From Vicinamibacteraceae bacterium (lineage in GTDB: Bacteria; Planctomycetota; Phycisphaerae; Phycisphaerales; UBA5793), in contig WYBR01000040.1 in the NCBI GenBank assembly GCA_011525805.1, positions 112,407-176,406 on the forward strand: DNA of 64,000 nt, read 5' to 3'. Below, in pieces: positions 1-64,000 of the stretch. Below the pieces are notes generated by a model. That model saw only the letters and a program-made list of their open reading frames with translations, did not search any database and was not told where the DNA came from. Made by a program: the position numbers and the translations under genes. The first letter of the stretch is position 1. Each line of letters begins with the position of its first letter.

Positions 1-40
1 GGAAGCTTGGCCGCGTCAGCGGAGGGAGACGGCGATCGCC

Positions 41-895
41 TCACTCTTCGTCAAACTCCTGCGGCCGCAGGCGACAACGCGCCCGCAGGCGCTTCATGAT
101 GGACGCGTGCATCTGCGACACGCGCGACTCGGAGAGATCCAGCGTCCACCCGATCTCCTTCATGGACATGTCTTCGTAGTAGTAGAGGATCAGGATGAGC
201 CGCTCGGCCCGCGACAGCGCCCGGGTGATGAACGACTTGATCTCCTCGCGGCGCAGGGCAAGCGGTGGCTCCACCTGACGGCCGTCGGCGAGCGTGTCCG
301 ATTCGCACTCGTCCCGGCTCGGGTCCTGCGCAAACCGGGGGCGCCCGAGGCTGAGGAAGCGGATCGGCCGGCCGTCCCTGAGAATCCGCCACGCTTTGGC
401 CGGGTCCGCATCGAGCAGCGAAAGGATCTCCTCATCCGTGGGGAATCGCCCGAAGCGAGCAAAGAACCGCTGCCGCGTTCGTTCGACGACCCGTTCTCGC
501 TCCCGCTTGACGCGAGAAATGAGGTCCGCGGACCGTAGGGCGTCGATCATGGCGCCGCGGATCCGCCTCGGGCAGAAGGTCTCGAACTTGACGCCCAGCG
601 CTGGGTCGAAGGCCTCGATGGCGTCCATCAGGCCGCAATACCCATCCTGGATGAGGTCGTCGACATCCACTTCCGCCGCCAGTTTGGCGCGTTCGCGGTG
701 CGCGAGGTAGCGGACGATGGGCAAGTACTGGCGGACAAGCCGGTCGCGGTAGGCGTCGGCGCCGGTTCGGCGGTACTCGCGCCAGACTTCTTCGATGGGC
801 AGGTCGTCGAGGGCGCTTCCGGCCGCGAGGCCTTGCGCGGTGCGGGCGATCGCTTTCGCGTCTGACACGGCCACTCCTCCTCTGCGGCGAGCCAT
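41..895 (-). CDS. RNA polymerase sigma factor, FliA/WhiG (sigma-28) family, divergent distal paralog
   Basis: Tail of ORF 41..1348. The first 151 codons are Arg/Pro-rich and overlap the upstream fliA gene, so the start is moved to ATG 895 (MARRRGG). Region 2 (YLPIVRYLA, DLIQDGYCGLMDAIEAFD, KFETFC, RIRGAMID) and region 4.2 HTH (SRAERLILILYYYEDMSMKEIGWTLDLSESRVSQMH) are FliA-like. The usually conserved RSxDWVPR segment reads RSADLISR. Confidence 0.85.
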   Translation of the reverse strand: MARRRGGVAVSDAKAIARTAQGLAAGSALDDLPIEEVWREYRRTGADAYRDRLVRQYLPIVRYLAHRERAKLAAEVDVDDLIQDGYCGLMDAIEAFDPALGVKFETFCPRRIRGAMIDALRSADLISRVKRERERVVERTRQRFFARFGRFPTDEEILSLLDADPAKAWRILRDGRPIRFLSLGRPRFAQDPSRDECESDTLADGRQVEPPLALRREEIKSFITRALSRAERLILILYYYEDMSMKEIGWTLDLSESRVSQMHASIMKRLRARCRLRPQEFDEE

Positions 896-1050
896 CAAAG
901 ACCAGCCGGCGCGATGCCGGGGCGGCGCGCCGTCTTGCGTCCCCGCGGGGACGGCTCTGGATTGCCAAACCGGCCTTCGATCGGGAAGGGCTTCGACGCG
1001 CAGCGCCGAGAGCCGTTTCCGGCGGAAGTCGGCGAAGGGAATCGGTTGAA

Positions 1051-1878
1051 TCAGCCGGCGTAGAACTCGCGCTCGCGGTGCAGCATCTGCGCCCGCAGGC
1101 GGGCGAGGATGGAGGAGTGCATCTGCGAGACGCGCGACTCGGAGAGGTCCAGCGTCTGGCCGATCTCCTTCATCGTCATCTCCTCGTAGTAGTAGAGGAT
1201 GACGATGAGGCGCTCGGCCCGGCTGAGGCCCTTGGTAATAAGGTCCTTGAGGTCGCCCTTCTGCGTCTCCGTGAGCGGGTTCGCCTGGGCTTCGTCTTCG
1301 AGGACGTCGATCTCGCGGACGTCCTTGTTCGAGTCCGTCTCGTAGCACTTACGGTTGAGGCTGACGACGCCGACCGCCTGGCCGTCCTTGAAGAGTTTCT
1401 TCATCTCTTCGTCGCCCAGGCCGATGTGGCTGGCGATCTCGTGCTCGTCGGGATTGCGGCCAAGGCGGGCCCGCAGGGCCTTGCGCGCCGACTCCATCTT
1501 GCTCGTCCGGGAGCGGACGAGCCGCGGGACCCAGTCCATGGAGCGGAGTTCGTCAAGGATGGCCCCACGGATGCGCAGGGCGCAGAAGGTCTCGAACTTG
1601 ACGCCATAGTTGAGGTCGAACCCGTCGATGGCGTCGAGCAGGCCAAAGAACCCCGCTTGGATCAGGTCGTTGACGTCGACTTCGACCGGAAGGCGGGCGT
1701 GCTGCCTCTCCGCGTTGTACCGAACGAGGTGCAGGTAGTGCTCCGTGAGCCAGTTGCGAATGGTCTCGCTTCCGGTTCGCTTGTATTCCTGCCAGACTTC
1801 GTTGATGGGCATCTCGTCGAGCGAGAGTTGAGCCACTCGGCGCGTGCCCTTGCGCGAGGAGGTTTTCACCTTCGTCAT
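1051..1878 (-). CDS. fliA: flagellar RNA polymerase sigma factor FliA (sigma-28)
   Basis: ORF 1051..1998 trimmed to ATG 1878 (MTKVKTSS). Contains DLIQAGFFGLLDAIDGFD, KFETFCALRIRGAILDELRSMDWVPR and LSRAERLIVILYYYEEMTMKEIGQTLDLSESRVSQMH. Lies after flhF/flhG as in other fla clusters. Confidence 0.9.
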   Translation of the reverse strand: MTKVKTSSRKGTRRVAQLSLDEMPINEVWQEYKRTGSETIRNWLTEHYLHLVRYNAERQHARLPVEVDVNDLIQAGFFGLLDAIDGFDLNYGVKFETFCALRIRGAILDELRSMDWVPRLVRSRTSKMESARKALRARLGRNPDEHEIASHIGLGDEEMKKLFKDGQAVGVVSLNRKCYETDSNKDVREIDVLEDEAQANPLTETQKGDLKDLITKGLSRAERLIVILYYYEEMTMKEIGQTLDLSESRVSQMHSSILARLRAQMLHREREFYAG

Positions 1879-2003
1879 CGGGTCGTCTCCCTGACCATGA
1901 GCCACAGTCCGTTGCAGCCGGTCCGTCCCTGGACCGATTGACGCTACAGTATAAGTTCCGCTCCGCCGCCTGCAAGGGTCAGCGGCATCTTTGACCAAAA
2001 TAA

Positions 2004-2372
2004 CTACCGATTCGCCGCATTTGTCGGAGTGTTAGGCTTTGATTCGGTATTTCTATCCACATTCAGTACACCGACCAGGTCATCCAGCGAAACGTCCGAG
2101 TTCGGAATCGGATGCGCCGCGATGTACTCCCTCAGGTGCTCCCTGATCGCGAAACTGAACACTTCGCCCGCGATGAGGCCGAGAACGTACCCGCCAAACA
2201 GGCACACGATCGCCCGCATCAGGACCTCCGACGTCTGGTTCCCAACCGCGAGGCCCGTGAGAATCGCGACGGCGAAGGCGCAAGTGGCGAAGCACCCCGC
2301 GATCACTTTCGCCGGGGGCGGAACCGGTTCTCGCAGGTCGCTCCTCGCATCGGTCATGGGATTCCCGGACAT
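2004..2372 (-). CDS. hypothetical small membrane protein (two predicted TM helices)
   Basis: 122-aa ORF with two hydrophobic stretches (VIAGCFATCAFAVAILTGLAV and AIVCLFGGYVLGLIAGEVF). Sits between flhG and fliA on the same strand. No family recognised. Confidence 0.5.
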   Translation of the reverse strand: MSGNPMTDARSDLREPVPPPAKVIAGCFATCAFAVAILTGLAVGNQTSEVLMRAIVCLFGGYVLGLIAGEVFSFAIREHLREYIAAHPIPNSDVSLDDLVGVLNVDRNTESKPNTPTNAANR

Positions 2373-2426
2373 CGATCCCTATCGGATAATCTCCTCCCCA
2401 AGTCAAGCAGATTCCAGTGAGCGGTG

Positions 2427-3458
2427 TTATCGGTCGGAGGAGGCCGGACGCTTCAGCCACTCACCCAGCCGCGCGAAGAACCCCCGCCTGCTCGCCCGTC
2501 CGGAGTCGGCCGAAGCCGCTTGCGTCCGTCGAACCAGCGCCGCCCCCAACTGCTGCATCGCCAGCGAGGCTCGCGATCCGGGCGCATCAAGGCAGAAGGG
2601 AACACGGCGGCGAACCGCGGCGCCAACGCATCGGTCAAACGGAATCGACCCCGCGAAACCGACTTCGCGCTGAAGGAATCGCCTTGCGACAAGCGCCAGG
2701 CGTTGATGCACTTCCTTGCCCTGAATCTCCCGCTCAACCTGGTTGACGAGGATGTAGAGATTGGACAGGGGAGACCGCCGCAGAACCGACTTCACCAGGC
2801 CGTAGGCGTCCGTCATCGCGGTCGGCTCAGGGGTGGTTACGACGAGCACGGTGTCCGCGGTTCCGGCGAAGGCCAGAACCGCCGAGTTGATGCCCGCCGC
2901 GGCGTCGAGAATCACAAAGTCGCACTGCGATTCGAGGAGCGAGAGTTGGGCGATGAGACGGTCAACGAGCGCCGCGGGCAGGTCGGCCATTTCGCCGATG
3001 CCGTTGGCGCCGGGGATGAGTTTGAATCCGCCGGGACCGTTCACGGCGATCTCGCGCAACTTGCGCCTCGGCGAGGCGAGCAGGTGGGTCAGGTTGAAAG
3101 GCGCCTTGACGCCGCACAGCACATCGGCGTTGGCGAGGCCCATGTCCACGTCGACGAGCGCGACGCGGCGGCCGAGACCGGCGAGCACGACGGCGAGGTT
3201 CACCGCGACGCTTGTCTTGCCGACACCGCCCTTGCCGCTCGCCACGGCGATCACATGGGCCCGCCGCGGCGATCTTTCGGGGGCCGGTGAATCCGTGGAA
3301 GCGCGGGCGACGCGCGCGGACGGCTGGGCCGGGGCCGCCGACGGCCGATCGTCGGGCGGAGGCGCGAGAACCGGCCCGGGCGCCGGCCGTTCCTCGGCGC
3401 CGGGGAGGTCGCCCCGCACGAGATCGCGGAGGCGCTGAGCCTGGTCCGCCACGGCCAT
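2427..3458 (-). CDS. flhG: MinD/ParA-type ATPase FlhG (FleN/YlxH), flagellar number regulator
   Basis: Deviant Walker A in VIAVASGKGGVGKTSVAVNLAVVLA. Followed by VALVDVDMGLANADVL. Immediately downstream of flhF. Confidence 0.9.
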   Translation of the reverse strand: MAVADQAQRLRDLVRGDLPGAEERPAPGPVLAPPPDDRPSAAPAQPSARVARASTDSPAPERSPRRAHVIAVASGKGGVGKTSVAVNLAVVLAGLGRRVALVDVDMGLANADVLCGVKAPFNLTHLLASPRRKLREIAVNGPGGFKLIPGANGIGEMADLPAALVDRLIAQLSLLESQCDFVILDAAAGINSAVLAFAGTADTVLVVTTPEPTAMTDAYGLVKSVLRRSPLSNLYILVNQVEREIQGKEVHQRLALVARRFLQREVGFAGSIPFDRCVGAAVRRRVPFCLDAPGSRASLAMQQLGAALVRRTQAASADSGRASRRGFFARLGEWLKRPASSDR

Positions 3459-3460
3459 AC

Positions 3461-5131
3461 CTATCCCTTCTCCCCGAGGATGAGCGCCGCGAGCCGCTCC
3501 GGACTGCCGGCTTCGATGTGGTCCGGCACTTCCTGGCCGGTCGTGATGAACGAAAGTTCCTTGCCGGCCTTGCGCATGACGTTGATCAGCACGCCGAGGC
3601 TCACCGCCTCATCCGTCTTCGTGAAAATGACGCGGTCGGCCTCAACCGGCGAGAACCGCTCGATGGTGCGCATGAGTACCTGCTCGCTGCACGTGCTGGC
3701 CAGGACCAGGTGCACCTCGTGCGGGTCTGCGGCCTTGGCAAACGCCCTGATCTCTTCGAGACGAGCACCATCGTTGGGCGACCGGCCCGCGGTGTCAATC
3801 AGGATCACATCGCAGTGTTCCAGCGACCGGCACGCCTCGGCCATCTCCGCGGGGGTCAGCGCCACTTTCAGCGGAAGGCCGATGATGTTCGCGTACGTCC
3901 GCAACTGATCGACGGCGGCAATTCGATACGTGTCGGTCGTGATCAGGCCGACGCGGCGTTGGTGGCGGAGTTTGTACGCGGCAGCCAGTTTCGCCACCGT
4001 CGTCGTCTTTCCTACCCCCGTTGGCCCGACAAGCGCCACCGTGAACGGCCGGCCGTCCGACGGACGCACGAGCATCGAATCGGGCGCCACCGGCACCAGG
4101 GCGGCGAGGTGTCGGCGGAAACTCGCCCGCACCTGCCCCGCATCCGCGAGTTGCTCTTCGCGCAGATCGCGCCGAACGCGGTCGCACAGGTCATCGGCGA
4201 TCTCCTGCGCCACCTCGTTCTGGATGAGGCCGACATACTCGTTGAAGAGCGCCTCGGGCATCGCGGGCTGAAGCGTACCGGCCTGTCGCTGAAGCACCTG
4301 ACCGACCATCTGCTTGAGCGCGGCGATCTCGGTCTGAAGGGAAGGCGCGGGAGCGCCGGCTTGCGGCGCAGCGCCATTCCTCCGCCGCGCGGAACGGGAA
4401 TCCTTGCGGCGGCGCGGCGAAGGCTGGGCCGGGGAGGCTTCCGCTGCCTTCGTCGAGGGGGATTCCTCCCCGATACTCGCAGCGACTCGATCGATCGCCG
4501 CCCGCGATGTGATCGGCGGCGCCTCGGTGGTGGTGTCGGCAACGGGCGGGGGCGCCGCGCTGATTCCGCCGGAATCGACCGCAAGCACGAACCTCCGCGC
4601 GACGGGCGATGCGGAGGTCACAGGGGAACGCCCCGGCCGCGCCGTTCGGGCGTCTGCGGCGGTGTTGGAGGGCGGAGCGACCGCTTGGCGCGTGGGGTGG
4701 GCACGATTCCGTTTAAGCAACGGCGCGGGATCGGGCGCTGGCGGCGGGGTCGTCGCGGCAGGGGCCTGCGGCTGCCGCGGCTTCGATTCCGCAGCGGCCA
4801 CGAGCCGCCGCCGCTGCTGTTCGGCGAGCGCCAGGGCGACGGCCGCTTTCCGCGCCGGATCGTTCGATACGGTCGTCTGCGGCGCGGCCGCTGCGGCCGG
4901 GATCGGGGTTGAATTCGGGGCCGGCGGAGAGTTCCGCGCTGCCAAGCTGGGACGCTGGCGCGGCGCCGGAAGAGAAGCCGTCACTTCGAAGACCGTCTGC
5001 CCGCCCACGCCCAGCACGCCGCCGCGGCGGAAGGTGCGCGAGTGGAGGATCACGGCGTCGTCGCCGAGATCGGCCTTGATGCGCTCGAGTGCCTCGTTCA
5101 GAGACAGTGCGTGATAGGTTCGAAGGTTCAA
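3461..5131 (-). CDS. flhF: SRP-type GTPase FlhF, flagellar placement
   Basis: N-terminal B-domain MNLRTYHALSLNEALERIKADLGDDAVIL. G-domain motifs are VALVGPTGVGKTTTVAKLAA, DTAGRS and FTKTDEA. A long Pro/Ala-rich linker is present. Confidence 0.9.
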   Translation of the reverse strand: MNLRTYHALSLNEALERIKADLGDDAVILHSRTFRRGGVLGVGGQTVFEVTASLPAPRQRPSLAARNSPPAPNSTPIPAAAAAPQTTVSNDPARKAAVALALAEQQRRRLVAAAESKPRQPQAPAATTPPPAPDPAPLLKRNRAHPTRQAVAPPSNTAADARTARPGRSPVTSASPVARRFVLAVDSGGISAAPPPVADTTTEAPPITSRAAIDRVAASIGEESPSTKAAEASPAQPSPRRRKDSRSARRRNGAAPQAGAPAPSLQTEIAALKQMVGQVLQRQAGTLQPAMPEALFNEYVGLIQNEVAQEIADDLCDRVRRDLREEQLADAGQVRASFRRHLAALVPVAPDSMLVRPSDGRPFTVALVGPTGVGKTTTVAKLAAAYKLRHQRRVGLITTDTYRIAAVDQLRTYANIIGLPLKVALTPAEMAEACRSLEHCDVILIDTAGRSPNDGARLEEIRAFAKAADPHEVHLVLASTCSEQVLMRTIERFSPVEADRVIFTKTDEAVSLGVLINVMRKAGKELSFITTGQEVPDHIEAGSPERLAALILGEKG

Positions 5132-5258
5132 CGCTGCGCCCTTCCTGGTCTATCGCGGGTGGCGTTCCGCGAGCCGGCGTCCTGCCTGTGTCGAGTTGCC
5201 TCCGTCGATGCTCCATCATACCACGCCTGCCGCCCCGTTCGCAATCGCGCCTGGGACG

Positions 5259-7409
5259 TTATGCGGCCGGCGCCGCCTGCTTTCCCTCGGGCGACTGCAC
5301 CAGCGCCAGGGACTCGACCTCGAGCCCCTGCGGAACTTCGTTGTACCCGAGCACCGCCGCCTGCGGGAGATGCGGCTCGATGATCCGCCGCAAGGGCCCG
5401 CGAATCTGCGGCGAGGTCAGGATCACCGGCGGCCGGCCCGCGTGAATGAGCGACCGGAGCGACTGGTCCAGCGCCTGCACGATGCGGTTGCTCACCGACG
5501 GCGGCATGGTGATCGTTGTGCCCACGTCCGATCGCTCCACGTAGGACGCGATCGTGTCCTCGAGGCGCGGATCGACGGTGATGCAGTACAGCCGAGCGCG
5601 GTCCTCCTCGTCGGCCGTCGCGTACTGCCCGGCGATCGTCCGCCGCAGGCCGTTGCGCACGTACTCCACGAGCACGTCCGTGTCGCGTGTGTGCGCGATC
5701 CACTCGCCCATCGTCTCGACGATCGTCTCAAGGTCGCGGACGGGAACCCGCTCGCGCAGCAGCGCCTGGAGCACCTTCTGAAGTTCGCCGGGCTTGACCT
5801 TGTCGGGAATGATCTCTTCCGTGAGTTTGGGCGCCCGCTCCTTGAGGTTGGCGATGAGGTTGTTGACTTCCTCCCGCGTGAGCAGTTCGTCCGCGTGGCG
5901 CTTGATGGTCTCGGTGAAGTGGGTGATGAGCACGCTCGTGGCGTCCACGACGGTGTAGCCCTGCGCCTCGGCGCGGGCGCGGAGGTGCTCGGGGATCCAC
6001 CACGCGTCCAGGCCGAAGGCCGGCTCCTTCGTCGGTTCGCCTTCGATCGGCCCCTGCGCCAGTCCGGAGTCCATCGCCAGCCACTGGGCGGGGAAGGTCT
6101 GCCCCGAGGCGACCTGGTTCCCCCGGATCTTGATGCGATACGTCGTCGTCTCCAGTTGAGAGTTGTCGCGGATGCGCACCGGCGGGAGGATAAGTCCGAG
6201 TTCGGCGGCGAGTTGGCGGCGAACCATGGCGATGCGCTCGAGAAGGTTTCCGCCGTCGGCCTCGTTGACGAGGCGCACCAGGCCGTAGCCGACCTCAAGT
6301 TCGAGGTGGTCGATCTTGAGCAGTTCGTCGGGGGCGGGGGTCTTGGGTGGTCCGGAGGCCTCGGCGCGCGACTCGGCCGCGACGCGCTCGGCCTCGACGG
6401 CCCGTACGCCGCGCGACACGACGTAGCCGACACCCGCGATCGCCGCCGAGCACGCCAGCATCGGCAGCGCCGGCAGGCCCGTGAAGGCCATCATCCCGAG
6501 GAAGCCGGCGGTGATGTAGAGCGCCCGCGGCTTGCTCGTGAGTTGGTTCGTCAGGTCGGTGCCGAGGTCCTGCTTGGCGCCGCTGCGGGCGACGATGAGG
6601 CCGGCCGCGATGGCGATCACGAACGCCGGGATCTGCGAGACCAGTCCGTCGCCGATCGTCAGTTTCGTGAAAACCGCGAGGCTCTCGCGCAGCGACCAGC
6701 CCTTGGCGATGGCGCCGATGGCGAAGCCACCGAGGATGTTGATGAGCGTGATGATGATGCCCGCGACGGCGTCGCCGCGCACGAACTTGCTGGCGCCGTC
6801 CATGGCGCCGTAGAAGTCCGCTTCGCGCATGATCGCCTCGCGCCGCTCGCGCGCTTCCGCTTCGGTGATGAGGCCGGCGGTAAGATCGGCGTCGATGGCC
6901 ATCTGCTTGCCGGGCATGGCGTCGAGGGTGAAGCGGGCCGCCACTTCCGAGATACGCGTCGAGCCTTTCGTGATCACCACGAACTGCACAATGACGAGGA
7001 TGCAGAAGATGACCGCCCCGACAATCGGCGAATCGCCCGCGACGAACTGTCCGAAGGCGCGGATCACTTCCCCCGCCGCGCTCGCCGCCTCGTTCGCCGT
7101 CGTCGCCTCCGTCGAGAGGATCAGCCGCGTCGTGGCGATGTTCAGGCACAGGCGGTAAAGCGTGGTGCCGAGCAGCAGCGCCGGGAAGACGGAGAACTCC
7201 AGTGGCCGCTCCATGTAGACCACCGTGAGCAGAATGACCGCCGCGGCGCTGATGTTCGCCGCGATGAGAACGTCGAGCAGCGCCGGCGGCAGCGGCACCA
7301 CCAGAACCGCCATCATGCACATGAAGGCGAAGGGGACCGCCAGGCTCTTCCAGCGATGGCCCCGCTCCGACCAGAGCAGGCTCGGCGCGGCGAGTGAGGA
7401 TTCAGCCAC
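5259..7409 (-). CDS. flhA: flagellar export apparatus protein FlhA
   Basis: 716 aa. N-terminal multi-TM region, then the FHIPEP-type segment RISEVAARFTLDAMPGKQMAIDADL, then a large cytoplasmic domain. Confidence 0.95.
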   Translation of the reverse strand: MAESSLAAPSLLWSERGHRWKSLAVPFAFMCMMAVLVVPLPPALLDVLIAANISAAAVILLTVVYMERPLEFSVFPALLLGTTLYRLCLNIATTRLILSTEATTANEAASAAGEVIRAFGQFVAGDSPIVGAVIFCILVIVQFVVITKGSTRISEVAARFTLDAMPGKQMAIDADLTAGLITEAEARERREAIMREADFYGAMDGASKFVRGDAVAGIIITLINILGGFAIGAIAKGWSLRESLAVFTKLTIGDGLVSQIPAFVIAIAAGLIVARSGAKQDLGTDLTNQLTSKPRALYITAGFLGMMAFTGLPALPMLACSAAIAGVGYVVSRGVRAVEAERVAAESRAEASGPPKTPAPDELLKIDHLELEVGYGLVRLVNEADGGNLLERIAMVRRQLAAELGLILPPVRIRDNSQLETTTYRIKIRGNQVASGQTFPAQWLAMDSGLAQGPIEGEPTKEPAFGLDAWWIPEHLRARAEAQGYTVVDATSVLITHFTETIKRHADELLTREEVNNLIANLKERAPKLTEEIIPDKVKPGELQKVLQALLRERVPVRDLETIVETMGEWIAHTRDTDVLVEYVRNGLRRTIAGQYATADEEDRARLYCITVDPRLEDTIASYVERSDVGTTITMPPSVSNRIVQALDQSLRSLIHAGRPPVILTSPQIRGPLRRIIEPHLPQAAVLGYNEVPQGLEVESLALVQSPEGKQAAPAA

Positions 7410-7493
7410 GGGTGCGGCCCTCCGCTCGCGGCGACTGCTCCGCAGCGAGGACGCTGCGGCTCGCGGTGTTCAGATTCCTCGACGATTGCATCC

Positions 7494-8567
7494 TCAACCC
7501 GCCTTCCTTGCATTGAGCCGGTACACGTACGCAAGCACCTCCGCGACCGCCTGGAAGAACTTGGGCGGTATCTCCTGGCCCACCTGCACCACGGGGTACA
7601 TTGCCCGCGCCAGCGGCTTGCGCTCCACGATCGGAATGCGGTGCGCCAGCGCGATCTGGCGGATGCGCAAGGCCACGTAGTCCGTTCCCTTCGCGAGCAC
7701 CTTGGGCGCGTTCATCGACTCCGCGTCCCACTTGAGCGCGATGGAGATGTGCTCGGGATTGGTGACGACGACATCGGCCTTGGGCACCGACTGCTGGAGT
7801 CGCTGGCTGAGAATCTTCCGCGCAAAGCCGCGCTGCCGCTGCTTGAGGAGCGGGTCGCCCATCGTCATGCGCAGTTCTTCCTTCACCTCGTGCTTGCTCA
7901 TGCGGTGCTGCCGCTCCCACTGCCACTTCTGAAACGCAAAATCGAGGATGCCCAGCAGGATGAGCACGGCCGCGAGCCACAGCAGCAGTTCCGCGAGGTA
8001 TCCGCCCGACCGGGCGCATGCTTCCGCGAAGCCCAGCCGCGGCAGCATGAGGATGTCCCCCCAGCGCCGCGAGACGACGGCGATGGACACGAGCAGGATG
8101 AGCAGCACCTTGCCCAGGCTCATCGCGGCCCGCCCCAGCGCCTGCGCGTTCACGAAGCGCTTGGCGCCGCTGATCGGGTCGAGTTTGGAGAGTTTGGGCT
8201 GCAGCGGCTTGATCGTGAACGTCCAGCCGACCTGCCACACCGCCGCCACGTAGGCGACGACGAACATCAGCCCGACGAACGGGCCGGCGGAGACCATGAG
8301 GAAGCGCACCGCCCGCTCGAGGTCGTCCCCGCCGACGGGATCGCTCGACCAGGTGTCCGCGGAACTTGATTCGAGCGTCTCGCGCAGCAGGAGGGTGAGG
8401 TCGCGCAGGATGATCGGCGTGAGCCACAGGAGCAGCAGCACGGCGCCGAGGAGGGTGATCGCGGCGGTGAGGTCCATCGACCGGGCGATGCTGCCCTCCT
8501 CGCGGGCCTGGCGGCGGCGTCGCGCGGTGGCGGGTTCGGTCTTTTCGCCCAAGTCCTGTTCAGCCAT
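7494..8567 (-). CDS. flhB: flagellar export apparatus protein FlhB
   Basis: MAEQDLGEKTEPATARRRRQAREEGSIARSMDL N-terminus, four TM segments, and an autocleavage-type NP(E)H motif (VVVTNPEHISIALKW). Confidence 0.95.
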   Translation of the reverse strand: MAEQDLGEKTEPATARRRRQAREEGSIARSMDLTAAITLLGAVLLLLWLTPIILRDLTLLLRETLESSSADTWSSDPVGGDDLERAVRFLMVSAGPFVGLMFVVAYVAAVWQVGWTFTIKPLQPKLSKLDPISGAKRFVNAQALGRAAMSLGKVLLILLVSIAVVSRRWGDILMLPRLGFAEACARSGGYLAELLLWLAAVLILLGILDFAFQKWQWERQHRMSKHEVKEELRMTMGDPLLKQRQRGFARKILSQRLQQSVPKADVVVTNPEHISIALKWDAESMNAPKVLAKGTDYVALRIRQIALAHRIPIVERKPLARAMYPVVQVGQEIPPKFFQAVAEVLAYVYRLNARKAG

Positions 8568-8588
8568 CCTGACCGCCCCTGCGGCGCC

Positions 8589-9380
8589 TTACGGCGCGCT
8601 GAAGAACTCCGCCACGACTTCGAGCACGTCGCCGACCATCTCGACGACTCCCTCGTGAACCGGCCCGAGCGAGGCGATGAGCGCCACCGTCCCGAGGATG
8701 ATCCGGATCGGAAAGCCGAGCGAGAGGATGTTGAACGCCGGGGCCGTTTTGTTCATGAACCCCAGCGCGAAACTTTCGAGGAAGATCAGGCAGAGCACCG
8801 GTGCGGCGATGCGGATCGCCAGTTCGAACGCGCTGGTGATCAGGCCGCCCGCCAGCGCCACCAGGTCGGCGGTGACGCGAAAGCCCCCCGGCGGCACGTG
8901 CTCAAAGGTGTTGAGGAGAATGACGAACATCGTCTCGAGGCCGCCCAGCGCGAGGAAAATCACCATCGCCATGTAGAAGAGCATCTGCCCGACGACTTCC
9001 GCGTCCGTCTCCATCGCGGGGTTGTAGACGCGGGCGAAACCCAGGCCCAGTTGCTGCCCCACGACCAGGCCGCCCAGTTCCGTCGCCAGCATCGGCAGCG
9101 AGGCGAGAAATCCGATCGCCAGCCCGATGACCAGTTCCATCGCCATCAGCGGCGCGAGATCGAAGAGTGTGAGCGGCAGGGGAACAGCGCCATGATCCGC
9201 CAGCGCGCCCGAGAGCGTCGCGTAACTCGCCGTCGCCATCGCGATCGCGAAGAGCGCCTTGATGCGGCCGGGAATGACCTGGCTCCCGAGCACCGGGGCG
9301 AAGATGAACAGCCCCGTGATCCGGCTGAGCACGATCAGGAACGGGCCGACGTGGGGCAGGATGGGGGTAAGGTCGATCAT
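8589..9380 (-). CDS. fliR: flagellar export apparatus protein FliR
   Basis: 263-aa polytopic membrane protein between fliQ and flhB. N-terminus is MIDLTPILPHVGPFLIVLSRITGLFIFAPVLGS. Confidence 0.9.
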   Translation of the reverse strand: MIDLTPILPHVGPFLIVLSRITGLFIFAPVLGSQVIPGRIKALFAIAMATASYATLSGALADHGAVPLPLTLFDLAPLMAMELVIGLAIGFLASLPMLATELGGLVVGQQLGLGFARVYNPAMETDAEVVGQMLFYMAMVIFLALGGLETMFVILLNTFEHVPPGGFRVTADLVALAGGLITSAFELAIRIAAPVLCLIFLESFALGFMNKTAPAFNILSLGFPIRIILGTVALIASLGPVHEGVVEMVGDVLEVVAEFFSAP

Positions 9381-9394
9381 GAGAGAGGCGAGAC

Positions 9395-9530
9395 GTCAAG
9401 GCATCAGGACATCAAGGCATCAACGCATCAAGGGACCGAGGTTTTGGTTAGCCGCCCCTCGGGGTCATGAGCCTCGGGGTCGAATGACGACGCGGAGGCT
9501 CTGCGCAGCGGATCGCTTCGGCGCTCCGCG
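9395..9530 (-). repeat. bipartite intergenic element, copy E (core plus 8-nt periodic TTGATGCC-type tract), sense = minus strand
   Basis: Minus strand reads ...CCGCTGCGCAGAGCCTCCGCGTCG... (21/24 identical to the core of the other copies by manual alignment). About 50 nt later it reads CCCTTGATGCGTTGATGCCTTGATGTCCTGATGCCTTGACG, ending 14 nt before the fliR ATG. It fills an unusual 155-nt gap between fliQ and fliR. Confidence 0.55.
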
Positions 9531-9535
9531 CGGCG

Positions 9536-9790
9536 TCACGGCGCCCCCGTGAACATCGCCGTCGCATAGTCCACCATCATGTTGATGATCCACGGGATGA
9601 TCGCGATGCCAACGAGGATCATGCCGGCGATCTTGGGAACGAAGGTCAGCGTCTGCTCCTGCACCTGCGTCACCGTCTGGAAGATGGAGACCACCAGGCC
9701 GATGAGCAGGCCGGCGAGGAGGATCGGCGCGGCGAGCATCAGCGCTTGCGCGAGCGCTTCACGAACCAGGTCCACGCCGAGATCCATCAT
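9536..9790 (-). CDS. fliQ: flagellar export apparatus protein FliQ
   Basis: Last 84 codons of ORF 9536..10492 (MMDLGVDLVREALAQALMLAAPILLAGLLIGLVVSIFQTVTQVQEQTLTFVPKIAG...). The upstream part of that ORF overlaps fliP in another frame. Confidence 0.9.
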   Translation of the reverse strand: MMDLGVDLVREALAQALMLAAPILLAGLLIGLVVSIFQTVTQVQEQTLTFVPKIAGMILVGIAIIPWIINMMVDYATAMFTGAP

Positions 9791-9849
9791 GGAGCGCCTC
9801 CTGAGAGCATCCCACGAATCGCAGAGCCTCATCGTGGGGGTTGACGGTC

Positions 9850-10713
9850 TTATCCGAACCCGGCGCCGAGGGCCATCGCGGCCGCGGAGTACACATCCGT
9901 TCCCGGCGCTGTGCCGTGCAGCAGGTTGCCCACCAGCAGCGTCCAGCCGTCCACGAGCACGAAGAGCAGCAGTTTGAACGGCAGCGAAATGAGCACCGGC
10001 GGCAGCATGAGCATGCCCATCGAGATGAGCAGGCTCGAAACGACCATGTCGATGATCAGAAACGGCAGGTAGATGCGAAAGCCGATGAGAAACGCCACCT
10101 TCAGTTCGCTCAGGATGAACGCGGGCACGAGCGTGAGCATGTCCACGTCGTCGTAGGTCAATTCCTCGGGCCTGGACGTGTCCACTCCCCGGTAGTCGAG
10201 GATCACGTAGACCCCGTCCCAGTTGTCCGCCGCGTCGATTTGCGCGAACATGAAGTCGCGCAGCGGGTCCTTGGCGCGATTCCAGACGTCCAGTTGGCTC
10301 TGCACGTTCTCGTCGCCCTGCGTGTAGGGGACGTACGCCTCGTTGTAGATGCGCGTGAAGGTCGGCTCCATGGCGAGTACGGTCATGAACAGCGCCAATC
10401 CGACGATGACCTGGCTCGGCGGAAGCGTCGCCGTGCCGATCGCCTGCCGCACCAGGCTCAGCACGACGACGAAGCGCGTGAAGCAGGTGCACATCATCAG
10501 GATCGACGGGGCGATCGTCAGCACGGTGAGGAGAATGAGAACATTGAGCGAGGCGCTCAACCCCCCCTCGAAGCCGGGAATGGCCTCCGAGGCGTTTTCG
10601 AGCATGCTCACCGGGTTGAGCGCTGCTTCGCCCGGCTGCGCCAGCGCTGCGCCCGGCGCGAGGGCAGCGCCCGCGATGGCGAAGAACATGAGGAGCCGGT
10701 TGATGCGCCTCAT
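9850..10713 (-). CDS. fliP: flagellar export apparatus protein FliP
   Basis: Signal-like N-terminus, then LNVLILLTVLTIAPSILMMCTCFTRFVVVLSLVRQAIGTATLPPSQVIVGLALFMT. ATGA overlap with the fliO stop. Confidence 0.95.
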   Translation of the reverse strand: MRRINRLLMFFAIAGAALAPGAALAQPGEAALNPVSMLENASEAIPGFEGGLSASLNVLILLTVLTIAPSILMMCTCFTRFVVVLSLVRQAIGTATLPPSQVIVGLALFMTVLAMEPTFTRIYNEAYVPYTQGDENVQSQLDVWNRAKDPLRDFMFAQIDAADNWDGVYVILDYRGVDTSRPEELTYDDVDMLTLVPAFILSELKVAFLIGFRIYLPFLIIDMVVSSLLISMGMLMLPPVLISLPFKLLLFVLVDGWTLLVGNLLHGTAPGTDVYSAAAMALGAGFG

Positions 10714-11450
10714 CGTCCGGCCCCCTGCGTGAAGGCGGCGGCCAGACGCTGCGCGGGCGTACGCGGGGGGCGCCTGGTCAGGTCCACGATGACCGGCGCC
10801 TCGCCCGCGGTCTCTTCCCGCTCCACCACAGGCGTGACGAGGCGCTCGAACTGCCTCGTGAAGGAGTCGCCCCGCTCGTGCCGCAGCCGCTGGAGCAGCG
10901 AGGCGACCTGCTCGGCGTCGGTGATCTCCGAGAGCGTCGAGAGAGAGCCTCCCGACTGGCTCAGCAGCAGGATGCGCCGGTCCACCTTGAGCAGCAGCAG
11001 CGTCTGGCCGCGCGAAAGCGGGAAGCGGCCGAGCACTTCGACGATCCCCGACGGCGCCCGCGCCTTGGCGAGCGGCCCGCCGAACCTCAGCACGGCGCTG
11101 CGCAGCGCGGCGATCAGGCCGAGCACCAGCGCCAGCGCCCCGATCGTCCGCCAGGCGCCGCCAGGAACGCGGAACCAGCCGCGATCGTCCTCCGCCGACG
11201 AGGTCGCGCGCGGCGCCCCCCGTGGCGGAAGGGGGCGCGACGCCTCGGGAGCCGGTTCGTTTGTCTCCTGAGCCGCGCCTGCCTCGGATGGGACCAGTCC
11301 GGACTCGACCGGCTGGTTCGCCGGGAGCGCCTCAGCGCCTTCGGGGCCTGCCGCGGCGATTCGCGCCGGAAGAAGGCCGCCCGCCGCGAGCACGCACAGG
11401 CAAAGCAAGGTATGAATCGATCGGGTCATGCGTCGCCATCCTGGCGTCAT
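10710..11450 (-). CDS. fliO: flagellar biosynthesis protein FliO (extended)
   Basis: Single TM (WRTIGALALVLGLIAALRSAVL) followed by VEVLGRFPLSRGQTLLLLKVDRRILLLSQSGGSLSTL. Positioned between fliN and fliP. Longer than the FliO proteins I know; start uncertain. Confidence 0.75.
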   Translation of the reverse strand: MTPGWRRMTRSIHTLLCLCVLAAGGLLPARIAAAGPEGAEALPANQPVESGLVPSEAGAAQETNEPAPEASRPLPPRGAPRATSSAEDDRGWFRVPGGAWRTIGALALVLGLIAALRSAVLRFGGPLAKARAPSGIVEVLGRFPLSRGQTLLLLKVDRRILLLSQSGGSLSTLSEITDAEQVASLLQRLRHERGDSFTRQFERLVTPVVEREETAGEAPVIVDLTRRPPRTPAQRLAAAFTQGAGR

Positions 11451-11502
11451 GCGGCCTCGAGGCCGCGCTGCCCGGCTCCGCCGGACAGGGTTGCTGCTTC
11501 AC

Positions 11503-12048
11503 TCAGTTCTCACCGCCCTCATCGCCGCGCGAGAAGATTTCGCTGATGCGCACGCAGAAGGTGTCGTTGAGGACGAGCACCTCGCCGCATGCCACGTGCC
11601 GGTCGTTGACGTATACATCGACGGGATCGCCCGCGAGTTTGTCGAGTTCAACCACGCTGCCCTCGTTGAGGCGAAGCACGTCCTCGACGAGCATCCTGGT
11701 CCGGCCCAGTTCAATGCGGACGTTCAGGTTAACCTTCGAGAGCAGGTCGATTCCGCTGACGGGATGATCGACCGACCGGTCGTCAAACTCGGGCAGGTCG
11801 AAGGCCGGCGGGGCGTCCGCGGGCGTCTCCGCGCCGGCGCGGGTGGACTGGGCCTCGCGCTGGATGTCGTCGACGGCGCGGCGCGCCGTCTCAAGCGCCT
11901 CCTGCGGATCGGCGGCGGGCGGCTGCGGCGCGCCGCCCGCGGCGGCGTCGGGAGGCTCGGCGGCTCTCGGAATGGATCGTTCGGAGTTCATGCGCGGCGT
12001 CGGCGGAGCGGCCCATCCCTCGGGTCGCCCCACGCTTATCGGATACAT
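11503..12048 (-). CDS. fliN: flagellar motor switch protein FliN
   Basis: C-terminal SpoA domain VNLNVRIELGRTRMLVEDVLRLNEGSVVELDKLAGDPVDVYVNDRHVACGEVLVLNDTFCVRISEI. N-terminal ~95 aa are low complexity; start uncertain. Confidence 0.9.
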   Translation of the reverse strand: MYPISVGRPEGWAAPPTPRMNSERSIPRAAEPPDAAAGGAPQPPAADPQEALETARRAVDDIQREAQSTRAGAETPADAPPAFDLPEFDDRSVDHPVSGIDLLSKVNLNVRIELGRTRMLVEDVLRLNEGSVVELDKLAGDPVDVYVNDRHVACGEVLVLNDTFCVRISEIFSRGDEGGEN

Positions 12049-12125
12049 CTGCGCGGCCTCTGCAACATCCGCGCACAGCGCAAAAAGTGCCCGAGGCCGC
12101 AGTGCCGGCCGGATCGACCAGGCGG

Positions 12126-12659
12126 TCAGATGCCCGCCCGGTAGGGAGTCACGCCTTCGAGCAGAATCGTGTCGAGCAGGCTCTCGCCGGACTTGGGATC
12201 ACGGGGCATGATCTCCTTGAGCGCCTCCTCCGCCTGGCGCGTGAGCGTGCTGAGCAGCGGCTCGTTGAAGTGGCGCGGCTCGGCGTTGCGCCACAGCGCC
12301 GCGATCGTCGTCTTGATGAGCGCCTGGTTGCCCGCGACGAAGTCGGCGATGACCTTCTCATGCCGCGCCTTGGCCCGGGCGGTGATCTGCGTGTCGTAGA
12401 GGTACAGCACGCCCTGCTTGCTGTTCGGAAAGCGGTCGTGAACCACGGGGATTTCAACGACGCGATTGAGCGAGGCGTCCTGCTCCGCCTCGAAGCCGCT
12501 GTCCGCCTTCACCGCCGGCGCGCTGGTGAACATCGCCACGCCGATGAGCACGCCCGCCTCGATGAGCATGATCGCCGCGACGATGAGCACGACCTTCAGG
12601 TTCGACTTGCGGCCCACCGGGGCGGGCGCCGCTTCCTTGTCCGTCTTGGATTCCGCCAT
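12126..12659 (-). CDS. fliL: flagellar basal-body-associated protein FliL
   Basis: Single N-terminal TM (LKVVLIVAAIMLIEAGVLIGVAMF) plus a periplasmic domain. Lies downstream of motB. ATG 12659 is preferred because GAGGAGG lies 8 nt upstream. Confidence 0.8.
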   Translation of the reverse strand: MAESKTDKEAAPAPVGRKSNLKVVLIVAAIMLIEAGVLIGVAMFTSAPAVKADSGFEAEQDASLNRVVEIPVVHDRFPNSKQGVLYLYDTQITARAKARHEKVIADFVAGNQALIKTTIAALWRNAEPRHFNEPLLSTLTRQAEEALKEIMPRDPKSGESLLDTILLEGVTPYRAGI

Positions 12660-12663
12660 GGCC

Positions 12664-13437
12664 TCAGCCTCCTCGTGCATTCGCCGGATCGGTGTAGTCG
12701 CTGTCCGGATTGAACTCTTCGATCACGCTGTCGCTCACGATGATTTCGACGCGCCGATTGACCTGGGCCGCGTCCTCGCGCCGGGCGCGGACGTTGATCG
12801 GCTCGTGATCGGCGCAGGACTCGACGCGGAACAGTTCGCGCTTCATCCCGACCTCCTCGGTCAGGAAGAGCATGACCGCCTCCGCGCGCGCGTAGCCAAG
12901 TTGGTAGAGGTTCGTCCACGGGGCCGAGGGCGAGAGGCGCTTGGCGTCGGCATGCCCGCGGATGAAGATGCGGTTCCTTCGCCCGTCGATGAGGCGGGCG
13001 ATGGCGCGGAGTTCCTCCTTGACCTCATCCTTGAGGAAGGCGGATTCGCGGTCGAAGGTGCTCGCGCCGCCGAGGGTGAACATCAGCCCCTCGCGAACGG
13101 TCTGGACGGTCGTGTACTTGCCCTGCACCCCCTCGACGTCGCTCTGGCTGACGGCCTTGCGCGGGTCGTGAGCGCTGGCGGCCTTGGTGAGCATCGTCAC
13201 GACCGACTGCATCGAGGGCTGGTCGGTGGGGATGCTCCCGCCGCTGCCCTGCGTGAAGCCGAAGGCCTGCATCACGCTGTGCGCCACCACGGTGTACTCC
13301 TCCTCGCGCTTGAGTTCGGAGAACGCCGCGAGGAGGATGAAGAAGCACAGCAGCAGCGACATCATGTCGCCGTAGGTGACGATCCAGCCGGGAACGCCCT
13401 CGGGGCAGGGTGTGGATTTGCACTTGCACTTGGCCAT
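12664..13437 (-). CDS. motB: flagellar stator protein MotB
   Basis: WIVTYGDMMSLLLCFFILLAAFS TM/plug region and an OmpA-like C-terminus (IFIRGHADAKRL, YQLGYARAEAVMLFL). Start set at MAKCKCK (13437). Confidence 0.9.
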   Translation of the reverse strand: MAKCKCKSTPCPEGVPGWIVTYGDMMSLLLCFFILLAAFSELKREEEYTVVAHSVMQAFGFTQGSGGSIPTDQPSMQSVVTMLTKAASAHDPRKAVSQSDVEGVQGKYTTVQTVREGLMFTLGGASTFDRESAFLKDEVKEELRAIARLIDGRRNRIFIRGHADAKRLSPSAPWTNLYQLGYARAEAVMLFLTEEVGMKRELFRVESCADHEPINVRARREDAAQVNRRVEIIVSDSVIEEFNPDSDYTDPANARGG

Positions 13438-13500
13438 GCTCGCACCTGTCTCAGCCCGCGCCGCGCCTGGGCGCCGGGGTCGCTGCCTCATGCCGTCGGT

Positions 13501-14283
13501 TCATGCCGCCTTCCGCGCCTCATCGGGCGCGGGTCGCCTGGAGGGCGGCACGAAAGTGAGCAGTTTCTGCTCGACGATGCGCGGGTTGTCGCCCTGCTGG
13601 ATGCTCATGACCCCGCGGATGATGATCGCCTTCGTGAACGCCTCCTCGCCGGCGCGGAGGGCGAGTTTGTCCGCCATGGGCAGGCAGACGAGGTTCGCGA
13701 TCAGCGCGCCGTAGAGGGTGGTGAGCAGGGCGACGGCCATGCCCGGGCCGATCTTCGAGGGATCATCCATGTTCTGGAGCATGGCGACCAGACCCAGGAG
13801 CGTGCCGATCATCCCGAAGGCCGGGGCGTACTTGGCGTAGGCGTCGAGCAGCGCCTTGCCCTGCTGGTGCCGCGCCACCTCGTTCTCCACCTCCGACTCG
13901 AGGATCGACTCGATGAGTTCCGGGTCCGTCCCGTCCACCGCCATGCCGATGGCGCGGACGATGAAGGGATCGCCCATCTGGCTCGTCATGCTCTCGAGGC
14001 TCAGAATGCCGTCGCGTCGGGCGATCTCGGCATAACTGACCAGTTTCTTGATGAGTTCGCCGGGATCCTGGGGCTTGGCGAAGATCGTCTTCGTCAGCAC
14101 CTTTGGCAGGCGCTTGAGCGACGCGATCGGGAATGAGATGATGACGGCGCAGAAGCCGCCGAAGATGACGAGAATGACCGAAGGCACGTCGAAGTAGGCG
14201 CGCAGCGCGTTCCCGCCGACGACGACGCTGAGGATCGTGAGCGTCCAGCCCACGATGAGCCCGAAGATCGTTGCGATGTCCAC
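13501..14283 (-). CDS. motA: flagellar stator protein MotA
   Basis: MDIATIFGLIVGWTLTILSVVVGG N-terminus, four TM segments, and PAFGMIGTLLGLVAMLQNM. GTG start with GGGAGG 9 nt upstream. Confidence 0.95.
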   Translation of the reverse strand: MDIATIFGLIVGWTLTILSVVVGGNALRAYFDVPSVILVIFGGFCAVIISFPIASLKRLPKVLTKTIFAKPQDPGELIKKLVSYAEIARRDGILSLESMTSQMGDPFIVRAIGMAVDGTDPELIESILESEVENEVARHQQGKALLDAYAKYAPAFGMIGTLLGLVAMLQNMDDPSKIGPGMAVALLTTLYGALIANLVCLPMADKLALRAGEEAFTKAIIIRGVMSIQQGDNPRIVEQKLLTFVPPSRRPAPDEARKAA

Positions 14284-14355
14284 CTCTGGGCCTCCCGTTC
14301 GTCGCGAAACCGCGCGCGGATCGCGCGCTCCCGCCGCGCGGCGGGCCTGCGGGTG

Positions 14356-14383
14356 CTATCGACCCGCGAACGCGACGACTTGA
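14356..14383 (-). promoter_or_regulatory. candidate sigma-28-type promoter upstream of motA (TCAA-N16-GTCGATAG)
   Basis: Minus strand reads CTCAAGTcgtcgcgttcgcggGTCGATAGC in the 151-nt flbD-motA gap. Compared with TAAA-N15-GCCGATAA, the -10 matches 6/8 and the -35 matches 3/4. Spacing is 16. The -10 ends 73 nt upstream of the motA GTG. Confidence 0.3.
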
Positions 14384-14434
14384 GTCCCATACTCCCGCCG
14401 CAGCCGCGGCGGCGCATCCTCCTTCGGCCGACGC

Positions 14435-14635
14435 TCAGTCCAGCGCCGGAAACGGAGAGCGCAGGCGCCGGCCGTACTCGATCGCCAGTTCGACCACCTC
14501 GTCCATCGGCTCGCGCACGATGATGTGGTCGCCGTTGGTCAGCATGATCGTGGTGTCGGGATTCTCCTCGATCGTCCGGATGAGTTCGGCGTTGAGGACG
14601 AATCGCTTGTTGTTGAGCCTCGTGAGGAGAATCAT
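14435..14635 (-). CDS. flbD: flagellar protein FlbD
   Basis: 66 aa, MILLTRLNNKRFVLNAELIRTIEENPDTTIMLTNGDHIIVREPMDEVV. Typical FlbD sequence and position between flgE and motA. Confidence 0.9.
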   Translation of the reverse strand: MILLTRLNNKRFVLNAELIRTIEENPDTTIMLTNGDHIIVREPMDEVVELAIEYGRRLRSPFPALD

Positions 14636-14665
14636 GGCCTGCCTCCGGACGGATCGCCCGCCGCG

Positions 14666-16384
14666 TTATCGGCCGATGAGCAGCAGTTGCTGCATCAGGT
14701 CGTTGGCCGTGGTGATAATCCGCGTTGAGGCCGAGTACCCCGTCGAGGCAAGGATGAGGTTGATGAACTCGGCGCTGAGGTCGACGTTCGAGAGTTCGAG
14801 CGCGCTGCTGATGATGCGCCCGGCGCCGAAGGTCAGCGGAGTGCCGACGACGGGCGAGCCGGAGTTGGGCCCGAGCGCGAAGAGTTGGTTGCCCGAGTCC
14901 ACGAGGCCCTCGGGGTTCGTAAAGGTCGCCATCGCCACCTGCCCGAGGTTGCGGATCAGGCCGTTGCTGAACGCGCCGACGACGATCCCGTCCTCACCGA
15001 TGTTGAACTCGACGAGCGTGCCGATCGGCGAGCCGTCCTGGAACACCGCCGCGAGTTCCGTGTTCGTGTCGCTGAAGGCCGTCACCGAGTTGCCGTTCGA
15101 GTCGAATGACAGCGTCATCGTCAGCGGCGTCTGCGCCCCCGTGCCCGATCGATCGATCGCAATGTTGAAGTCGGCGATGGAACTGATGCGACCGTCGGTG
15201 CCGAAGTCGAGCGTGCCCGTGGCCACGCGCACGTCGCCGCCGACGTTGTCGGGCGATTCGACGTAGTACCGCCACGTCGTTCCCGTCGACGACGTCGATT
15301 CGAGCACCATCGTCAGGTCCACCTGCAGCGGCGTGCCGAGCGAATCAAAGACGAGGAAGGACGTCCGCACGGACTCGCCGGCGGCCAGTCCCGACTTCGT
15401 CGTAGTGAAGGGCTGATCGACGACCGCCCCGGCCGAGTCGAGGATCGTCAGGTCGCTCGAATCGACCGTGAGTTCGCTCGCGGTTCCCATGTTGCCTTCG
15501 ATGGTGATAACGCCGGTGGTCGGGTCGATCGATACGCCGCCGGGCTGCGTCGGTTCGGAGGTGTCGATGCCCAGGGCCTGCTCGAGGAAGGTCATGAAGT
15601 CGGCGATGGTCGTGGTGTTGTCCACCGCCAGCGTGGCGTCAGGGAGCGTTGCGCCTCCCTTCTCGGCGCCCGAGAGCAGCAGACTCTGCCCCGAGGTGAA
15701 CAGCGGGCTTCCCGAGCCGTTGTCGAGATCGACCAGGCGAGTCGTCGAGTCGGAGAAGGGCGGATTGGCCGGCGGAGGCGCCGCGGTGCCCAGCGCCAGC
15801 AGCGCGGCGAAGTCGATGAGCGTGCCGACGGTGCCGACGTCGCCCGAGGCGTTGAGGTTGCCGCTGAAGGAGACGTTGCGCGTCGCTTCGGCGATCGTCA
15901 GGCTGCCCACGGGAATCGTGAGGTCCGTCAGCGCGCCGGTCTGAATGTTGAACTGGCTGTCGATGCCGTAGCCCTGCACCCGCGCGCCGCTGAGCGAGAC
16001 GAGTTCGTTGACGCTGTTGAGTTGAAACGAGCCGTTGCGCGTGAAGAACTGCTCGGAGCCGGCGCGGACAACGAAGAAGCCCTCGCCCTCGATGGCGAGG
16101 TCGGTCTTGACGCCGGTGACGGTGACGGCGCCGTTGCCCATGTTGCGCTGCGTGCCGGCGACGTTGACGCCCAAGCCGATCTGCGACGGATTCGCTCCGC
16201 CGCTTTGCGTCGAAGGCGCGGTGCCGATTCCCAGCGTGCGGCTGAAGGTCGGCGCAAAGGTCAGCCGGTTCGACTTGTACCCCTGCGTGTTGACGTTCGA
16301 GATGTTGTTGCCGATCACGTCGAGCATCTTGCTGTTGGCGAGGATGCCCGAGAGTCCGGTGAAGAGCGCCGTCGTTGATGCCAT
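14666..16384 (-). CDS. flgE: flagellar hook protein FlgE
   Basis: N-terminal rod/hook motif LFTGLSGILANSKMLDVIGNNISNVNTQGYK and C-terminal LELSNVDLSAEFINLILASTGYSASTRIITTANDLMQQLL. Confidence 0.95.
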   Translation of the reverse strand: MASTTALFTGLSGILANSKMLDVIGNNISNVNTQGYKSNRLTFAPTFSRTLGIGTAPSTQSGGANPSQIGLGVNVAGTQRNMGNGAVTVTGVKTDLAIEGEGFFVVRAGSEQFFTRNGSFQLNSVNELVSLSGARVQGYGIDSQFNIQTGALTDLTIPVGSLTIAEATRNVSFSGNLNASGDVGTVGTLIDFAALLALGTAAPPPANPPFSDSTTRLVDLDNGSGSPLFTSGQSLLLSGAEKGGATLPDATLAVDNTTTIADFMTFLEQALGIDTSEPTQPGGVSIDPTTGVITIEGNMGTASELTVDSSDLTILDSAGAVVDQPFTTTKSGLAAGESVRTSFLVFDSLGTPLQVDLTMVLESTSSTGTTWRYYVESPDNVGGDVRVATGTLDFGTDGRISSIADFNIAIDRSGTGAQTPLTMTLSFDSNGNSVTAFSDTNTELAAVFQDGSPIGTLVEFNIGEDGIVVGAFSNGLIRNLGQVAMATFTNPEGLVDSGNQLFALGPNSGSPVVGTPLTFGAGRIISSALELSNVDLSAEFINLILASTGYSASTRIITTANDLMQQLLLIGR

Positions 16385-16424
16385 GTCTCGTTGCCTCCTT
16401 GAAGGGGGTCGGCCCGCGCGGGCG

Positions 16425-16970
16425 CTACCGGCTCCCGCTGGTTGGTGTCGTCGTCCTCGTCGGCGCCGCCTCTTCGTGCAGGGCGAGCAGGTCCGTCACG
16501 GACCGCGGCGCCACGCCGCCGAGGCGGGCGAGCAGAAGCCGATGCGCCGGCTCGCCGCCGGGTCGGTCGCCCGCACTCGAAACGATGAAGGTGTCGATGT
16601 CCGTCAGAATGCGGTCGCGCTCGCCTTTCGCCTGCACCTCTTCCGTCACCTCGCGGGCGTGGACGTCGAGCAGGAGTGGTCGTCCGTCGAGCAGAACAAG
16701 GGCGTTGCGGGCGTCGAACGCCGCCGCCTCGTCGGCCGCAAGCGCGAGGCGATCACGCTGCGCCGCCGTCAGGTCAAGCCCTCCCGGCAGCGCGACCGGC
16801 AGGTGGCTGCGCGGCACGCTTGACTCGACCAACTCGATGAGCGTGCGGAAGTCCGACTGCTCAAGGCCCGTGCGCCGAGGCGCGCCTCGGCCCGCCCGCA
16901 GCGGCGCATGCGGCGCACCGACCGGCTCGAGTCGTCGCAGGATGTCGGTTCGACCGTTCACGCGTTGCAC
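16425..16970 (-). CDS. flagellar operon protein (family found between flgD and flgE in Bacillus-type clusters)
   Basis: Position between flgD and flgE. C-terminal half (LTAAQRDRLALAADEAAAFDARNALVLLDGRPLLLDVHAREVTEEV...ILTDIDTFIV) resembles my memory of the TIGR02530-type 'flagellar operon protein' pattern. Confidence 0.55.
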   Translation of the reverse strand: MQRVNGRTDILRRLEPVGAPHAPLRAGRGAPRRTGLEQSDFRTLIELVESSVPRSHLPVALPGGLDLTAAQRDRLALAADEAAAFDARNALVLLDGRPLLLDVHAREVTEEVQAKGERDRILTDIDTFIVSSAGDRPGGEPAHRLLLARLGGVAPRSVTDLLALHEEAAPTRTTTPTSGSR

Positions 16971-17017
16971 TCCGGGCGCGGCGCCGCCTCCACTCGTTCA
17001 CTGCCTCGGCCGCGGCG

Positions 17018-17437
17018 CTAGGCCTGCGGCGGCTCGGGCTCGATGATGCTCTCGACCTGGTCCATGGGAACGCGCTCGCCGCTCTGGAGCGTGAGGACGA
17101 TTCGATCGCCTTCAAGCGCCGCGGACTTCACGTACCCCTGCACCGGGAGGAAGGACTCGTCCAGGCCGGTGATCGACTTACCGACGAGCGAGCCGGCGAG
17201 CGCGAACTGGTTCTGGGAGACGAGTTTGCCCAGTTCGGCCATGAGTTTTGAGTTGGACTCGATGCTCCGCACGGTGTTGATCTGGTTAAGCAGGGCCTGC
17301 GTGTCCTGCGGCTTGAGCGGGTCCTGATGGCTCAACTCGGCGAACATGATCTTCATGAAGTCCTCGCTGGTCAGGTCTTCAAAGCGGTTGCGCGAGGGAT
17401 TGTCGAGCGTGCCTGGGCCGGCGGGGTTGATCTGCAT
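17018..17437 (-). CDS. flgD: flagellar hook capping/assembly protein FlgD
   Basis: ORF 17018..17644 trimmed to ATG 17437 (MQINPAGPG). Contains DFMKIMFAELSHQDPLKPQD and a C-terminal beta-rich domain. Confidence 0.9.
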   Translation of the reverse strand: MQINPAGPGTLDNPSRNRFEDLTSEDFMKIMFAELSHQDPLKPQDTQALLNQINTVRSIESNSKLMAELGKLVSQNQFALAGSLVGKSITGLDESFLPVQGYVKSAALEGDRIVLTLQSGERVPMDQVESIIEPEPPQA

Positions 17438-17462
17438 GATGGTGCTCCTGTCGTCGGTGCGT

Positions 17463-18962
17463 TCAGAGCGAGGCCCGATCGCCCGGGCGGTGTGTCGTTG
17501 TGGCGGCGGCGGCAGCGGCGCTCCACTGTTCGCGCCACGTTCCGCCCTCGCGGCGCTGCTGAGCGTGCTGGCGCGCCGCCTGGCGATACTGCGATTCGCG
17601 CTCCGCGGTGTCCGCGTGTCCGCGACTCTGCTGGCCGGCGGCATCCTGGCGTGAACCCTGCTCGCCGCTCGCCGATTGATGCTGCTGGTGGCCCGTCTCG
17701 TGGCCTCCGCCGGCCGAGGGGCGACTCAGGGAGTGAATCTGGACGGATTCGAGTTTGAGGCCCTGGGTTTCCATCGCGCTGCGCAGCGTCTCCATGTGCT
17801 GGCTGAGCAATCCGCGTGCCTGCGCCGTTTCGGCGTGAAACTGCACGGCCACGCGTCCCTGCGAGAGGCTCATCTGGATGCGCAGCGCGCCGAGCGATTC
17901 CGGTTCGAGGCGCATGGTCAGTGAACCGCCGGTCGTGCGCGTCAGCGCCAGGGCGCCGCGCACGATCTGCGGACTGAACCCTTCGCCGGCGCTTTGAAGC
18001 GCGGGGTGGCTCGGCGCGGTCGAAGGCGACGGCAAAGGCGCCCCGCCCGCTCCTGGGGCGCGCGGCGCGGTGGTCGGCTGCAACTCGAGGAACGTCGTCG
18101 CGGCAGCGCTGGGAGCGCTTCCCGACGTGGATGCCGCCGACGGCGCCGGGGCGGTTGCAGGCGGCGCGGGAGCCGATGGCGCGGGCCCGGGCTTCACCTC
18201 GATGTCTGACGGCCGCACCGACCGGGCGGCGGGCGACCGATCGTCGCGCGCCCCTTCCCCGATTCCGCGCGTGCGAGGTTCCGATGTCGAGCCATCCGCG
18301 CTCTCGCCGCGCCGGATCAGGGGCGCCCTGACAGGCGGCACGACCTGGCCTGCCGCGCGAACGGCAGCATCCTGACTCCCACCTGACCCGCTTGGCGCTT
18401 CCGGAGACGGCACGATCGCCGGGGGTGATTCACCCCGCGGCTGGGCGCGCGGCGGCGCGGGGGGCGAGTCGGGCGGTGGGGCGGGCGCGGCCTCGATCGG
18501 CACGCGCCGCTCCCGCGGCTGCAGGCGCGGGATGGAGGCGCTCGCGTCATCGTGCGCCTTGCCGCGGTCCGCCTTCGACCCGGTCTTCGCCTCCGCCTCG
18601 TGTTCACTCTCAGAATGACGCCGCGAGTCTTCACCCGCGTCAGACTTGCGCGGCGAATCGGGGGCGACGACCGGCAATTCCTGCGCGGCCTCCTCACCTT
18701 CCCGCGCCGGCGGACCGTGCGGTTCTTCGAGCACGACCGGATCGGAGGGCGGCGGAGTTTCAGAATCGGGGGTGGCAGACGCCTTGGGAGGATCGTCGGC
18801 GGCGCGCGGCGTCTCCTCGGTCAGTTGGGTCAGAACTTCGCTGAAACTGGGGGATTCGGCCGCGCCCGGTCGCGCTGCGGCGTGCTCCCGAAGCGCGTCG
18901 GGACCGCCGGCGCTTCGCTCGACGAGGAGATCATGGTTGCTGACTGGCGGCAGTTTGATCAT
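17463..18962 (-). CDS. fliK: flagellar hook-length control protein FliK
   Basis: Pro/Ala-rich ruler region followed by the FliK C-terminal domain LTMRLEPESLGALRIQMSLSQGRVAVQFHAETAQARGLLSQHMETLR. Confidence 0.85.
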   Translation of the reverse strand: MIKLPPVSNHDLLVERSAGGPDALREHAAARPGAAESPSFSEVLTQLTEETPRAADDPPKASATPDSETPPPSDPVVLEEPHGPPAREGEEAAQELPVVAPDSPRKSDAGEDSRRHSESEHEAEAKTGSKADRGKAHDDASASIPRLQPRERRVPIEAAPAPPPDSPPAPPRAQPRGESPPAIVPSPEAPSGSGGSQDAAVRAAGQVVPPVRAPLIRRGESADGSTSEPRTRGIGEGARDDRSPAARSVRPSDIEVKPGPAPSAPAPPATAPAPSAASTSGSAPSAAATTFLELQPTTAPRAPGAGGAPLPSPSTAPSHPALQSAGEGFSPQIVRGALALTRTTGGSLTMRLEPESLGALRIQMSLSQGRVAVQFHAETAQARGLLSQHMETLRSAMETQGLKLESVQIHSLSRPSAGGGHETGHQQHQSASGEQGSRQDAAGQQSRGHADTAERESQYRQAARQHAQQRREGGTWREQWSAAAAAATTTHRPGDRASL

Positions 18963-19656
18963 CTGGCGTTCTCAGGTCCGCGGCGCCGGTGCCGCGATCC
19001 TTGAGGCGCAGGAGCAATTCCGCTGCCAGGCGATTCTCCGTTTCATCGGAGTACAACGCGAGAAGTTTGGAGGCGCTGCGCGGCGGGAGGGCCACGAGCA
19101 CGTCGATCACAAAGTCGAACAGTCCGTCCGCGAGGTAAACGTCGATCTTGGCCTTGAGGGCGTCGGGCTTGAGTCCGGAGAGGAGCGTGACCGTCTTGCG
19201 GAACTGCTGGTCCTTGGCAAGGGCGGCATCTCGCTCGATGGCCGACTCGACCGCCGCCTCTCGGGCCGCCAGTTCCGCCTCGCGCCGCTCCACTTCCGCG
19301 AGGCGCAGCGCGATGAGTTGCTCGATCGCCTCCACGTCGCGCCGGGCGCGAAGGAGAATCTCCTGCTGCGCCTGCTCGATGGTGCGGAACTGCTCGCTGC
19401 GGCTCTCTGCGCCGGCGTTGGCGATGTCCGTCTCCGCCGCCCGCTTCGCTTCTCGAGCGGCCTGCTCCGCGGCCTCCTGCTCGGCCTCCGCCTGCTCCCG
19501 CTCCTGCGAGATGGAGACGGCGAGGATGTCGCGGATGCGGTCGAGGCGCTCGCGATTGAGTCGGTCCGAGAGGCCGAGATAGGCGACGAATCCGAGAATC
19601 GCCAGCAGATTGGCGATCGCGGCGATGGAGAGTGCGGGCCACAGAGTCTTCTTCAT
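18931..19656 (-). CDS. YlxF-like flagellar cluster protein (N-terminal TM, coiled coil)
   Basis: Sits between fliJ and fliK as ylxF does in B. subtilis. Has an N-terminal TM (LWPALSIAAIANLLAILGFVAYL), a Glu/Ala/Arg coiled coil, and the C-terminal segment LVALPPRSASKLLALYSDETENRLAAELLLRL. Confidence 0.45.
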   Translation of the reverse strand: MKKTLWPALSIAAIANLLAILGFVAYLGLSDRLNRERLDRIRDILAVSISQEREQAEAEQEAAEQAAREAKRAAETDIANAGAESRSEQFRTIEQAQQEILLRARRDVEAIEQLIALRLAEVERREAELAAREAAVESAIERDAALAKDQQFRKTVTLLSGLKPDALKAKIDVYLADGLFDFVIDVLVALPPRSASKLLALYSDETENRLAAELLLRLKDRGTGAADLRTPDDQTAASQQP

Positions 19657-19681
19657 GATGGAGTCCCCGGAGGAACGCGTT

Positions 19682-19745
19682 GAGGCATCAATGCATTGAG
19701 GGGCCGATCAGCCGCGGCCCGGAGGCTTTGCCCACGGGAGCGCGG
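19682..19745 (-). repeat. bipartite intergenic element, copy D, sense = minus strand
   Basis: Minus strand reads CGCGCTCCCGTGGGCAAAGCCTCCGGGCCGCGG (30/33 identical to copies B/C). It continues ...CCCCTCAATGCATTGATGCCTCAA, ending about 25 nt before the ylxF-like ATG (19656). Confidence 0.6.
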
Positions 19746-19762
19746 CGCGTACGCACGGTTGA

Positions 19763-20203
19763 TTATCGAATCGCTCGGTTCATCGCTCCCAGTTCATCCA
19801 GCGCCGCGGTCTCGCGTTTGGTCTCCGCGAGCCGCCACTGCTCATATCGGCGATCCCGCAGCCGCTCGATCGCCTTGACGCGGGTGCGCGCCAGCAGGAG
19901 TTCCCCGCGCGCGTGATCGGCGCGGCGGTAGATCTCCGCCAGCACGGCGACGAGACGGCGGATGCGGGCGTCGAGTTGCATCGACATCGCGGCCTGGCTG
20001 CGGATCGCGCTCGTGTCCACGCTGCCGACGAGGTTGCGGCCGAGTTCCGCCTTGTTCTCCACGATTCGGCGCTGCATGGCGCGGATCTGATCCTCAATGT
20101 CGATCCGGCGGCGCTCGATGACCGCCAGCGCCCGCTGCTTCTCCCCCTCGAGGCGCTTGCGATGGTCGAGCAGAGGCTGAAGTTTGAAGCGGAAACGCGC
20201 CAC
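19763..20203 (-). CDS. fliJ: flagellar export chaperone/stalk protein FliJ
   Basis: 146-aa coiled-coil protein (MARFRFKLQPLLDHRKRLEGEKQRALAV...) directly downstream of fliI. Confidence 0.85.
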   Translation of the reverse strand: MARFRFKLQPLLDHRKRLEGEKQRALAVIERRRIDIEDQIRAMQRRIVENKAELGRNLVGSVDTSAIRSQAAMSMQLDARIRRLVAVLAEIYRRADHARGELLLARTRVKAIERLRDRRYEQWRLAETKRETAALDELGAMNRAIR

Positions 20204-20224
20204 CTCGGCCGTCCTTTCGCGGCA

Positions 20225-21583
20225 TCACCGGGTATTGGCCGGCCGCCGCTGCGCCAGCGCATGGCCCGCCTCGACGGCCAGGTTGGTGAGCGCCTTGGCC
20301 GCAGCCTCGAAGTCGGCGCTCTCCGAGGAGGCCTGCTGGAGCAGCGCATCGATGCGGGGCTTGAGTTCGATGGCCACGTCGCACTCGGGGTTCGAGCCGC
20401 GAACGTACGCCCCGATGCTGATGAGGTCTTCAGTCTCGGCGTAGACGGCGAGCAGCCGCATGATCTGGCGCCGGGCCTGGATGTGCGTCGAAGTGCAGAC
20501 CGAATCCGCGACGCGGCTGACGGAGTCGAGCACGTCGATGGCGGGGTAGTGCCCGCGGTTGGCGAGGCGGCGCGTGAGCGAGAGGTGCCCGTCGAGGATG
20601 CCGCGGGCGGCGTCGGAGATCGGCTCGGTCATGTCGTCGCCTTCGACGAGCACGGCGTAAAAGCCGGTGATCGACCCGCTGCCCTGCACCGCGCCCGCCC
20701 GCTCGAGCAGCGTCGGCAGGAGGGCGAAAACGCTGGGCGTGTATCCCTTGGTGGTCGGCGGCTCGCCGGCCGCGAGGCCGATCTGGCGCTGCGCCTGGCA
20801 GAAGCGGGTGATGGAGTCCATGATGAGGACGACGTCAGCGCCGTTGTCGCGGAAGAGTTCCGCCGCCGCCGTCGCCGCCATGGCGGCGCGGATGCGCATC
20901 AGCGGCGATTCGTCTCCCGTTGACACGAAGACGACGCTCCGCGCCAGCCCCTCCCGGCCGAGCGTGCGTTCGATGAATTCGCGCACCTCGCGGCCGCGCT
21001 CGCCGATCAGGGCGATGACGCTGACGTCCGCCCGCGTGTTGCGTGCGATGCTCCCGAGGAGGGTGGACTTGCCGACGCCGGGGCCGGCGAAGACGCCCAG
21101 GCGCTGCCCTTTGCCCACGGTGAGCAGCCCGTCGATGGCGCGGACGCCCGTCGCGAGCGGCTGGGTGATCGGCTCGCGGCGCAGGGAAGGCATCGGGGGA
21201 GGCAGGATCGGCCGCGTCTCCAGGTCGCGCAGCGGGCCCAAGCCGTCCAGCGGGCGCGCCAGCCCGTCGAGCACGCGCCCGAGCATGTTCACGCTCAGCG
21301 ATGCCGTCGGCGCCGTTTGCAGCGAAGTGAGGCGATCCCCCGGCGCCAACCCGAGGGCGCTGGAAAAGAGCATGATGATCGTGCCCGCGCGGTCCGCCGC
21401 GATCACTTCGCCCAGCGCGGATGCCCGGCCGCGGCCGGCGCTTTCGATCCGAACGAGCGACCCGACCGGCAGCGAGAGCGGCTCCGTCGTCACCGTCTGC
21501 CCGCGCACGCTCGCGATGCGGCTCGCGACGGTGCGCGGCTGGAGGCGCTCGAGCATCTGCCACGCGGGCGCGAGCGCCGTCAT
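20225..21583 (-). CDS. fliI: flagellum-specific ATPase FliI
   Basis: Walker A FAGPGVGKSTLLG, Walker B VVLIMDSITRF, and F1-beta-like architecture. Confidence 0.95.
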   Translation of the reverse strand: MTALAPAWQMLERLQPRTVASRIASVRGQTVTTEPLSLPVGSLVRIESAGRGRASALGEVIAADRAGTIIMLFSSALGLAPGDRLTSLQTAPTASLSVNMLGRVLDGLARPLDGLGPLRDLETRPILPPPMPSLRREPITQPLATGVRAIDGLLTVGKGQRLGVFAGPGVGKSTLLGSIARNTRADVSVIALIGERGREVREFIERTLGREGLARSVVFVSTGDESPLMRIRAAMAATAAAELFRDNGADVVLIMDSITRFCQAQRQIGLAAGEPPTTKGYTPSVFALLPTLLERAGAVQGSGSITGFYAVLVEGDDMTEPISDAARGILDGHLSLTRRLANRGHYPAIDVLDSVSRVADSVCTSTHIQARRQIMRLLAVYAETEDLISIGAYVRGSNPECDVAIELKPRIDALLQQASSESADFEAAAKALTNLAVEAGHALAQRRPANTR

Positions 21584-22341
21584 GGCTGCGCCTCGCGCCC
21601 GGCGCCGCCCTCGGCGCGCTCGCCCGAATTCGCGCCCAGCGCCGGATCGTCGGGAAGGAGCGTCGCCACGATCCGGTCCAGTTGCGTCTCAATCGTCGAG
21701 TCGATCGTGGTCGAGCCCGCCTGCACCACGCAGCCGCCGGGCGTGATCGACTCGTCCGGCGCCAGCGCGGCGTGCTCGCACTGGTGCATCTGCTCGGCGA
21801 GGCGGGGAAGGACCGCCTGCGCCAGTTCCAGATCGCGCGGATGGAGGCGGATGGTCAGAGCCGAACGCCTCGCCAGCAGGCTCAGCGCTTCGGCCATCTG
21901 ATCTTCGATGATGCCGGGATCGATCTCGACGGTGCGGAAGACGACGCGCTCGGCAATGGCGAGCGCAAGGCGGAGCACATCGAGGCGGGCCTCGGTGAGC
22001 AGCGTCTTGCGCGACTCGATGAACGCGCCCAGCGCGTCGGTCCACTGCTTGAGCAGCGCTTCGATGGCGGCGGCGTGCCGGGCGAAGGCCTCGTTGCGGC
22101 CGGTTTCGGCTCCCTGCCGCTGTCCCTCGGCGAGGCCCTTCTTGAGTCCTTCGGCGTGGCCTTTCTCGGCGGCGCTCTGGGCGATGCGGCGTGCCTCGTC
22201 ACGGGCTTCGCGGAGGATCTGGTCCGCCTGGGCGACGGCCCGCTGGCGGATGGCTTCTCCCTGGCGCGCCAGATCGCCCAGGTCGAGAACCACCGCCTCG
22301 CGCACCAGCGCCGCCGCCTGCCTGCTCCGGATTACCGCCAT
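21580..22341 (-). CDS. fliH: flagellar assembly protein FliH
   Basis: 253 aa. Glu/Ala-rich helical N-terminus plus a C-terminal FliH-type domain. 4-nt overlap with fliI, and located between fliG and fliI. Confidence 0.8.
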   Translation of the reverse strand: MAVIRSRQAAALVREAVVLDLGDLARQGEAIRQRAVAQADQILREARDEARRIAQSAAEKGHAEGLKKGLAEGQRQGAETGRNEAFARHAAAIEALLKQWTDALGAFIESRKTLLTEARLDVLRLALAIAERVVFRTVEIDPGIIEDQMAEALSLLARRSALTIRLHPRDLELAQAVLPRLAEQMHQCEHAALAPDESITPGGCVVQAGSTTIDSTIETQLDRIVATLLPDDPALGANSGERAEGGAGREAQP

Positions 22342-22351
22342 GCGCTGAACC

Positions 22352-23392
22352 TCAGACGATCAGGTCCTTCTCACCGCCCCGACCGGAAATGATGATCTCG
22401 CCGGCGTCCTCGAGCCGGCGCACGATGTCCACGATGCGCTGCTGGGCGGCCTCGACGTCGCTCACCCGCACCGGCCCCATGTACTGCATGTCCTCCTTGA
22501 TCAACTCCGCCGCGCGCTCCGACATGTTGGTGAATATTTTTTCCTGCAGTTCCTTGCTCGCGGTCTTGAGCGCCAGCGCCAGTTCGTCGTTGTCGATCTC
22601 CTTGAGCACGGCCTGGATGCCCCGGCCGTCCACGTGGATGATGTCGTCGAAGACGAACATGAGGCGACGGATCTGCTCGACGAGGTCCGGGTCCTCCGAC
22701 TCCAGACCCTCCATGATGCTCTTCTCCGTCGAGCGGTCCGCCAAGTTGAGAATCTCCGCGACCGTCTCCACGCCGCCCGCCTTCTCCATCGACTGCGTGA
22801 GCATGTTGCTCAGGCGCGATTCGAGCGCCCGCTCGACGGTGCGGATGACCTCGGGGTTGGTCTGGTCCATGTTGGCGATGCGCTTGACGACCTCGATCTG
22901 CTTCTGGGCCGGCAGGCCGATGAGAATCTCCGCCGCCTTGTGGTGCGCGAGGTGGCTGATGATCAGCGCGATCGTCTGCGGGTGCTCGTCCTGGATGAAG
23001 GTCAGGAGGTTCTCCGACTCGGCCTTCTGGAGGAAGTTGAAGGGCGTCTTCTGCACGTGCGTCTGGATGCCCGACATGATCTTGTCGGCCATCTTGGGAT
23101 CGACGGAGCGGGAGAGGAGCGAGCGGGCGTACTCGAGCCCGCCCTCGTTGGCGTACTTGCTGGCGAGGATCGTGGTGTAGAACTCCTCGATGACGGCGTT
23201 GCGCAGCGGACGGGGGACCGGGCCGAGCGAGGCGAGTTCGCGCACGACGTCGTTGACCGTCTGCTCGTCGAGGCCCTTGAGGATCGCCGAGGCGGTCTCC
23301 TGGTCGACGCTCACGAGGAGCACCGCGGCCTTGGTCGTGCCGTCGAGTTCGGCGGGGGAATCCGGAAGTTTCTGGCCGGCCTTGTGCACCAT
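22352..23392 (-). CDS. fliG: flagellar motor switch protein FliG
   Basis: 346 aa. C-terminal torque helix region ELIKEDMQYMGPVRVSDVEAAQQRIVDIVRRLEDAGEI. Confidence 0.95.
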   Translation of the reverse strand: MVHKAGQKLPDSPAELDGTTKAAVLLVSVDQETASAILKGLDEQTVNDVVRELASLGPVPRPLRNAVIEEFYTTILASKYANEGGLEYARSLLSRSVDPKMADKIMSGIQTHVQKTPFNFLQKAESENLLTFIQDEHPQTIALIISHLAHHKAAEILIGLPAQKQIEVVKRIANMDQTNPEVIRTVERALESRLSNMLTQSMEKAGGVETVAEILNLADRSTEKSIMEGLESEDPDLVEQIRRLMFVFDDIIHVDGRGIQAVLKEIDNDELALALKTASKELQEKIFTNMSERAAELIKEDMQYMGPVRVSDVEAAQQRIVDIVRRLEDAGEIIISGRGGEKDLIV

Positions 23393-23394
23393 CG

Positions 23395-25095
23395 CTATTC
23401 CTCAGAGGAAATCCAGCGGTTCACCACCCGCGTGGCGTCCGACGGATCGCGGCTGACCAGTTCGCCCAGTTGCTGCATGATGGTCCGCGTGCGCAGTTCT
23501 TCGTCGTCGAGTTCGACGGCATCGATGGCGGGATCGGATTCATCCGCCTCGCCGATCAGGTCGTCGATGGAGGTTGAGAGTGAAGGGGGAATGCCGACCA
23601 GTTCCGCCGCCGAGGGCAGGTCGCGGCTGCTCGACGAACTGCGGACCAGCCGGAACATGAAAAACAGGCTTGCCCCCGCCAGCAGCGCCAGCCCCAGCGA
23701 CGACCAGGGCAACTGGACGAACTCGCTGGGCAGACCGAAGAACCCCGATCCTGCCTGCGCCTCGCGCGACGGATCAGGCGGCGGGTCGAGGTCGGTGTAG
23801 GTGTTGACGACCACCGTCCCGACGAAGGCCGCCGAGCCGTCCACCGCGCTCGTCGCCTCGGTGTCGATCAGCGCCTTGACCTCCTGCGTGATCTTGGTGA
23901 TCTCCTCGGTTTCGAGCGCGGCCAGCGCCGCCGCGTCCGGCGCATCGGTCGCGTCGGGGTTGCGCATCCGCCAGACGCGCTCGAAAAAACTCCGGGGAAT
24001 CTTCACCGTCGCGTTGATCTTCCGCGCGTAGCCCTTCGGGTCCTCACGCAGCGTCTCGCGCCGGCCGGTCTGCGGATCAAACGTCGAGGTGCTCTCGGTC
24101 ATGGAGGTCGAGTTGCTCGGCCCGCCCGAGGCGGAGAGGCCCGCGCCCGTATTGGGCTGGATGCCGGCGTTGCCCCCGACGCTCGCCTCGCTCGTGTTCG
24201 TCTTCGACTCCGTCTCGGAGACGAGCGGCGAAACGCTCCCCTCTCCTTCCTTCTTGTAGGTGAGGTCGCTGATCCGCTCGCGCGACGCGTCAACCTGCGC
24301 GTTGACCTGGACGATGACGGCGGGGATGTGGCGGAGGTTGTCCTCGATCTTCGTGCGCCAGTACCCGTCGACGCGCGCCTGGAGTTCCATGTACGCGCTC
24401 GCCGCAAGGTCCTCCTCGTTGCGCGTGCGCATCGGCTGGCCCGTCGAGGCGTTGTGAACGGTCACGTTCCCCGGCTCGAGGCCGGGCACCGTTCCGCTGA
24501 GGAAGCGCGCGATGCCCTCAACTTGCGCCGCGGTGAAACTGGCGTCGGCGGGGACCACGGCGACGGCGGCGGTCGGCTTGCCCGCCGGCCGCGCCAGGCC
24601 GCCCGCCCGCTCCTCGGGCGCGGTGATGAAGACGGACGCGGACTTGACGTAGGACCACCCGGAGATGACGTCGGTGAGCACTTCGCTCAGCGCCGCGTAG
24701 TACTGCTGACGGTTCTGGTGCCGGTTGGCGTACCACGGCTGGCCCTGGATGAGTTTGAGCAGCGCGGAGGCGCCGGCCGAGCCGTTGCCCGTCTGCGAAA
24801 CGGCGCTGATGGCCTCGACCTGCTGGTTGGCCGGTACGAGCAGGTCCGTCCCGGCCGGCACGAACCGGATCCCCGCCGCGGTCAGCCGCGCCCGCACCGC
24901 TTCGTGGTCGGCGAGATCGACGCTGATGGGAACAAGATCGGCGCGGCCGGCATACTGCGTGACGATGAACATCCCCATGAGGAGGATGACCAGCCCCGAC
25001 CCCACGAGCACCTTGTGAATGGGCTTGAGGTCCGTCAGCCGCGATCGAACCGACTCGAATGCCTTGCGGAACTTGTCCACCGTGCGGGCCTCCAT
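23395..25095 (-). CDS. fliF: flagellar MS-ring protein FliF
   Basis: 566 aa. N-terminal TM (HKVLVGSGLVILLMGMFIVTQY), a large periplasmic region, a C-terminal TM (LGLALLAGASLFFMF) and a FliG-binding tail. Confidence 0.9.
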   Translation of the reverse strand: MEARTVDKFRKAFESVRSRLTDLKPIHKVLVGSGLVILLMGMFIVTQYAGRADLVPISVDLADHEAVRARLTAAGIRFVPAGTDLLVPANQQVEAISAVSQTGNGSAGASALLKLIQGQPWYANRHQNRQQYYAALSEVLTDVISGWSYVKSASVFITAPEERAGGLARPAGKPTAAVAVVPADASFTAAQVEGIARFLSGTVPGLEPGNVTVHNASTGQPMRTRNEEDLAASAYMELQARVDGYWRTKIEDNLRHIPAVIVQVNAQVDASRERISDLTYKKEGEGSVSPLVSETESKTNTSEASVGGNAGIQPNTGAGLSASGGPSNSTSMTESTSTFDPQTGRRETLREDPKGYARKINATVKIPRSFFERVWRMRNPDATDAPDAAALAALETEEITKITQEVKALIDTEATSAVDGSAAFVGTVVVNTYTDLDPPPDPSREAQAGSGFFGLPSEFVQLPWSSLGLALLAGASLFFMFRLVRSSSSSRDLPSAAELVGIPPSLSTSIDDLIGEADESDPAIDAVELDDEELRTRTIMQQLGELVSRDPSDATRVVNRWISSEE

Positions 25096-25202
25096 GCCTC
25101 AACCGGCGTCGCGTGTTGTGCCCGGCGCCCGATGGGCCGAGGGCGTCTTCAGGTTCGGCCGCCGGCATCCTCCTGACGCGGGCGGTCGAACGCGGCTCGC
25201 GT

Positions 25203-25529
25203 CTAAACGCGAATCTGCTTCATCTCGTTGTATGCATCCATGACCTTGTTGCGCACTTGAAGGAGCATCTGGAAGGCGATGTCCGCCTTGCGCTGGGCGG
25301 CGAACACCGCGTCGGGATCGTTGCGCTGCCCCGTGGCCAGGTCCTCCACGGCCTGCGTCGTCTCCTGCTCGAGGCGGTTCACTTCCCGCAACTGATCGAG
25401 CAGCATGTCCTTGAACGCGCCGACGCTGCCCGCCTCCGTCCCCGCGGCCGGCTGAACCGGGCGCTGGATCGGCGAGGCGCCGGCAGATTGAATGAGTCCA
25501 AGAGGGTCAGGCACGCGTGTTCTCCGCAA
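25203..25529 (-). CDS. fliE: flagellar hook-basal body protein FliE
   Basis: C-terminal FliE signature FAAQRKADIAFQMLLQVRNKVMDAYNEMKQIRV. Start is uncertain: the track start is TTG, and an in-frame GTG lies at 25514. Confidence 0.85.
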   Translation of the reverse strand: MRRTRVPDPLGLIQSAGASPIQRPVQPAAGTEAGSVGAFKDMLLDQLREVNRLEQETTQAVEDLATGQRNDPDAVFAAQRKADIAFQMLLQVRNKVMDAYNEMKQIRV

Positions 25530-25710
25530 GCGGCTTCATCGGCCGATCTCCGATCCGGGCTTCAACGGCCGCCGACGGCCCAAACACAGCCGCAGGCGAG
25601 GCGATCAACATCCGGCGACTCCAACCCGACCTCCTCGATCCCAAGCCCCGAATCTCAAATCTCGAGTTTCAGACCTCAGACCCCAGGCTCCAAACCCCAG
25701 GCCCCACACC

Positions 25711-26112
25711 TCAAGCCAGTATCCTCAACGACGCGCTGAGCATCGACTTGGCCGCCTCCGCCGCCATCACGTTTGCCTCGTAGGCCCGCGTCGCCTCAAT
25801 CGCATTCATCGTTTCCGTCGCGATGTCGATGTCGGGCGTGTAGATGTACCCCTCCGCGTCGGCCATCGGGTGGCTGGGCGCGAGTTTGCGCCGGAACGCT
25901 CCGTCGGCCATCTCGATGGAGGCGACATGCACGCCCGGCCCGCCCGTGCGCGGATCGCCGGGCGCGAGGATCGCCATGCGCCGGCGGAAGGGGATGTTCT
26001 GCTGCGTCGGATCGAGAATGCTGTCGACGTTGGCAATGTTCACAGTCGCGACTTCCAGCCGCGTCCGCTGAGCGATCATGCCGGAGGTCGAGATGTCGAG
26101 CAGGCCGTACAT
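25711..26112 (-). CDS. flgC: flagellar proximal rod protein FlgC
   Basis: Trimmed to ATG 26112 (MYGLLDISTSGMIAQRTRLEVATVNIANVDS). C-terminus is YEANVMAAEAAKSMLSASLRIL. Confidence 0.9.
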   Translation of the reverse strand: MYGLLDISTSGMIAQRTRLEVATVNIANVDSILDPTQQNIPFRRRMAILAPGDPRTGGPGVHVASIEMADGAFRRKLAPSHPMADAEGYIYTPDIDIATETMNAIEATRAYEANVMAAEAAKSMLSASLRILA

Positions 26113-26231
26113 GGGAGGTCGGGGGTCGGGGGCTGAGGCGGATGGCAGGTGGTGGTGGGCAGGAGGCACGAGGCATTAGGCACTGGGGTCAGGTGGGGTT
26201 CCTTTGGCGTTCACTCGTGCGGTCTTTCGGG

Positions 26232-26657
26232 TCAGATTCGTTCGCGGATCGCGGTCTGGAGTGTGGCGAAGCGGGCGCGAATCAGTTCGGTGGCGGTGCG
26301 ATGGGCGAAGGTGTTCTCGGCGAGGTCGCGCATCAGGCTTTCGAGGTCGCGGTCGTTGCGATCGTGAAAGAGAATGCCATCGCCGGTGGGTCGGGGATCG
26401 AGCGCGATGCCGTTGGGGAGGAACCGCACTTCCCGCGTGTCATCCGGCTGGATCGGCCCGTCGGACCGCGTTCCCGGCCGCGCCGCACGGCGCGCTTCGA
26501 CCGCCTTGGCCAGCGCCTGCTGGAAGTCGCGCACGCTCACGTCGGCGGGTCGGAAGTTGGGAGTGGAGATGTTGGCGATGTTGTGGGCGATCACGTGCTG
26601 GCGGGCCGAGGCGAACTGGATCGTTCGCTCGAGCACGTCGATTCCGGCATCGTTCAT
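26232..26657 (-). CDS. flgB: flagellar proximal rod protein FlgB
   Basis: Trimmed to ATG 26657 (MNDAGIDVLERTIQFASARQHVIAHNIANISTPNFR). The TTG start in the track lies inside the putative sigma-54 promoter. Confidence 0.85.
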   Translation of the reverse strand: MNDAGIDVLERTIQFASARQHVIAHNIANISTPNFRPADVSVRDFQQALAKAVEARRAARPGTRSDGPIQPDDTREVRFLPNGIALDPRPTGDGILFHDRNDRDLESLMRDLAENTFAHRTATELIRARFATLQTAIRERI

Positions 26658-26721
26658 CAGGCCGCTGAGCACGTCGCAGTCTCCGGCGGGATTTGCGCCC
26701 CGGTTCCGTCGCGGGAACGCG

Positions 26722-26737
26722 AGCAATCGGCGCGCCA
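26722..26737 (-). promoter_or_regulatory. sigma-54 (-24/-12) type promoter upstream of flgB
   Basis: Minus strand reads TGGCGC-GCCGA-TTGCT, with exact GG-N10-GC spacing relative to TGGCAC-N5-TTGCW. It lies 50-65 nt after the regulator stop and 65-80 nt before the flgB ATG. Confidence 0.55.
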
Positions 26738-26786
26738 GGCCGTAGCGGGCCGCGCGGGGCCACGGCCGGCAGGAATTGCGCGTCGA

Positions 26787-28280
26787 TCACAGGTCCGCCG
26801 CGACGAGCGACAGGTCCTTCCACTTGCGCAGTTTCAGGCCGAGCGTGCGCACCCCGATGCCCAGTTCAGCGGCGGTCCGCTGCCGGTGCCCCTTGTGGCG
26901 GTGAAGCGTCGCCACAATCACATCCCGCTCGATGTCTTCGAGGGGACGGTCGACGGCCCGTATGGCGATCTGCTCGCCCAGGGGCAGGACCACCTGCGGG
27001 GCGGGCGCATCGCTGCAAGGCGCCGAGGACACATGCGGACTCTCCTTGTCGTATGAGAGGGCGGCGAGCGCCCGCGGAGGCGACTCGATTGAGGGCGGCA
27101 TGGCCGCGTGGAGCCACGGTGCGATCGCGGCGGCGCTGATCGTGCTGCCCGGGGCGAGGATGCTCGCCCGTTCGCAGATGTTGAACAGTTCGCGCACGTT
27201 GCCCGGCCATTCGTAGGCCGTCAGCAGCGCGACCGCCTGCTGGTCGAATCGGCGCGGGGGGCGGCCCTCGCGCGATGCGACGAGACCGAGGAAGTACTCC
27301 GCCAGCACCGGCACGTCTTCGCGCCGATCGCGCAGCGGGGGCACGTGAATCGGCAGCACGTTGAGGCGGAAGAACAGGTCCTGCCGGAACGCGCCCCGCC
27401 GCACCGCTTCGTCGAGGTTGCGGTTCGTCGTCGCGATCACGCGCACGTCGGTCCGCTGCGTCACGCTCGAGCCGACGCGCTCGAACGCCCGCTCCTGGAG
27501 GACGCGCAGGAGTTTGGCCTGGACTTGCGGCGGAATCTCGCTGATCTCGTCGAGCAGAAGCGTCCCGCCGTCGGCGAGTTCGAAGCGGCCCTTGCGCAGC
27601 CGGTCCGCCCCCGTGAACGCGCCCTTCTCGTGCCCGAAAAGTTCCGATTCGAGCAGCGAGTGGGAGAGCGCCGCGCAATTGAGCGTGAGCATCGCCGCCC
27701 CGGACCGGGCGCTCGTCGCATGGATGAGTTGCGCGACGACCTCCTTGCCGACGCCCGATTCGCCGGAGATGAGCACGGTTCCCTGCGAGGGGGCGATGCG
27801 CCCGATCTGCTCGCGCAGAGACTGCATGACTGCCGACGGGCCGACGAGCGAGGGCTTACCCGATCCGCGAGGGCGCGCCGACTCGATTCGCGTCCGCAGC
27901 ACTGCGTTCTCGCGCAGCAGGCGGGCGTGCTCAACGGCCCGGTTGATGGCGGCGATGAGTTGATCGCCTTCGAAAGGCTTCATGATGTAGTCAAACGCGC
28001 CGCTCTTCATTGCGGCAACGGCGGTCTGCACCGTCGCGTACGCCGTCATGAGCACGACGGGCAACTGCTCGTCGATGCGCTTGATCTCCGCGAGCAGTTC
28101 CAGGCCCGTCATGCCGGGCATCTGGAGGTCGGTGATGACGGCGGCCGGCCGCTGGTCGGCGATGAGGCGCAGGGCGGTCGGTCCGTCCGCCGCCGCGGCC
28201 GCCTGAAGTCCAGCCCGGGTCAGCGTCGCCGTGACGCTGTCGCGCATGAGTTCCTTGTCGTCGACTACGAGGACGCGCAC
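26787..28280 (-). CDS. sigma-54-dependent response regulator (NtrC family; FlrC/FleR/FlgR-like)
   Basis: Receiver domain (MRVLVVDD, VITDLQMPGMTG). AAA+ domain with GESGVGKEVVA and the sigma-54 contact loop GHEKGAFTGA. C-terminal HTH (RTAAELGIGVRTLGLKLRK). Confidence 0.9.
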   Translation of the reverse strand: MRVLVVDDKELMRDSVTATLTRAGLQAAAAADGPTALRLIADQRPAAVITDLQMPGMTGLELLAEIKRIDEQLPVVLMTAYATVQTAVAAMKSGAFDYIMKPFEGDQLIAAINRAVEHARLLRENAVLRTRIESARPRGSGKPSLVGPSAVMQSLREQIGRIAPSQGTVLISGESGVGKEVVAQLIHATSARSGAAMLTLNCAALSHSLLESELFGHEKGAFTGADRLRKGRFELADGGTLLLDEISEIPPQVQAKLLRVLQERAFERVGSSVTQRTDVRVIATTNRNLDEAVRRGAFRQDLFFRLNVLPIHVPPLRDRREDVPVLAEYFLGLVASREGRPPRRFDQQAVALLTAYEWPGNVRELFNICERASILAPGSTISAAAIAPWLHAAMPPSIESPPRALAALSYDKESPHVSSAPCSDAPAPQVVLPLGEQIAIRAVDRPLEDIERDVIVATLHRHKGHRQRTAAELGIGVRTLGLKLRKWKDLSLVAADL

Positions 28281-29284
28281 TGACTACTCCTTCGAACGGG
28301 CACTTTGACGGCCGGATCCGACCCCGCGGAAGCGTCGGCCTGGAGAGCCGTCGGCAGCCGCAGACCGATGCTCGCCCCGCCGCCTTCCGCGCGGCCGATG
28401 CGGATCTCTCCGCCGTGGGCGTCGATGATGCGATGCACGATCGCCAGCCCAAGCCCTGTGCCCGCGGCGCGAGTCGTGAAGAACGGGTTGAAGATGCGCT
28501 CCGAAATCTCCTCCGGGATGCCCGGACCTGTATCGTCGATCTTCAGCAGGATCGCGGGCGCGGCGGCCACTCCGCCCGCGTCCTTCGGCGGCTCGGATGG
28601 GTCAACCTCCGCGTAGAGCGTGAGCGTACCTTCGCCCGACATCGCCTCGACAGCGTTGCGGATCACGTTCACAAGAGCCTGATTGAGAAGCGAGGCGTCA
28701 GCGAGCAGGGGAGGGAGGGTCGCTTCCGACTCGGCGTTGCGCCGGACGACGATGCGCGCCTCATGCATCATTGCCCGGCACGATTCGATCGCTTGGTCGA
28801 GCGCGGCTCCGACTCCCAGCGGCGCCGGCCTTATGGTGATCTCGCGGGCGAAATTGAGCACGTCGCCGACCACCGCGTCGAGGTCGGAAACCGCCCGAGC
28901 GATCTGCCGCGCCAGTCGGATCGATTCCGGCCGGTCTGCCAGGTCATCCACGAGCAGGGACGCATAGAGCCGGATCGAGCCGAGGGGATTGCGCACCTCG
29001 TGGGCGATGCCCGCGGCCATCTGTCCAAGCGCGGCCAGTTGGCGCGAACGGCGCAACTGCTCGTTGGTCTCGCGCAGTTCGCGGTTCAGGCGGCTCACCT
29101 CCGCCTGGAGCGTCTGGTGCGCGCCCTGAAGGCGGTCCGTGACGCGCGTGAACGCGGACATGATCTCCGCCAGGTCGGGCGTCTCGATCGAGGCGCCGGC
29201 CGTCGCCGGCGGGGGCGGCTCGGCGGCACGCGAGCGAGATCGCGCAGGTCGGGCGGGTCGGGCGTCGAGCAGCGTGCGGGTCAT
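28265..29284 (-). CDS. cytoplasmic histidine kinase without recognisable sensor domain (FlrB/FleS/FlgS-like)
   Basis: Trimmed to ATG 29284 (MTRTLLD), 5 nt after the upstream gene stop. Has a coiled coil, then H-box QMAAGIAHEVRNPLGSI, N-box VIRNAVEAM, G1 DTGPGI and G2 GTGLGLAIV. No TM segments. 16-nt overlap with the regulator gene. Confidence 0.85.
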   Translation of the reverse strand: MTRTLLDARPARPARSRSRAAEPPPPATAGASIETPDLAEIMSAFTRVTDRLQGAHQTLQAEVSRLNRELRETNEQLRRSRQLAALGQMAAGIAHEVRNPLGSIRLYASLLVDDLADRPESIRLARQIARAVSDLDAVVGDVLNFAREITIRPAPLGVGAALDQAIESCRAMMHEARIVVRRNAESEATLPPLLADASLLNQALVNVIRNAVEAMSGEGTLTLYAEVDPSEPPKDAGGVAAAPAILLKIDDTGPGIPEEISERIFNPFFTTRAAGTGLGLAIVHRIIDAHGGEIRIGRAEGGGASIGLRLPTALQADASAGSDPAVKVPVRRSSQCASS

Positions 29285-29288
29285 GGCG

Positions 29289-29780
29289 CTATCCCCGCCT
29301 GTCCATGAAGCGGTTGTGGGTTCCCGCGGCCGCTCCGGCGGCGGCGCCTGTGTAGGCCCGCTGCGTCTGGCGGATCGTGCGGATTTCTCCGAGCGAACGG
29401 CTGATGCCCGCGCCGCATTCTTCGAGGCGCGCGGCGATCTGCCGGTCCATCTCGCCGATGGTTCGCAGAATTGCGTTGAATCGTCCCGCGGCCGCCTCGG
29501 CCGCCGGCCTCTCCGCGGGCGCAAGGCGCGTGAGGAACGCGTCCCACTCCGGGCAGCACTGCCGGAACCGCCGATGAAGCAATTCGAGCGCGGCGACGCC
29601 CGCCGCCCGATCCGCTATGAGCAACCGGCTGCGCTCGACGTCGTCTTTGTCGAGACATGCGAGAACGAGACGAGACTGGCGATCGAGTTCGCCGCCCGCC
29701 TCGATCAGTCGTTGCAGGAGATCAGCAGGCGAGTCGGCGCCGAGGGCCGAAGCGGCGGGGTGAGTGGCTGATGCGGTCAT
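29289..29780 (-). CDS. hypothetical helical protein, first gene of the kinase/regulator operon
   Basis: 163-aa ORF ending 5 nt before the kinase start. Predicted helical (LLQRLIEAGGELDRQSRLVLACLDKDD...). No family recognised. Confidence 0.5.
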   Translation of the reverse strand: MTASATHPAASALGADSPADLLQRLIEAGGELDRQSRLVLACLDKDDVERSRLLIADRAAGVAALELLHRRFRQCCPEWDAFLTRLAPAERPAAEAAAGRFNAILRTIGEMDRQIAARLEECGAGISRSLGEIRTIRQTQRAYTGAAAGAAAGTHNRFMDRRG

Positions 29781-29888
29781 CCTGACCTTCCGTTGCGGCC
29801 GGCTCCGCCGGCGTCGATTCGACTCGTGGCGATCTCTTCATCATCATTTCGGCGCGGCGGACATGAAAACTTCTGCCCAGCCCGTTCT

Positions 29889-32438
29889 TCAGGGTGTCGC
29901 GCCCTCCGCTGAGGTCAGGCCGGCCTCCGCGAGACGGTTTGAGCGCAGCACCCGCTCCCAGGCATCGCGGTCCAGCGGCAGGGGACTCTTCTCAAACGCG
30001 GTGGCGGGCAGGTCGCGCAGCAGGCGCCAGGCGCGGTTCTGGGCCGTCCGGGCCGCGGGAAGGTCGCCGAGTTCGGCGTAGCAGTTGACGATCTGGATCA
30101 GCGCCACGATCGCCGTCGCGTCCTCCGAGTAGCGGTCCACCACGCCGGAATAGAGGCGGATCGCCTCGTGAAACAGGCCTTGGTCAAAGGCGCAGTCCGC
30201 CTGCCAGAACGCGGCGAACTTGAGATTCTGCCGAACCTGGGGCGAGCGCTTGTGCGGTGGGGTGGCCTCATAGCCCTCGATTGCGAAGACGTAGTTGGCC
30301 CCGGCCGCATCGAGATGTTCGCTGCGCGTCCGGTTGAGGCGCAGGCGCTCGGCCTCGGGCCGCTCCTGCGCGAGTTCATCGCCGATGGCCGCGGCGCTGA
30401 GGCGGTAGGCGTGCGCCAGGCGGTAGTGCAGGTCATGAATGCGGGGATCCGTCGGATATCGCTCGATGGCCTCGGTCAGCCGGCGGATCGCCTCGGGGTA
30501 GTACTCGGCCGCGGGTCGCGGCATCTGGTATTCGCCCGCCCGGCTGTAGAGAGTTCCGAGTTCGATGAGGGCGTCGGCGAACTCCCATGCATCGGGCGTC
30601 AACCCGGCTGCGCCGTCCACGATGTGCAGCAGCAGGCGCTCCGCTTCCGCCGGGTTGGCGCCGCCCGGCTGGCGCAGGTAGCATTGCGCCAAGGGGACGA
30701 AGGAGCGATGCGCTTCGATGGACTGGTGGTGCTTTGAGACCAGCGCGACGAACTGCTCGATGGCGCCCTCGAAGTCGCCCAGCGCCTGGTAGGATCGGCC
30801 GAGCATGTAGAGGCCCCACAGTTCGCGCGGGTGCCCCGAACTGAGGCGGATGAACTCCTTGAGCGATTGCACGGCCGCGAGGTACTCCCCTCCGCGGTCG
30901 TAGCACCGCGCCGCCCAGCGAAGCCACTCGGCCGAGGCGTCGGGATCGAACTGGATCGCCATTTCGGCCAGTCGGCGGTAGTGTTCCCCGGCGTCGAGGA
31001 AGTGCCGTTGAGCCTGCCGGCGCGTCGCCGCGTCCACCCGCGCCGTGTCGTCCGGCTCGATCGGCAGTCCCTCGTCGTTGACCATGATGCCCGCTTCGCT
31101 CCACGCCTGCGCCAGCATGGCGTCTCCGATCGTCCAGTTCGTCTGCGCCAGGCGGAAGACGAGGTCTTCGGGCATTTCGTTGCGCGCCGGGTAGAGGCTG
31201 GCCGCGACGCGGGCGAACTGGAGCGCCTCGTTGAGGCCCGCGAGATCGGGCGTCTCACGGCCGGCGATCGCCGCTTCCCGGCGCCGGTCGTGCCAGCCGA
31301 GCAGGCTCGTGCAGACCTGTCTCGCGGTGACGCTCGGCGTCCACTCGGTGCGCTTCGAGGCCGCCGCGAGCGCCCGCACGAGCGAGTTGTAATCTTCCAT
31401 CGCCTCCGGGGTTCGGCCCAGTTCGCACTGAACCTCCGCGCGGCCGAGCAGCGCGGGCAGAAACGCCGCGGTCCCCGGATAGGTGACCACGACGTGGTCG
31501 AGCATCTGGTGCGCTTCGTCCCACTCGAACCGCTGCTGAGCCAGTCTGGCTTGGAGGAGGATCGCTTCGCCCTTGAGCGCGCTGCTCGTCGGCAGCCCCG
31601 CCGCGGCCGTCTCAAGATGCTCCGCGGCGCTGTCCCACCGCCCCAGTTCAAAGAAACTGCGACCGAGCAGCAGGTAGAGCTCAGGAAACTCGCGGACCCC
31701 CTCGGCCCGCAACTGCTGCATCGCCACGAGGAGTTTGTCCACCGCCTCATCGACGAATCCCTGCTTGAGCCGCAGTTCCGTCAGGCGCGCGATTGACCAG
31801 ATCCGGTCCGCGGCGCTGAGGTTCGGTTCGGCCAGCAGGCGCATGAGCAGGTCGACTGTTCCGACATACTCCGATTCCGAAAGCGCGAGTTGCCGATCGA
31901 TGAGGGACTTGATCAACCGTTGACGCAGCGCCGACTCCGCAGCGGGGATCCGGTCGATGACCGCCGGCGCCTCGTCGGACTTCCCCAGCCGCACGAGCGC
32001 ATCGCCCAGTTGAAACAGTTGCTGGGGGGAGAGCGTCGTGCCGACCTCCTCCGCCCGGCGGTAGTCCTTGACCGCTTCGCCGAGGTTGTGCTCGGCGTTG
32101 CCGCCCAGCGCCACCTGCCGCTCATAGAACAGGTCGGCCCGCGTCAGCAGGTAGCGCTGGCCCTGCCGCTCAGTGAGGCGCGCAGCGTGGCGCTCGACCT
32201 CCACGAGGACGTCGAACGCGGCGTCGAACTCCTGCACGTCCGCCAGTTGCCGCACCTTGTCAAGAAGGCCGGAAAGATCGACCTCCGGACGGCTGCGGAC
32301 CATCAGCGTCAGCGCCAGCAGCATCAACCCCACGCTCGCGACGGCGGTCGGCAACTGCCACACCTGCCGCCATGAAGGTGGCGCCGCGTCACCGGCCGCG
32401 ATCGGAGAAGAGGAGTCTGTCGGGCGATCCTGAGCCAC
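29889..32438 (-). CDS. large TPR-repeat protein with one N-terminal TM segment
   Basis: ORF 29889..32792. The upstream part collides with the RIO kinase gene, so the start is provisionally set at in-frame GTG 32438 (VAQDRPTD). TM is LPTAVASVGLMLLALTLMV, followed by many TPR-like A/L/Y-rich repeats. Confidence 0.7.
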   Translation of the reverse strand: MAQDRPTDSSSPIAAGDAAPPSWRQVWQLPTAVASVGLMLLALTLMVRSRPEVDLSGLLDKVRQLADVQEFDAAFDVLVEVERHAARLTERQGQRYLLTRADLFYERQVALGGNAEHNLGEAVKDYRRAEEVGTTLSPQQLFQLGDALVRLGKSDEAPAVIDRIPAAESALRQRLIKSLIDRQLALSESEYVGTVDLLMRLLAEPNLSAADRIWSIARLTELRLKQGFVDEAVDKLLVAMQQLRAEGVREFPELYLLLGRSFFELGRWDSAAEHLETAAAGLPTSSALKGEAILLQARLAQQRFEWDEAHQMLDHVVVTYPGTAAFLPALLGRAEVQCELGRTPEAMEDYNSLVRALAAASKRTEWTPSVTARQVCTSLLGWHDRRREAAIAGRETPDLAGLNEALQFARVAASLYPARNEMPEDLVFRLAQTNWTIGDAMLAQAWSEAGIMVNDEGLPIEPDDTARVDAATRRQAQRHFLDAGEHYRRLAEMAIQFDPDASAEWLRWAARCYDRGGEYLAAVQSLKEFIRLSSGHPRELWGLYMLGRSYQALGDFEGAIEQFVALVSKHHQSIEAHRSFVPLAQCYLRQPGGANPAEAERLLLHIVDGAAGLTPDAWEFADALIELGTLYSRAGEYQMPRPAAEYYPEAIRRLTEAIERYPTDPRIHDLHYRLAHAYRLSAAAIGDELAQERPEAERLRLNRTRSEHLDAAGANYVFAIEGYEATPPHKRSPQVRQNLKFAAFWQADCAFDQGLFHEAIRLYSGVVDRYSEDATAIVALIQIVNCYAELGDLPAARTAQNRAWRLLRDLPATAFEKSPLPLDRDAWERVLRSNRLAEAGLTSAEGATP

Positions 32439-32634
32439 GCGCGGGGTCCATCTCTGCAGGGGCGTACCGATACCGCCGAAACTTCGAGGTCCACACCGCT
32501 TATCGGCACGGGCCGCCGCTGATCTCCAGACCGCCGGCCCAGTCTTCACCGGCGCCGGCCCTCTCGCGGCCCCGCCGCGGCGCGGGAGTATCCTTGATCC
32601 CCCGCGCCTGAACCGCGCTCCAGGACTCCCGCCG

Positions 32635-33405
32635 ATGGTCGAGAGCGATGCCGAACTTGACTTGCGCGACGTGATCCGCGCCGGCCATGTCAGCGCAATC
32701 GTCGGCGAACTCAAATCCGGGAAGGAGGCGACGGTCCACCTCGCCCGCGGCCCGGAGGGGCTGCTGGTCGTCAAGCGATACCGGCCCTTCACCGGGCGCC
32801 GCGTTCACACCGATCCGATCTATCGGCAGGGGCAGGTGTTCCGGGATCGTGAAGCGAGGGCGTTTGAGCGGCGCACTCGCTTCGGCCGCCGCCTGGCCGC
32901 GGAGACGTGGATCGCGGCCGAGTTCGCCACCCTCCGCCGCCTCGGCCGTGCTCGCGGCCTTCCGGTCCCGCGCGTTCTCGCACGCGTCGGCGCGTGCGTG
33001 GTCATGGAGTTCATCGCCGATGAGCCCGGCGGGGAGGGGCCGGCGCCTCGCCTCATCGACGCGCCGGTCCAGTCGAGCGAGGCGCGGACGCTGCACGCCC
33101 AGATCATGCTCGCCGTGATCGGTCTTTTCGAGCGGCACGTCGTTCACGCGGACCTCTCGCCGTACAACGTGCTCCTGCCGGCTGCGGCCTTGCCGCCCGG
33201 CGGGTCGGAATCCTCGCCGCGCCGCCGGCCGATCCTCATTGACTTTCCCCAGGCCGTCGATCCGCGAAAGAACCTCGCCGCCCGCGACCTTCTGGCGCAC
33301 GACGTTGCGCAGATCACCGCGTTCTTTCGACGACTCGATCCGGCGGTCTCGGACAACGATCTGGCTGCGCGTCTGTGGCGCCGATTCGAGTCAGGGTTGA
33401 TCTGA
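32635..33405 (+). CDS. RIO-type atypical serine protein kinase
   Basis: RIO signatures: ATP-binding loop LKSGKEATVHLA, catalytic loop HADLSPYNVLL, and metal-binding LIDFPQAVD. Confidence 0.85.
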   Translation: MVESDAELDLRDVIRAGHVSAIVGELKSGKEATVHLARGPEGLLVVKRYRPFTGRRVHTDPIYRQGQVFRDREARAFERRTRFGRRLAAETWIAAEFATLRRLGRARGLPVPRVLARVGACVVMEFIADEPGGEGPAPRLIDAPVQSSEARTLHAQIMLAVIGLFERHVVHADLSPYNVLLPAAALPPGGSESSPRRRPILIDFPQAVDPRKNLAARDLLAHDVAQITAFFRRLDPAVSDNDLAARLWRRFESGLI

Positions 33406-33786
33406 CGCGGGGGCCGAGGCGCCCTTCTTCTCCGCGAGGCGCTGCGCGTATTGCCGGACCCACGTCTCCCAACTCTTGCCCGCCGCCGTGTCGCGGCCGG
33501 TGAAGGCGAGGCGGCGGACGTCGCCCGCGTCGATGCCGGCTCGCCCGCCTTCCGTGAGCATGAGTCGAACCGTGAGTCTGCCGTCCGCATCCCGCCGGCG
33601 GTCGAAGAGGTACCCCTCGACAGTGCGGCCGTCTGCAAGCGTGAGCGTCACGTCGCCGCGGTAGTCGAATGCGAGTTCGATGGCGCGCTCGGCAACCTCG
33701 CGATCGCCGTCAAATACGAAGACGCGTCCCTGCGGCGAGTTCGCTTCGCTCGCCCGGGCGTCCGCGATGTGCCCCTGTTCGGTCAT
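33391..33786 (-). CDS. hypothetical protein
   Basis: ORF 33391..33927 trimmed to ATG 33786 (MTEQGHIAD). 131 aa. Codon position 3 is strongly G/C-biased. No family recognised. Confidence 0.5.
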   Translation of the reverse strand: MTEQGHIADARASEANSPQGRVFVFDGDREVAERAIELAFDYRGDVTLTLADGRTVEGYLFDRRRDADGRLTVRLMLTEGGRAGIDAGDVRRLAFTGRDTAAGKSWETWVRQYAQRLAEKKGASAPASDQP

Positions 33787-33799
33787 GCGATGCTCCGCA

Positions 33800-34087
33800 T
33801 CAGAATGAGAGCGACCGGCCCGATTCGAGGTCCAGCAACTGCCAGTGCGTGTTCTGGCAGATGCGCGTGAGCACCGACCAGGCCATGTCTTCTTCGATGA
33901 CGGCGACGAGCAGTTGCGAAACGTCATCGGCGCCGGGCGGAACCTGCATCGTCAACCCCGGGCCGTAGAGAAACTCGCCGTCGGGCACGTCCGGCGCGGT
34001 GTTGAACTTCGCCAGCGCCGCGAGAACCTCGCGCCGCGAGCCGAGCGTCGGCGCTTCATCGGAGTCGGCGGTGGCCGGGCCGGTCAT
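33800..34087 (-). CDS. hypothetical protein
   Basis: ORF 33800..34153 trimmed to ATG 34087 (MTGPATADS), which avoids overlap with the receiver gene. 95 aa. No family recognised. Confidence 0.45.
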   Translation of the reverse strand: MTGPATADSDEAPTLGSRREVLAALAKFNTAPDVPDGEFLYGPGLTMQVPPGADDVSQLLVAVIEEDMAWSVLTRICQNTHWQLLDLESGRSLSF

Positions 34088-34112
34088 GACGAGTTGCCGC
34101 TTGGCCAAGAGG

Positions 34113-34520
34113 TCAGTCCTTCGCGCGGGCGGCGGCCCGGGCCTTGAGTTCATCGGCCTGCTGGAGCAACTCCACCGACTTCTCGATGAGCACGTCCATC
34201 GAGAAGGGTTTCTGCAGGTAGAGATCGGCGCCCAAGCCCGTGGCGAAGGATCGGTGCCGCTTGCCCTCGTTGGCCGTGATCATGATCACCACCGGCGAGT
34301 CTTCATAGCCCTTGATCTTCTCGAGCACGAGAAACCCGCTGCGACCGGGCAGCATCATGTCGAGAATGACCAGGTCGGGCTTCTGCTCGAGGCAGGTCTG
34401 CACCGCCTTGTTGCCGTCACCGCAGGTGAGGGTGCGGGCGCCTTCGGCCTTGAAGATGGACTCGACTGAGTCGCGAATGTCGGACTCGTCATCGACGATG
34501 AGCACAAATCGTTCGGCCAT
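34113..34520 (-). CDS. receiver-only (CheY-like) response regulator
   Basis: MAERFVLIVDDESDIRDSV, phospho-acceptor context DLVILDMMLPGRSG, and conserved K in YLQKPF. No output domain. An alternative start is at 34538. Confidence 0.85.
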   Translation of the reverse strand: MAERFVLIVDDESDIRDSVESIFKAEGARTLTCGDGNKAVQTCLEQKPDLVILDMMLPGRSGFLVLEKIKGYEDSPVVIMITANEGKRHRSFATGLGADLYLQKPFSMDVLIEKSVELLQQADELKARAAARAKD

Positions 34521-34774
34521 CTGGCCCTGCCTGGTCATGACTCTGCTCCTCGGTGTGGGCGCGTCGCCGGCGGCCGGCACGGCGGGCGGACGCCGCCCCA
34601 GGGGGCGGACGCGGCTCCATGCCTAAGGATACGCTCTTGCGAAGCGGCGGAGCAGGGGCAGGCGATGGTCGCCTGGCGAAGGGTCGGCGGCGATTCGGGC
34701 TGCTCCCCCGCGCGAAGCCGAACCTCACCACCGCGGCCCATGAGGAATTCTGAGCAAACTCGCTCATTTTTCCC

Positions 34775-34808
34775 TTGCATGCTGCCCCGCCATCAGGTAC
34801 ATTTGTAC
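34775..34808 (+). promoter_or_regulatory. candidate sigma-70-type promoter (TTGCAT-N17-TACATT) with overlapping 12-nt palindrome GTACATTTGTAC
   Basis: TTGCAT at 34775..34780 and TACATT at 34798..34803, with 17-nt spacing. Palindrome at 34797..34808. Lies in an AT-rich patch 31 nt upstream of the first island gene, whose ATG (34839) is preceded by GAGGGAGAGG. Confidence 0.35.
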
Positions 34809-34838
34809 GCGGTTGCTCCAACCGCGAGGGAGAGGCAC

Positions 34839-35154
34839 ATGAGCAGGCCCGCCGTGCCAGTTGTGGAGGCAGTGACTGCCACCCTTGACACGACCACGAT
34901 CAGCGGCGATGCCGCGGAGGTCATCCTCCGTGCCCGCTCCTCCGACATCCAGGCGATCAGCCTCAACGTCTCGACCTCCGGCGAGGACGATCCCGACGGT
35001 TGCCGGCGCCAACGCCATGATTCTCTTCCCCGGCGAGTCGATCCGCCTGCCCGCCGACCCGGCGACGGGAACGCTGCTGGTGAAGTACATCATCTTCATT
35101 GATACGACGGCGCTGGCGAATCAGATTCTGGAAATCATCGAGATCGTGCCCTGA
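34839..35154 (+). pseudogene. island paralog P0, interrupted by a +1 frame change
   Basis: Frame of ATG 34839 gives MSRPAVPVVEAVTATLDTTTISGDAAEVILRARSSDIQAISLNVSTSGEDDPDG and then Arg-rich junk. The +1 frame gives ..VAGANAMILFPGESIRLPADPATGTLLVKYIIFIDTTALANQILEIIEIVP ending at 35154. Both halves match the P1-P3 family. The 316-nt span is not a multiple of 3. Confidence 0.6.
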
Positions 35155-35184
35155 CGCGTACTAGCCCTGCGGAGGAGGGCGAAG

Positions 35185-35550
35185 ATGCCCCATTCCACGG
35201 CCCTGCTCATCGAACCCGAAACCGCGCCGGCCAGCGAGACGGACGAGCGGCCCTACCTCATCGCCGACCGCACCAACTTCGCGGTCAAGTCGGCGGCCGT
35301 CACTGTGGGCACGACTGCGGTTGAACTGACCGCCGGCCTGGCGCGGCGGCGCAAAGTTTACATCAAGAGCGTGTCCACCAGCGTCGCGAGCAGCGTCCTC
35401 CACGTCGGCGGATCCGGAGTCTCGACATCGAACGGCTATCCGATCCGCCTGAAGGATGAACTCTGGCTCGATCTCACGCCCGGCGCGGCGATCTACGGCA
35501 TCGTACCGTCAGGCACGGCGAACGTGCGCGTCTTGGAGGCCGGGGTATGA
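35185..35550 (+). CDS. island paralog P1, unnamed ~115-aa family
   Basis: 121 aa. GGAGGAGGG lies 5 nt upstream of the ATG. Family motifs: VTVGTTAVELT, RRRKVYIKS, NGYPIRLKDELWLDL, VRVLEAG. Confidence 0.8.
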   Translation: MPHSTALLIEPETAPASETDERPYLIADRTNFAVKSAAVTVGTTAVELTAGLARRRKVYIKSVSTSVASSVLHVGGSGVSTSNGYPIRLKDELWLDLTPGAAIYGIVPSGTANVRVLEAGV

Positions 35551-35909
35551 CTCTGCACAGCGACTCAGTTTCGCTCGACGAAGACGGCCGCGTTCGCATC
35601 AACCGCGCCTGTCCGGCGGTGAAACATGCACAGTTCTCTGTGGGCGATACGCAGGTGAAACTTGAAACGGGCCTGCCGAATCGCCGAACACTCATCATCA
35701 AGCCTGCGAGAAGCGGTACAGACCCGAATCGCTCTCGCCGCTGGATCCGTATCGGACCGGACGGTTTCGACCTGGCGAATGGCACACCCGTCTGGGAGGA
35801 GTTCGAACTGATCCTGAGTGTCAGCCCGGAGGATGAGGTGTATGCGCTCAAGGGCGACGATGAGGATGACCCTGTCGATGTTCGAATTCTCGAGATAGGA
35901 GAGGGATAA
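35547..35909 (+). CDS. island paralog P2, unnamed ~115-aa family
   Basis: 120 aa. ATGA overlap with P1. Family motifs: DEDGRVRI, FSVGDTQVKLE, NRRTLIIKP, VRILEIGE. Confidence 0.8.
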   Translation: MTLHSDSVSLDEDGRVRINRACPAVKHAQFSVGDTQVKLETGLPNRRTLIIKPARSGTDPNRSRRWIRIGPDGFDLANGTPVWEEFELILSVSPEDEVYALKGDDEDDPVDVRILEIGEG

Positions 35910-35912
35910 GTC

Positions 35913-36260
35913 ATGGGCAAGCCATCCAAGGCGTGGCCGATCGATCCGACGGGACGCGTGTGGATCACTGAAGCGGCCGACAAGGAGATCGCGACAGCCG
36001 AGATTACCGTCGGGACGACGGCCGTGACGCTGACCACGAATACAAGCGGATTGAAGCGCCGCAAACTCTTCGTTCAGAACACTCAAGTCGATCCTGCGGT
36101 TGTGGCCTATCTGGGTGACGCCAATGTATCCGCCGCCTCCGGATTTCCGCTCTATCCGTATGATGAAATCGAGCTCGACGTGACGTCGGACGCCGTGGTC
36201 AAGGCGATTCGTGCTTCGGGCGCAACGGACGGCAAACTCCGCATCATGGAGGTTGAATGA
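35913..36260 (+). CDS. island paralog P3, unnamed ~115-aa family
   Basis: 115 aa. Starts 3 nt after the P2 stop, with GGAGAGGGA upstream. Family motifs: DPTGRVWI, ITVGTTAVTLT, KRRKLFVQN, SGFPLYPYDEIELDV, LRIMEVE. Confidence 0.8.
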   Translation: MGKPSKAWPIDPTGRVWITEAADKEIATAEITVGTTAVTLTTNTSGLKRRKLFVQNTQVDPAVVAYLGDANVSAASGFPLYPYDEIELDVTSDAVVKAIRASGATDGKLRIMEVE

Positions 36261-36261
36261 C

Positions 36262-36681
36262 ATGGGACGTCGACTCCTGACCAAGGCGCCGAGGGTTGAT
36301 GAGACAGGCGCGATTCTCGTAAACCATGCTGCTGATCGGGTTGGAGGCGCGCAGGTTGGCAGAGTCGAAGACCTGGGAGCAACCGAAGTGTGCGTGCCGC
36401 TATCCGGGGGTTCGCCTCTCGCTGACAGGAAGTACCTTATCATGACAATGCCTTCGGAGGCAGTCAGCCTGAGCAAGCCGGGGACAGAGTTCACTTCAGC
36501 GTACAAACCCGGGGGCGCAGGCCGAGGTGCTACTTATAGTCAGCCGCCCGATCTCGCACGGTACTCTAACAGAAAGCAGTTTCTCCGGGGTCAGTACTTT
36601 CACCTGCCGTGTTTCGCTGGCGTCCAGATCTGCGCTCGAGCCGCCGCAACTGAGCCGTGTGCATCCCTGGAGTTGTCATGA
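36262..36681 (+). CDS. island paralog P4, most divergent member (Cys-containing, longer C-terminus)
   Basis: ORF 36211..36681 trimmed to ATG 36262, 1 nt after the P3 stop. Family motifs: DETGAILV, DRKYLIMTM, terminal SLELS. The rest is diverged. Confidence 0.65.
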   Translation: MGRRLLTKAPRVDETGAILVNHAADRVGGAQVGRVEDLGATEVCVPLSGGSPLADRKYLIMTMPSEAVSLSKPGTEFTSAYKPGGAGRGATYSQPPDLARYSNRKQFLRGQYFHLPCFAGVQICARAAATEPCASLELS

Positions 36682-37727
36682 ATGGTCTCGCGCCAGGATG
36701 GTTCTTAGCCGCGATCGCGATTGGCGCCTGCCCGACTACTGTGCTTGGCCAGGGTGTACTCTGGGACAATGGCCGCTACGACGAGAGCAGCAATCTAGCG
36801 TCCATGCGCAACCCGATGATCGAAGCGTGGACCGTTGACGATATCGTAATTGAATCAGATGTAGTTATCACCGGGTATCGCTGGTATTCAGTTCTGCGCA
36901 ACCGCTTCGAGCCGACGGGCGCGGACATCATCATTCTGACGGAGGGCTTCGCTAAGGTAATTGAACTGCGGGACGTGCCCGTAGAGGTGCGATTCGTCGG
37001 CGAAGTCATGGGTGTGCCGCGCTTTCAAATGGACTTGGAAAACCTATCTATCGGATTACCTCGCGGACACTACTATCTTGGAGCGCGCCCGGTGAGCGAC
37101 AGAGAAGGTGACGACGGCTATACGTTGCTGACCCGTACGATCTCGGGTGTAACGGCGGCGTACTTTCGATCAGTCTTTTTCGGGTATCCGGAGTGGACGT
37201 CGATTCTGAACATTCACGGCAGCCCATTCGATATCGGTTTCACCGTCTTCGGCCAGGTTGTGCGCGAGGAGGTGCGGGCGGCGTCCCTCACTATCCGCCT
37301 CGGCAGACATCTAGGCGGCGAAATCTCCGACCTTCACCAGAGTGATGACCGTTACGTTACCATCCGCGACCGCGCCCTCATGGCGATGAGTCTGCCCATG
37401 ATCCGCATGGAAGTCGAGGGCACGACCGCCGTCGAGACGGCCTCGCGCATCACTGTGACAGTCGAGACCGCCGCGAGCGGTCTGCCCAACCAACCTCTCC
37501 AGCGCCTCGCCCTCTTCGATTACATCGCCGGGCAATGGACCACCATCGACGAGCGCGCTGCGCCGCCCGTGGACACCGTCGTCGAGATTGTGGTCGTAGA
37601 CGACCCGGCGCGCTTCATCGCCCCCGGCGCCGGCCAACTCAAAATGCGCCTCGACTGGTTCGACCCTGGCGCAACCACCCCTTGGGGTGTGCGCATTGAC
37701 CACGCGACGTGGACGGTGGAGCGATAG
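36678..37727 (+). CDS. secreted hypothetical protein (signal peptide, two beta-rich domains)
   Basis: ATG 36678 overlaps the P4 stop (ATGA). Signal peptide is MNGLAPGWFLAAIAIGACPTTVLGQG, followed by VLWDNGRYDE. 349 aa. G+C is visibly low (42% in 36841..36900 by hand count). Confidence 0.8.
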   Translation: MNGLAPGWFLAAIAIGACPTTVLGQGVLWDNGRYDESSNLASMRNPMIEAWTVDDIVIESDVVITGYRWYSVLRNRFEPTGADIIILTEGFAKVIELRDVPVEVRFVGEVMGVPRFQMDLENLSIGLPRGHYYLGARPVSDREGDDGYTLLTRTISGVTAAYFRSVFFGYPEWTSILNIHGSPFDIGFTVFGQVVREEVRAASLTIRLGRHLGGEISDLHQSDDRYVTIRDRALMAMSLPMIRMEVEGTTAVETASRITVTVETAASGLPNQPLQRLALFDYIAGQWTTIDERAAPPVDTVVEIVVVDDPARFIAPGAGQLKMRLDWFDPGATTPWGVRIDHATWTVER

Positions 37728-37745
37728 CGATGCGCACACCGACGG

Positions 37746-38870
37746 TCAAGGAGAGATGGCGTCGATGGCGGCCCCAACGGCCTGCTCCGGCGGCCCATCC
37801 ACGACTTCCACCACGCCGGCGGCCACGGGGATGATCAGGCGGATCGAGCCCGCGCGGCTCTTCTTGTCCGACCGCATCGCGGCCAGGACTTCATTCATCG
37901 GCGGGCGCTGCGCCAGCCGCGTCGGCAGGCCGAGGCGGGGAAGCAGTGCGGCCAGCCGCCGCCGAAGCGAAGGCTCCGTCATGCCGAGGTGCTCGCCTGC
38001 GGCGCAGGCGGCCAGCAGACCGAGCGCCACCGCTTCGCCGTGCTCGAGATTCAGTTCCGGCCGCGTCTCGATCGCGTGGGCAAAGGTGTGGCCGAGGTTG
38101 AGGAACATGCGCACGCCCGACTCGCGCTCGTCGCGCTTGACGAAGTCGGTCTTGATCTCGACGTGGCGGGCGATGAAGCCGACGAGGTCCGCCGCGTGTT
38201 GCGGCGCCAGCGACTCGACGTTGGACTCCATCCACTCGAGCATTTCGGGGTCGGCGATGAGCGCATGCTTGACGCATTCGGCCAGGCCGCACGCGAAGAA
38301 CCGCGGCGGCAGGGTGGTCAGCGCCTCCACATCCATGAGGACCGCGACAGGCTGGTGGATGGCGCCGATGAGGTTCTTGCCGAGCGTCTCCGAGCCGGGC
38401 AGGGGAAAGTTGACGCCCGTCTTGCCGCCGATGGCCGCATCGACCATGCCCAGCAGCGTGGTGGGGATGTTGATGAGCGGCACGCCGCGCATGAACGTCG
38501 CCGCGGCGAGGCCGGCCGTGTCGGTGATGATCCCCCCGCCGAGCGCGATGACGGGGCCGGCGCGATCCATTCCGAAGTCGAGAAAGGCGCCGTAGAGATC
38601 GGCGACGGACTGGAGAGACTTGTGTTCTTCGTTTGCGTCCATCGGGACGATGGCGGCTTCGAACGCCGCCTCGGCAAGCGATCGGGCTGCCGCCTGCGCG
38701 TGCGTCTGAGCGATCGCGGAGTCGCAGACGATCACGGCCCGCCGGCTGCTGACGAGTTCAGCGATGATCGTGCCGCTCCTGCCCAGCAGGCCGGCGCCGA
38801 TATGCACGGCGCACTGCCGCGACGCCTCCGGAAACTGCACGTCGATCCGCACGCGATCGTTATCGCTCAT
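37746..38870 (-). CDS. aroB: 3-dehydroquinate synthase
   Basis: GGGIITDTAGLAAATFMRGVPLINIPTTLLGMVDAAIGGKTGVNFP and NLGHTFAHAIE motifs. Confidence 0.95.
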   Translation of the reverse strand: MSDNDRVRIDVQFPEASRQCAVHIGAGLLGRSGTIIAELVSSRRAVIVCDSAIAQTHAQAAARSLAEAAFEAAIVPMDANEEHKSLQSVADLYGAFLDFGMDRAGPVIALGGGIITDTAGLAAATFMRGVPLINIPTTLLGMVDAAIGGKTGVNFPLPGSETLGKNLIGAIHQPVAVLMDVEALTTLPPRFFACGLAECVKHALIADPEMLEWMESNVESLAPQHAADLVGFIARHVEIKTDFVKRDERESGVRMFLNLGHTFAHAIETRPELNLEHGEAVALGLLAACAAGEHLGMTEPSLRRRLAALLPRLGLPTRLAQRPPMNEVLAAMRSDKKSRAGSIRLIIPVAAGVVEVVDGPPEQAVGAAIDAISP

Positions 38871-39699
38871 GCGTCATGGTATCGCTGGCGCGGCGGCGAA
38901 GTTCGGCGAGCGCGTCGGCAGGCTCGGGGGGGAGATTCGTATCGTTCCATCGTTCGGGTTCGAGAAGCGCCGCCGTTTGCGGCTCCGCGAGTCCTCGGCG
39001 CTTCACAACCATGAGGCGAGTGAGCCACAACAGCACGATCGCCATCCCGACCGCAAGAACGGCGCCGCTCCAACCGCGCCACGACTGTGGGGCAGCGGGG
39101 GAGTAAACGGGATTCGCCCCGACAAAAACGAGAACGCGCTGCTCGCCCGCCGCGTCCATGTCTTCGAGGCCGATCGCCCCTCCCGGGCCGGATCGACGCA
39201 TTCGCGCAATCGCGGTCTTGTGAAAGAACGCGGCGATTGTGATGTTTCCAACGTGATCGCCCGGCGCGGCCGTGCCCTGCGGCTCGTGAATGAGCAGGAG
39301 GATCGGCTCATCGATGTCGGGCGAAGCGAACTGCCACGCGCTGAGGCCGTCGATGCCGAAGGCTCGCTCGGCGACGCGCGTGGCGGGGCCGGTCGAGAGG
39401 CGAATCACTTCGCCGCGATGGGCATGCGGATCGTCCCATATGGCGCGCCAGGGCGGAGCGGGCAGGGAAGTCACTTCGACCCGCGCAGCCGCGTCCGAAA
39501 GCATGGTCTCCAGGTGCGAATCTGCGGCGAGAGGCTGGTCGTCGAGGATCGGCGCCGGTTCGTCAACGACCTGCCCCTGAACTACCGCCGGCTGCGCTGC
39601 GAGAGCGATGATGATGAGCATTCGCCCTGCGGGCATGGCGGATTGTATCGAGGGGTTGCGCCATCTGATCGCGACTCTGAACGCCCGCCAGGCGACCAT
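38860..39699 (-). CDS. hypothetical membrane-anchored protein
   Basis: Signal/anchor-like MLIIIALAAQPAVVQG near the N-terminus and a C-terminal TM AVLAVGMAIVLLWLTRLMVV. 11-nt overlap with aroB. Start uncertain. Confidence 0.55.
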   Translation of the reverse strand: MVAWRAFRVAIRWRNPSIQSAMPAGRMLIIIALAAQPAVVQGQVVDEPAPILDDQPLAADSHLETMLSDAAARVEVTSLPAPPWRAIWDDPHAHRGEVIRLSTGPATRVAERAFGIDGLSAWQFASPDIDEPILLLIHEPQGTAAPGDHVGNITIAAFFHKTAIARMRRSGPGGAIGLEDMDAAGEQRVLVFVGANPVYSPAAPQSWRGWSGAVLAVGMAIVLLWLTRLMVVKRRGLAEPQTAALLEPERWNDTNLPPEPADALAELRRRASDTMTHER

Positions 39700-39702
39700 C
39701 GC

Positions 39703-40371
39703 CTACCACTCGTAGCCCATGTCTTCGGCGATGCGGTAGAGAGTCGAAAGGAGCGTTGCCGCGAATGCGCACTTTCCTGCCGCCTCGGCATCTCCTCGTT
39801 CTCTCCAGTAATCCGACAACTGTTCAAACTCCTCAATCATGGGAATAGCCGTACGTGCTTCTTTCAGAGTCCGTTCTACTTCAGCGGCGCGGCCCGAAGC
39901 AACGGCCGATTCCGCCATAAGATGCGTATCGCGGAGTTTGCACTGAGCGAAGAAGTCGCGCAACTCCAGTTGCGGCTTTTCGCGCATGTGTTTCCTCGCC
40001 CATCCGGTGAACGCCGGTTTATCCAGTTCGCCCGCGGCGAGGGCGAGAATCCCTGCTTCCGCTTCGTCAACCGGAGCTTCGAATCTCCAGCCGTTGTCCG
40101 ACAGAAACGCGATCATCGCAGCGGTGGCAGCCCGCTTGTTGCCATCAACGAAGGGGTGGTTCTTGCAGATGTGAAACGCATACGCCGCAGCCATCGCGGG
40201 GATGTCGTGGTGGAGATACTCGCCGGCGAACTGCTGCTGAGGCATCGCGATGGCCGACTCCAGAAGTGAGCGGTCGCGAATGGACGGATCGCCCCCTTGA
40301 TCGATGATCGCGATCTGATGGAGGCGAAGGACATCGTCGATGGCCAGGAAGCGAATTGCACCGGGCATCAC
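39703..40371 (-). CDS. doc: Doc (death-on-curing, Fic-fold) toxin with ~90-aa C-terminal extension
   Basis: Fic/Doc motif HICKNHPFVDGNKRAATAA. N-terminus is LAIDDVLRLHQIAIIDQGGDPSIRDRSLLESA. Total length is 222 aa. Confidence 0.85.
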   Translation of the reverse strand: MMPGAIRFLAIDDVLRLHQIAIIDQGGDPSIRDRSLLESAIAMPQQQFAGEYLHHDIPAMAAAYAFHICKNHPFVDGNKRAATAAMIAFLSDNGWRFEAPVDEAEAGILALAAGELDKPAFTGWARKHMREKPQLELRDFFAQCKLRDTHLMAESAVASGRAAEVERTLKEARTAIPMIEEFEQLSDYWRERGDAEAAGKCAFAATLLSTLYRIAEDMGYEW

Positions 40372-40586
40372 TTAGCCAGCCGTCGTATGAGTTCGCCATG
40401 CTTGCCGAACACCTCGCGCACGTGCCGATCGAATCGAGCGGAATCGACTCCAGCCTGCGCGCGCGACATGAGGTAGGACAGATAGGCCTCCAAGGAGAGG
40501 TTCATCTGCCTCGCGTTTTCCTCGAAGAGCCGCTTGAGGTCAGCACTGGCGGGAATCTGAATGGTCTCGCGATGGGCGGTTCCCAT
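40368..40586 (-). CDS. antitoxin, probable ribbon-helix-helix type
   Basis: 72 aa. 4-nt overlap with doc. The beta-strand/helix pattern ETIQIPASADLKRLFEENARQMNLSLEAYLSYLM suggests RHH. Confidence 0.7.
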   Translation of the reverse strand: MGTAHRETIQIPASADLKRLFEENARQMNLSLEAYLSYLMSRAQAGVDSARFDRHVREVFGKHGELIRRLAK

Positions 40587-40596
40587 GCTTCAATTA

Positions 40597-40608
40597 TTGG
40601 CGCGCCAA
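40597..40608. promoter_or_regulatory. perfect 12-nt palindrome TTGGCGCGCCAA, candidate TA operator
   Basis: Lies 11-22 nt upstream of the antitoxin ATG (40586), next to an AT-rich CAATAATTG patch. Confidence 0.35.
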
Positions 40609-40655
40609 ACGCGATCAGCCAGCCGTCCCGTTCGGTTCCCGGTTTCGGGCTCCGC

Positions 40656-42236
40656 CTACTCCCACTCAATCGTCGCGGGCGGCTTCGAACTGATATCGTA
40701 GACCACGCGGTTCACGCCGCGGATCTCGTTGATGATCCGCGAACTGATCGTTGCCAGGACGTTGAAGGGGATGCGCGCCCAGTCGGCGGTCATGAAGTCC
40801 TGCGTCTCGACGGCCCGGATCGCCAGAACGCTCTCATAGGTCCGCCCGTCGCCCATCACGCCGACGGACTGGATCGGCAGGAGGACGGCAAAGACCTGGC
40901 TCGTGCTGCGGTAGAGATTGTTGGCCACGATCTCCTCGAGGAGAATCTCATCGCAGTCGCGGAGCACTTCGAGGCGCGCCTTGGTCACCTCGCCGATGAT
41001 GCGCACGGCCAGTCCCGGCCCCGGGAAGGGGTGGCGCCAGATGATCTGGTCCGGCAGGCCGAGCACCGCGCCGAGTTTGCGCACCTCGTCTTTGAAGAGG
41101 TCGCGCAGCGGCTCGATGAGTTTGAATCCGAGTTGCTCGGGCAGGCCGCCGACGTTGTGGTGGAGTTTGATGTTCGCCGCCGTCCCCGCGAGGCTGTGGC
41201 CCGACTCGATCACGTCGGGGTAGAGCGTGCCTTGTGCCAGATACTCGATGCCGCCGATTTCGCGGGCGGTTTGCTTGAAGACTTCGATGAAGCGGTGGCC
41301 GATGCGAACGCGTTTTTCCTGGGGGTCGGTTACGCCCTTGAGGTCGGCGAGGAACTGCTCGGAAGCGTCGACGACGCGCAAGTCGGCGTCGAAGTGGTCG
41401 CGGAACGTCGATTCGACGAGTTGCCGCTCCGCCTTGCGAAGCAGGCCGTTGTCCACGAAGACGCAGGTCAGTTGTCGGCCGATGGCGCGGATGAGCATGG
41501 CCGCGAGGACGGAGGAATCGACCCCGCCCGAGAGGCCGCAGATCACGCGCTTGTCGCCGACTTCCTCGCGGATGCGCCGGCACTCGCTTTCAAGGAACTC
41601 GCTCATCCGCCACGTGCCGCGGCACTGGCAGATCTGGTAGATGAAGTTGCGGAGGATGTCGATGCCGTGCGGCGTGTGAGTGACTTCGGGATGAAACAGC
41701 AGGCCGTAGAAGTTTCGGCGGCGATGGCGGACGGCGGCGATGGGGCACGTCGGCGTTGTGGCAAGCGCTTCAAATCCGGCGGGCAGCGACTCGACGTGAT
41801 CGCCGTGACTCATCCAGACGGTCGTTGAGGTAGGGAGGTTCGACAGGAGCCCCTGCTCTTCGGCGGGAAGGATGGTCAGGTTGGCGCGGCCGAACTCGCG
41901 CTTGCCCGCCGAGCGCACATCCGCCCCGAGCATGTGGCAGGCGAGTTGCATTCCGTAGCAGATGCCCAGAATCGGCACGCCGAGATCGAAGAGCCGTTCA
42001 TCGCAGCGCGGCGCGCCGGCCTCGTTGACGCTGCTGGGGCCGCCGGAGAGGATGATCCCCTTGGGACGCAACTCGCGGAGTCGTTCGATCGGCGTCTGCG
42101 GCGCTGCAAGAACGCTGAACGCTCCAGCCTCGCGCACCCGGCGGGCGATCAACTGGGCGAACTGCGAGCCGAAGTCAAGGATGACGATGACGTCGACGTT
42201 CTCCGGAATCCGGGGGTTCGGATGCTTCTCGGCCAT
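40656..42236 (-). CDS. guaA: GMP synthase (glutamine-hydrolysing)
   Basis: Class I GATase N-terminus (GICYGMQL), PP-loop [11 protein letters not shown], and C-terminal [12 protein letters not shown]. Confidence 0.95.
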
Positions 42237-42366
42237 GAACGCTCTGCCTTTCCAGCCGGGGAAACGAGAGTGTATGGCACAGTCGGGCGGCGTCCAAGAC
42301 GATAAGGTGGGAGACCCCGGAGATGCGGCTTTCGCCCCGGGGCGATCGAAACTCGGGGAATGGTCG

Positions 42367-42825
42367 ATGCCCTACAATCACGCGATGCACCGGACAAGGG
42401 GTTGGATTCGGGCAGGCGCCTGGGCGCTGAGCGGGTGCGTGCTGGTGACGGCGACGGGGTGCGCTCCGCCGGCAATCACTGGCGACTTCGACTCGCCCCA
42501 CGCCGCCTCGCGCCTCTTCGCCGCCCGCCGCGCCGCCGCCGAAACCGATCCCGCGCGCCTCGCGGCCGCGATGCCCGGCCTCATTCGCAACCTCGATTCC
42601 GACGATCCCGCCGTCCGCCTCCTGTCCATCGAGGCGCTGGAGAAACTGACCGGAGAGACCTTCGGCTACCGCCACTTCGATCCCGAGTGGCTGCGAGCGC
42701 CCGCGGTCGCCCGTTGGGCGGCGGCGTGGGAGGGGGGCGAAGTTCGACTCCGCGACGGGACACCCGTCGGGCCGGATACACTTGGAGCCGTCGTCGCCGC
42801 CGAGAGGACCGCGATTGAACGCTGA
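42367..42825 (+). CDS. lipoprotein with HEAT-like repeat
   Basis: In-frame ATG 42367 of ORF 41962..42825. Lipobox-like LVTATGC. HEAT-like segment [21 protein letters not shown]. Confidence 0.6.
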
Positions 42826-43273
42826 TCCGCACGTCAAGATCGACATGCTCTCCCAGCCACGCTACCTCGCCGGCGCGCGGGCGATGATCGCCTCAGTCGC
42901 GCGGCGCCTCGGCTTCGGCGAATCGGATTGCGCGCACGTCGCGCTGGCCCTCGACGAGGCCCTGTGCAACGTCATCAAGCACGGCTACGAGAAGCGCGAC
43001 GATCAGCACATCTGGATCAGCATCTGGCCGCTGCACGGCTCGTGCTGCGGAATCCGCATTCTCGTCGAGGATCGCGGGCGACAGGTCGACCCCGAGGAAA
43101 TCCGCTCCCGCCAACTCGACGACATCCGCCCCGGCGGCCTCGGCGTTCACATCATCAGCCAGGTGATGGATCGCGTGCAGTACGCCAAGCGCGAGGGCGG
43201 CGGCATGTCGCTTCTCATGGAGAAGCACCTCGCGGCCGGGCAGGCGCCGTTCGCGCGAAAGGAGACGGCCTGA
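42782..43273 (+). CDS. anti-sigma-factor-type serine kinase (RsbW/SpoIIAB-like HATPase)
   Basis: N-box DEALCNVIKHG, then VEDRGRQVD and GGLGVHIISQVMD. The start is ambiguous (42782, TTG 42815 or ATG 42845) and overlaps the upstream stop. Confidence 0.8.
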   Translation: MEPSSPPRGPRLNADPHVKIDMLSQPRYLAGARAMIASVARRLGFGESDCAHVALALDEALCNVIKHGYEKRDDQHIWISIWPLHGSCCGIRILVEDRGRQVDPEEIRSRQLDDIRPGGLGVHIISQVMDRVQYAKREGGGMSLLMEKHLAAGQAPFARKETA

Positions 43274-43274
43274 G

Positions 43275-43622
43275 ATGGTCCACGCCGATGATCTGCCCGT
43301 GGAGGCTGAGAACCGCGGCGATACCGTCGTCCTTCGGCCCGCCGGCGAGATCGACCTCGCCCGCTCGCCAGCCCTGCGCTCGGCGATCAGCCGCGCCCAG
43401 CAGGGGCGTCCGCGCCGTCTCATCGTCGATCTCAACCAGGTTCCCTACATGGACAGTTCCGGGGTCGCGACCCTCGTCGAGGCGATGCAGGTGGCGCGGC
43501 GGTACGGCGGGGCGCTGGTCCTGTGCTGCCTCCAGGACCGGGTTCGATCCATCTTCGAGATCGCACGGCTCGACAGCGTCTTCCGAATCGTCGGCTCATT
43601 CGAGGAGGCCATCGACGGCTGA
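43275..43622 (+). CDS. STAS-domain protein (anti-sigma-factor antagonist RsbV/SpoIIAA-like, or MlaB-like)
   Basis: GDTVVLRPAGEIDLARSPALRSAI, and the phosphorylatable-serine context DLNQVPYMDSSGVATLV. Starts 1 nt after the kinase gene. Confidence 0.85.
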   Translation: MVHADDLPVEAENRGDTVVLRPAGEIDLARSPALRSAISRAQQGRPRRLIVDLNQVPYMDSSGVATLVEAMQVARRYGGALVLCCLQDRVRSIFEIARLDSVFRIVGSFEEAIDG

Positions 43623-43654
43623 GCCCGCCGCGGCCCTTGCGTTTCTGACCGCTC

Positions 43655-44500
43655 ATGAGCGAAACCGATCCTCAGCCTGAATCGACCTCGTCGCGCGCCC
43701 TCCTGGGAGTGCAGTTCGTCGGCGAGCGCTGGCTTGGCTTTCAGCACAATGTCGGCGGCGTCTGGTACCTCTTCGTGGATGTGGCCGGGTGGGTCGGCCG
43801 CGCGCTGACTCGGCGCCGCATCCGGCTCGGCCGGGTTGCGATCATCAGCCAGGTGGTCCGCCTCGGAGCGCGGGCGATCGGGATCGTCATGCTGCTTTCA
43901 ATGGCCATCGGCGCGATCCTGGCGCTCCAGATGGAGCCCCCGCTGCGCGATTTCGGACAGACGGACAAGATCGCCAACATCGTCGGCGTGGCGGTGCTGC
44001 GCGAACTCGGCCCGCTCATCAGCGCCGTGATCCTGACCGGCTTCGCCGGCGCCGCCGTCGCCGCCGAGGTCGGAACGATGGTGGTGGGTGAGGAGATCGA
44101 GGCGCTCGAAGCGCACGCCCTCAACCCCGTGCGCTTCCTCGTCGTGCCGCGCGTCATCGCGACGACCGTTTCGCTCGTGTGCCTGACGATCATCGCCGAT
44201 GCGGTCGCCATCGCGGCGGGCATGTTTATCTCCGTGTACGTCCATGAAGTGCCCGCGGTGCAATACTGGGACAACACGCTGGCGCAGTGCGAGGCGAAAG
44301 ACATGCTCACGGGGCTGGTCAAGGCCGGCGTTTTCGGCATGCTCATCGGACTGATTTCGTGCTACAACGGGTTGAAGGTGACCGGCGGCGCCGCGGGCGT
44401 CGGCCGCGCCACCACCGCGACCGTCGTCGCCAGCGTGGTCTCCGTCATCTTCGCCGACCTGATCTTCACCACGGTGTTCTTCGCGCTCGAGTGGACGTGA
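43655..44500 (+). CDS. mlaE: MlaE-family ABC transporter permease
   Basis: RAIGIVMLLSMAIGAILALQ, LRELGPLISAVILTGFAGAAVAAEVGTMVVGEEIEALEAHALNPVRFLVVPRVIA. Confidence 0.85.
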   Translation: MSETDPQPESTSSRALLGVQFVGERWLGFQHNVGGVWYLFVDVAGWVGRALTRRRIRLGRVAIISQVVRLGARAIGIVMLLSMAIGAILALQMEPPLRDFGQTDKIANIVGVAVLRELGPLISAVILTGFAGAAVAAEVGTMVVGEEIEALEAHALNPVRFLVVPRVIATTVSLVCLTIIADAVAIAAGMFISVYVHEVPAVQYWDNTLAQCEAKDMLTGLVKAGVFGMLIGLISCYNGLKVTGGAAGVGRATTATVVASVVSVIFADLIFTTVFFALEWT

Positions 44501-44524
44501 GGCCGGGCCGCTGGCCCGCGCCGT

Positions 44525-45511
44525 TCACCATCGATACCCGATCGGCTGCTCGATCCAGGCGCCGAGGTCGCGGACGACCATCATCCATACGATGGCGAGG
44601 CCGACGAGGGCGGTAAGGATGAGCGCCTCGCCGTAGAGTCCGGCGCCGAGCAGCCAGCAGATGCCGTAAATGCCGATCCACAGCGAGCCGTAGCGCTGGA
44701 GTTTCTCCGCCGCGAAGGCGGCGCTGGAGGCGAAGCGCACCTTGTGGACGCTGCTGATGAGGAACAGGACGGCGGCCGCCAGGGGCCACGCCAGGCCGTA
44801 CCAATGGAACTCCGGCTCCCAGAGCCAGCCCTTGTCGCCGGGCTGCCAGAGCAGGAAGAGGCAGATGAGCACGTAACCCGCGACCATGCCGATGACGCTC
44901 AGGGCCGTGAATCGCGGCCGCTTCTGCTCGAGGCGGTGCACCGCCGCCTGCACGAGCATCGCGTGCAGCACGACAAGCATCACGGGCCAGACGAAGCGCA
45001 GGCCGAAGTTGAGAATCAGCATTTCCGACGCATACACCACGCCGAGGGTGAAGAGGCCCACGCCCGGAATGTGCTTGGCTGCGGCGTTGTAAAACAGGAT
45101 CGCCGCCGCGCACAGGAGCGTGACGAGCAGCACCGTCCGATCGAGGATCGCCGCCACGAGCAGGGCGCTGAGAAGCGAGGCGAATCCGATGATCGCCGCG
45201 CTCTGCGCCGTGATCCGCCCGGACGGGATCGGCCGGTTGGGGGCAAAGGTCGTGTCGCGGTTCACGTCGAAAAAGTCGTTGAGCGCTCCCCCGTAGGTGG
45301 AAAGCCCGACTCCGAGGATCGAGGCGAGCGCGAGCGCGATCCACAGGGGGGCTTCCTCGATCGACGCCGCCATCGGATGCTCCAGGCTGACGCTGCGCGA
45401 CCAGAGGATGACGAACCACAGATTCGCCACCGCGGCGAAGGCGTGCGTCAGCCGCGAGAGTTGCACCGTCGAAAGGAGGTTCACGATCAGCGGGCGGATC
45501 ATGCGGGACAT
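44525..45511 (-). CDS. UbiA-family prenyltransferase
   Basis: Trimmed to ATG 45511 (MSRMIRPL). Asp-rich motif LNDFFDVNRDTTFAPNRPIPSGRI. Eight or more TM segments. Confidence 0.8.
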   Translation of the reverse strand: MSRMIRPLIVNLLSTVQLSRLTHAFAAVANLWFVILWSRSVSLEHPMAASIEEAPLWIALALASILGVGLSTYGGALNDFFDVNRDTTFAPNRPIPSGRITAQSAAIIGFASLLSALLVAAILDRTVLLVTLLCAAAILFYNAAAKHIPGVGLFTLGVVYASEMLILNFGLRFVWPVMLVVLHAMLVQAAVHRLEQKRPRFTALSVIGMVAGYVLICLFLLWQPGDKGWLWEPEFHWYGLAWPLAAAVLFLISSVHKVRFASSAAFAAEKLQRYGSLWIGIYGICWLLGAGLYGEALILTALVGLAIVWMMVVRDLGAWIEQPIGYRW

Positions 45512-45587
45512 GGTAGGGGGTTGGGGCTTGAGGCTTGGGGCTGGCGCCGCTTGCGGCATCGCGGGTCGAGCGCTCCATTGCCCCCGG

Positions 45588-45662
45588 CGCGCTCCCCTGC
45601 GCAAGGCCTCCGGGTTGCGGCGAAACGATCCTCCGACGCCTTGATCTCCCGATGCCTTCCTC
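45588..45662 (+). repeat. bipartite intergenic element, copy A, sense = plus strand
   Basis: CGCGCTCCCCTGCGCAAGGCCTCCGGGTTGCGGCGAAACGA (31/33 identical to copies B/C over the core), then CGCCTTGATCTCCCGATGCCTTCCTC. The core ends 77 nt before the ribH ATG. Confidence 0.65.
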
Positions 45663-45704
45663 TGGAACGCTCCGATTCTCACTCGTACCATCCTGCTTCG
45701 ATTC

Positions 45705-46193
45705 ATGGTTCACACCCTTGATCCACAGCATGATGTCGCCTCGCTGCTCGTGGCGATCGTCCGGAGCACCTACCATTCGTGGGCGACCGGGCGCATGCTC
45801 GAAGGCGCGATCGACCGCTGGCGGCGCCTGGGGGGCCGGGAGGAGAACCTGATCGTCGCCGATGTCTCCGGCTGCTGGGAATTGGGGGCGGCGGCGCGTG
45901 CATTCGCCGAGCGGCGCGACGTCGACGGCATCGTGGCCCTCGGAGTTGTGATCCGCGGCGAAACGGACCACTTCGAGTACATCGGCCGCGGCGTGGCGCA
46001 GGCGCTGACCGACCTCACCTCGCGCACCGGCGTTCCCGTCGGTTTCGGAGTGCTCACCTGCGACAACGCCGAGCAGGTCAAGGCCCGGACCGGAGGCGAG
46101 GCGGGCAACAAGGGAGCGGAGGCCATGGAAGCCGCCGTGCAAACCGCGCTGATGATCCGGGCTGTTCGCGCCTGGCGGCCGGGCAAAGGTTGA
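45705..46193 (+). CDS. ribH: 6,7-dimethyl-8-ribityllumazine synthase
   Basis: VAIVRSTYHSW, VSGCWELG, GIVALGVVIRGETDHFEYI, VGFGVLTCDN, NKGAEAMEAAV. Confidence 0.9.
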   Translation: MVHTLDPQHDVASLLVAIVRSTYHSWATGRMLEGAIDRWRRLGGREENLIVADVSGCWELGAAARAFAERRDVDGIVALGVVIRGETDHFEYIGRGVAQALTDLTSRTGVPVGFGVLTCDNAEQVKARTGGEAGNKGAEAMEAAVQTALMIRAVRAWRPGKG

Positions 46194-46198
46194 TCCAC

Positions 46199-46744
46199 GT
46201 GTCCACGACTTCCCACGACATTCGCCGCCTCGCGCTTCAGATGCTCTATCAACTGGACGCGAGGCAGGGAGAGGACGCCGAGGCGATTCGCGACTCGCTC
46301 CTCAATGCCTCCCGAGATGCGGCCGGGCATTTCGCCGGCGCGTGGTCCGTGCCGACGCTCAACGACCCGGCGGCCCACCGCAAGGCGTTCGGCACTGCGC
46401 TGGCCGCGTGGAACGCCCGCGCTGAGGCGGATCGCATTGCCACGTCGCTCGCGCCCGAGTGGCCGACCCATCGCCAGCCCGTCGTCGATCGCAACGTCAT
46501 CCGCCTGTGCTGGTTCGAGATGACGCAGGGCGAAGTGCCGCCCAAGGCCGCCGTCAACGAAGCCATCGAACTCGCCAAGGAGTTCGGCACCGACCGAAGC
46601 GGCGCGTTCCTCAACGGCGTGCTCGACCGGATGCTCAAGCGCATCCTCCACGCCGGGGCCGCCGCGGACGTCGCCAGCCACGAAGAGGCGGATCAGCCCG
46701 TCGATGACCCCGTGCTCCACACCGAGTACTGGAGTTCCGAGTAG
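46199..46744 (+). CDS. nusB: transcription antitermination factor NusB
   Basis: In-frame GTG 46199 of ORF 45779..46744. Contains RRLALQMLYQLD and AVNEAIELAKEFGTDRSGAFLNGVLDRM. Follows ribH, as is common. Confidence 0.85.
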   Translation: MSTTSHDIRRLALQMLYQLDARQGEDAEAIRDSLLNASRDAAGHFAGAWSVPTLNDPAAHRKAFGTALAAWNARAEADRIATSLAPEWPTHRQPVVDRNVIRLCWFEMTQGEVPPKAAVNEAIELAKEFGTDRSGAFLNGVLDRMLKRILHAGAAADVASHEEADQPVDDPVLHTEYWSSE

Positions 46745-46748
46745 CGCG

Positions 46749-47672
46749 ATGGGGCTGTTCTCTTCGACCATCGGAGCGATCCGCAAAGGGCTGGCCCGCA
46801 CCCGCGACACGTTCGTCAGCGGCTTGCGCTCGCTGCTTCGCGGCCGGCGGCTGAGCGACGAAGTCATCGACGAGATCGAGTCGCGCCTCATCCAGGCCGA
46901 CGTCGGCGTGCGCACCACCACGAAACTCATCGACGAGTTGCGCCAGCAGTACCGCGCCGGGACCATCACTCAGGGCGACCAGGTCATCGGCTTCCTCAAG
47001 AGCGAGTTGAAGGCCTACTGGCCCGCCGCGAACCGGCAGATCGCGCGGGCGGAGACCCGGCCAACTGTCATTCTCGTCGCGGGCATCAATGGCGCGGGAA
47101 AGACGACGAGCGTCGCCAAGATCGCCAGGAGCCTCCTCGACGAGAAGCGCAGCGTGATGCTCGCGGCGTGCGACACCTTCCGCGCCGGGGCGGTGAATCA
47201 ACTCACCATCTGGGCAGACCGCCTCGGTGTGCCCATCATCAAGGGCCAGCACAACTCCGATCCGGCCTCGGTCGCCTTCGACGCCTGCGAGGCGGCGCTG
47301 GCGCGCGGCGTGGATGTGCTCGTCATCGACACGGCCGGCCGCCTGCACACGCAGGATCCTCTGATGAAGCAACTGACGAAGATTCGCGACGTGGTGGCCA
47401 AGCGCCTTCCCGGCGCCCCGCACGAGGTGCTCCTCGTCCTCGACGCCACGACGGGCCAGAACGCCATTGAGCAGGCGAAGAAGTTCAAGGAAGCGATCAA
47501 CATCACCGGCATCTTCCTCGCCAAACTCGACGGCACGGCCAAGGGCGGCATCGTCATCGCCATCCGCGAAGCCGTGGACATCCCCGTCAAACTCGTCGGC
47601 GTCGGCGAATCGCCCGAAGACGTCGAGCCCTTCGACCCCGAGACATTCATCGAGTCGATGTTCGCGGAGTGA
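46749..47672 (+). CDS. ftsY: signal recognition particle receptor FtsY (short form)
   Basis: ATG 46749 (MGLFSSTIGAIRKGLARTRD). G-domain motifs: VAGINGAGKTTSVAKIA, DTAGRLH, LAKLDGTAKGG. Confidence 0.95.
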   Translation: MGLFSSTIGAIRKGLARTRDTFVSGLRSLLRGRRLSDEVIDEIESRLIQADVGVRTTTKLIDELRQQYRAGTITQGDQVIGFLKSELKAYWPAANRQIARAETRPTVILVAGINGAGKTTSVAKIARSLLDEKRSVMLAACDTFRAGAVNQLTIWADRLGVPIIKGQHNSDPASVAFDACEAALARGVDVLVIDTAGRLHTQDPLMKQLTKIRDVVAKRLPGAPHEVLLVLDATTGQNAIEQAKKFKEAINITGIFLAKLDGTAKGGIVIAIREAVDIPVKLVGVGESPEDVEPFDPETFIESMFAE

Positions 47673-47755
47673 GGCGCGCCCGACCGCCTTTCAAGCCCGC
47701 TGCCTGCAATCCCCGATGAGTCCTCCGGAACGCGCGATGCGCGATCGGAGGCGCC

Positions 47756-48478
47756 ATGCACGAAGTCGGCCACATCCTTCTTGAACTGATGGCGGCGATC
47801 GCCGGCGGACTTGGCGGGATGTGGGTGCAACATCGCGCCGGGCGAAGGAACGCGAGCGATGCGCATCGAGCGCCGCAGTCATCCTCATTCGAGCGAGTCG
47901 GCGTGCAACTGGAGATGCTCGACGCGATGATCGAAGCGCGATGCGAGCCGGCTGTTCGGGAGCAGCGTGATGATGAGGAGCATCGTCATCTGCTGCGGCG
48001 GGTGCTGCTCGACATCGACGACCTTGCCGACTTGCCCGCCCCACCCGGACCTGGCGCTTTCGAAGTGGCGATGGATCTCGGTCTTGCCGCGGCCGCGCTC
48101 GCCGGGCCGCTGCTCGTCGATCCCGAATCGTCGCCGACGGAGCGGGCGCGAGTCTTCCTCTCGACCGGACGGTTCCTTGACGGAGGCGGCGGTTCGTTCT
48201 CAGTGCAGATTCTCGGCAATCGCGGAACGCAGCAGATCACGATCGCGTCGGGGACGGCGCAGGAGAACATTATCAGAGCGATCCAGCAGTTCACGGAGCG
48301 TACGGGCGTCCACGCCTTGCAGGATGCCGTCGATCCGAGCCTCATCCGCCTGACTTCGCGGCGTCGGGGCCGACGCCAGTGGGTCGCAGCGAAGCGACTC
48401 TTCGGCCACCCTGTCAACGCCTTCCTCGACGAGAACCGCGCCAACCACGCCGACGGCCAACTCGACTTCGGCGCGTGA
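47756..48478 (+). CDS. hypothetical protein with a flagellin 'IN'-like motif
   Basis: 240-aa ORF with strong GC3 bias. The segment GGGSFSVQILGNRGTQQITIASGTAQENIIRAIQQFTERTGVHALQDAVDPSLIRLTS follows the G-F-x-I...I-x-[IV]...aIN...GV-A...L-x-L-[TS] pattern of the Flagellin_IN repeat as I remember it. Confidence 0.45.
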   Translation: MHEVGHILLELMAAIAGGLGGMWVQHRAGRRNASDAHRAPQSSSFERVGVQLEMLDAMIEARCEPAVREQRDDEEHRHLLRRVLLDIDDLADLPAPPGPGAFEVAMDLGLAAAALAGPLLVDPESSPTERARVFLSTGRFLDGGGGSFSVQILGNRGTQQITIASGTAQENIIRAIQQFTERTGVHALQDAVDPSLIRLTSRRRGRRQWVAAKRLFGHPVNAFLDENRANHADGQLDFGA

Positions 48479-48505
48479 GCGATCTCCGCCATACGATCCG
48501 CCGGC

Positions 48506-49423
48506 GTGCAGACCCTTTCGCAAATTCGTGATCTCCTCGCGCAGCGCGGCGTGCGGCCGAAGCACCGCTTCGGGCAGAACTTCCTCCACGACCAGAATCA
48601 ACTCCGCAAACTCGTCGCCGCGGCGGACGTGCGGCAGGGCGATCTCATCCTCGAAGTCGGGCCCGGAACCGGCACGCTCACCGAAACCCTCCTCGAGGCA
48701 GGCGCCGACGTCATCGCCTGCGAGATCGACCCCGACATGGCCGCGATCATCCGCGAACACGTCGCTCCCCGTCACGCCCACGATGAGTCTTCGAATCGTG
48801 GGGTGCCTTCTCCGCACCTCACTCTGATCGAGGCGGATATCCTCGCCGGCAAGCACGCGATTGCGCCCGAGGTCGTCGCGCACCTTGATCGTCCCTTCAA
48901 ACTCGTGGCCAACTTGCCGTACCAGGTCGCCAGCCCGCTGATCTCGTCACTGCTGGTCGAGCATTCGGACGCGACCGCGCAGCGAGCCGCGTCGTCCCCG
49001 ACGCGCGATCGCGCCTTCTGCACCGGTCTGTTCATCACCGTGCAGCGCGAGGCGGCCGAGCGAATCCTCAGCGGGCCGCGTACGAAGGAGTACGGCGTCC
49101 TCGCCGTGCTGTGCCAGACCTTCGCCGAGGTCGAGTTGATCTCGCGCCTCAGCCCCGGGTGTTTCTGGCCGGCGCCGAAGGTGGAGAGCGCGATGATCGC
49201 CTTTCGGCCGCGGCCCAGCCCCGCGATCGCCGACCGCCGCGCCTTCGCCGCCTTCCTTCAGACTCTCTTCCGCAGCCGGCGCAAGCAGTTGGGGAGCATC
49301 TTCGGCCGTGACCGCGCCTGGCCCGCGGGCATCCAACCCACGCAGCGGCCGGGGGAACTGACCATCGGGCAGGTCGGCCGGCTCTTTCTGGCCGGATTCG
49401 GGGAAACGACCCCGATCGTGTGA
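48506..49423 (+). CDS. rsmA: 16S rRNA (adenine1518/1519-N6)-dimethyltransferase RsmA/KsgA
   Basis: PKHRFGQNFLHD and SAM motif LEVGPGTGTLTE. Contains a ~25-aa insert around HAHDESSNRGVPSPHL. Confidence 0.9.
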   Translation: MQTLSQIRDLLAQRGVRPKHRFGQNFLHDQNQLRKLVAAADVRQGDLILEVGPGTGTLTETLLEAGADVIACEIDPDMAAIIREHVAPRHAHDESSNRGVPSPHLTLIEADILAGKHAIAPEVVAHLDRPFKLVANLPYQVASPLISSLLVEHSDATAQRAASSPTRDRAFCTGLFITVQREAAERILSGPRTKEYGVLAVLCQTFAEVELISRLSPGCFWPAPKVESAMIAFRPRPSPAIADRRAFAAFLQTLFRSRRKQLGSIFGRDRAWPAGIQPTQRPGELTIGQVGRLFLAGFGETTPIV

Positions 49424-49568
49424 AGAGGGCGCTAATCCCGGTCTGATTCGCCGGTTTTTTGAACCTGCCCCGGCGGTCATCACTACCATACCTGTTAATC
49501 AAGGCAATCTGCGGAACGCTCCGCGAAGGGCACGTCGCGATTGGCAATCCCGGTGGGAGGATCGGAAC

Positions 49569-49814
49569 ATGGCGTCGAAGGGGAATCGGAACAGTTCATC
49601 GTCAACCGCAACGGCTGAGAAGAAGGGGGCGGCGTCACGCTCCGTGGCGCCGCGCAAGCCCGTCAGCGTTGCCGCGCCCGAGCCGCAGGCCCGAAAGCGC
49701 GAGATCTCGCATGAGATGATCGCGGCCCGCGCCTACGAACTCTGGAAGATGCGCGGCGGAGATGCGGACCAGAACTGGCTCGAGGCCGAGCAGTTGCTGC
49801 GCAGCGGAATGTAG
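49569..49814 (+). CDS. DUF2934-type small protein
   Basis: C-terminal ISHEMIAARAYELWKMRGGDADQNWLEAEQLL matches the DUF2934 pattern. GGGAGGA lies 7 nt upstream of the ATG. Confidence 0.7.
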   Translation: MASKGNRNSSSSTATAEKKGAASRSVAPRKPVSVAAPEPQARKREISHEMIAARAYELWKMRGGDADQNWLEAEQLLRSGM

Positions 49815-49878
49815 CGCCGACCGCGCCGGGGCAGAGGCTCTGCGCCGCCCCGGATCGATCGATCCTCGACCTCCGACC

Positions 49879-53010
<3,132 letters not shown>

Positions 53011-53160
53011 GAAGTGGGGCGGTTCCGTTGGGGTGAGGGCAATGATATGCGGTGCGGCAGTGCCGACTCGAAACGCAGTGCATTCGTACTCATGGCTAGA
53101 CTTCACCGCGTTCACTGTGTTGTGACGCGGACGCTGATTCGGGAGTCCCATCGCACTTGC

Positions 53161-53194
53161 CGCGCTCCCCTGCGCAAAGCCTCCGGGTCGCGGC
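53161..53194 (+). repeat. bipartite intergenic element, copy B (core only), sense = plus strand
   Basis: CGCGCTCCCCTGCGCAAAGCCTCCGGGTCGCGGC, identical over 34 nt to copy C. Ends 20 nt before the glycosyltransferase ATG (53214). Confidence 0.65.
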
Positions 53195-53213
53195 TAACCG
53201 GCTTGTCCCCCCC

Positions 53214-54536
53214 ATGCGCATTTTGCACGTTTCAACTCGACTGATCCTCGGCGGCTCGCAGGAGAACACCGTTCTCTCCTGCGAGGGGCAGGCGCGCGCG
53301 GGGCATGAAGTGCATCTCGCCTTCGGGCCGATCTACGGGCCGGAGGGGTCGCTGCTCGAGCGCGTCGAGGCGTTTCGCGTCGCGGAGAATGAAGACGGGC
53401 GAGACGCCCATTCCACCTCCCGTTCGGAGAAGGGAGACGGGCGAGACGCCCGTTCCACCGGCCCATCCGCCGCCTGCTCCACCGCCCGTCCCACCGCCCG
53501 TTCCACCCGCATCACCACGCACATCCTGCCGCACATGGTGCGCGAACTGGCGCTCGTGAAGGACCGCAAGGCCTTCGGCGAGTGCCGCCGCCTCATCGCC
53601 CGACTTGACCCCGACATTGTTCACACGCACTCCTCCAAGGCGGGCATCCTCGGTCGTGCCGCCGGCTGGGCCGAGGGGGGTCGGCAGGGGAAGCGCGGCA
53701 TCGTCCACACCATCCACGGCCTGCCCTTTCACCCCTATGAAAAAGGCTGGCGCAACCTCATCTACATCAAGTCGGAGCGCTTCGCCGCGCGGCGATGCCA
53801 CCGCATCATCACTGTCTGCGACGCCATGCGCGACCAGGCGCTCGCCGCCGGCGTCGGCACGCCTGATCTCTACACCACCGTCTACAGCGGCATGGAGACG
53901 CAGCGGTTTCTCGAACCCGGCGTCACGCGCGACCAGGCGCGGAATCGCCTCGGCATCGAGCCGGAGGATTTCATCATCGGCACCGTCGCGCGCCTCGCCG
54001 AACTCAAGGGGCACGACGACCTCCTCGACGCGATCGGACCGGTGATGCGCACGAAGCCGAACTGGAAGATGCTCTGGGTCGGCGATGGTTGGTGGCGCGA
54101 GCGCTTGCTGAGCCGCGTCCGCGAACTCGGCTTGGAGCAGCAGGTCATCACGACGGGGCTGGTGCCGCCCGAGCAGGTTGCGGAACTGATGCGCGCGATG
54201 GATCTGCTGGTGCACCCGAGTTACCGCGAGGGCTTGCCCCGCACGGTTCCGCAGGCGCTGCTGAGCGATGTGCCTGTGGTGGTCTACGACCTTGACGGCG
54301 CACCCGAAGTGTGCATTGACGGGCAGACGGGCCGCCTCGTTCCCGCCGGCGACCGCGCCGCCCTGCGCGAAGCGATCGAGTGGATGTCCGACCACCCCGC
54401 CGAGCGCGCAGACATGGCGCAGCGCGGGCGGGAGATGTGCCGTGAGCGATTCAGCGTCGAGATGATGATTGCCGATCTCCAGGCCGTGTATGAGCGGGTG
54501 CTTGAGCGGATTCGAGGGCGATGGATCTCGAGGTAG
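53214..54536 (+). CDS. GT4-family (GT-B fold) glycosyltransferase
   Basis: ATG 53214 (MRILHVSTRLILGGSQENTV). Contains PDIVHTHSSKAGILGR and the C-terminal E-x7-E region SYREGLPRTVPQALLSDVPVVVYDLDGAPEV. Confidence 0.85.
   Translation: MRILHVSTRLILGGSQENTVLSCEGQARAGHEVHLAFGPIYGPEGSLLERVEAFRVAENEDGRDAHSTSRSEKGDGRDARSTGPSAACSTARPTARSTRITTHILPHMVRELALVKDRKAFGECRRLIARLDPDIVHTHSSKAGILGRAAGWAEGGRQGKRGIVHTIHGLPFHPYEKGWRNLIYIKSERFAARRCHRIITVCDAMRDQALAAGVGTPDLYTTVYSGMETQRFLEPGVTRDQARNRLGIEPEDFIIGTVARLAELKGHDDLLDAIGPVMRTKPNWKMLWVGDGWWRERLLSRVRELGLEQQVITTGLVPPEQVAELMRAMDLLVHPSYREGLPRTVPQALLSDVPVVVYDLDGAPEVCIDGQTGRLVPAGDRAALREAIEWMSDHPAERADMAQRGREMCRERFSVEMMIADLQAVYERVLERIRGRWISR
53388..53520 (+). repeat. 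~130-nt repeat cassette inserted in frame in the glycosyltransferase gene
   Basis: Two copies of GACGGGCGAGACGCCC(A/G)TTCCACC (53394..53417 and 53436..53459; hairpin ACGGGCG-aga-CGCCCGT). Followed by tandem CCACCGCCCGT-type units (53479..53509). Translated as EDGRDAHSTSRSEKGDGRDARSTGPSAACSTARPTARSTRITT. Confidence 0.65.
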
Positions 54537-54665
54537 CGACTGTCTTGAGATTCAAGGGTGCGGTTGAGCGGAGCGATACGCACCGGTTCGCGCGGCCGAT
54601 TGCAGATCGTCCGTCGATTGCGCAAAAGCGCCGAACTGGTGCGTTTCGCGGAGCCTCAATGCACG

Positions 54666-57155
54666 CTACCCGCCGCGCAGCGCTGCGAGACGGCGCTCGA
54701 TGGCGCGGACCTGCGAGTCGCTCAACTGCTTGAGGGGGTCGAGACGCATGTTGGCGTTGATCTCAAGCGTGCGCTCGTAGGCGGCGATCGCTTCGGCGGT
54801 GCGCCCCGATTCGTCGAGAAGGTCCGCGAGGGTGCGGCGGGCGTCGAGGCCGTTGGGATCGAGCGCGACGAGGCACTGCTGCCAGTGGATCGCCCGGCCG
54901 AGTGCGTCCGCATCGGGAGCGAGTCGATGCCGCTCCACCCAGCGCCGCGCCGCCGCCGCGACGGCAAAGGAGGAGTCCGGCCGGCGGTTCGCGAGTTCCT
55001 CCGCCAGCCGGCACGCCGTCTCCGCCGCTTCATCGCGCATGGCGACATCATCGCGCGTCGCATGCACATGCGCCAGGAGCATCCACAACTCGGAGGCCTT
55101 GCGCCAGGCGAGTCGGTCGAGCGGCCGGCGCCGCCGCGCGCTTTCGAGTTCGACGAGCGCCGCCGCGACTGCATCAACGTCCAGGCGCCGCAGCGCCTCG
55201 TCGAGCGATTCGCCAGCCAGCGCGACCAGTCGCTGCACACGCGCGGCGTCATTGAGGCGCCGGGCCGACTGGATTTCGGTCCACGTCGCGTCGAGGTTGA
55301 GACTCTGCCCATGGAGGCGAAACGTCGATTCAGTCTTGCGGAGCAGTTCAAGGTGCTCTTCGAGGTTCGTCGCGCGCCGGGCATGATCGAGGCTCTGTCG
55401 CACCTCGCCGACCTGGGCGAGCGCACCATGGGCGCGGCGCAGGTGCCGCTGCGTTCCGATGATCGGCGCGGCGGCGAGTGCGATGTGCAGCGCCGCGAGC
55501 AGCACAACCGCGGCGAGAGCGATGAGACCGCCCGTCTGCAAACGGGTGGGTTGCGAGGCGACCGGTGTCTCAACCCGCGCCGACGCCGCGCCCAGCAGCA
55601 GCATCACCACTGCTGCCGAGCCCGGCTGGCTCAGAGTCATCTCAACCTGGCTATGCAGGAAGACCGCCGTCAGCGCCGCCCACACCGCCCAGCGCACCAT
55701 TCCCAGCGAGAGGTGCCGGACAAGGTGCTCGACCAGTGGAATCGTGGCCGTCATCGCCGCGAGGGACAGGGGCATGAGCAGGACGTGGTAATCAATGAAC
55801 ATCGCGTGCCGGTTGAGCGCCCACGCTCCGCCGCCGGCGAACAGCGCCAGCAGCACGCCGCAGCGCCACGCCAGGCGGCTCTCCGGGGCTCGCGGCGCCG
55901 CGCCCGCCTCACCCGCCCCGTGCAGCGCACTTTCCTCGGCACGCGATGTTTCGACGCCGCCGCGCCGCGCGCCCGACGGCGCCGATCGCCACAGCAGGAT
56001 CACGGCCAGCGCCACCCAAGTGATCATGAGGACGCCGCCGCCGGCGAGCCAATCGATGAATACGCTGTGCGCGCTGGTGACCTCCTCGGGGCTCAGGGTC
56101 GGTCGGTGGAGGAGATAGGCGTTCTGGAATCCCGCGGGCCCGACGCCGGTGAACGGCTGCGCCGCAAGCATGCGCGCCGCGCCGATCCAGTAGTGCCAGC
56201 GAAAGAGCAGGCTGTAGCCGTCGGCGCCCTGGAGCGATTCGGGGAAGAGCGAGCCGCGCAGCGCTGTCACAATCAGCGCGAGCGCCAACAGCGCGAGCGT
56301 GACCTTCGCCGTCAGCGGCCGCACGCGCTGCTTCCAGCGTCGCGGCAGGATGCACATCGCGGCCAGCACCAGCCCGATCACCGCCGCCGCGCCGGCGCCC
56401 TTAGAGAATGACGCCGTCAACCCCACCAGCGCGGCCGCCGCGAAGATGATCGCGATTCCCAGCCAGCCGCTCTGGAGGCGCGACTTCGCCGCCGCCAGCG
56501 AAACGCCGACCCAGAAGGTCGCGAGCATGGCGAGGATCGAGCCGTAGACATTGGAGAGGGCGAACCACGCCGTTGCTTCGCGCTGCGACAGGCGGCGGAT
56601 GTAGATCTCCGCCTGGCTCGACCCGTCCTCCCATCCCTGCGCCGCGAGCAGCGCTTCACGGTTCTCCTGGAACGACCGCAGGGTCTCGCTGTACTCGATG
56701 GTGACCTGGTAGAGTCCCTTGACGGCCAGCGGAATGGTGAGCGCCGCCACCGCGCCGAGGAGCATGAGGCGCCAGCGCACCTCGCGCGCCAGGTGCAGTG
56801 AACCCACCGCCGTCGCCATAGTGGCGAGCCATTGCGAGCCGGCGCGCATCTGCTCGGCGTCGTCCCAGGCGTGCCAGGCGAGGACCGGGACGGGCGCGAG
56901 GAAGAGCGCGATGACGCGAAGGTCGAGCGCCCGCCGATCGAGCCGCTCCGCCGCGAGCGCCGCCGCGCAGCCGAACAGCGCCATCGCGTCGAGCGCGACC
57001 GATCCCGCCGGCCCGAGTCCTTCGAGGGGAATGGCGAGCAGGCGCGGATCGACGGCGAAGAAGGGATTGCCCGTGATCGCCACGAGCGCGCGGAGCGCCG
57101 CCTGCGTCGCGAGCAGGATGAACGCGGCGTGGCGGAGCGCGGCCGCGGCCTTCAC
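54666..57155 (-). CDS. O-antigen-ligase-like (Wzy_C) polytopic membrane protein fused to a C-terminal TPR domain
   Basis: About 12 TM segments. Wzy_C-type loop LFRWHYWIGAARMLAAQPFTGVGPAGFQNAYLLH. The last ~330 aa are TPR-like (ends AIAAYERTLEINANMRLDPLKQL). Confidence 0.75.
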   Translation of the reverse strand: MKAAAALRHAAFILLATQAALRALVAITGNPFFAVDPRLLAIPLEGLGPAGSVALDAMALFGCAAALAAERLDRRALDLRVIALFLAPVPVLAWHAWDDAEQMRAGSQWLATMATAVGSLHLAREVRWRLMLLGAVAALTIPLAVKGLYQVTIEYSETLRSFQENREALLAAQGWEDGSSQAEIYIRRLSQREATAWFALSNVYGSILAMLATFWVGVSLAAAKSRLQSGWLGIAIIFAAAALVGLTASFSKGAGAAAVIGLVLAAMCILPRRWKQRVRPLTAKVTLALLALALIVTALRGSLFPESLQGADGYSLLFRWHYWIGAARMLAAQPFTGVGPAGFQNAYLLHRPTLSPEEVTSAHSVFIDWLAGGGVLMITWVALAVILLWRSAPSGARRGGVETSRAEESALHGAGEAGAAPRAPESRLAWRCGVLLALFAGGGAWALNRHAMFIDYHVLLMPLSLAAMTATIPLVEHLVRHLSLGMVRWAVWAALTAVFLHSQVEMTLSQPGSAAVVMLLLGAASARVETPVASQPTRLQTGGLIALAAVVLLAALHIALAAAPIIGTQRHLRRAHGALAQVGEVRQSLDHARRATNLEEHLELLRKTESTFRLHGQSLNLDATWTEIQSARRLNDAARVQRLVALAGESLDEALRRLDVDAVAAALVELESARRRRPLDRLAWRKASELWMLLAHVHATRDDVAMRDEAAETACRLAEELANRRPDSSFAVAAAARRWVERHRLAPDADALGRAIHWQQCLVALDPNGLDARRTLADLLDESGRTAEAIAAYERTLEINANMRLDPLKQLSDSQVRAIERRLAALRGG

Positions 57156-58351
57156 GGCCGGGCTCCGTCGCCGCCTGTTCCACTGCCGCCCGCTCCATTG
57201 CCCGCCGCCGCGCCGACCTGGTGCTCATAGACCGCCAGCACGATGAGCATGACGATCACCTGCGCCCCGGCCAGCGCCGCCATCCACTCCTCCGTAAGGC
57301 GGCCGAGAAAGATGCCCGTCAGCCCCGTGGCGAGCGTGATGCCGTAGACCACGGCCAGCATGCCTCGCGGACTCAGGCCGCGCTTCACGAGGCGGTGCGA
57401 GAAGTGCTGCTGGTCGCCGACCATCGGGTTGCGCCCCTGGCGGAGGCGGATCGTCACCACGCTAAGCAGATCATACAGCGGGACGGCGAGGACGATGAGC
57501 GGCATGAAGACGCCGTACCACGCGCTCGTGCGATCGGCATCGATATACGTCGTGCGGATGGTGAGAAACCCGAGCAGGAAACCAACGACGAGCGACCCGC
57601 CGTCGCCCATGAAGATGCTCGCGGGTGGGAAGTTGAAGCACAGGAAGCCGAGCAGGGCGCCGACGAGCAGGGCGAGCGTCGCCGCGACGAACCACTGCCC
57701 GTTGAGCAGCGCCGCCGCGAGAAACAGCGACGCCGCGATGCACGATACGCCGCCGGCGAGGCCGTCCATGTTGTCCATGAAGTTGATCGCGTTGGTCACC
57801 ACCACCAGCCACACGATCGTCAACACGATCGAAGGCCACGGCGCGATCGCCGCCAGCACCGGCGCCTCGTCGAGCAGCGTCAGCAGGCGGCTGGACTGCT
57901 CCAGGTTGTTCGCCAGGTCGAAGGGGAAGAGCACGACGATGGCCGCAAGGATGAACTGCACGCCGAGTTTGACGCGCGGCCCGAGGGGGCGGCGGTCGTC
58001 GATCAGCCCCATGACGTGCATGGCGAGCAGCGCCAGCGCGAGCGTGAGCGCCATCGGCGTGCGCGCGGCAATGCCCGGCAGGTGCTCTTCGATGGCCGGT
58101 GCTAAGTCGGTCAGCGTTTCAACCGGCACGATCCGCAGGAGCAGCAGGCCGAGCAGCAGCGGCCCCAGCACGGCCGAGGCGATGGCGATCCCGCCGATGT
58201 TCGGCACGCGGCGCAATTCGCGCTTCACGTGACCCGCCGCGCCCGGCGAATCGAGTTGCCCGAGTCGAAGCCCGACGCCGCGCAGCCACCACGTCAGCGG
58301 CCACGCCAGCGCAAAGGAAGCCGGGATCAGGCAAAGGACCGCCGCAATCAC
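57152..58351 (-). CDS. polyprenyl-phosphate N-acetylhexosamine-1-phosphate transferase (MraY/WecA family)
   Basis: NAINFMDNMDGLAGG and FMGDGGSLVVGF motifs, about 10 TM segments, GTG start. ATGA-type overlap with the ligase-like gene. Confidence 0.85.
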   Translation of the reverse strand: MIAAVLCLIPASFALAWPLTWWLRGVGLRLGQLDSPGAAGHVKRELRRVPNIGGIAIASAVLGPLLLGLLLLRIVPVETLTDLAPAIEEHLPGIAARTPMALTLALALLAMHVMGLIDDRRPLGPRVKLGVQFILAAIVVLFPFDLANNLEQSSRLLTLLDEAPVLAAIAPWPSIVLTIVWLVVVTNAINFMDNMDGLAGGVSCIAASLFLAAALLNGQWFVAATLALLVGALLGFLCFNFPPASIFMGDGGSLVVGFLLGFLTIRTTYIDADRTSAWYGVFMPLIVLAVPLYDLLSVVTIRLRQGRNPMVGDQQHFSHRLVKRGLSPRGMLAVVYGITLATGLTGIFLGRLTEEWMAALAGAQVIVMLIVLAVYEHQVGAAAGNGAGGSGTGGDGARP

Positions 58352-58366
58352 GGGGCCATTGTAGGG

Positions 58367-58442
58367 GATCGAGGCATCGAGGCATCAAGGGTTGAAGGGA
58401 GTCGTTTCGCCGCGACCCGGAGGCTTTGCGCAGGGGAGCGCG
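58367..58442 (-). repeat. bipartite intergenic element, copy C, sense = minus strand
   Basis: Minus strand reads CGCGCTCCCCTGCGCAAAGCCTCCGGGTCGCGGCGAAACGA, then CTCCCTTCAACCCTTGATGCCTCGATGCCTCGATC, and ends 15 nt before the WecA-like GTG (58351). The sequence CCCCTACAATggccccGTG follows. Confidence 0.65.
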
Positions 58443-58496
58443 TCGAGTGGCGAAGCGATCCCCGGATCGGCAAGAGCAGCGAGACGCGAATCGTCG

Positions 58497-60281
58497 TCAT
58501 CGCCCCGCCGGCGCGCCGCCCTTGCGAGGATCGCTCGCGGCGCTGTAGCCGCCGCCGGCGCGGCGGATCAGTTGCACGACGCCGACATCCTCGCGCCGTC
58601 CCACTTCGTGCCCCAGTGCGCCCAGCGCCTCGATCACGGCCCCATCAACCCATGAATCCTCGAACTGCACAACGTTCGGCATCCACTGATGATGGAACCG
58701 CGGCGCACTCACCGCCTCCTGTGCCGATGCGTCGAAGAGCAGCACACTCAACATCGCCTGGAGCGAACTCGAGATAATCCGCGGCCCGCCGGAGCCGCCG
58801 ACGACCACCTCCACCCGACCATCCGGCCCGAGCACGATCGTCGGTGACATGCTCGACAGCGGCCACTTGCCCGGCTCTGGCTGGTTCCGCTCCGACTGCT
58901 CAAGGCCGAAGGCGTTGCGCTGCCCGGGGATGGTGAGGAAGTCATCCATTTCGTTGTTGAGCAGCAGGCCGAACTCGGGAATCGCCGTCAGCGAGCCGAA
59001 CTCGAGGTTGATCGTCTCGGTGCAGGCGACGGCGTTGCCCCACTGGTCCACGGCGCTGAGGTGGCTCGTCCCATCGTCGTCAGGCAGTTGGACGCTGTTG
59101 CCGTAGCGATCGGGCGGCTGCGTGCGCTGTGGATCGATCCGCGACGCGAGATCACTCAGGTACTCGTCGCTGAGCAGCGTGGCCACGGGAACGTCGACGT
59201 ACCGATCATCGCCGAGCCACTGCGCCCGGTCGGCGAAGGCGTGCTTCATCGCTTCGACCACGAGATGGACGTACCCGGCCGAGTTGGAGGTAGTCGAATC
59301 GAGATCGCCGCGCCGCCGCTCGAGCAGGCCCAGAGACTGAAGCAGGGCAATGCCGCCGCTCGATGGAAGCGGCATGGCGATGATCGTGCGGTCGCGGAAC
59401 GCGCCGGTGAGCGGGCGCGAGGTGCGCGGCTCGTAGTGCGCCAGATCGCCGGGCGTCATCGCGGGGCAGGCGTCGGCGATGGCGTGCGCCAGCGGACCGG
59501 CGTAGAACGCCGCCTCGCCGTCGCGCGCCAGCAGGCGCAGCGTGCGCCCCAACTCGGGCTGATGCAGCACCTGCCCGACCTTCGGCTCGCCATTGAAGAG
59601 AAAGCGACGGTGAAACCACTCGAATCGCTCGCGGCCGATGAGGTCGGGCCAGCCGGGGTTCTCCGCGAGATCGTCAAGGACTTCGCGCGCCGCGGCGACG
59701 TAGTCGGCGTCAATCGCGAAGCCCTTCTCGGCGGCGCGAATGGCCGGGCGCAGCACCGTCGCGCGATCGAGCGTGCCGAAGTTCTCGAGGGCGTAGAGCA
59801 GGCCGGCGACGGTTCCCGGCACGCCGACGGCGTGCGGCCCGATGCGCGACGCGTCGGGCAACCCGAGTTGCGCGTAGTACTCCGGATGCAGGCCGCCCGG
59901 CGCCGTCTCGCGGTAGGTGATGGCGATGTTCCGCGCGGGCATCGGCTCTTCGGCCGCGAGGTGAACGACCATGAAGCCGCCCCCGCCCAGGCCGCAACTG
60001 TAAGGCCGCACGACCGCAAGACAGAAACTCGCCGCCACCGCCGCATCGACGGCGTTGCCGCCGCGCTCGAGCATCTCCAGCCCGGCCCGCGAGGCGATGA
60101 CGTGATCCGCCGCGAGGACGCCGTGCGAGAACGGCGAAGACTCTGCTCCGGAATCGACGGCAAAAGTGGCGCAGCCCGTGGCGCCGATGAGGTACCAGCA
60201 CGCAATGAGCACCCTCGCCGCTCTCCGCATTGGTCGCCGCCTCTCCAGACTGACTCTCGCGTGTGAGAGGAGCATAGGCAA
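58497..60281 (-). CDS. ggt: gamma-glutamyltransferase (probable lipoprotein)
   Basis: GGGGFMVVH, catalytic Thr context DDGTSHLSAVD, and GGSGGPRIIS. Lipobox-like LIGATGC after an alternative ATG at 60230. Confidence 0.9.
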   Translation of the reverse strand: MPMLLSHARVSLERRRPMRRAARVLIACWYLIGATGCATFAVDSGAESSPFSHGVLAADHVIASRAGLEMLERGGNAVDAAVAASFCLAVVRPYSCGLGGGGFMVVHLAAEEPMPARNIAITYRETAPGGLHPEYYAQLGLPDASRIGPHAVGVPGTVAGLLYALENFGTLDRATVLRPAIRAAEKGFAIDADYVAAAREVLDDLAENPGWPDLIGRERFEWFHRRFLFNGEPKVGQVLHQPELGRTLRLLARDGEAAFYAGPLAHAIADACPAMTPGDLAHYEPRTSRPLTGAFRDRTIIAMPLPSSGGIALLQSLGLLERRRGDLDSTTSNSAGYVHLVVEAMKHAFADRAQWLGDDRYVDVPVATLLSDEYLSDLASRIDPQRTQPPDRYGNSVQLPDDDGTSHLSAVDQWGNAVACTETINLEFGSLTAIPEFGLLLNNEMDDFLTIPGQRNAFGLEQSERNQPEPGKWPLSSMSPTIVLGPDGRVEVVVGGSGGPRIISSSLQAMLSVLLFDASAQEAVSAPRFHHQWMPNVVQFEDSWVDGAVIEALGALGHEVGRREDVGVVQLIRRAGGGYSAASDPRKGGAPAGR

Positions 60282-60309
60282 GCGGCGGGAGCGGCCGTTG
60301 CAGTCGCGG

Positions 60310-61608
60310 TCATTCTACCGGCACGACATTACTCGTGGCGCAGAACATCAGATCGAGCAATTGCATTCGGCCACCGCAGATCGACGGATCCGCCCGGCCA
60401 GTGATCGTGCCGTGGCCGGCGGCGCTCGTGCGGGCAGACGCAACGACCTGGACCCCTGCGGACAGGCCGAGCATTGTGCCCTCGCATCGGCTGCCGTCGG
60501 GAATGAACGTCCGGCCACCGCGAGGCGAGTAGAGCAGCGCCACGCGCGTCCGAGGCGTCGCACCGGTCCAGCCGACGCGCAACGCACCTCCGTTGGGGCA
60601 GGAGGCGTCCACAAAGAGTCGCACGGTATTGCACTCGAGGTAGGAGACGTCCCTTGGGAGGGAGAGGCCGCCGGGGGCACCGCTGAAAACGAGTACCGCG
60701 CCGCGCGCTGCATCGTACAGCATGACCATGCCCCAACGAGTTTGATTCAGAGGAGGCGGCGTCCAGAACTGCCTCCACATCAGACCGGTCCAGATCCACG
60801 TATCGCGAAGCAAGCCTGAGTACACACCGAATCCGCCAAAGACGACAAGAACTCCGCGCTTCTCGTCAAACGCCATGCCATGGGACTTCCTTGGCTCCGG
60901 GCCCCCGGTGGAGATGTGTTGCCATGCGACGCCATCCCACTCCCAAAGGTCGTTGCGCCGCGAGGAGTTTGAGTCGCCGCCGAAGAGGGCCACCCGGTTC
61001 GTCAACGGGTTGAACGTCATGGCGGCGCTCGATCGGGCGCTAGGACCACCGTCGGCCACCTGATCCCACCGGCTGCCGTCCCACTCCCACGTATCTCCCA
61101 GCCCATGCAAGTCGAACAACCCCCCGAACAGGACGGTCACTCCGCGCACGGGATCGTACGCCATCGTGTGAAAGGCGCGTGCACTCGGTCCGCTCGTGGC
61201 GACTCGCGACCACTGCCCGCCGTTCCACTCCCATGTATCCCCACGGGCGCGAGTGGCATCGCTGCCGCCGAAGAGAACCGTTACGCCTCGCCGGCTGTCG
61301 AACGCCATGGCGTGCCCGTATCGAGGCGTCGGGCCACCTGTCGCAACGGCGCTCCACTGCAGATCATGGAGTTCCCACGTGTCCCCCAATCTGTTGTTGC
61401 CGTCATCGCCGCCGAACATCACGGTCACGCCGCGATGGCTGTCATAGGCGGCCGCGGAAGAGATTCGGCCTACAGGTCCCGGCGGCTCGTGCGACTCCCA
61501 GCCGCACATCTGCGCACCGGACGGCGCGACCGCAGCGCCGCCCAGCAGCGCGATGGCCAACATGGCATGGAGCGTGGGTGACCGCAGAGACATAGCGCGC
61601 GTGAACAT
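60310..61608 (-). CDS. secreted Kelch-repeat beta-propeller protein with Cys-containing C-terminal domain
   Basis: Signal peptide is MLAIALLGGAAVAPSGAQ. Six repeats of the type GxTVxFGG...(R/L)GDTWEW(D/N)G..W. The C-terminal ~120 aa carry 5 Cys. Confidence 0.8.
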   Translation of the reverse strand: MFTRAMSLRSPTLHAMLAIALLGGAAVAPSGAQMCGWESHEPPGPVGRISSAAAYDSHRGVTVMFGGDDGNNRLGDTWELHDLQWSAVATGGPTPRYGHAMAFDSRRGVTVLFGGSDATRARGDTWEWNGGQWSRVATSGPSARAFHTMAYDPVRGVTVLFGGLFDLHGLGDTWEWDGSRWDQVADGGPSARSSAAMTFNPLTNRVALFGGDSNSSRRNDLWEWDGVAWQHISTGGPEPRKSHGMAFDEKRGVLVVFGGFGVYSGLLRDTWIWTGLMWRQFWTPPPLNQTRWGMVMLYDAARGAVLVFSGAPGGLSLPRDVSYLECNTVRLFVDASCPNGGALRVGWTGATPRTRVALLYSPRGGRTFIPDGSRCEGTMLGLSAGVQVVASARTSAAGHGTITGRADPSICGGRMQLLDLMFCATSNVVPVE

Positions 61609-61784
61609 GACATCGCCTTTCCGTTCGGAGAGTCCTCAGTTCCGCGACCTGAGCGCCGCTGGCGCATCATACCGCGCGGAGATTGACTCTCCTGGCGTGC
61701 GCTGCCGCAACTCCGCGAGATCAGGGAAATGACCCCGTGCGGCCGGGCAGAGCCGCCCTGTGACCGCCGTCCGGTGCGAACGCC

Positions 61785-63128
61785 CTACTTCCGCAGCAAC
61801 CGCTCGAGATAATTAATATCCACATCGCCCTTGATGAAACTCGAGTACGCCATCAGGCGGCGGTGGAGGTCGATCGTGGTGGCGATGCCCTCGACCTTGA
61901 ACTCGCGCAGGGCGCGATTCATCCGGGCAATAGCCCCGCGCCGGTCGTCGGCGTGGACGATCAGTTTCGCAATCAGTGAGTCGTAGTTCGGTGGGACGCG
62001 GTAGCCGGCCACGCAGTGGGTATCGACGCGCACTCCCGGGCCGCCGGGCACGTCGAAGCGGCTCAGCACGCCGGGATTCGGGGCAAAGTTGCGGTCGGGG
62101 TCCTCGGCGTTAATGCGGCACTCGATCGCGTGGCCGGTGATCGAAATCTGCTTCTGCTGAAAGGGAAGTTTTTCGCCGGCGGCGACGAGGATGCCGGTCT
62201 TCACGATGTCCACGCCCGTGATCATCTCGCTGATCGGGTGCTCGACCTGGACGCGCGTATTAACTTCGAGCATGTAGAAGTTCTGGTCCTCATCCATGAG
62301 GAACTCGACGGTCGCCGCGCCGGCGTACTTGGCCGACTGGATGAGCCGCGCGGCGGACTTGCACAGCGCCTCACGCTTCGAGTTGTCCACGCCCGGGGCG
62401 GGTGCTTCCTCGATGAGTTTCTGGTGGCGGCGCTGGGTGGAGCAGTCGCGGTCGTAGAGGTGGATGGCGTTGCCGTGCTTGTCGCCGATGACCTGAACTT
62501 CGACGTGTCGGGCCTTTTCGAGGAACTTCTCGAGATAAACGGTCCCGTCGCCGAAGGCGGCCTGGGCCTCCTGCTGCGCGGCGTCGAGGCCGGCTTCGAG
62601 CGCGACGCGGTTGTGCGCGATGCGCATGCCGCGCCCGCCTCCGCCCGCGGACGCCTTGATGATGACGGGATAGCCGATCTCCTCGGCGAGGCGGACCGCT
62701 TCCTCCTTGTTCTCAATGCCTCCGGGCGAGCCGGGGAAGATCGGCACCTTGTTCGCCTTGGCGAGTTTCTTGCAGTTGATCTTGTCGCCCAGAAGGCTCA
62801 TCGCCTCCGGCGAGGGGCCGATGAACTCGATCTGGCACGAGCGGCAGACCTCGGCGAAGTGCGCATTCTCGGCGAGAAAGCCGTAGCCGGGATGGATCGC
62901 ATCGACGTTGGCGACTTCCGCGGCGGAGATGATGCGCGGAATGTTGAGGTAACTCTGCCGCGCCGGAGGCGGGCCGATGCACACCGCATCGTCCGCAAGG
63001 TCGAGGTACGGCGCTCCGCGGTCCGCCTCCGAAAAGACGCACACCGACTGAATGCCCAGTTCGCGCGCCGCACGGATGATGCGTACGGCGATCTCTCCAC
63101 GGTTGGCAATCAGGATGCGGGTGAACAT
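61785..63128 (-). CDS. accC: acetyl-CoA carboxylase, biotin carboxylase subunit
   Basis: ATG 63128 (MFTRILIANRGEIAVRIIRAAREL). ATP-grasp domain (GYPVIIKASAGGGGRGMR). Confidence 0.95.
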   Translation of the reverse strand: MFTRILIANRGEIAVRIIRAARELGIQSVCVFSEADRGAPYLDLADDAVCIGPPPARQSYLNIPRIISAAEVANVDAIHPGYGFLAENAHFAEVCRSCQIEFIGPSPEAMSLLGDKINCKKLAKANKVPIFPGSPGGIENKEEAVRLAEEIGYPVIIKASAGGGGRGMRIAHNRVALEAGLDAAQQEAQAAFGDGTVYLEKFLEKARHVEVQVIGDKHGNAIHLYDRDCSTQRRHQKLIEEAPAPGVDNSKREALCKSAARLIQSAKYAGAATVEFLMDEDQNFYMLEVNTRVQVEHPISEMITGVDIVKTGILVAAGEKLPFQQKQISITGHAIECRINAEDPDRNFAPNPGVLSRFDVPGGPGVRVDTHCVAGYRVPPNYDSLIAKLIVHADDRRGAIARMNRALREFKVEGIATTIDLHRRLMAYSSFIKGDVDINYLERLLRK

Positions 63129-63222
63129 AAGCGTGGGACCTGGGGCTTGGGAAACGCCCACGATGAGCGAGTCTTCGAGCGAATCGTGGGGTGCGTCAAC
63201 GGCGTCTATGAATCGCGCCGCA

Positions 63223-63687
63223 TCACTTCAGTCGAAACAACGGCTGGCCATACTCGACCGCGTCGCCGTCGTTGACGAGAATCTCCGCGACCGTGCCGCG
63301 GCACTCCGCCTTGATCTCGTTGAACACCTTCATGGCTTCGATGAGGCAGACGACGGTCGAGTCCGACACCTTGCCGCCGGCGCTGACGAACGGCTCGGCG
63401 TCCGGGTTGGGTCGCGAGTAGAAGGTGCCGACCATCGGGCTGCGAATGAACTGCCCTTCGCCGCCCACGTGCTTGGGCGCTTCCACGGCGGGACCGCCGC
63501 TCGCGGCCGCGGGCTGCAGGGGCGAAGGCGCGGCTGCGATCGCCGGCGTCGCCGTCACCTGCGGCGCGCTGAACGCACCGGCGCGGCGGATCGTCACGCT
63601 CTGCTCGCCGTCCGCGACGTCGAGTTCGACGATCTCGTGCTCCACCATCATCTTGATCAGGTCTTCGATGGTCTTTCGATCGATCAT
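63223..63687 (-). CDS. accB: acetyl-CoA carboxylase, biotin carboxyl carrier protein
   Basis: ATG 63687 ([14 protein letters not shown]). Biotinylation motif EAMKVFNEI. Confidence 0.9.
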
Positions 63688-63739
63688 GGCTTGGCTCGCA
63701 CCCTTGAGTTGCCGATTCCATCCATACGCGGCGCCGCGG

Positions 63740-64000
63740 TCAGAGCAGCACGGCGTGCTCCACATCCTTGGGCCAGTCCGAAAGGACGCGATGGCCCTTG
63801 TCCGTCACCAGCACATCATCTTCGATCCGAACGCCGCCGACGCCAGGGAGGTAGATTCCCGGTTCGACGGTCACGATCATCCCCGCCTTGAGCGTGTCGC
63901 CCTCGGCGGCGCGCGGCGAGAGGCTCGGCGATTCGTGAACGTCCAGGCCGATGCCGTGGCCCAGCCCGTGCCCGTAGTTCTCGCCGTACCCCGCCGCCTC
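63740..64000 (-). CDS. Xaa-Pro aminopeptidase (M24 family), 3' end only, truncated by window edge
   Basis: My own translation of the minus strand gives ..[71 protein letters not shown], with the stop at 63740..63742. Absent from the ORF track because no start lies in the window. Confidence 0.85.

Follow-up and report, generated by a model that had tools for sequence, protein, structure and literature searches.

A short imperfect palindrome at five intergenic sites of a Phycisphaerales contig, a probable member of a new REP-like repeat family in Planctomycetota

A 64-kb stretch of DNA (64,000 nucleotides of contig WYBR01000040.1, referred to here as the window) harbors a short sequence that recurs at five sites upstream of genes, including genes of a flagellar cluster. 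The question raised by this arrangement is whether the sequence is a regulatory module shared by the genes that follow it or a repeat that has been dispersed among them, as the preliminary description of this DNA offered both a REP/MITE-like element with orientation bias and a promoter or 5′-leader. To our knowledge, almost no non-coding or mobile DNA has been characterized in the Planctomycetota, and in the Phycisphaerae especially.

The core unit is 32–37 nt in length (CGCTCCCCTGCGCAAAGCCTCCGGGTCGCGGC followed by TAAC, T(A)AAC, or GAAAC) and occurs five times in the window. The 33-mer CGCGCTCCCCTGCGCAAAGCCTCCGGGTCGCGG, searched with up to three mismatches, matched four sites, namely, site D (19712–19744, minus strand, three mismatches), site A (45588–45620, plus strand, two mismatches), site B (53161–53193, plus strand, no mismatch), and site C (58410–58442, minus strand, no mismatch), and gave no match in 100 shuffles. 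This is in agreement with the earlier reading that C and B are identical and that A and D share 31 and 30 of 33 positions. Sites A–D also constitute the longest inverted and direct repeats of the window. A profile HMM trained on 137 distinct core copies taken from other genomes returned exactly five significant matches, i.e., B (E = 6.6e-15), C (E = 3.3e-14), A (E = 1e-11), D (E = 2.8e-9), and E (E = 7e-6), the next best match having an E-value of 0.034; the recurrence of the core at five sites was thereby borne out. The cores of site C (58404..58444, minus strand; CGCGCTCCCCTGCGCAAAGCCTCCGGGTCGCGGCGAAAC; 0 mismatches) and site B (53159..53200, plus strand; 3′ end GGCTAACC) correspond exactly to the consensus. 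The site A core (45586..45627, plus strand) carries two mismatches and has the same sequence in six other assemblies of the window's species, and the site D core (19705..19746, minus strand) carries three. Site E, previously regarded as a degenerate fifth copy, was found to be a complete core that is interrupted. Its 5′ two-thirds (9488..9518, minus strand; GCGATCCGCTGCGCAGAGCCTCCGCGTCG; model positions 2–32) and its displaced 3′ end (9446..9455, minus strand; GCGGCTAACC) are divided by a 32-nt insert (9456..9487, minus strand), recognized by reading the sequence, which is an internal duplication of ∼16 nt (TCATTCGACCCCGAGGC/TCATGACCCCGAGGG). No core copies were present in a further ∼3.6 kb of the same genome beyond the window.

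The distribution of the core was examined in other genomes. When one genome per species (GTDB representatives) was scanned for the exact pattern, 87 stretches were obtained. Among the 80 loci listed, ∼65 belonged to just one MAG, "Planctomycetaceae bacterium MP5IB2.78," and the remaining ones to the Phycisphaerae MAG Bin_17 (∼11), Phycisphaerales PDA_C_MAG.101 (three), a Gemmatales MAG (two), and another Planctomycetaceae MAG (one), these taxon names being those of the submitters. Core positions unconstrained by the search pattern (GTCGCGGCTAAC) were almost invariant. Dozens more copies from soil, sludge, freshwater, and marine samples were obtained from a metagenome scan filtered for the full core; the short pattern used there also drew many false positives in coding sequences, which were removed by demanding the full core with no more than 4–6 mismatches. 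One copy, a short paired form placed between two phage genes, was present among 2.9 million viral contigs, and plasmids gave no blastn match. The relatives of the window are recorded publicly as Phycisphaerales or UBA5793. The element had been described as lineage-specific, and this does not hold since identical copies occur in Phycisphaerae, Planctomycetaceae, and Gemmatales MAGs as well as on the one phage contig.

Two arrangements of the core were observed. Most copies in MP5IB2.78 are inverted pairs, spaced 55–77 nt from start to start with the outer ends GTTAGCC...GGCTAAC, and the paired form is a palindrome of ∼112–150 nt with 37-nt terminal inverted repeats. A total of 55 such pairs were found in MP5IB2.78 and several metagenome contigs, and one paired element of 112 nt folds into a near-perfect hairpin (−109.8 kcal/mol). 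Comparison of the 12 nt outside each end in 42 pairs revealed a 2-nt direct repeat, as would be left by target-site duplication, in just one pair; a 1-nt direct repeat was seen in 15 of the 42, a frequency judged near chance without a control run. The palindrome extends 2–3 nt beyond the pair ends as CCC/GGG or TTG/CAA. In Bin_17, PDA_C_MAG.101, many metagenome contigs, and the window, the core occurs singly and its 5′ flank is not conserved; all five copies of the window are of this kind, and the window contains no inverted pair. The singleton core of this Phycisphaerales type ends in GGCT(A/G/C)AAC or GGCGAAAC at its 3′ side. The end tag reads GTTAG in MP5IB2.78 and GTTTAG, GTTCAG, GTTGAG, TTTCG, or ATCAG in the Phycisphaerales-type copies, including those of the window.

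The Phycisphaerales-type unit is further distinguished by a pyrimidine-rich tail on the GGCTAAAC side, with the form (YGATGCCT)n-TTCCCC-(AGTGCCT)n. At site C, the tail (58364..58403, minus strand) consists of a spacer and an 8-nt tandem tract (CCTTGATG CCTCGATG CCTCGATC CC), for which TRF reported an array at 58368–58390 with 2.9 copies of an 8-nt unit. The 8-nt array of site E (9396..9433, minus strand; 4.8 copies by TRF) ends 15 nt upstream of the fliR ATG. An 8-nt tract had been claimed for four of the five sites; it is clear at C and E, and those of A and D are only weak or degenerate. Site A has CGCCTTGATCTCCCGATGCCTTCC (45637..45660, plus strand), with two to three degenerate 8-mers that TRF does not report, and site D has CCCCTCAATGCATTGATGCCTCAA (19680..19703, minus strand), with two to three degenerate units and three mismatches to a two-unit probe. 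Site B is devoid of a tandem tail. The two-unit 8-mer probe matched the window seven times as against 0.05 expected, in all cases beside cores C, D, and E.

Around half of the Phycisphaerales-type singletons possess the tail, 5–45 nt 3′ of the core and on the same strand, in the order (YGATGCCT)n, often then TTCCCC and sometimes then a second array, (AGTGCCT)n. The palindromic copies of MP5IB2.78 are without it. A TRF analysis over 494 kb showed that most arrays of this type adjoin a core in fixed polarity, and the bipartite anatomy proposed earlier was therefore right. The exceptions were the orthologue of site E at locus L218, with its core reduced to CGCTCC, a contig-end case (L140), and three arrays without any core (window, 26150–26185; L214, 4140–4177; L175, 2555–2589). 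On the reverse strand, the arrays were also compared by eye with the sigma-54 promoter (TGGCAC-N5-TTGC) and with a CsrA sponge (ANGGA), and neither consensus geometry was matched.

The core is predicted to fold as a bulged 6+3-bp hairpin (−18 kcal/mol, z = −2.2), and the repeated TGCC(U) units of the tail could in principle be protein-binding motifs. The element might on these grounds be a structured RNA, either a cis-regulatory leader or a small RNA, with the core as its hairpin and the repeats as the site at which a protein binds. Such a role appears highly improbable. In an alignment of 56 distinct variants, pairing at the three outer positions of the stem was seen in 45–59% of the sequences, i.e., the outer stem was unpaired in about half of the copies, and the 3′ partner columns were invariant or nearly so. 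Covariation (0.039) was equal to that of the shuffled control (0.041), with one double change, and the outer 3 bp of the hairpin rely on flanks that are not conserved. This is in agreement with the earlier remark that the core can fold as a hairpin without compensatory changes. A scan of the whole window against Rfam gave no match at the gathering score, and the relaxed E-value mode, applied to site C and one palindromic copy, gave generic matches only, none of them near the gathering score. The orientation of the copies relative to transcription, described below, is random. Judging from the alignment, it is the sequence of the core, and not the helix, that is conserved.

The genes flanking the five sites were identified by Pfam matches. 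Site C is located between genes for a gamma-glutamyltranspeptidase and a Glycos_transf_4 (WecA/MraY-family) protein, site B between divergent uvrA and a GT1-family glycosyltransferase gene (with the core 19 nt from the ATG), site A between a divergent UbiA-family gene and ribH, site D between fliJ and a gene for a 241-aa protein without a Pfam match, and site E between fliQ and fliR. The downstream genes named in the preliminary description agree with these assignments, and each of the five copies in the window is indeed directed at a nearby start codon, at a distance of 19–107 nt. This arrangement speaks for a shared promoter or 5′-leader. In such a module, a regulator or sigma factor would recognize the core and −35-like boxes would be provided by the TTGATG-type repeats, driving the downstream gene and creating internal promoters in the flagellar run. 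Similarly, the composites at L113, L183, and site C of the window end at a TACCAT/TACAAT-N6-ATG box. Overall, a promoter or leader function is considered quite unlikely. Sites A and B are uninformative with regard to orientation, as their neighboring genes are divergent and a start codon is faced whichever way the core points; hence, only C, D, and E are informative in the window, and the chance of all three pointing at a start codon is 1/8. The flagellar run does not owe its only large gaps to two copies of the element, as had been supposed, since it has at least five others of at least 100 nt (11992–12125, 14284–14434, 25096–25202, 25515–25710, and 26113–26231).

The orientation of copies outside the window was determined with a purpose-written gene caller based on codon usage, which reproduced the expected genes of the window. 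Among ∼41 Phycisphaerales-type singletons, the GGCTAAAC/tail end was directed toward a gene start in 19 and toward a gene end in 22. Those between co-directional genes were divided equally, 10 in the same orientation as the genes and 10 in the opposite one; nine were between divergent genes and six between convergent genes, and the six with one neighbor missing all pointed toward a gene end. The 35 fully classified copies (20 co-directional, nine divergent, and six convergent) matched the background of intergenic regions at the same loci (122, 37, and 35, respectively). Composites with long arrays were divided likewise, as those at L014, L017, L019, L034, L062, L078, and L125 abut the stop codon of a gene on the opposite strand. 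Only two of 68 singletons were inside predicted genes. The copies are intergenic, without regard to gene orientation or to the type of intergenic region, in the related genomes surveyed. The orientation bias seen in the window does not extend to these genomes, although a bias local to the window's species is possible. Random orientation and equal frequency downstream of genes, which the preliminary description had named among the observations that would make the element a generic REP, are what the related genomes display, with about half of their copies, long-array composites included, abutting the 3′ end of an opposite-strand gene.

Orthologous junctions provided further information on the promoter reading. 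Homology to the WecA-family and 241-aa proteins served to identify syntenic loci, the relatives concerned having 69–88% protein identity. Site C is filled in the window only; core and tail are both absent from L214, L215, L216, and L217. The intergenic region between the gamma-glutamyltranspeptidase and WecA-family genes measures 145 nt in the window and 60, 42, and 43 nt in L214, L216, and L217, respectively, which are without the element. The four orthologues lacking the element at site C, L215 included, conserve CTACAAT-N6-GTG. Its counterpart in the window (58349..58363, minus strand) lies outside the element and comprises a TACAAT −10 box (58358–58363), 6 nt, and the GTG (58349–58351) of the WecA/MraY-family gene. 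Because the orthologues share this motif, the site C element can be delimited as a single block of ∼85 nt (core, spacer, and array) directly upstream of a −10 box native to the gene, and the TACAAT box is not a part of the repeat. A different, unrelated hairpin repeat was noted at the site C position in L215.

The other sites showed a similar turnover. The orthologue of site B is kept in L215 (15269, minus strand) with two substitutions, a point in favor of a promoter or leader. Site D is empty in L218 (88% identity; 30 nt) and in L221, where the genes overlap; L219 has a possible remnant, and L220 is filled with a core carrying four mismatches and a seven-unit array. The cores of the window and L220 are identical at 26 of 32 positions and have no derived substitution in common, and their flanks are unalignable. 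At site E, L219 has an uninterrupted core with three mismatches and about one array unit, L218 has an array of about seven units beside its reduced core, and L220 (27 nt) and L221 (FliQ and FliR 12 nt apart) are empty, with no array either. As read from the sequences, the element is present or absent at orthologous junctions, it decays by substitution, internal insertion, and truncation, and the number of tail units changes. The differences between the orthologues of sites D and E indicate that core and array are both dispensable, are lost separately, and change fast. A promoter or leader shared by these genes is thus at odds with relatives that have no element at the equivalent junctions, where the genes overlap or are closely spaced, and with the single loss of parts, as in the array without a core of L218 and the core without an array of L219. 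No sigma-70-type promoter (−35/−10 with a spacing of 16–18 nt) was called at any of the five sites, and at site C, TTGATG stands 19 nt from TACAAT. Annotation of the sites in the window as a regulatory motif of flagellar or cell-envelope genes is not advised.

A second kind of function would be independent of orientation. The element could be a DNA site under selection at each locus, bound by a nucleoid-associated protein, gyrase, or a partition-type factor, or a hairpin acting on transcription or RNA stability in either orientation, after the roles proposed for REP/BIME sequences of E. coli. Sequence identity is one point in its favor. Eight orthologous proteins of the window and MP5IB2.78, including five encoded in the flagellar and sigma-factor region, are 34–60% identical (FlhA, 50%), and the 32–37 nt of the core are identical to the letter between these genomes. 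Orthologous copies are also far better kept than their flanks, and copies stand at one junction of convergent genes in three genomes (L029, L141, and L175) and at another junction in two (L052 and L167). On the other side, copies were dispensable at all junctions examined, some lineages have them in split or truncated form, and the stem is not maintained. Their density is also uneven, with five copies in the 64-kb window and 0–1 per 21 kb in the relatives. No intrinsic terminator was called at the cores, the hairpin being followed by TAAAC or GAAAC and not by a T-run. A host function of this kind is therefore rated as unlikely. The better preservation of orthologous cores than of flanks could, from sequence comparison, reflect selection, gene conversion, or independent insertions at hot spots rather than neutral decay. 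Likewise, the extreme identity together with core conservation could also be explained by recent independent insertions at hot spots.

Taken together, the five sites probably belong to a dispersed, non-autonomous repeat of the REP/REPIN-like kind in Planctomycetota, which would constitute a new family. This reading is favored because the copies are numerous and intergenic, show no preference for orientation or context, are gained, lost, and decayed at orthologous junctions, and form pairs without target-site duplication. Of the REP/MITE-like element suggested earlier, it is the REP-like repeat that stands, without the lineage specificity and the orientation bias. Decayed old copies stand beside many consensus-perfect ones within each genome, and new copies may continually be made from a conserved master sequence. 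The core would then be the recognition end for a trans-acting enzyme, most likely an HUH/Y1 transposase of the RAYT or TIRYT type, which is preferred over a DDE transposase since target-site duplication is absent and the ends are hairpins. REP-type repeats do not usually share a single 37-nt master sequence among deeply diverged genomes, and its presence here suggests a partner enzyme that moves horizontally or is extremely conserved; the copy on a phage contig suggests phages as a possible vector. Effects on neighboring genes would be incidental. At site C, for example, the insertion may have taken the place of the −35 region that preceded a native leaderless promoter. The tail most likely changes in length by replication slippage, as suggested by the differing unit numbers at orthologous sites, and a variable microsatellite at a constant side of the core could act as a local mutational switch near promoters, as at site C.

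A gene for the putative enzyme was sought near the copies. When E. coli RayT was used as the phmmer query, none of the 12,319 ORFs in 1.6 Mb of loci around copies matched at E ≤ 10. Clustering of 394 nearby proteins produced ordinary paralogue families only, with no recurrent protein family beside the copies. At the sampled loci, no transposase-like gene and no coding sequence was present between inverted copies. Genes between or beside nearby copies, as read from their translations, were housekeeping or hypothetical ones (cyclophilin-type isomerase, UvrC, Ndk, MurB, and Ddl). Locus L064 was considered as an autonomous element on account of an inverted pair 2 kb apart and was rejected as spurious, the second "copy" having six mismatches and lying, by eye, inside a murD-like ORF.

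REP and REPIN elements are mobilized by RAYT transposases, which belong to the Y1 HUH group (PMC3116915, PMC3337134). Similar to these, the present repeat is a short (32–37 nt), imperfect, extragenic palindrome whose copies number in the tens to hundreds. As in REPs, single units exist alongside inverted pairs, the latter with long hairpins and no target-site duplication, and the copies cluster around a master sequence, with old ones decaying. A survey of REPs across phyla reported families tagged with GTAG or CGTC, along with RAYT genes, in Planctomycetes such as R. baltica (PMC3733652). The repeat described here deviates from REPs in its unpaired tag, which is GTTAG, GTTTAG, or similar instead of GTAG or CGTC, and in that no RAYT was found within the 1.6 Mb around its copies. 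Unlike REPIN-RAYT systems, which are described as vertically inherited and lineage-specific, it has a master sequence common to deeply diverged genomes. In addition, the Phycisphaerales form is asymmetric, and a polar microsatellite tail is not a known feature of REPs. Terminal inverted repeats with the common motif GGGGWSAS flank tyrosine-transposase (TIRYT) genes in the so-called TIRtrons (PMC3733652), which resemble the present family in that dispersed repeats serve as terminal inverted repeats. In our own comparison, the reverse strand of the core (GGGGAGCG) agrees with this motif at seven of eight positions, a short and imperfect match; unlike in TIRtrons, no tyrosine-transposase gene flanked by core repeats was found here.

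Among other small repeats, MITEs such as Correia, ERIC, and IS630-type elements are derived from DDE insertion sequences. The MP5IB2.78 form is comparable to these in being a non-coding, high-copy palindrome of ∼112–150 nt with 37-nt terminal inverted repeats, but a 2-nt duplication was seen in just one of 42 pairs, the singleton form has a single "end," and no parent insertion sequence with matching ends was found at the sampled loci. The STRR heptamers of heterocystous cyanobacteria are intergenic arrays of 7–8-nt units in variable number, with several unit families per genome. The tails described here are likewise intergenic arrays of 7–8-nt units of varying number, differing from STRRs in that one array family is bound to a 32–37-nt core with fixed polarity and spacing. 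An integron attC site would need RYYYAAC at the 5′ and GTTRRRY at the 3′ end; the ends are reversed here (GTTAGCC...GGCTAAC), and the copies are dispersed without cassette arrays. CRISPR repeats were rejected as the copies are inverted pairs or singletons without regular spacers, and an ISDra2-type TTGAT target, compared by eye, was rejected as the TTGAT units are on the wrong side of the end.

A more far-reaching proposal would treat the Phycisphaerales form as an asymmetric mobile element of an undescribed kind, in which a hairpin end and a self-generated polar tail are moved by a putative enzyme between Planctomycetota classes, possibly on phages, with preferential insertion upstream of leaderless −10 boxes and consequent rewiring of promoters. 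This proposal is speculative and rather improbable. In either case, the repeat family could be of use for annotation and to students of bacterial repeats, as it is an easily recognized intergenic marker that helps in avoiding mis-called ORFs (at both site A and site B, the longest ORF runs through the element) and its presence or absence can be used to trace the history of strains and species.

Apart from the repeat, TAnnnT hexamers showed a peak 5–6 nt upstream of predicted starts, where they were present in 21 of 270 genes as against ∼2 at most other offsets. The peak fits leaderless transcription, going by the geometry of leaderless promoters in other phyla.

The start of the WecA/MraY-family gene was found to be preceded by a conserved box, CTACAAT-N6-GTG, in five genomes, i.e., at 58349–58363 (minus strand) in the window and around position 10000 in the related loci L214, L215, L216, and L217. 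In Phycisphaerales-type loci (270 predicted genes), the TAnnnT hexamer showed a sharp positional peak 5–6 nt before the start codon, where it occurred in 21 genes. This peak, together with the conservation of the box, suggests that the group commonly uses leaderless transcription. At the position orthologous to site C, the core copy upstream of this gene, L215 harbors a different insert (about 9840–10090) built from hairpin repeats of an unrelated kind (GTCATGCCCGCGAAGGCGGGCATCCAG and GGATTCCCGCCTGCGCGGGAATGACG). Hence, two repeat families have inserted independently at the position just upstream of the WecA/MraY-family −10 box.

Copies of the repeat in different genomes were also found to occupy the same gene junction, namely, in L029, L141, and L175, and in L052 and L167, in each case just 3′ of the stop codon of a gene on the opposite strand. 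The sharing of a junction by two or three genomes shows that some insertions of the repeat are old or recurrent. Two inverted copies about 700 nt apart are present in L174 (about 1840–2600), and their outward flanks are near-identical (85 nt shown), an arrangement explained either by inverted duplication of a large segment or by misassembly. The core at site E, between the FliQ and FliR genes, is interrupted by a 32-nt insert (9456–9487, minus strand) composed of two similar ∼16-nt units (TCATTCGACCCCGAGGC / TCATGACCCCGAGGG). On the phage-like viral contig L223 (IMGVR_UViG_3300047160_018780), one copy is located at 560–690 between two co-directional genes and is accompanied by a partial inverted partner of 12 nt (GTTAGCCGCGAC); such a contig might transfer the repeat horizontally.

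Further intergenic 7-nt tandem-repeat families, GGGGCTT/GGGGCCT (GCCCCAA on the opposite strand) and TGCCTAA/TGCCTCG, were observed without a core nearby and in both orientations relative to genes (window 25640–25710, 26150–26185, and 45516–45542; other loci, L219 1396–1417, L217 6693–6711, and L168 13445–13466). These are similar to the cyanobacterial STRR heptamers. Within a coding region, the GT1 glycosyltransferase gene contains a 12/24-nt tandem repeat (53447–53518, plus strand), whose low-complexity product (…DGRDAHSTSRSEKGDGRDARST…) is inserted between the enzyme's two halves. The flagellar cluster ends with two tandem paralogous sigma-70-family genes 1010 nt apart (41–874 and 1051–1905, minus strand), sharing the repeats 79–240/1089–1250, 524–595/1534–1605, and 604–730/1614–1740; Sigma70_r2/r4 was called for both paralogues on the same-species contig L224.
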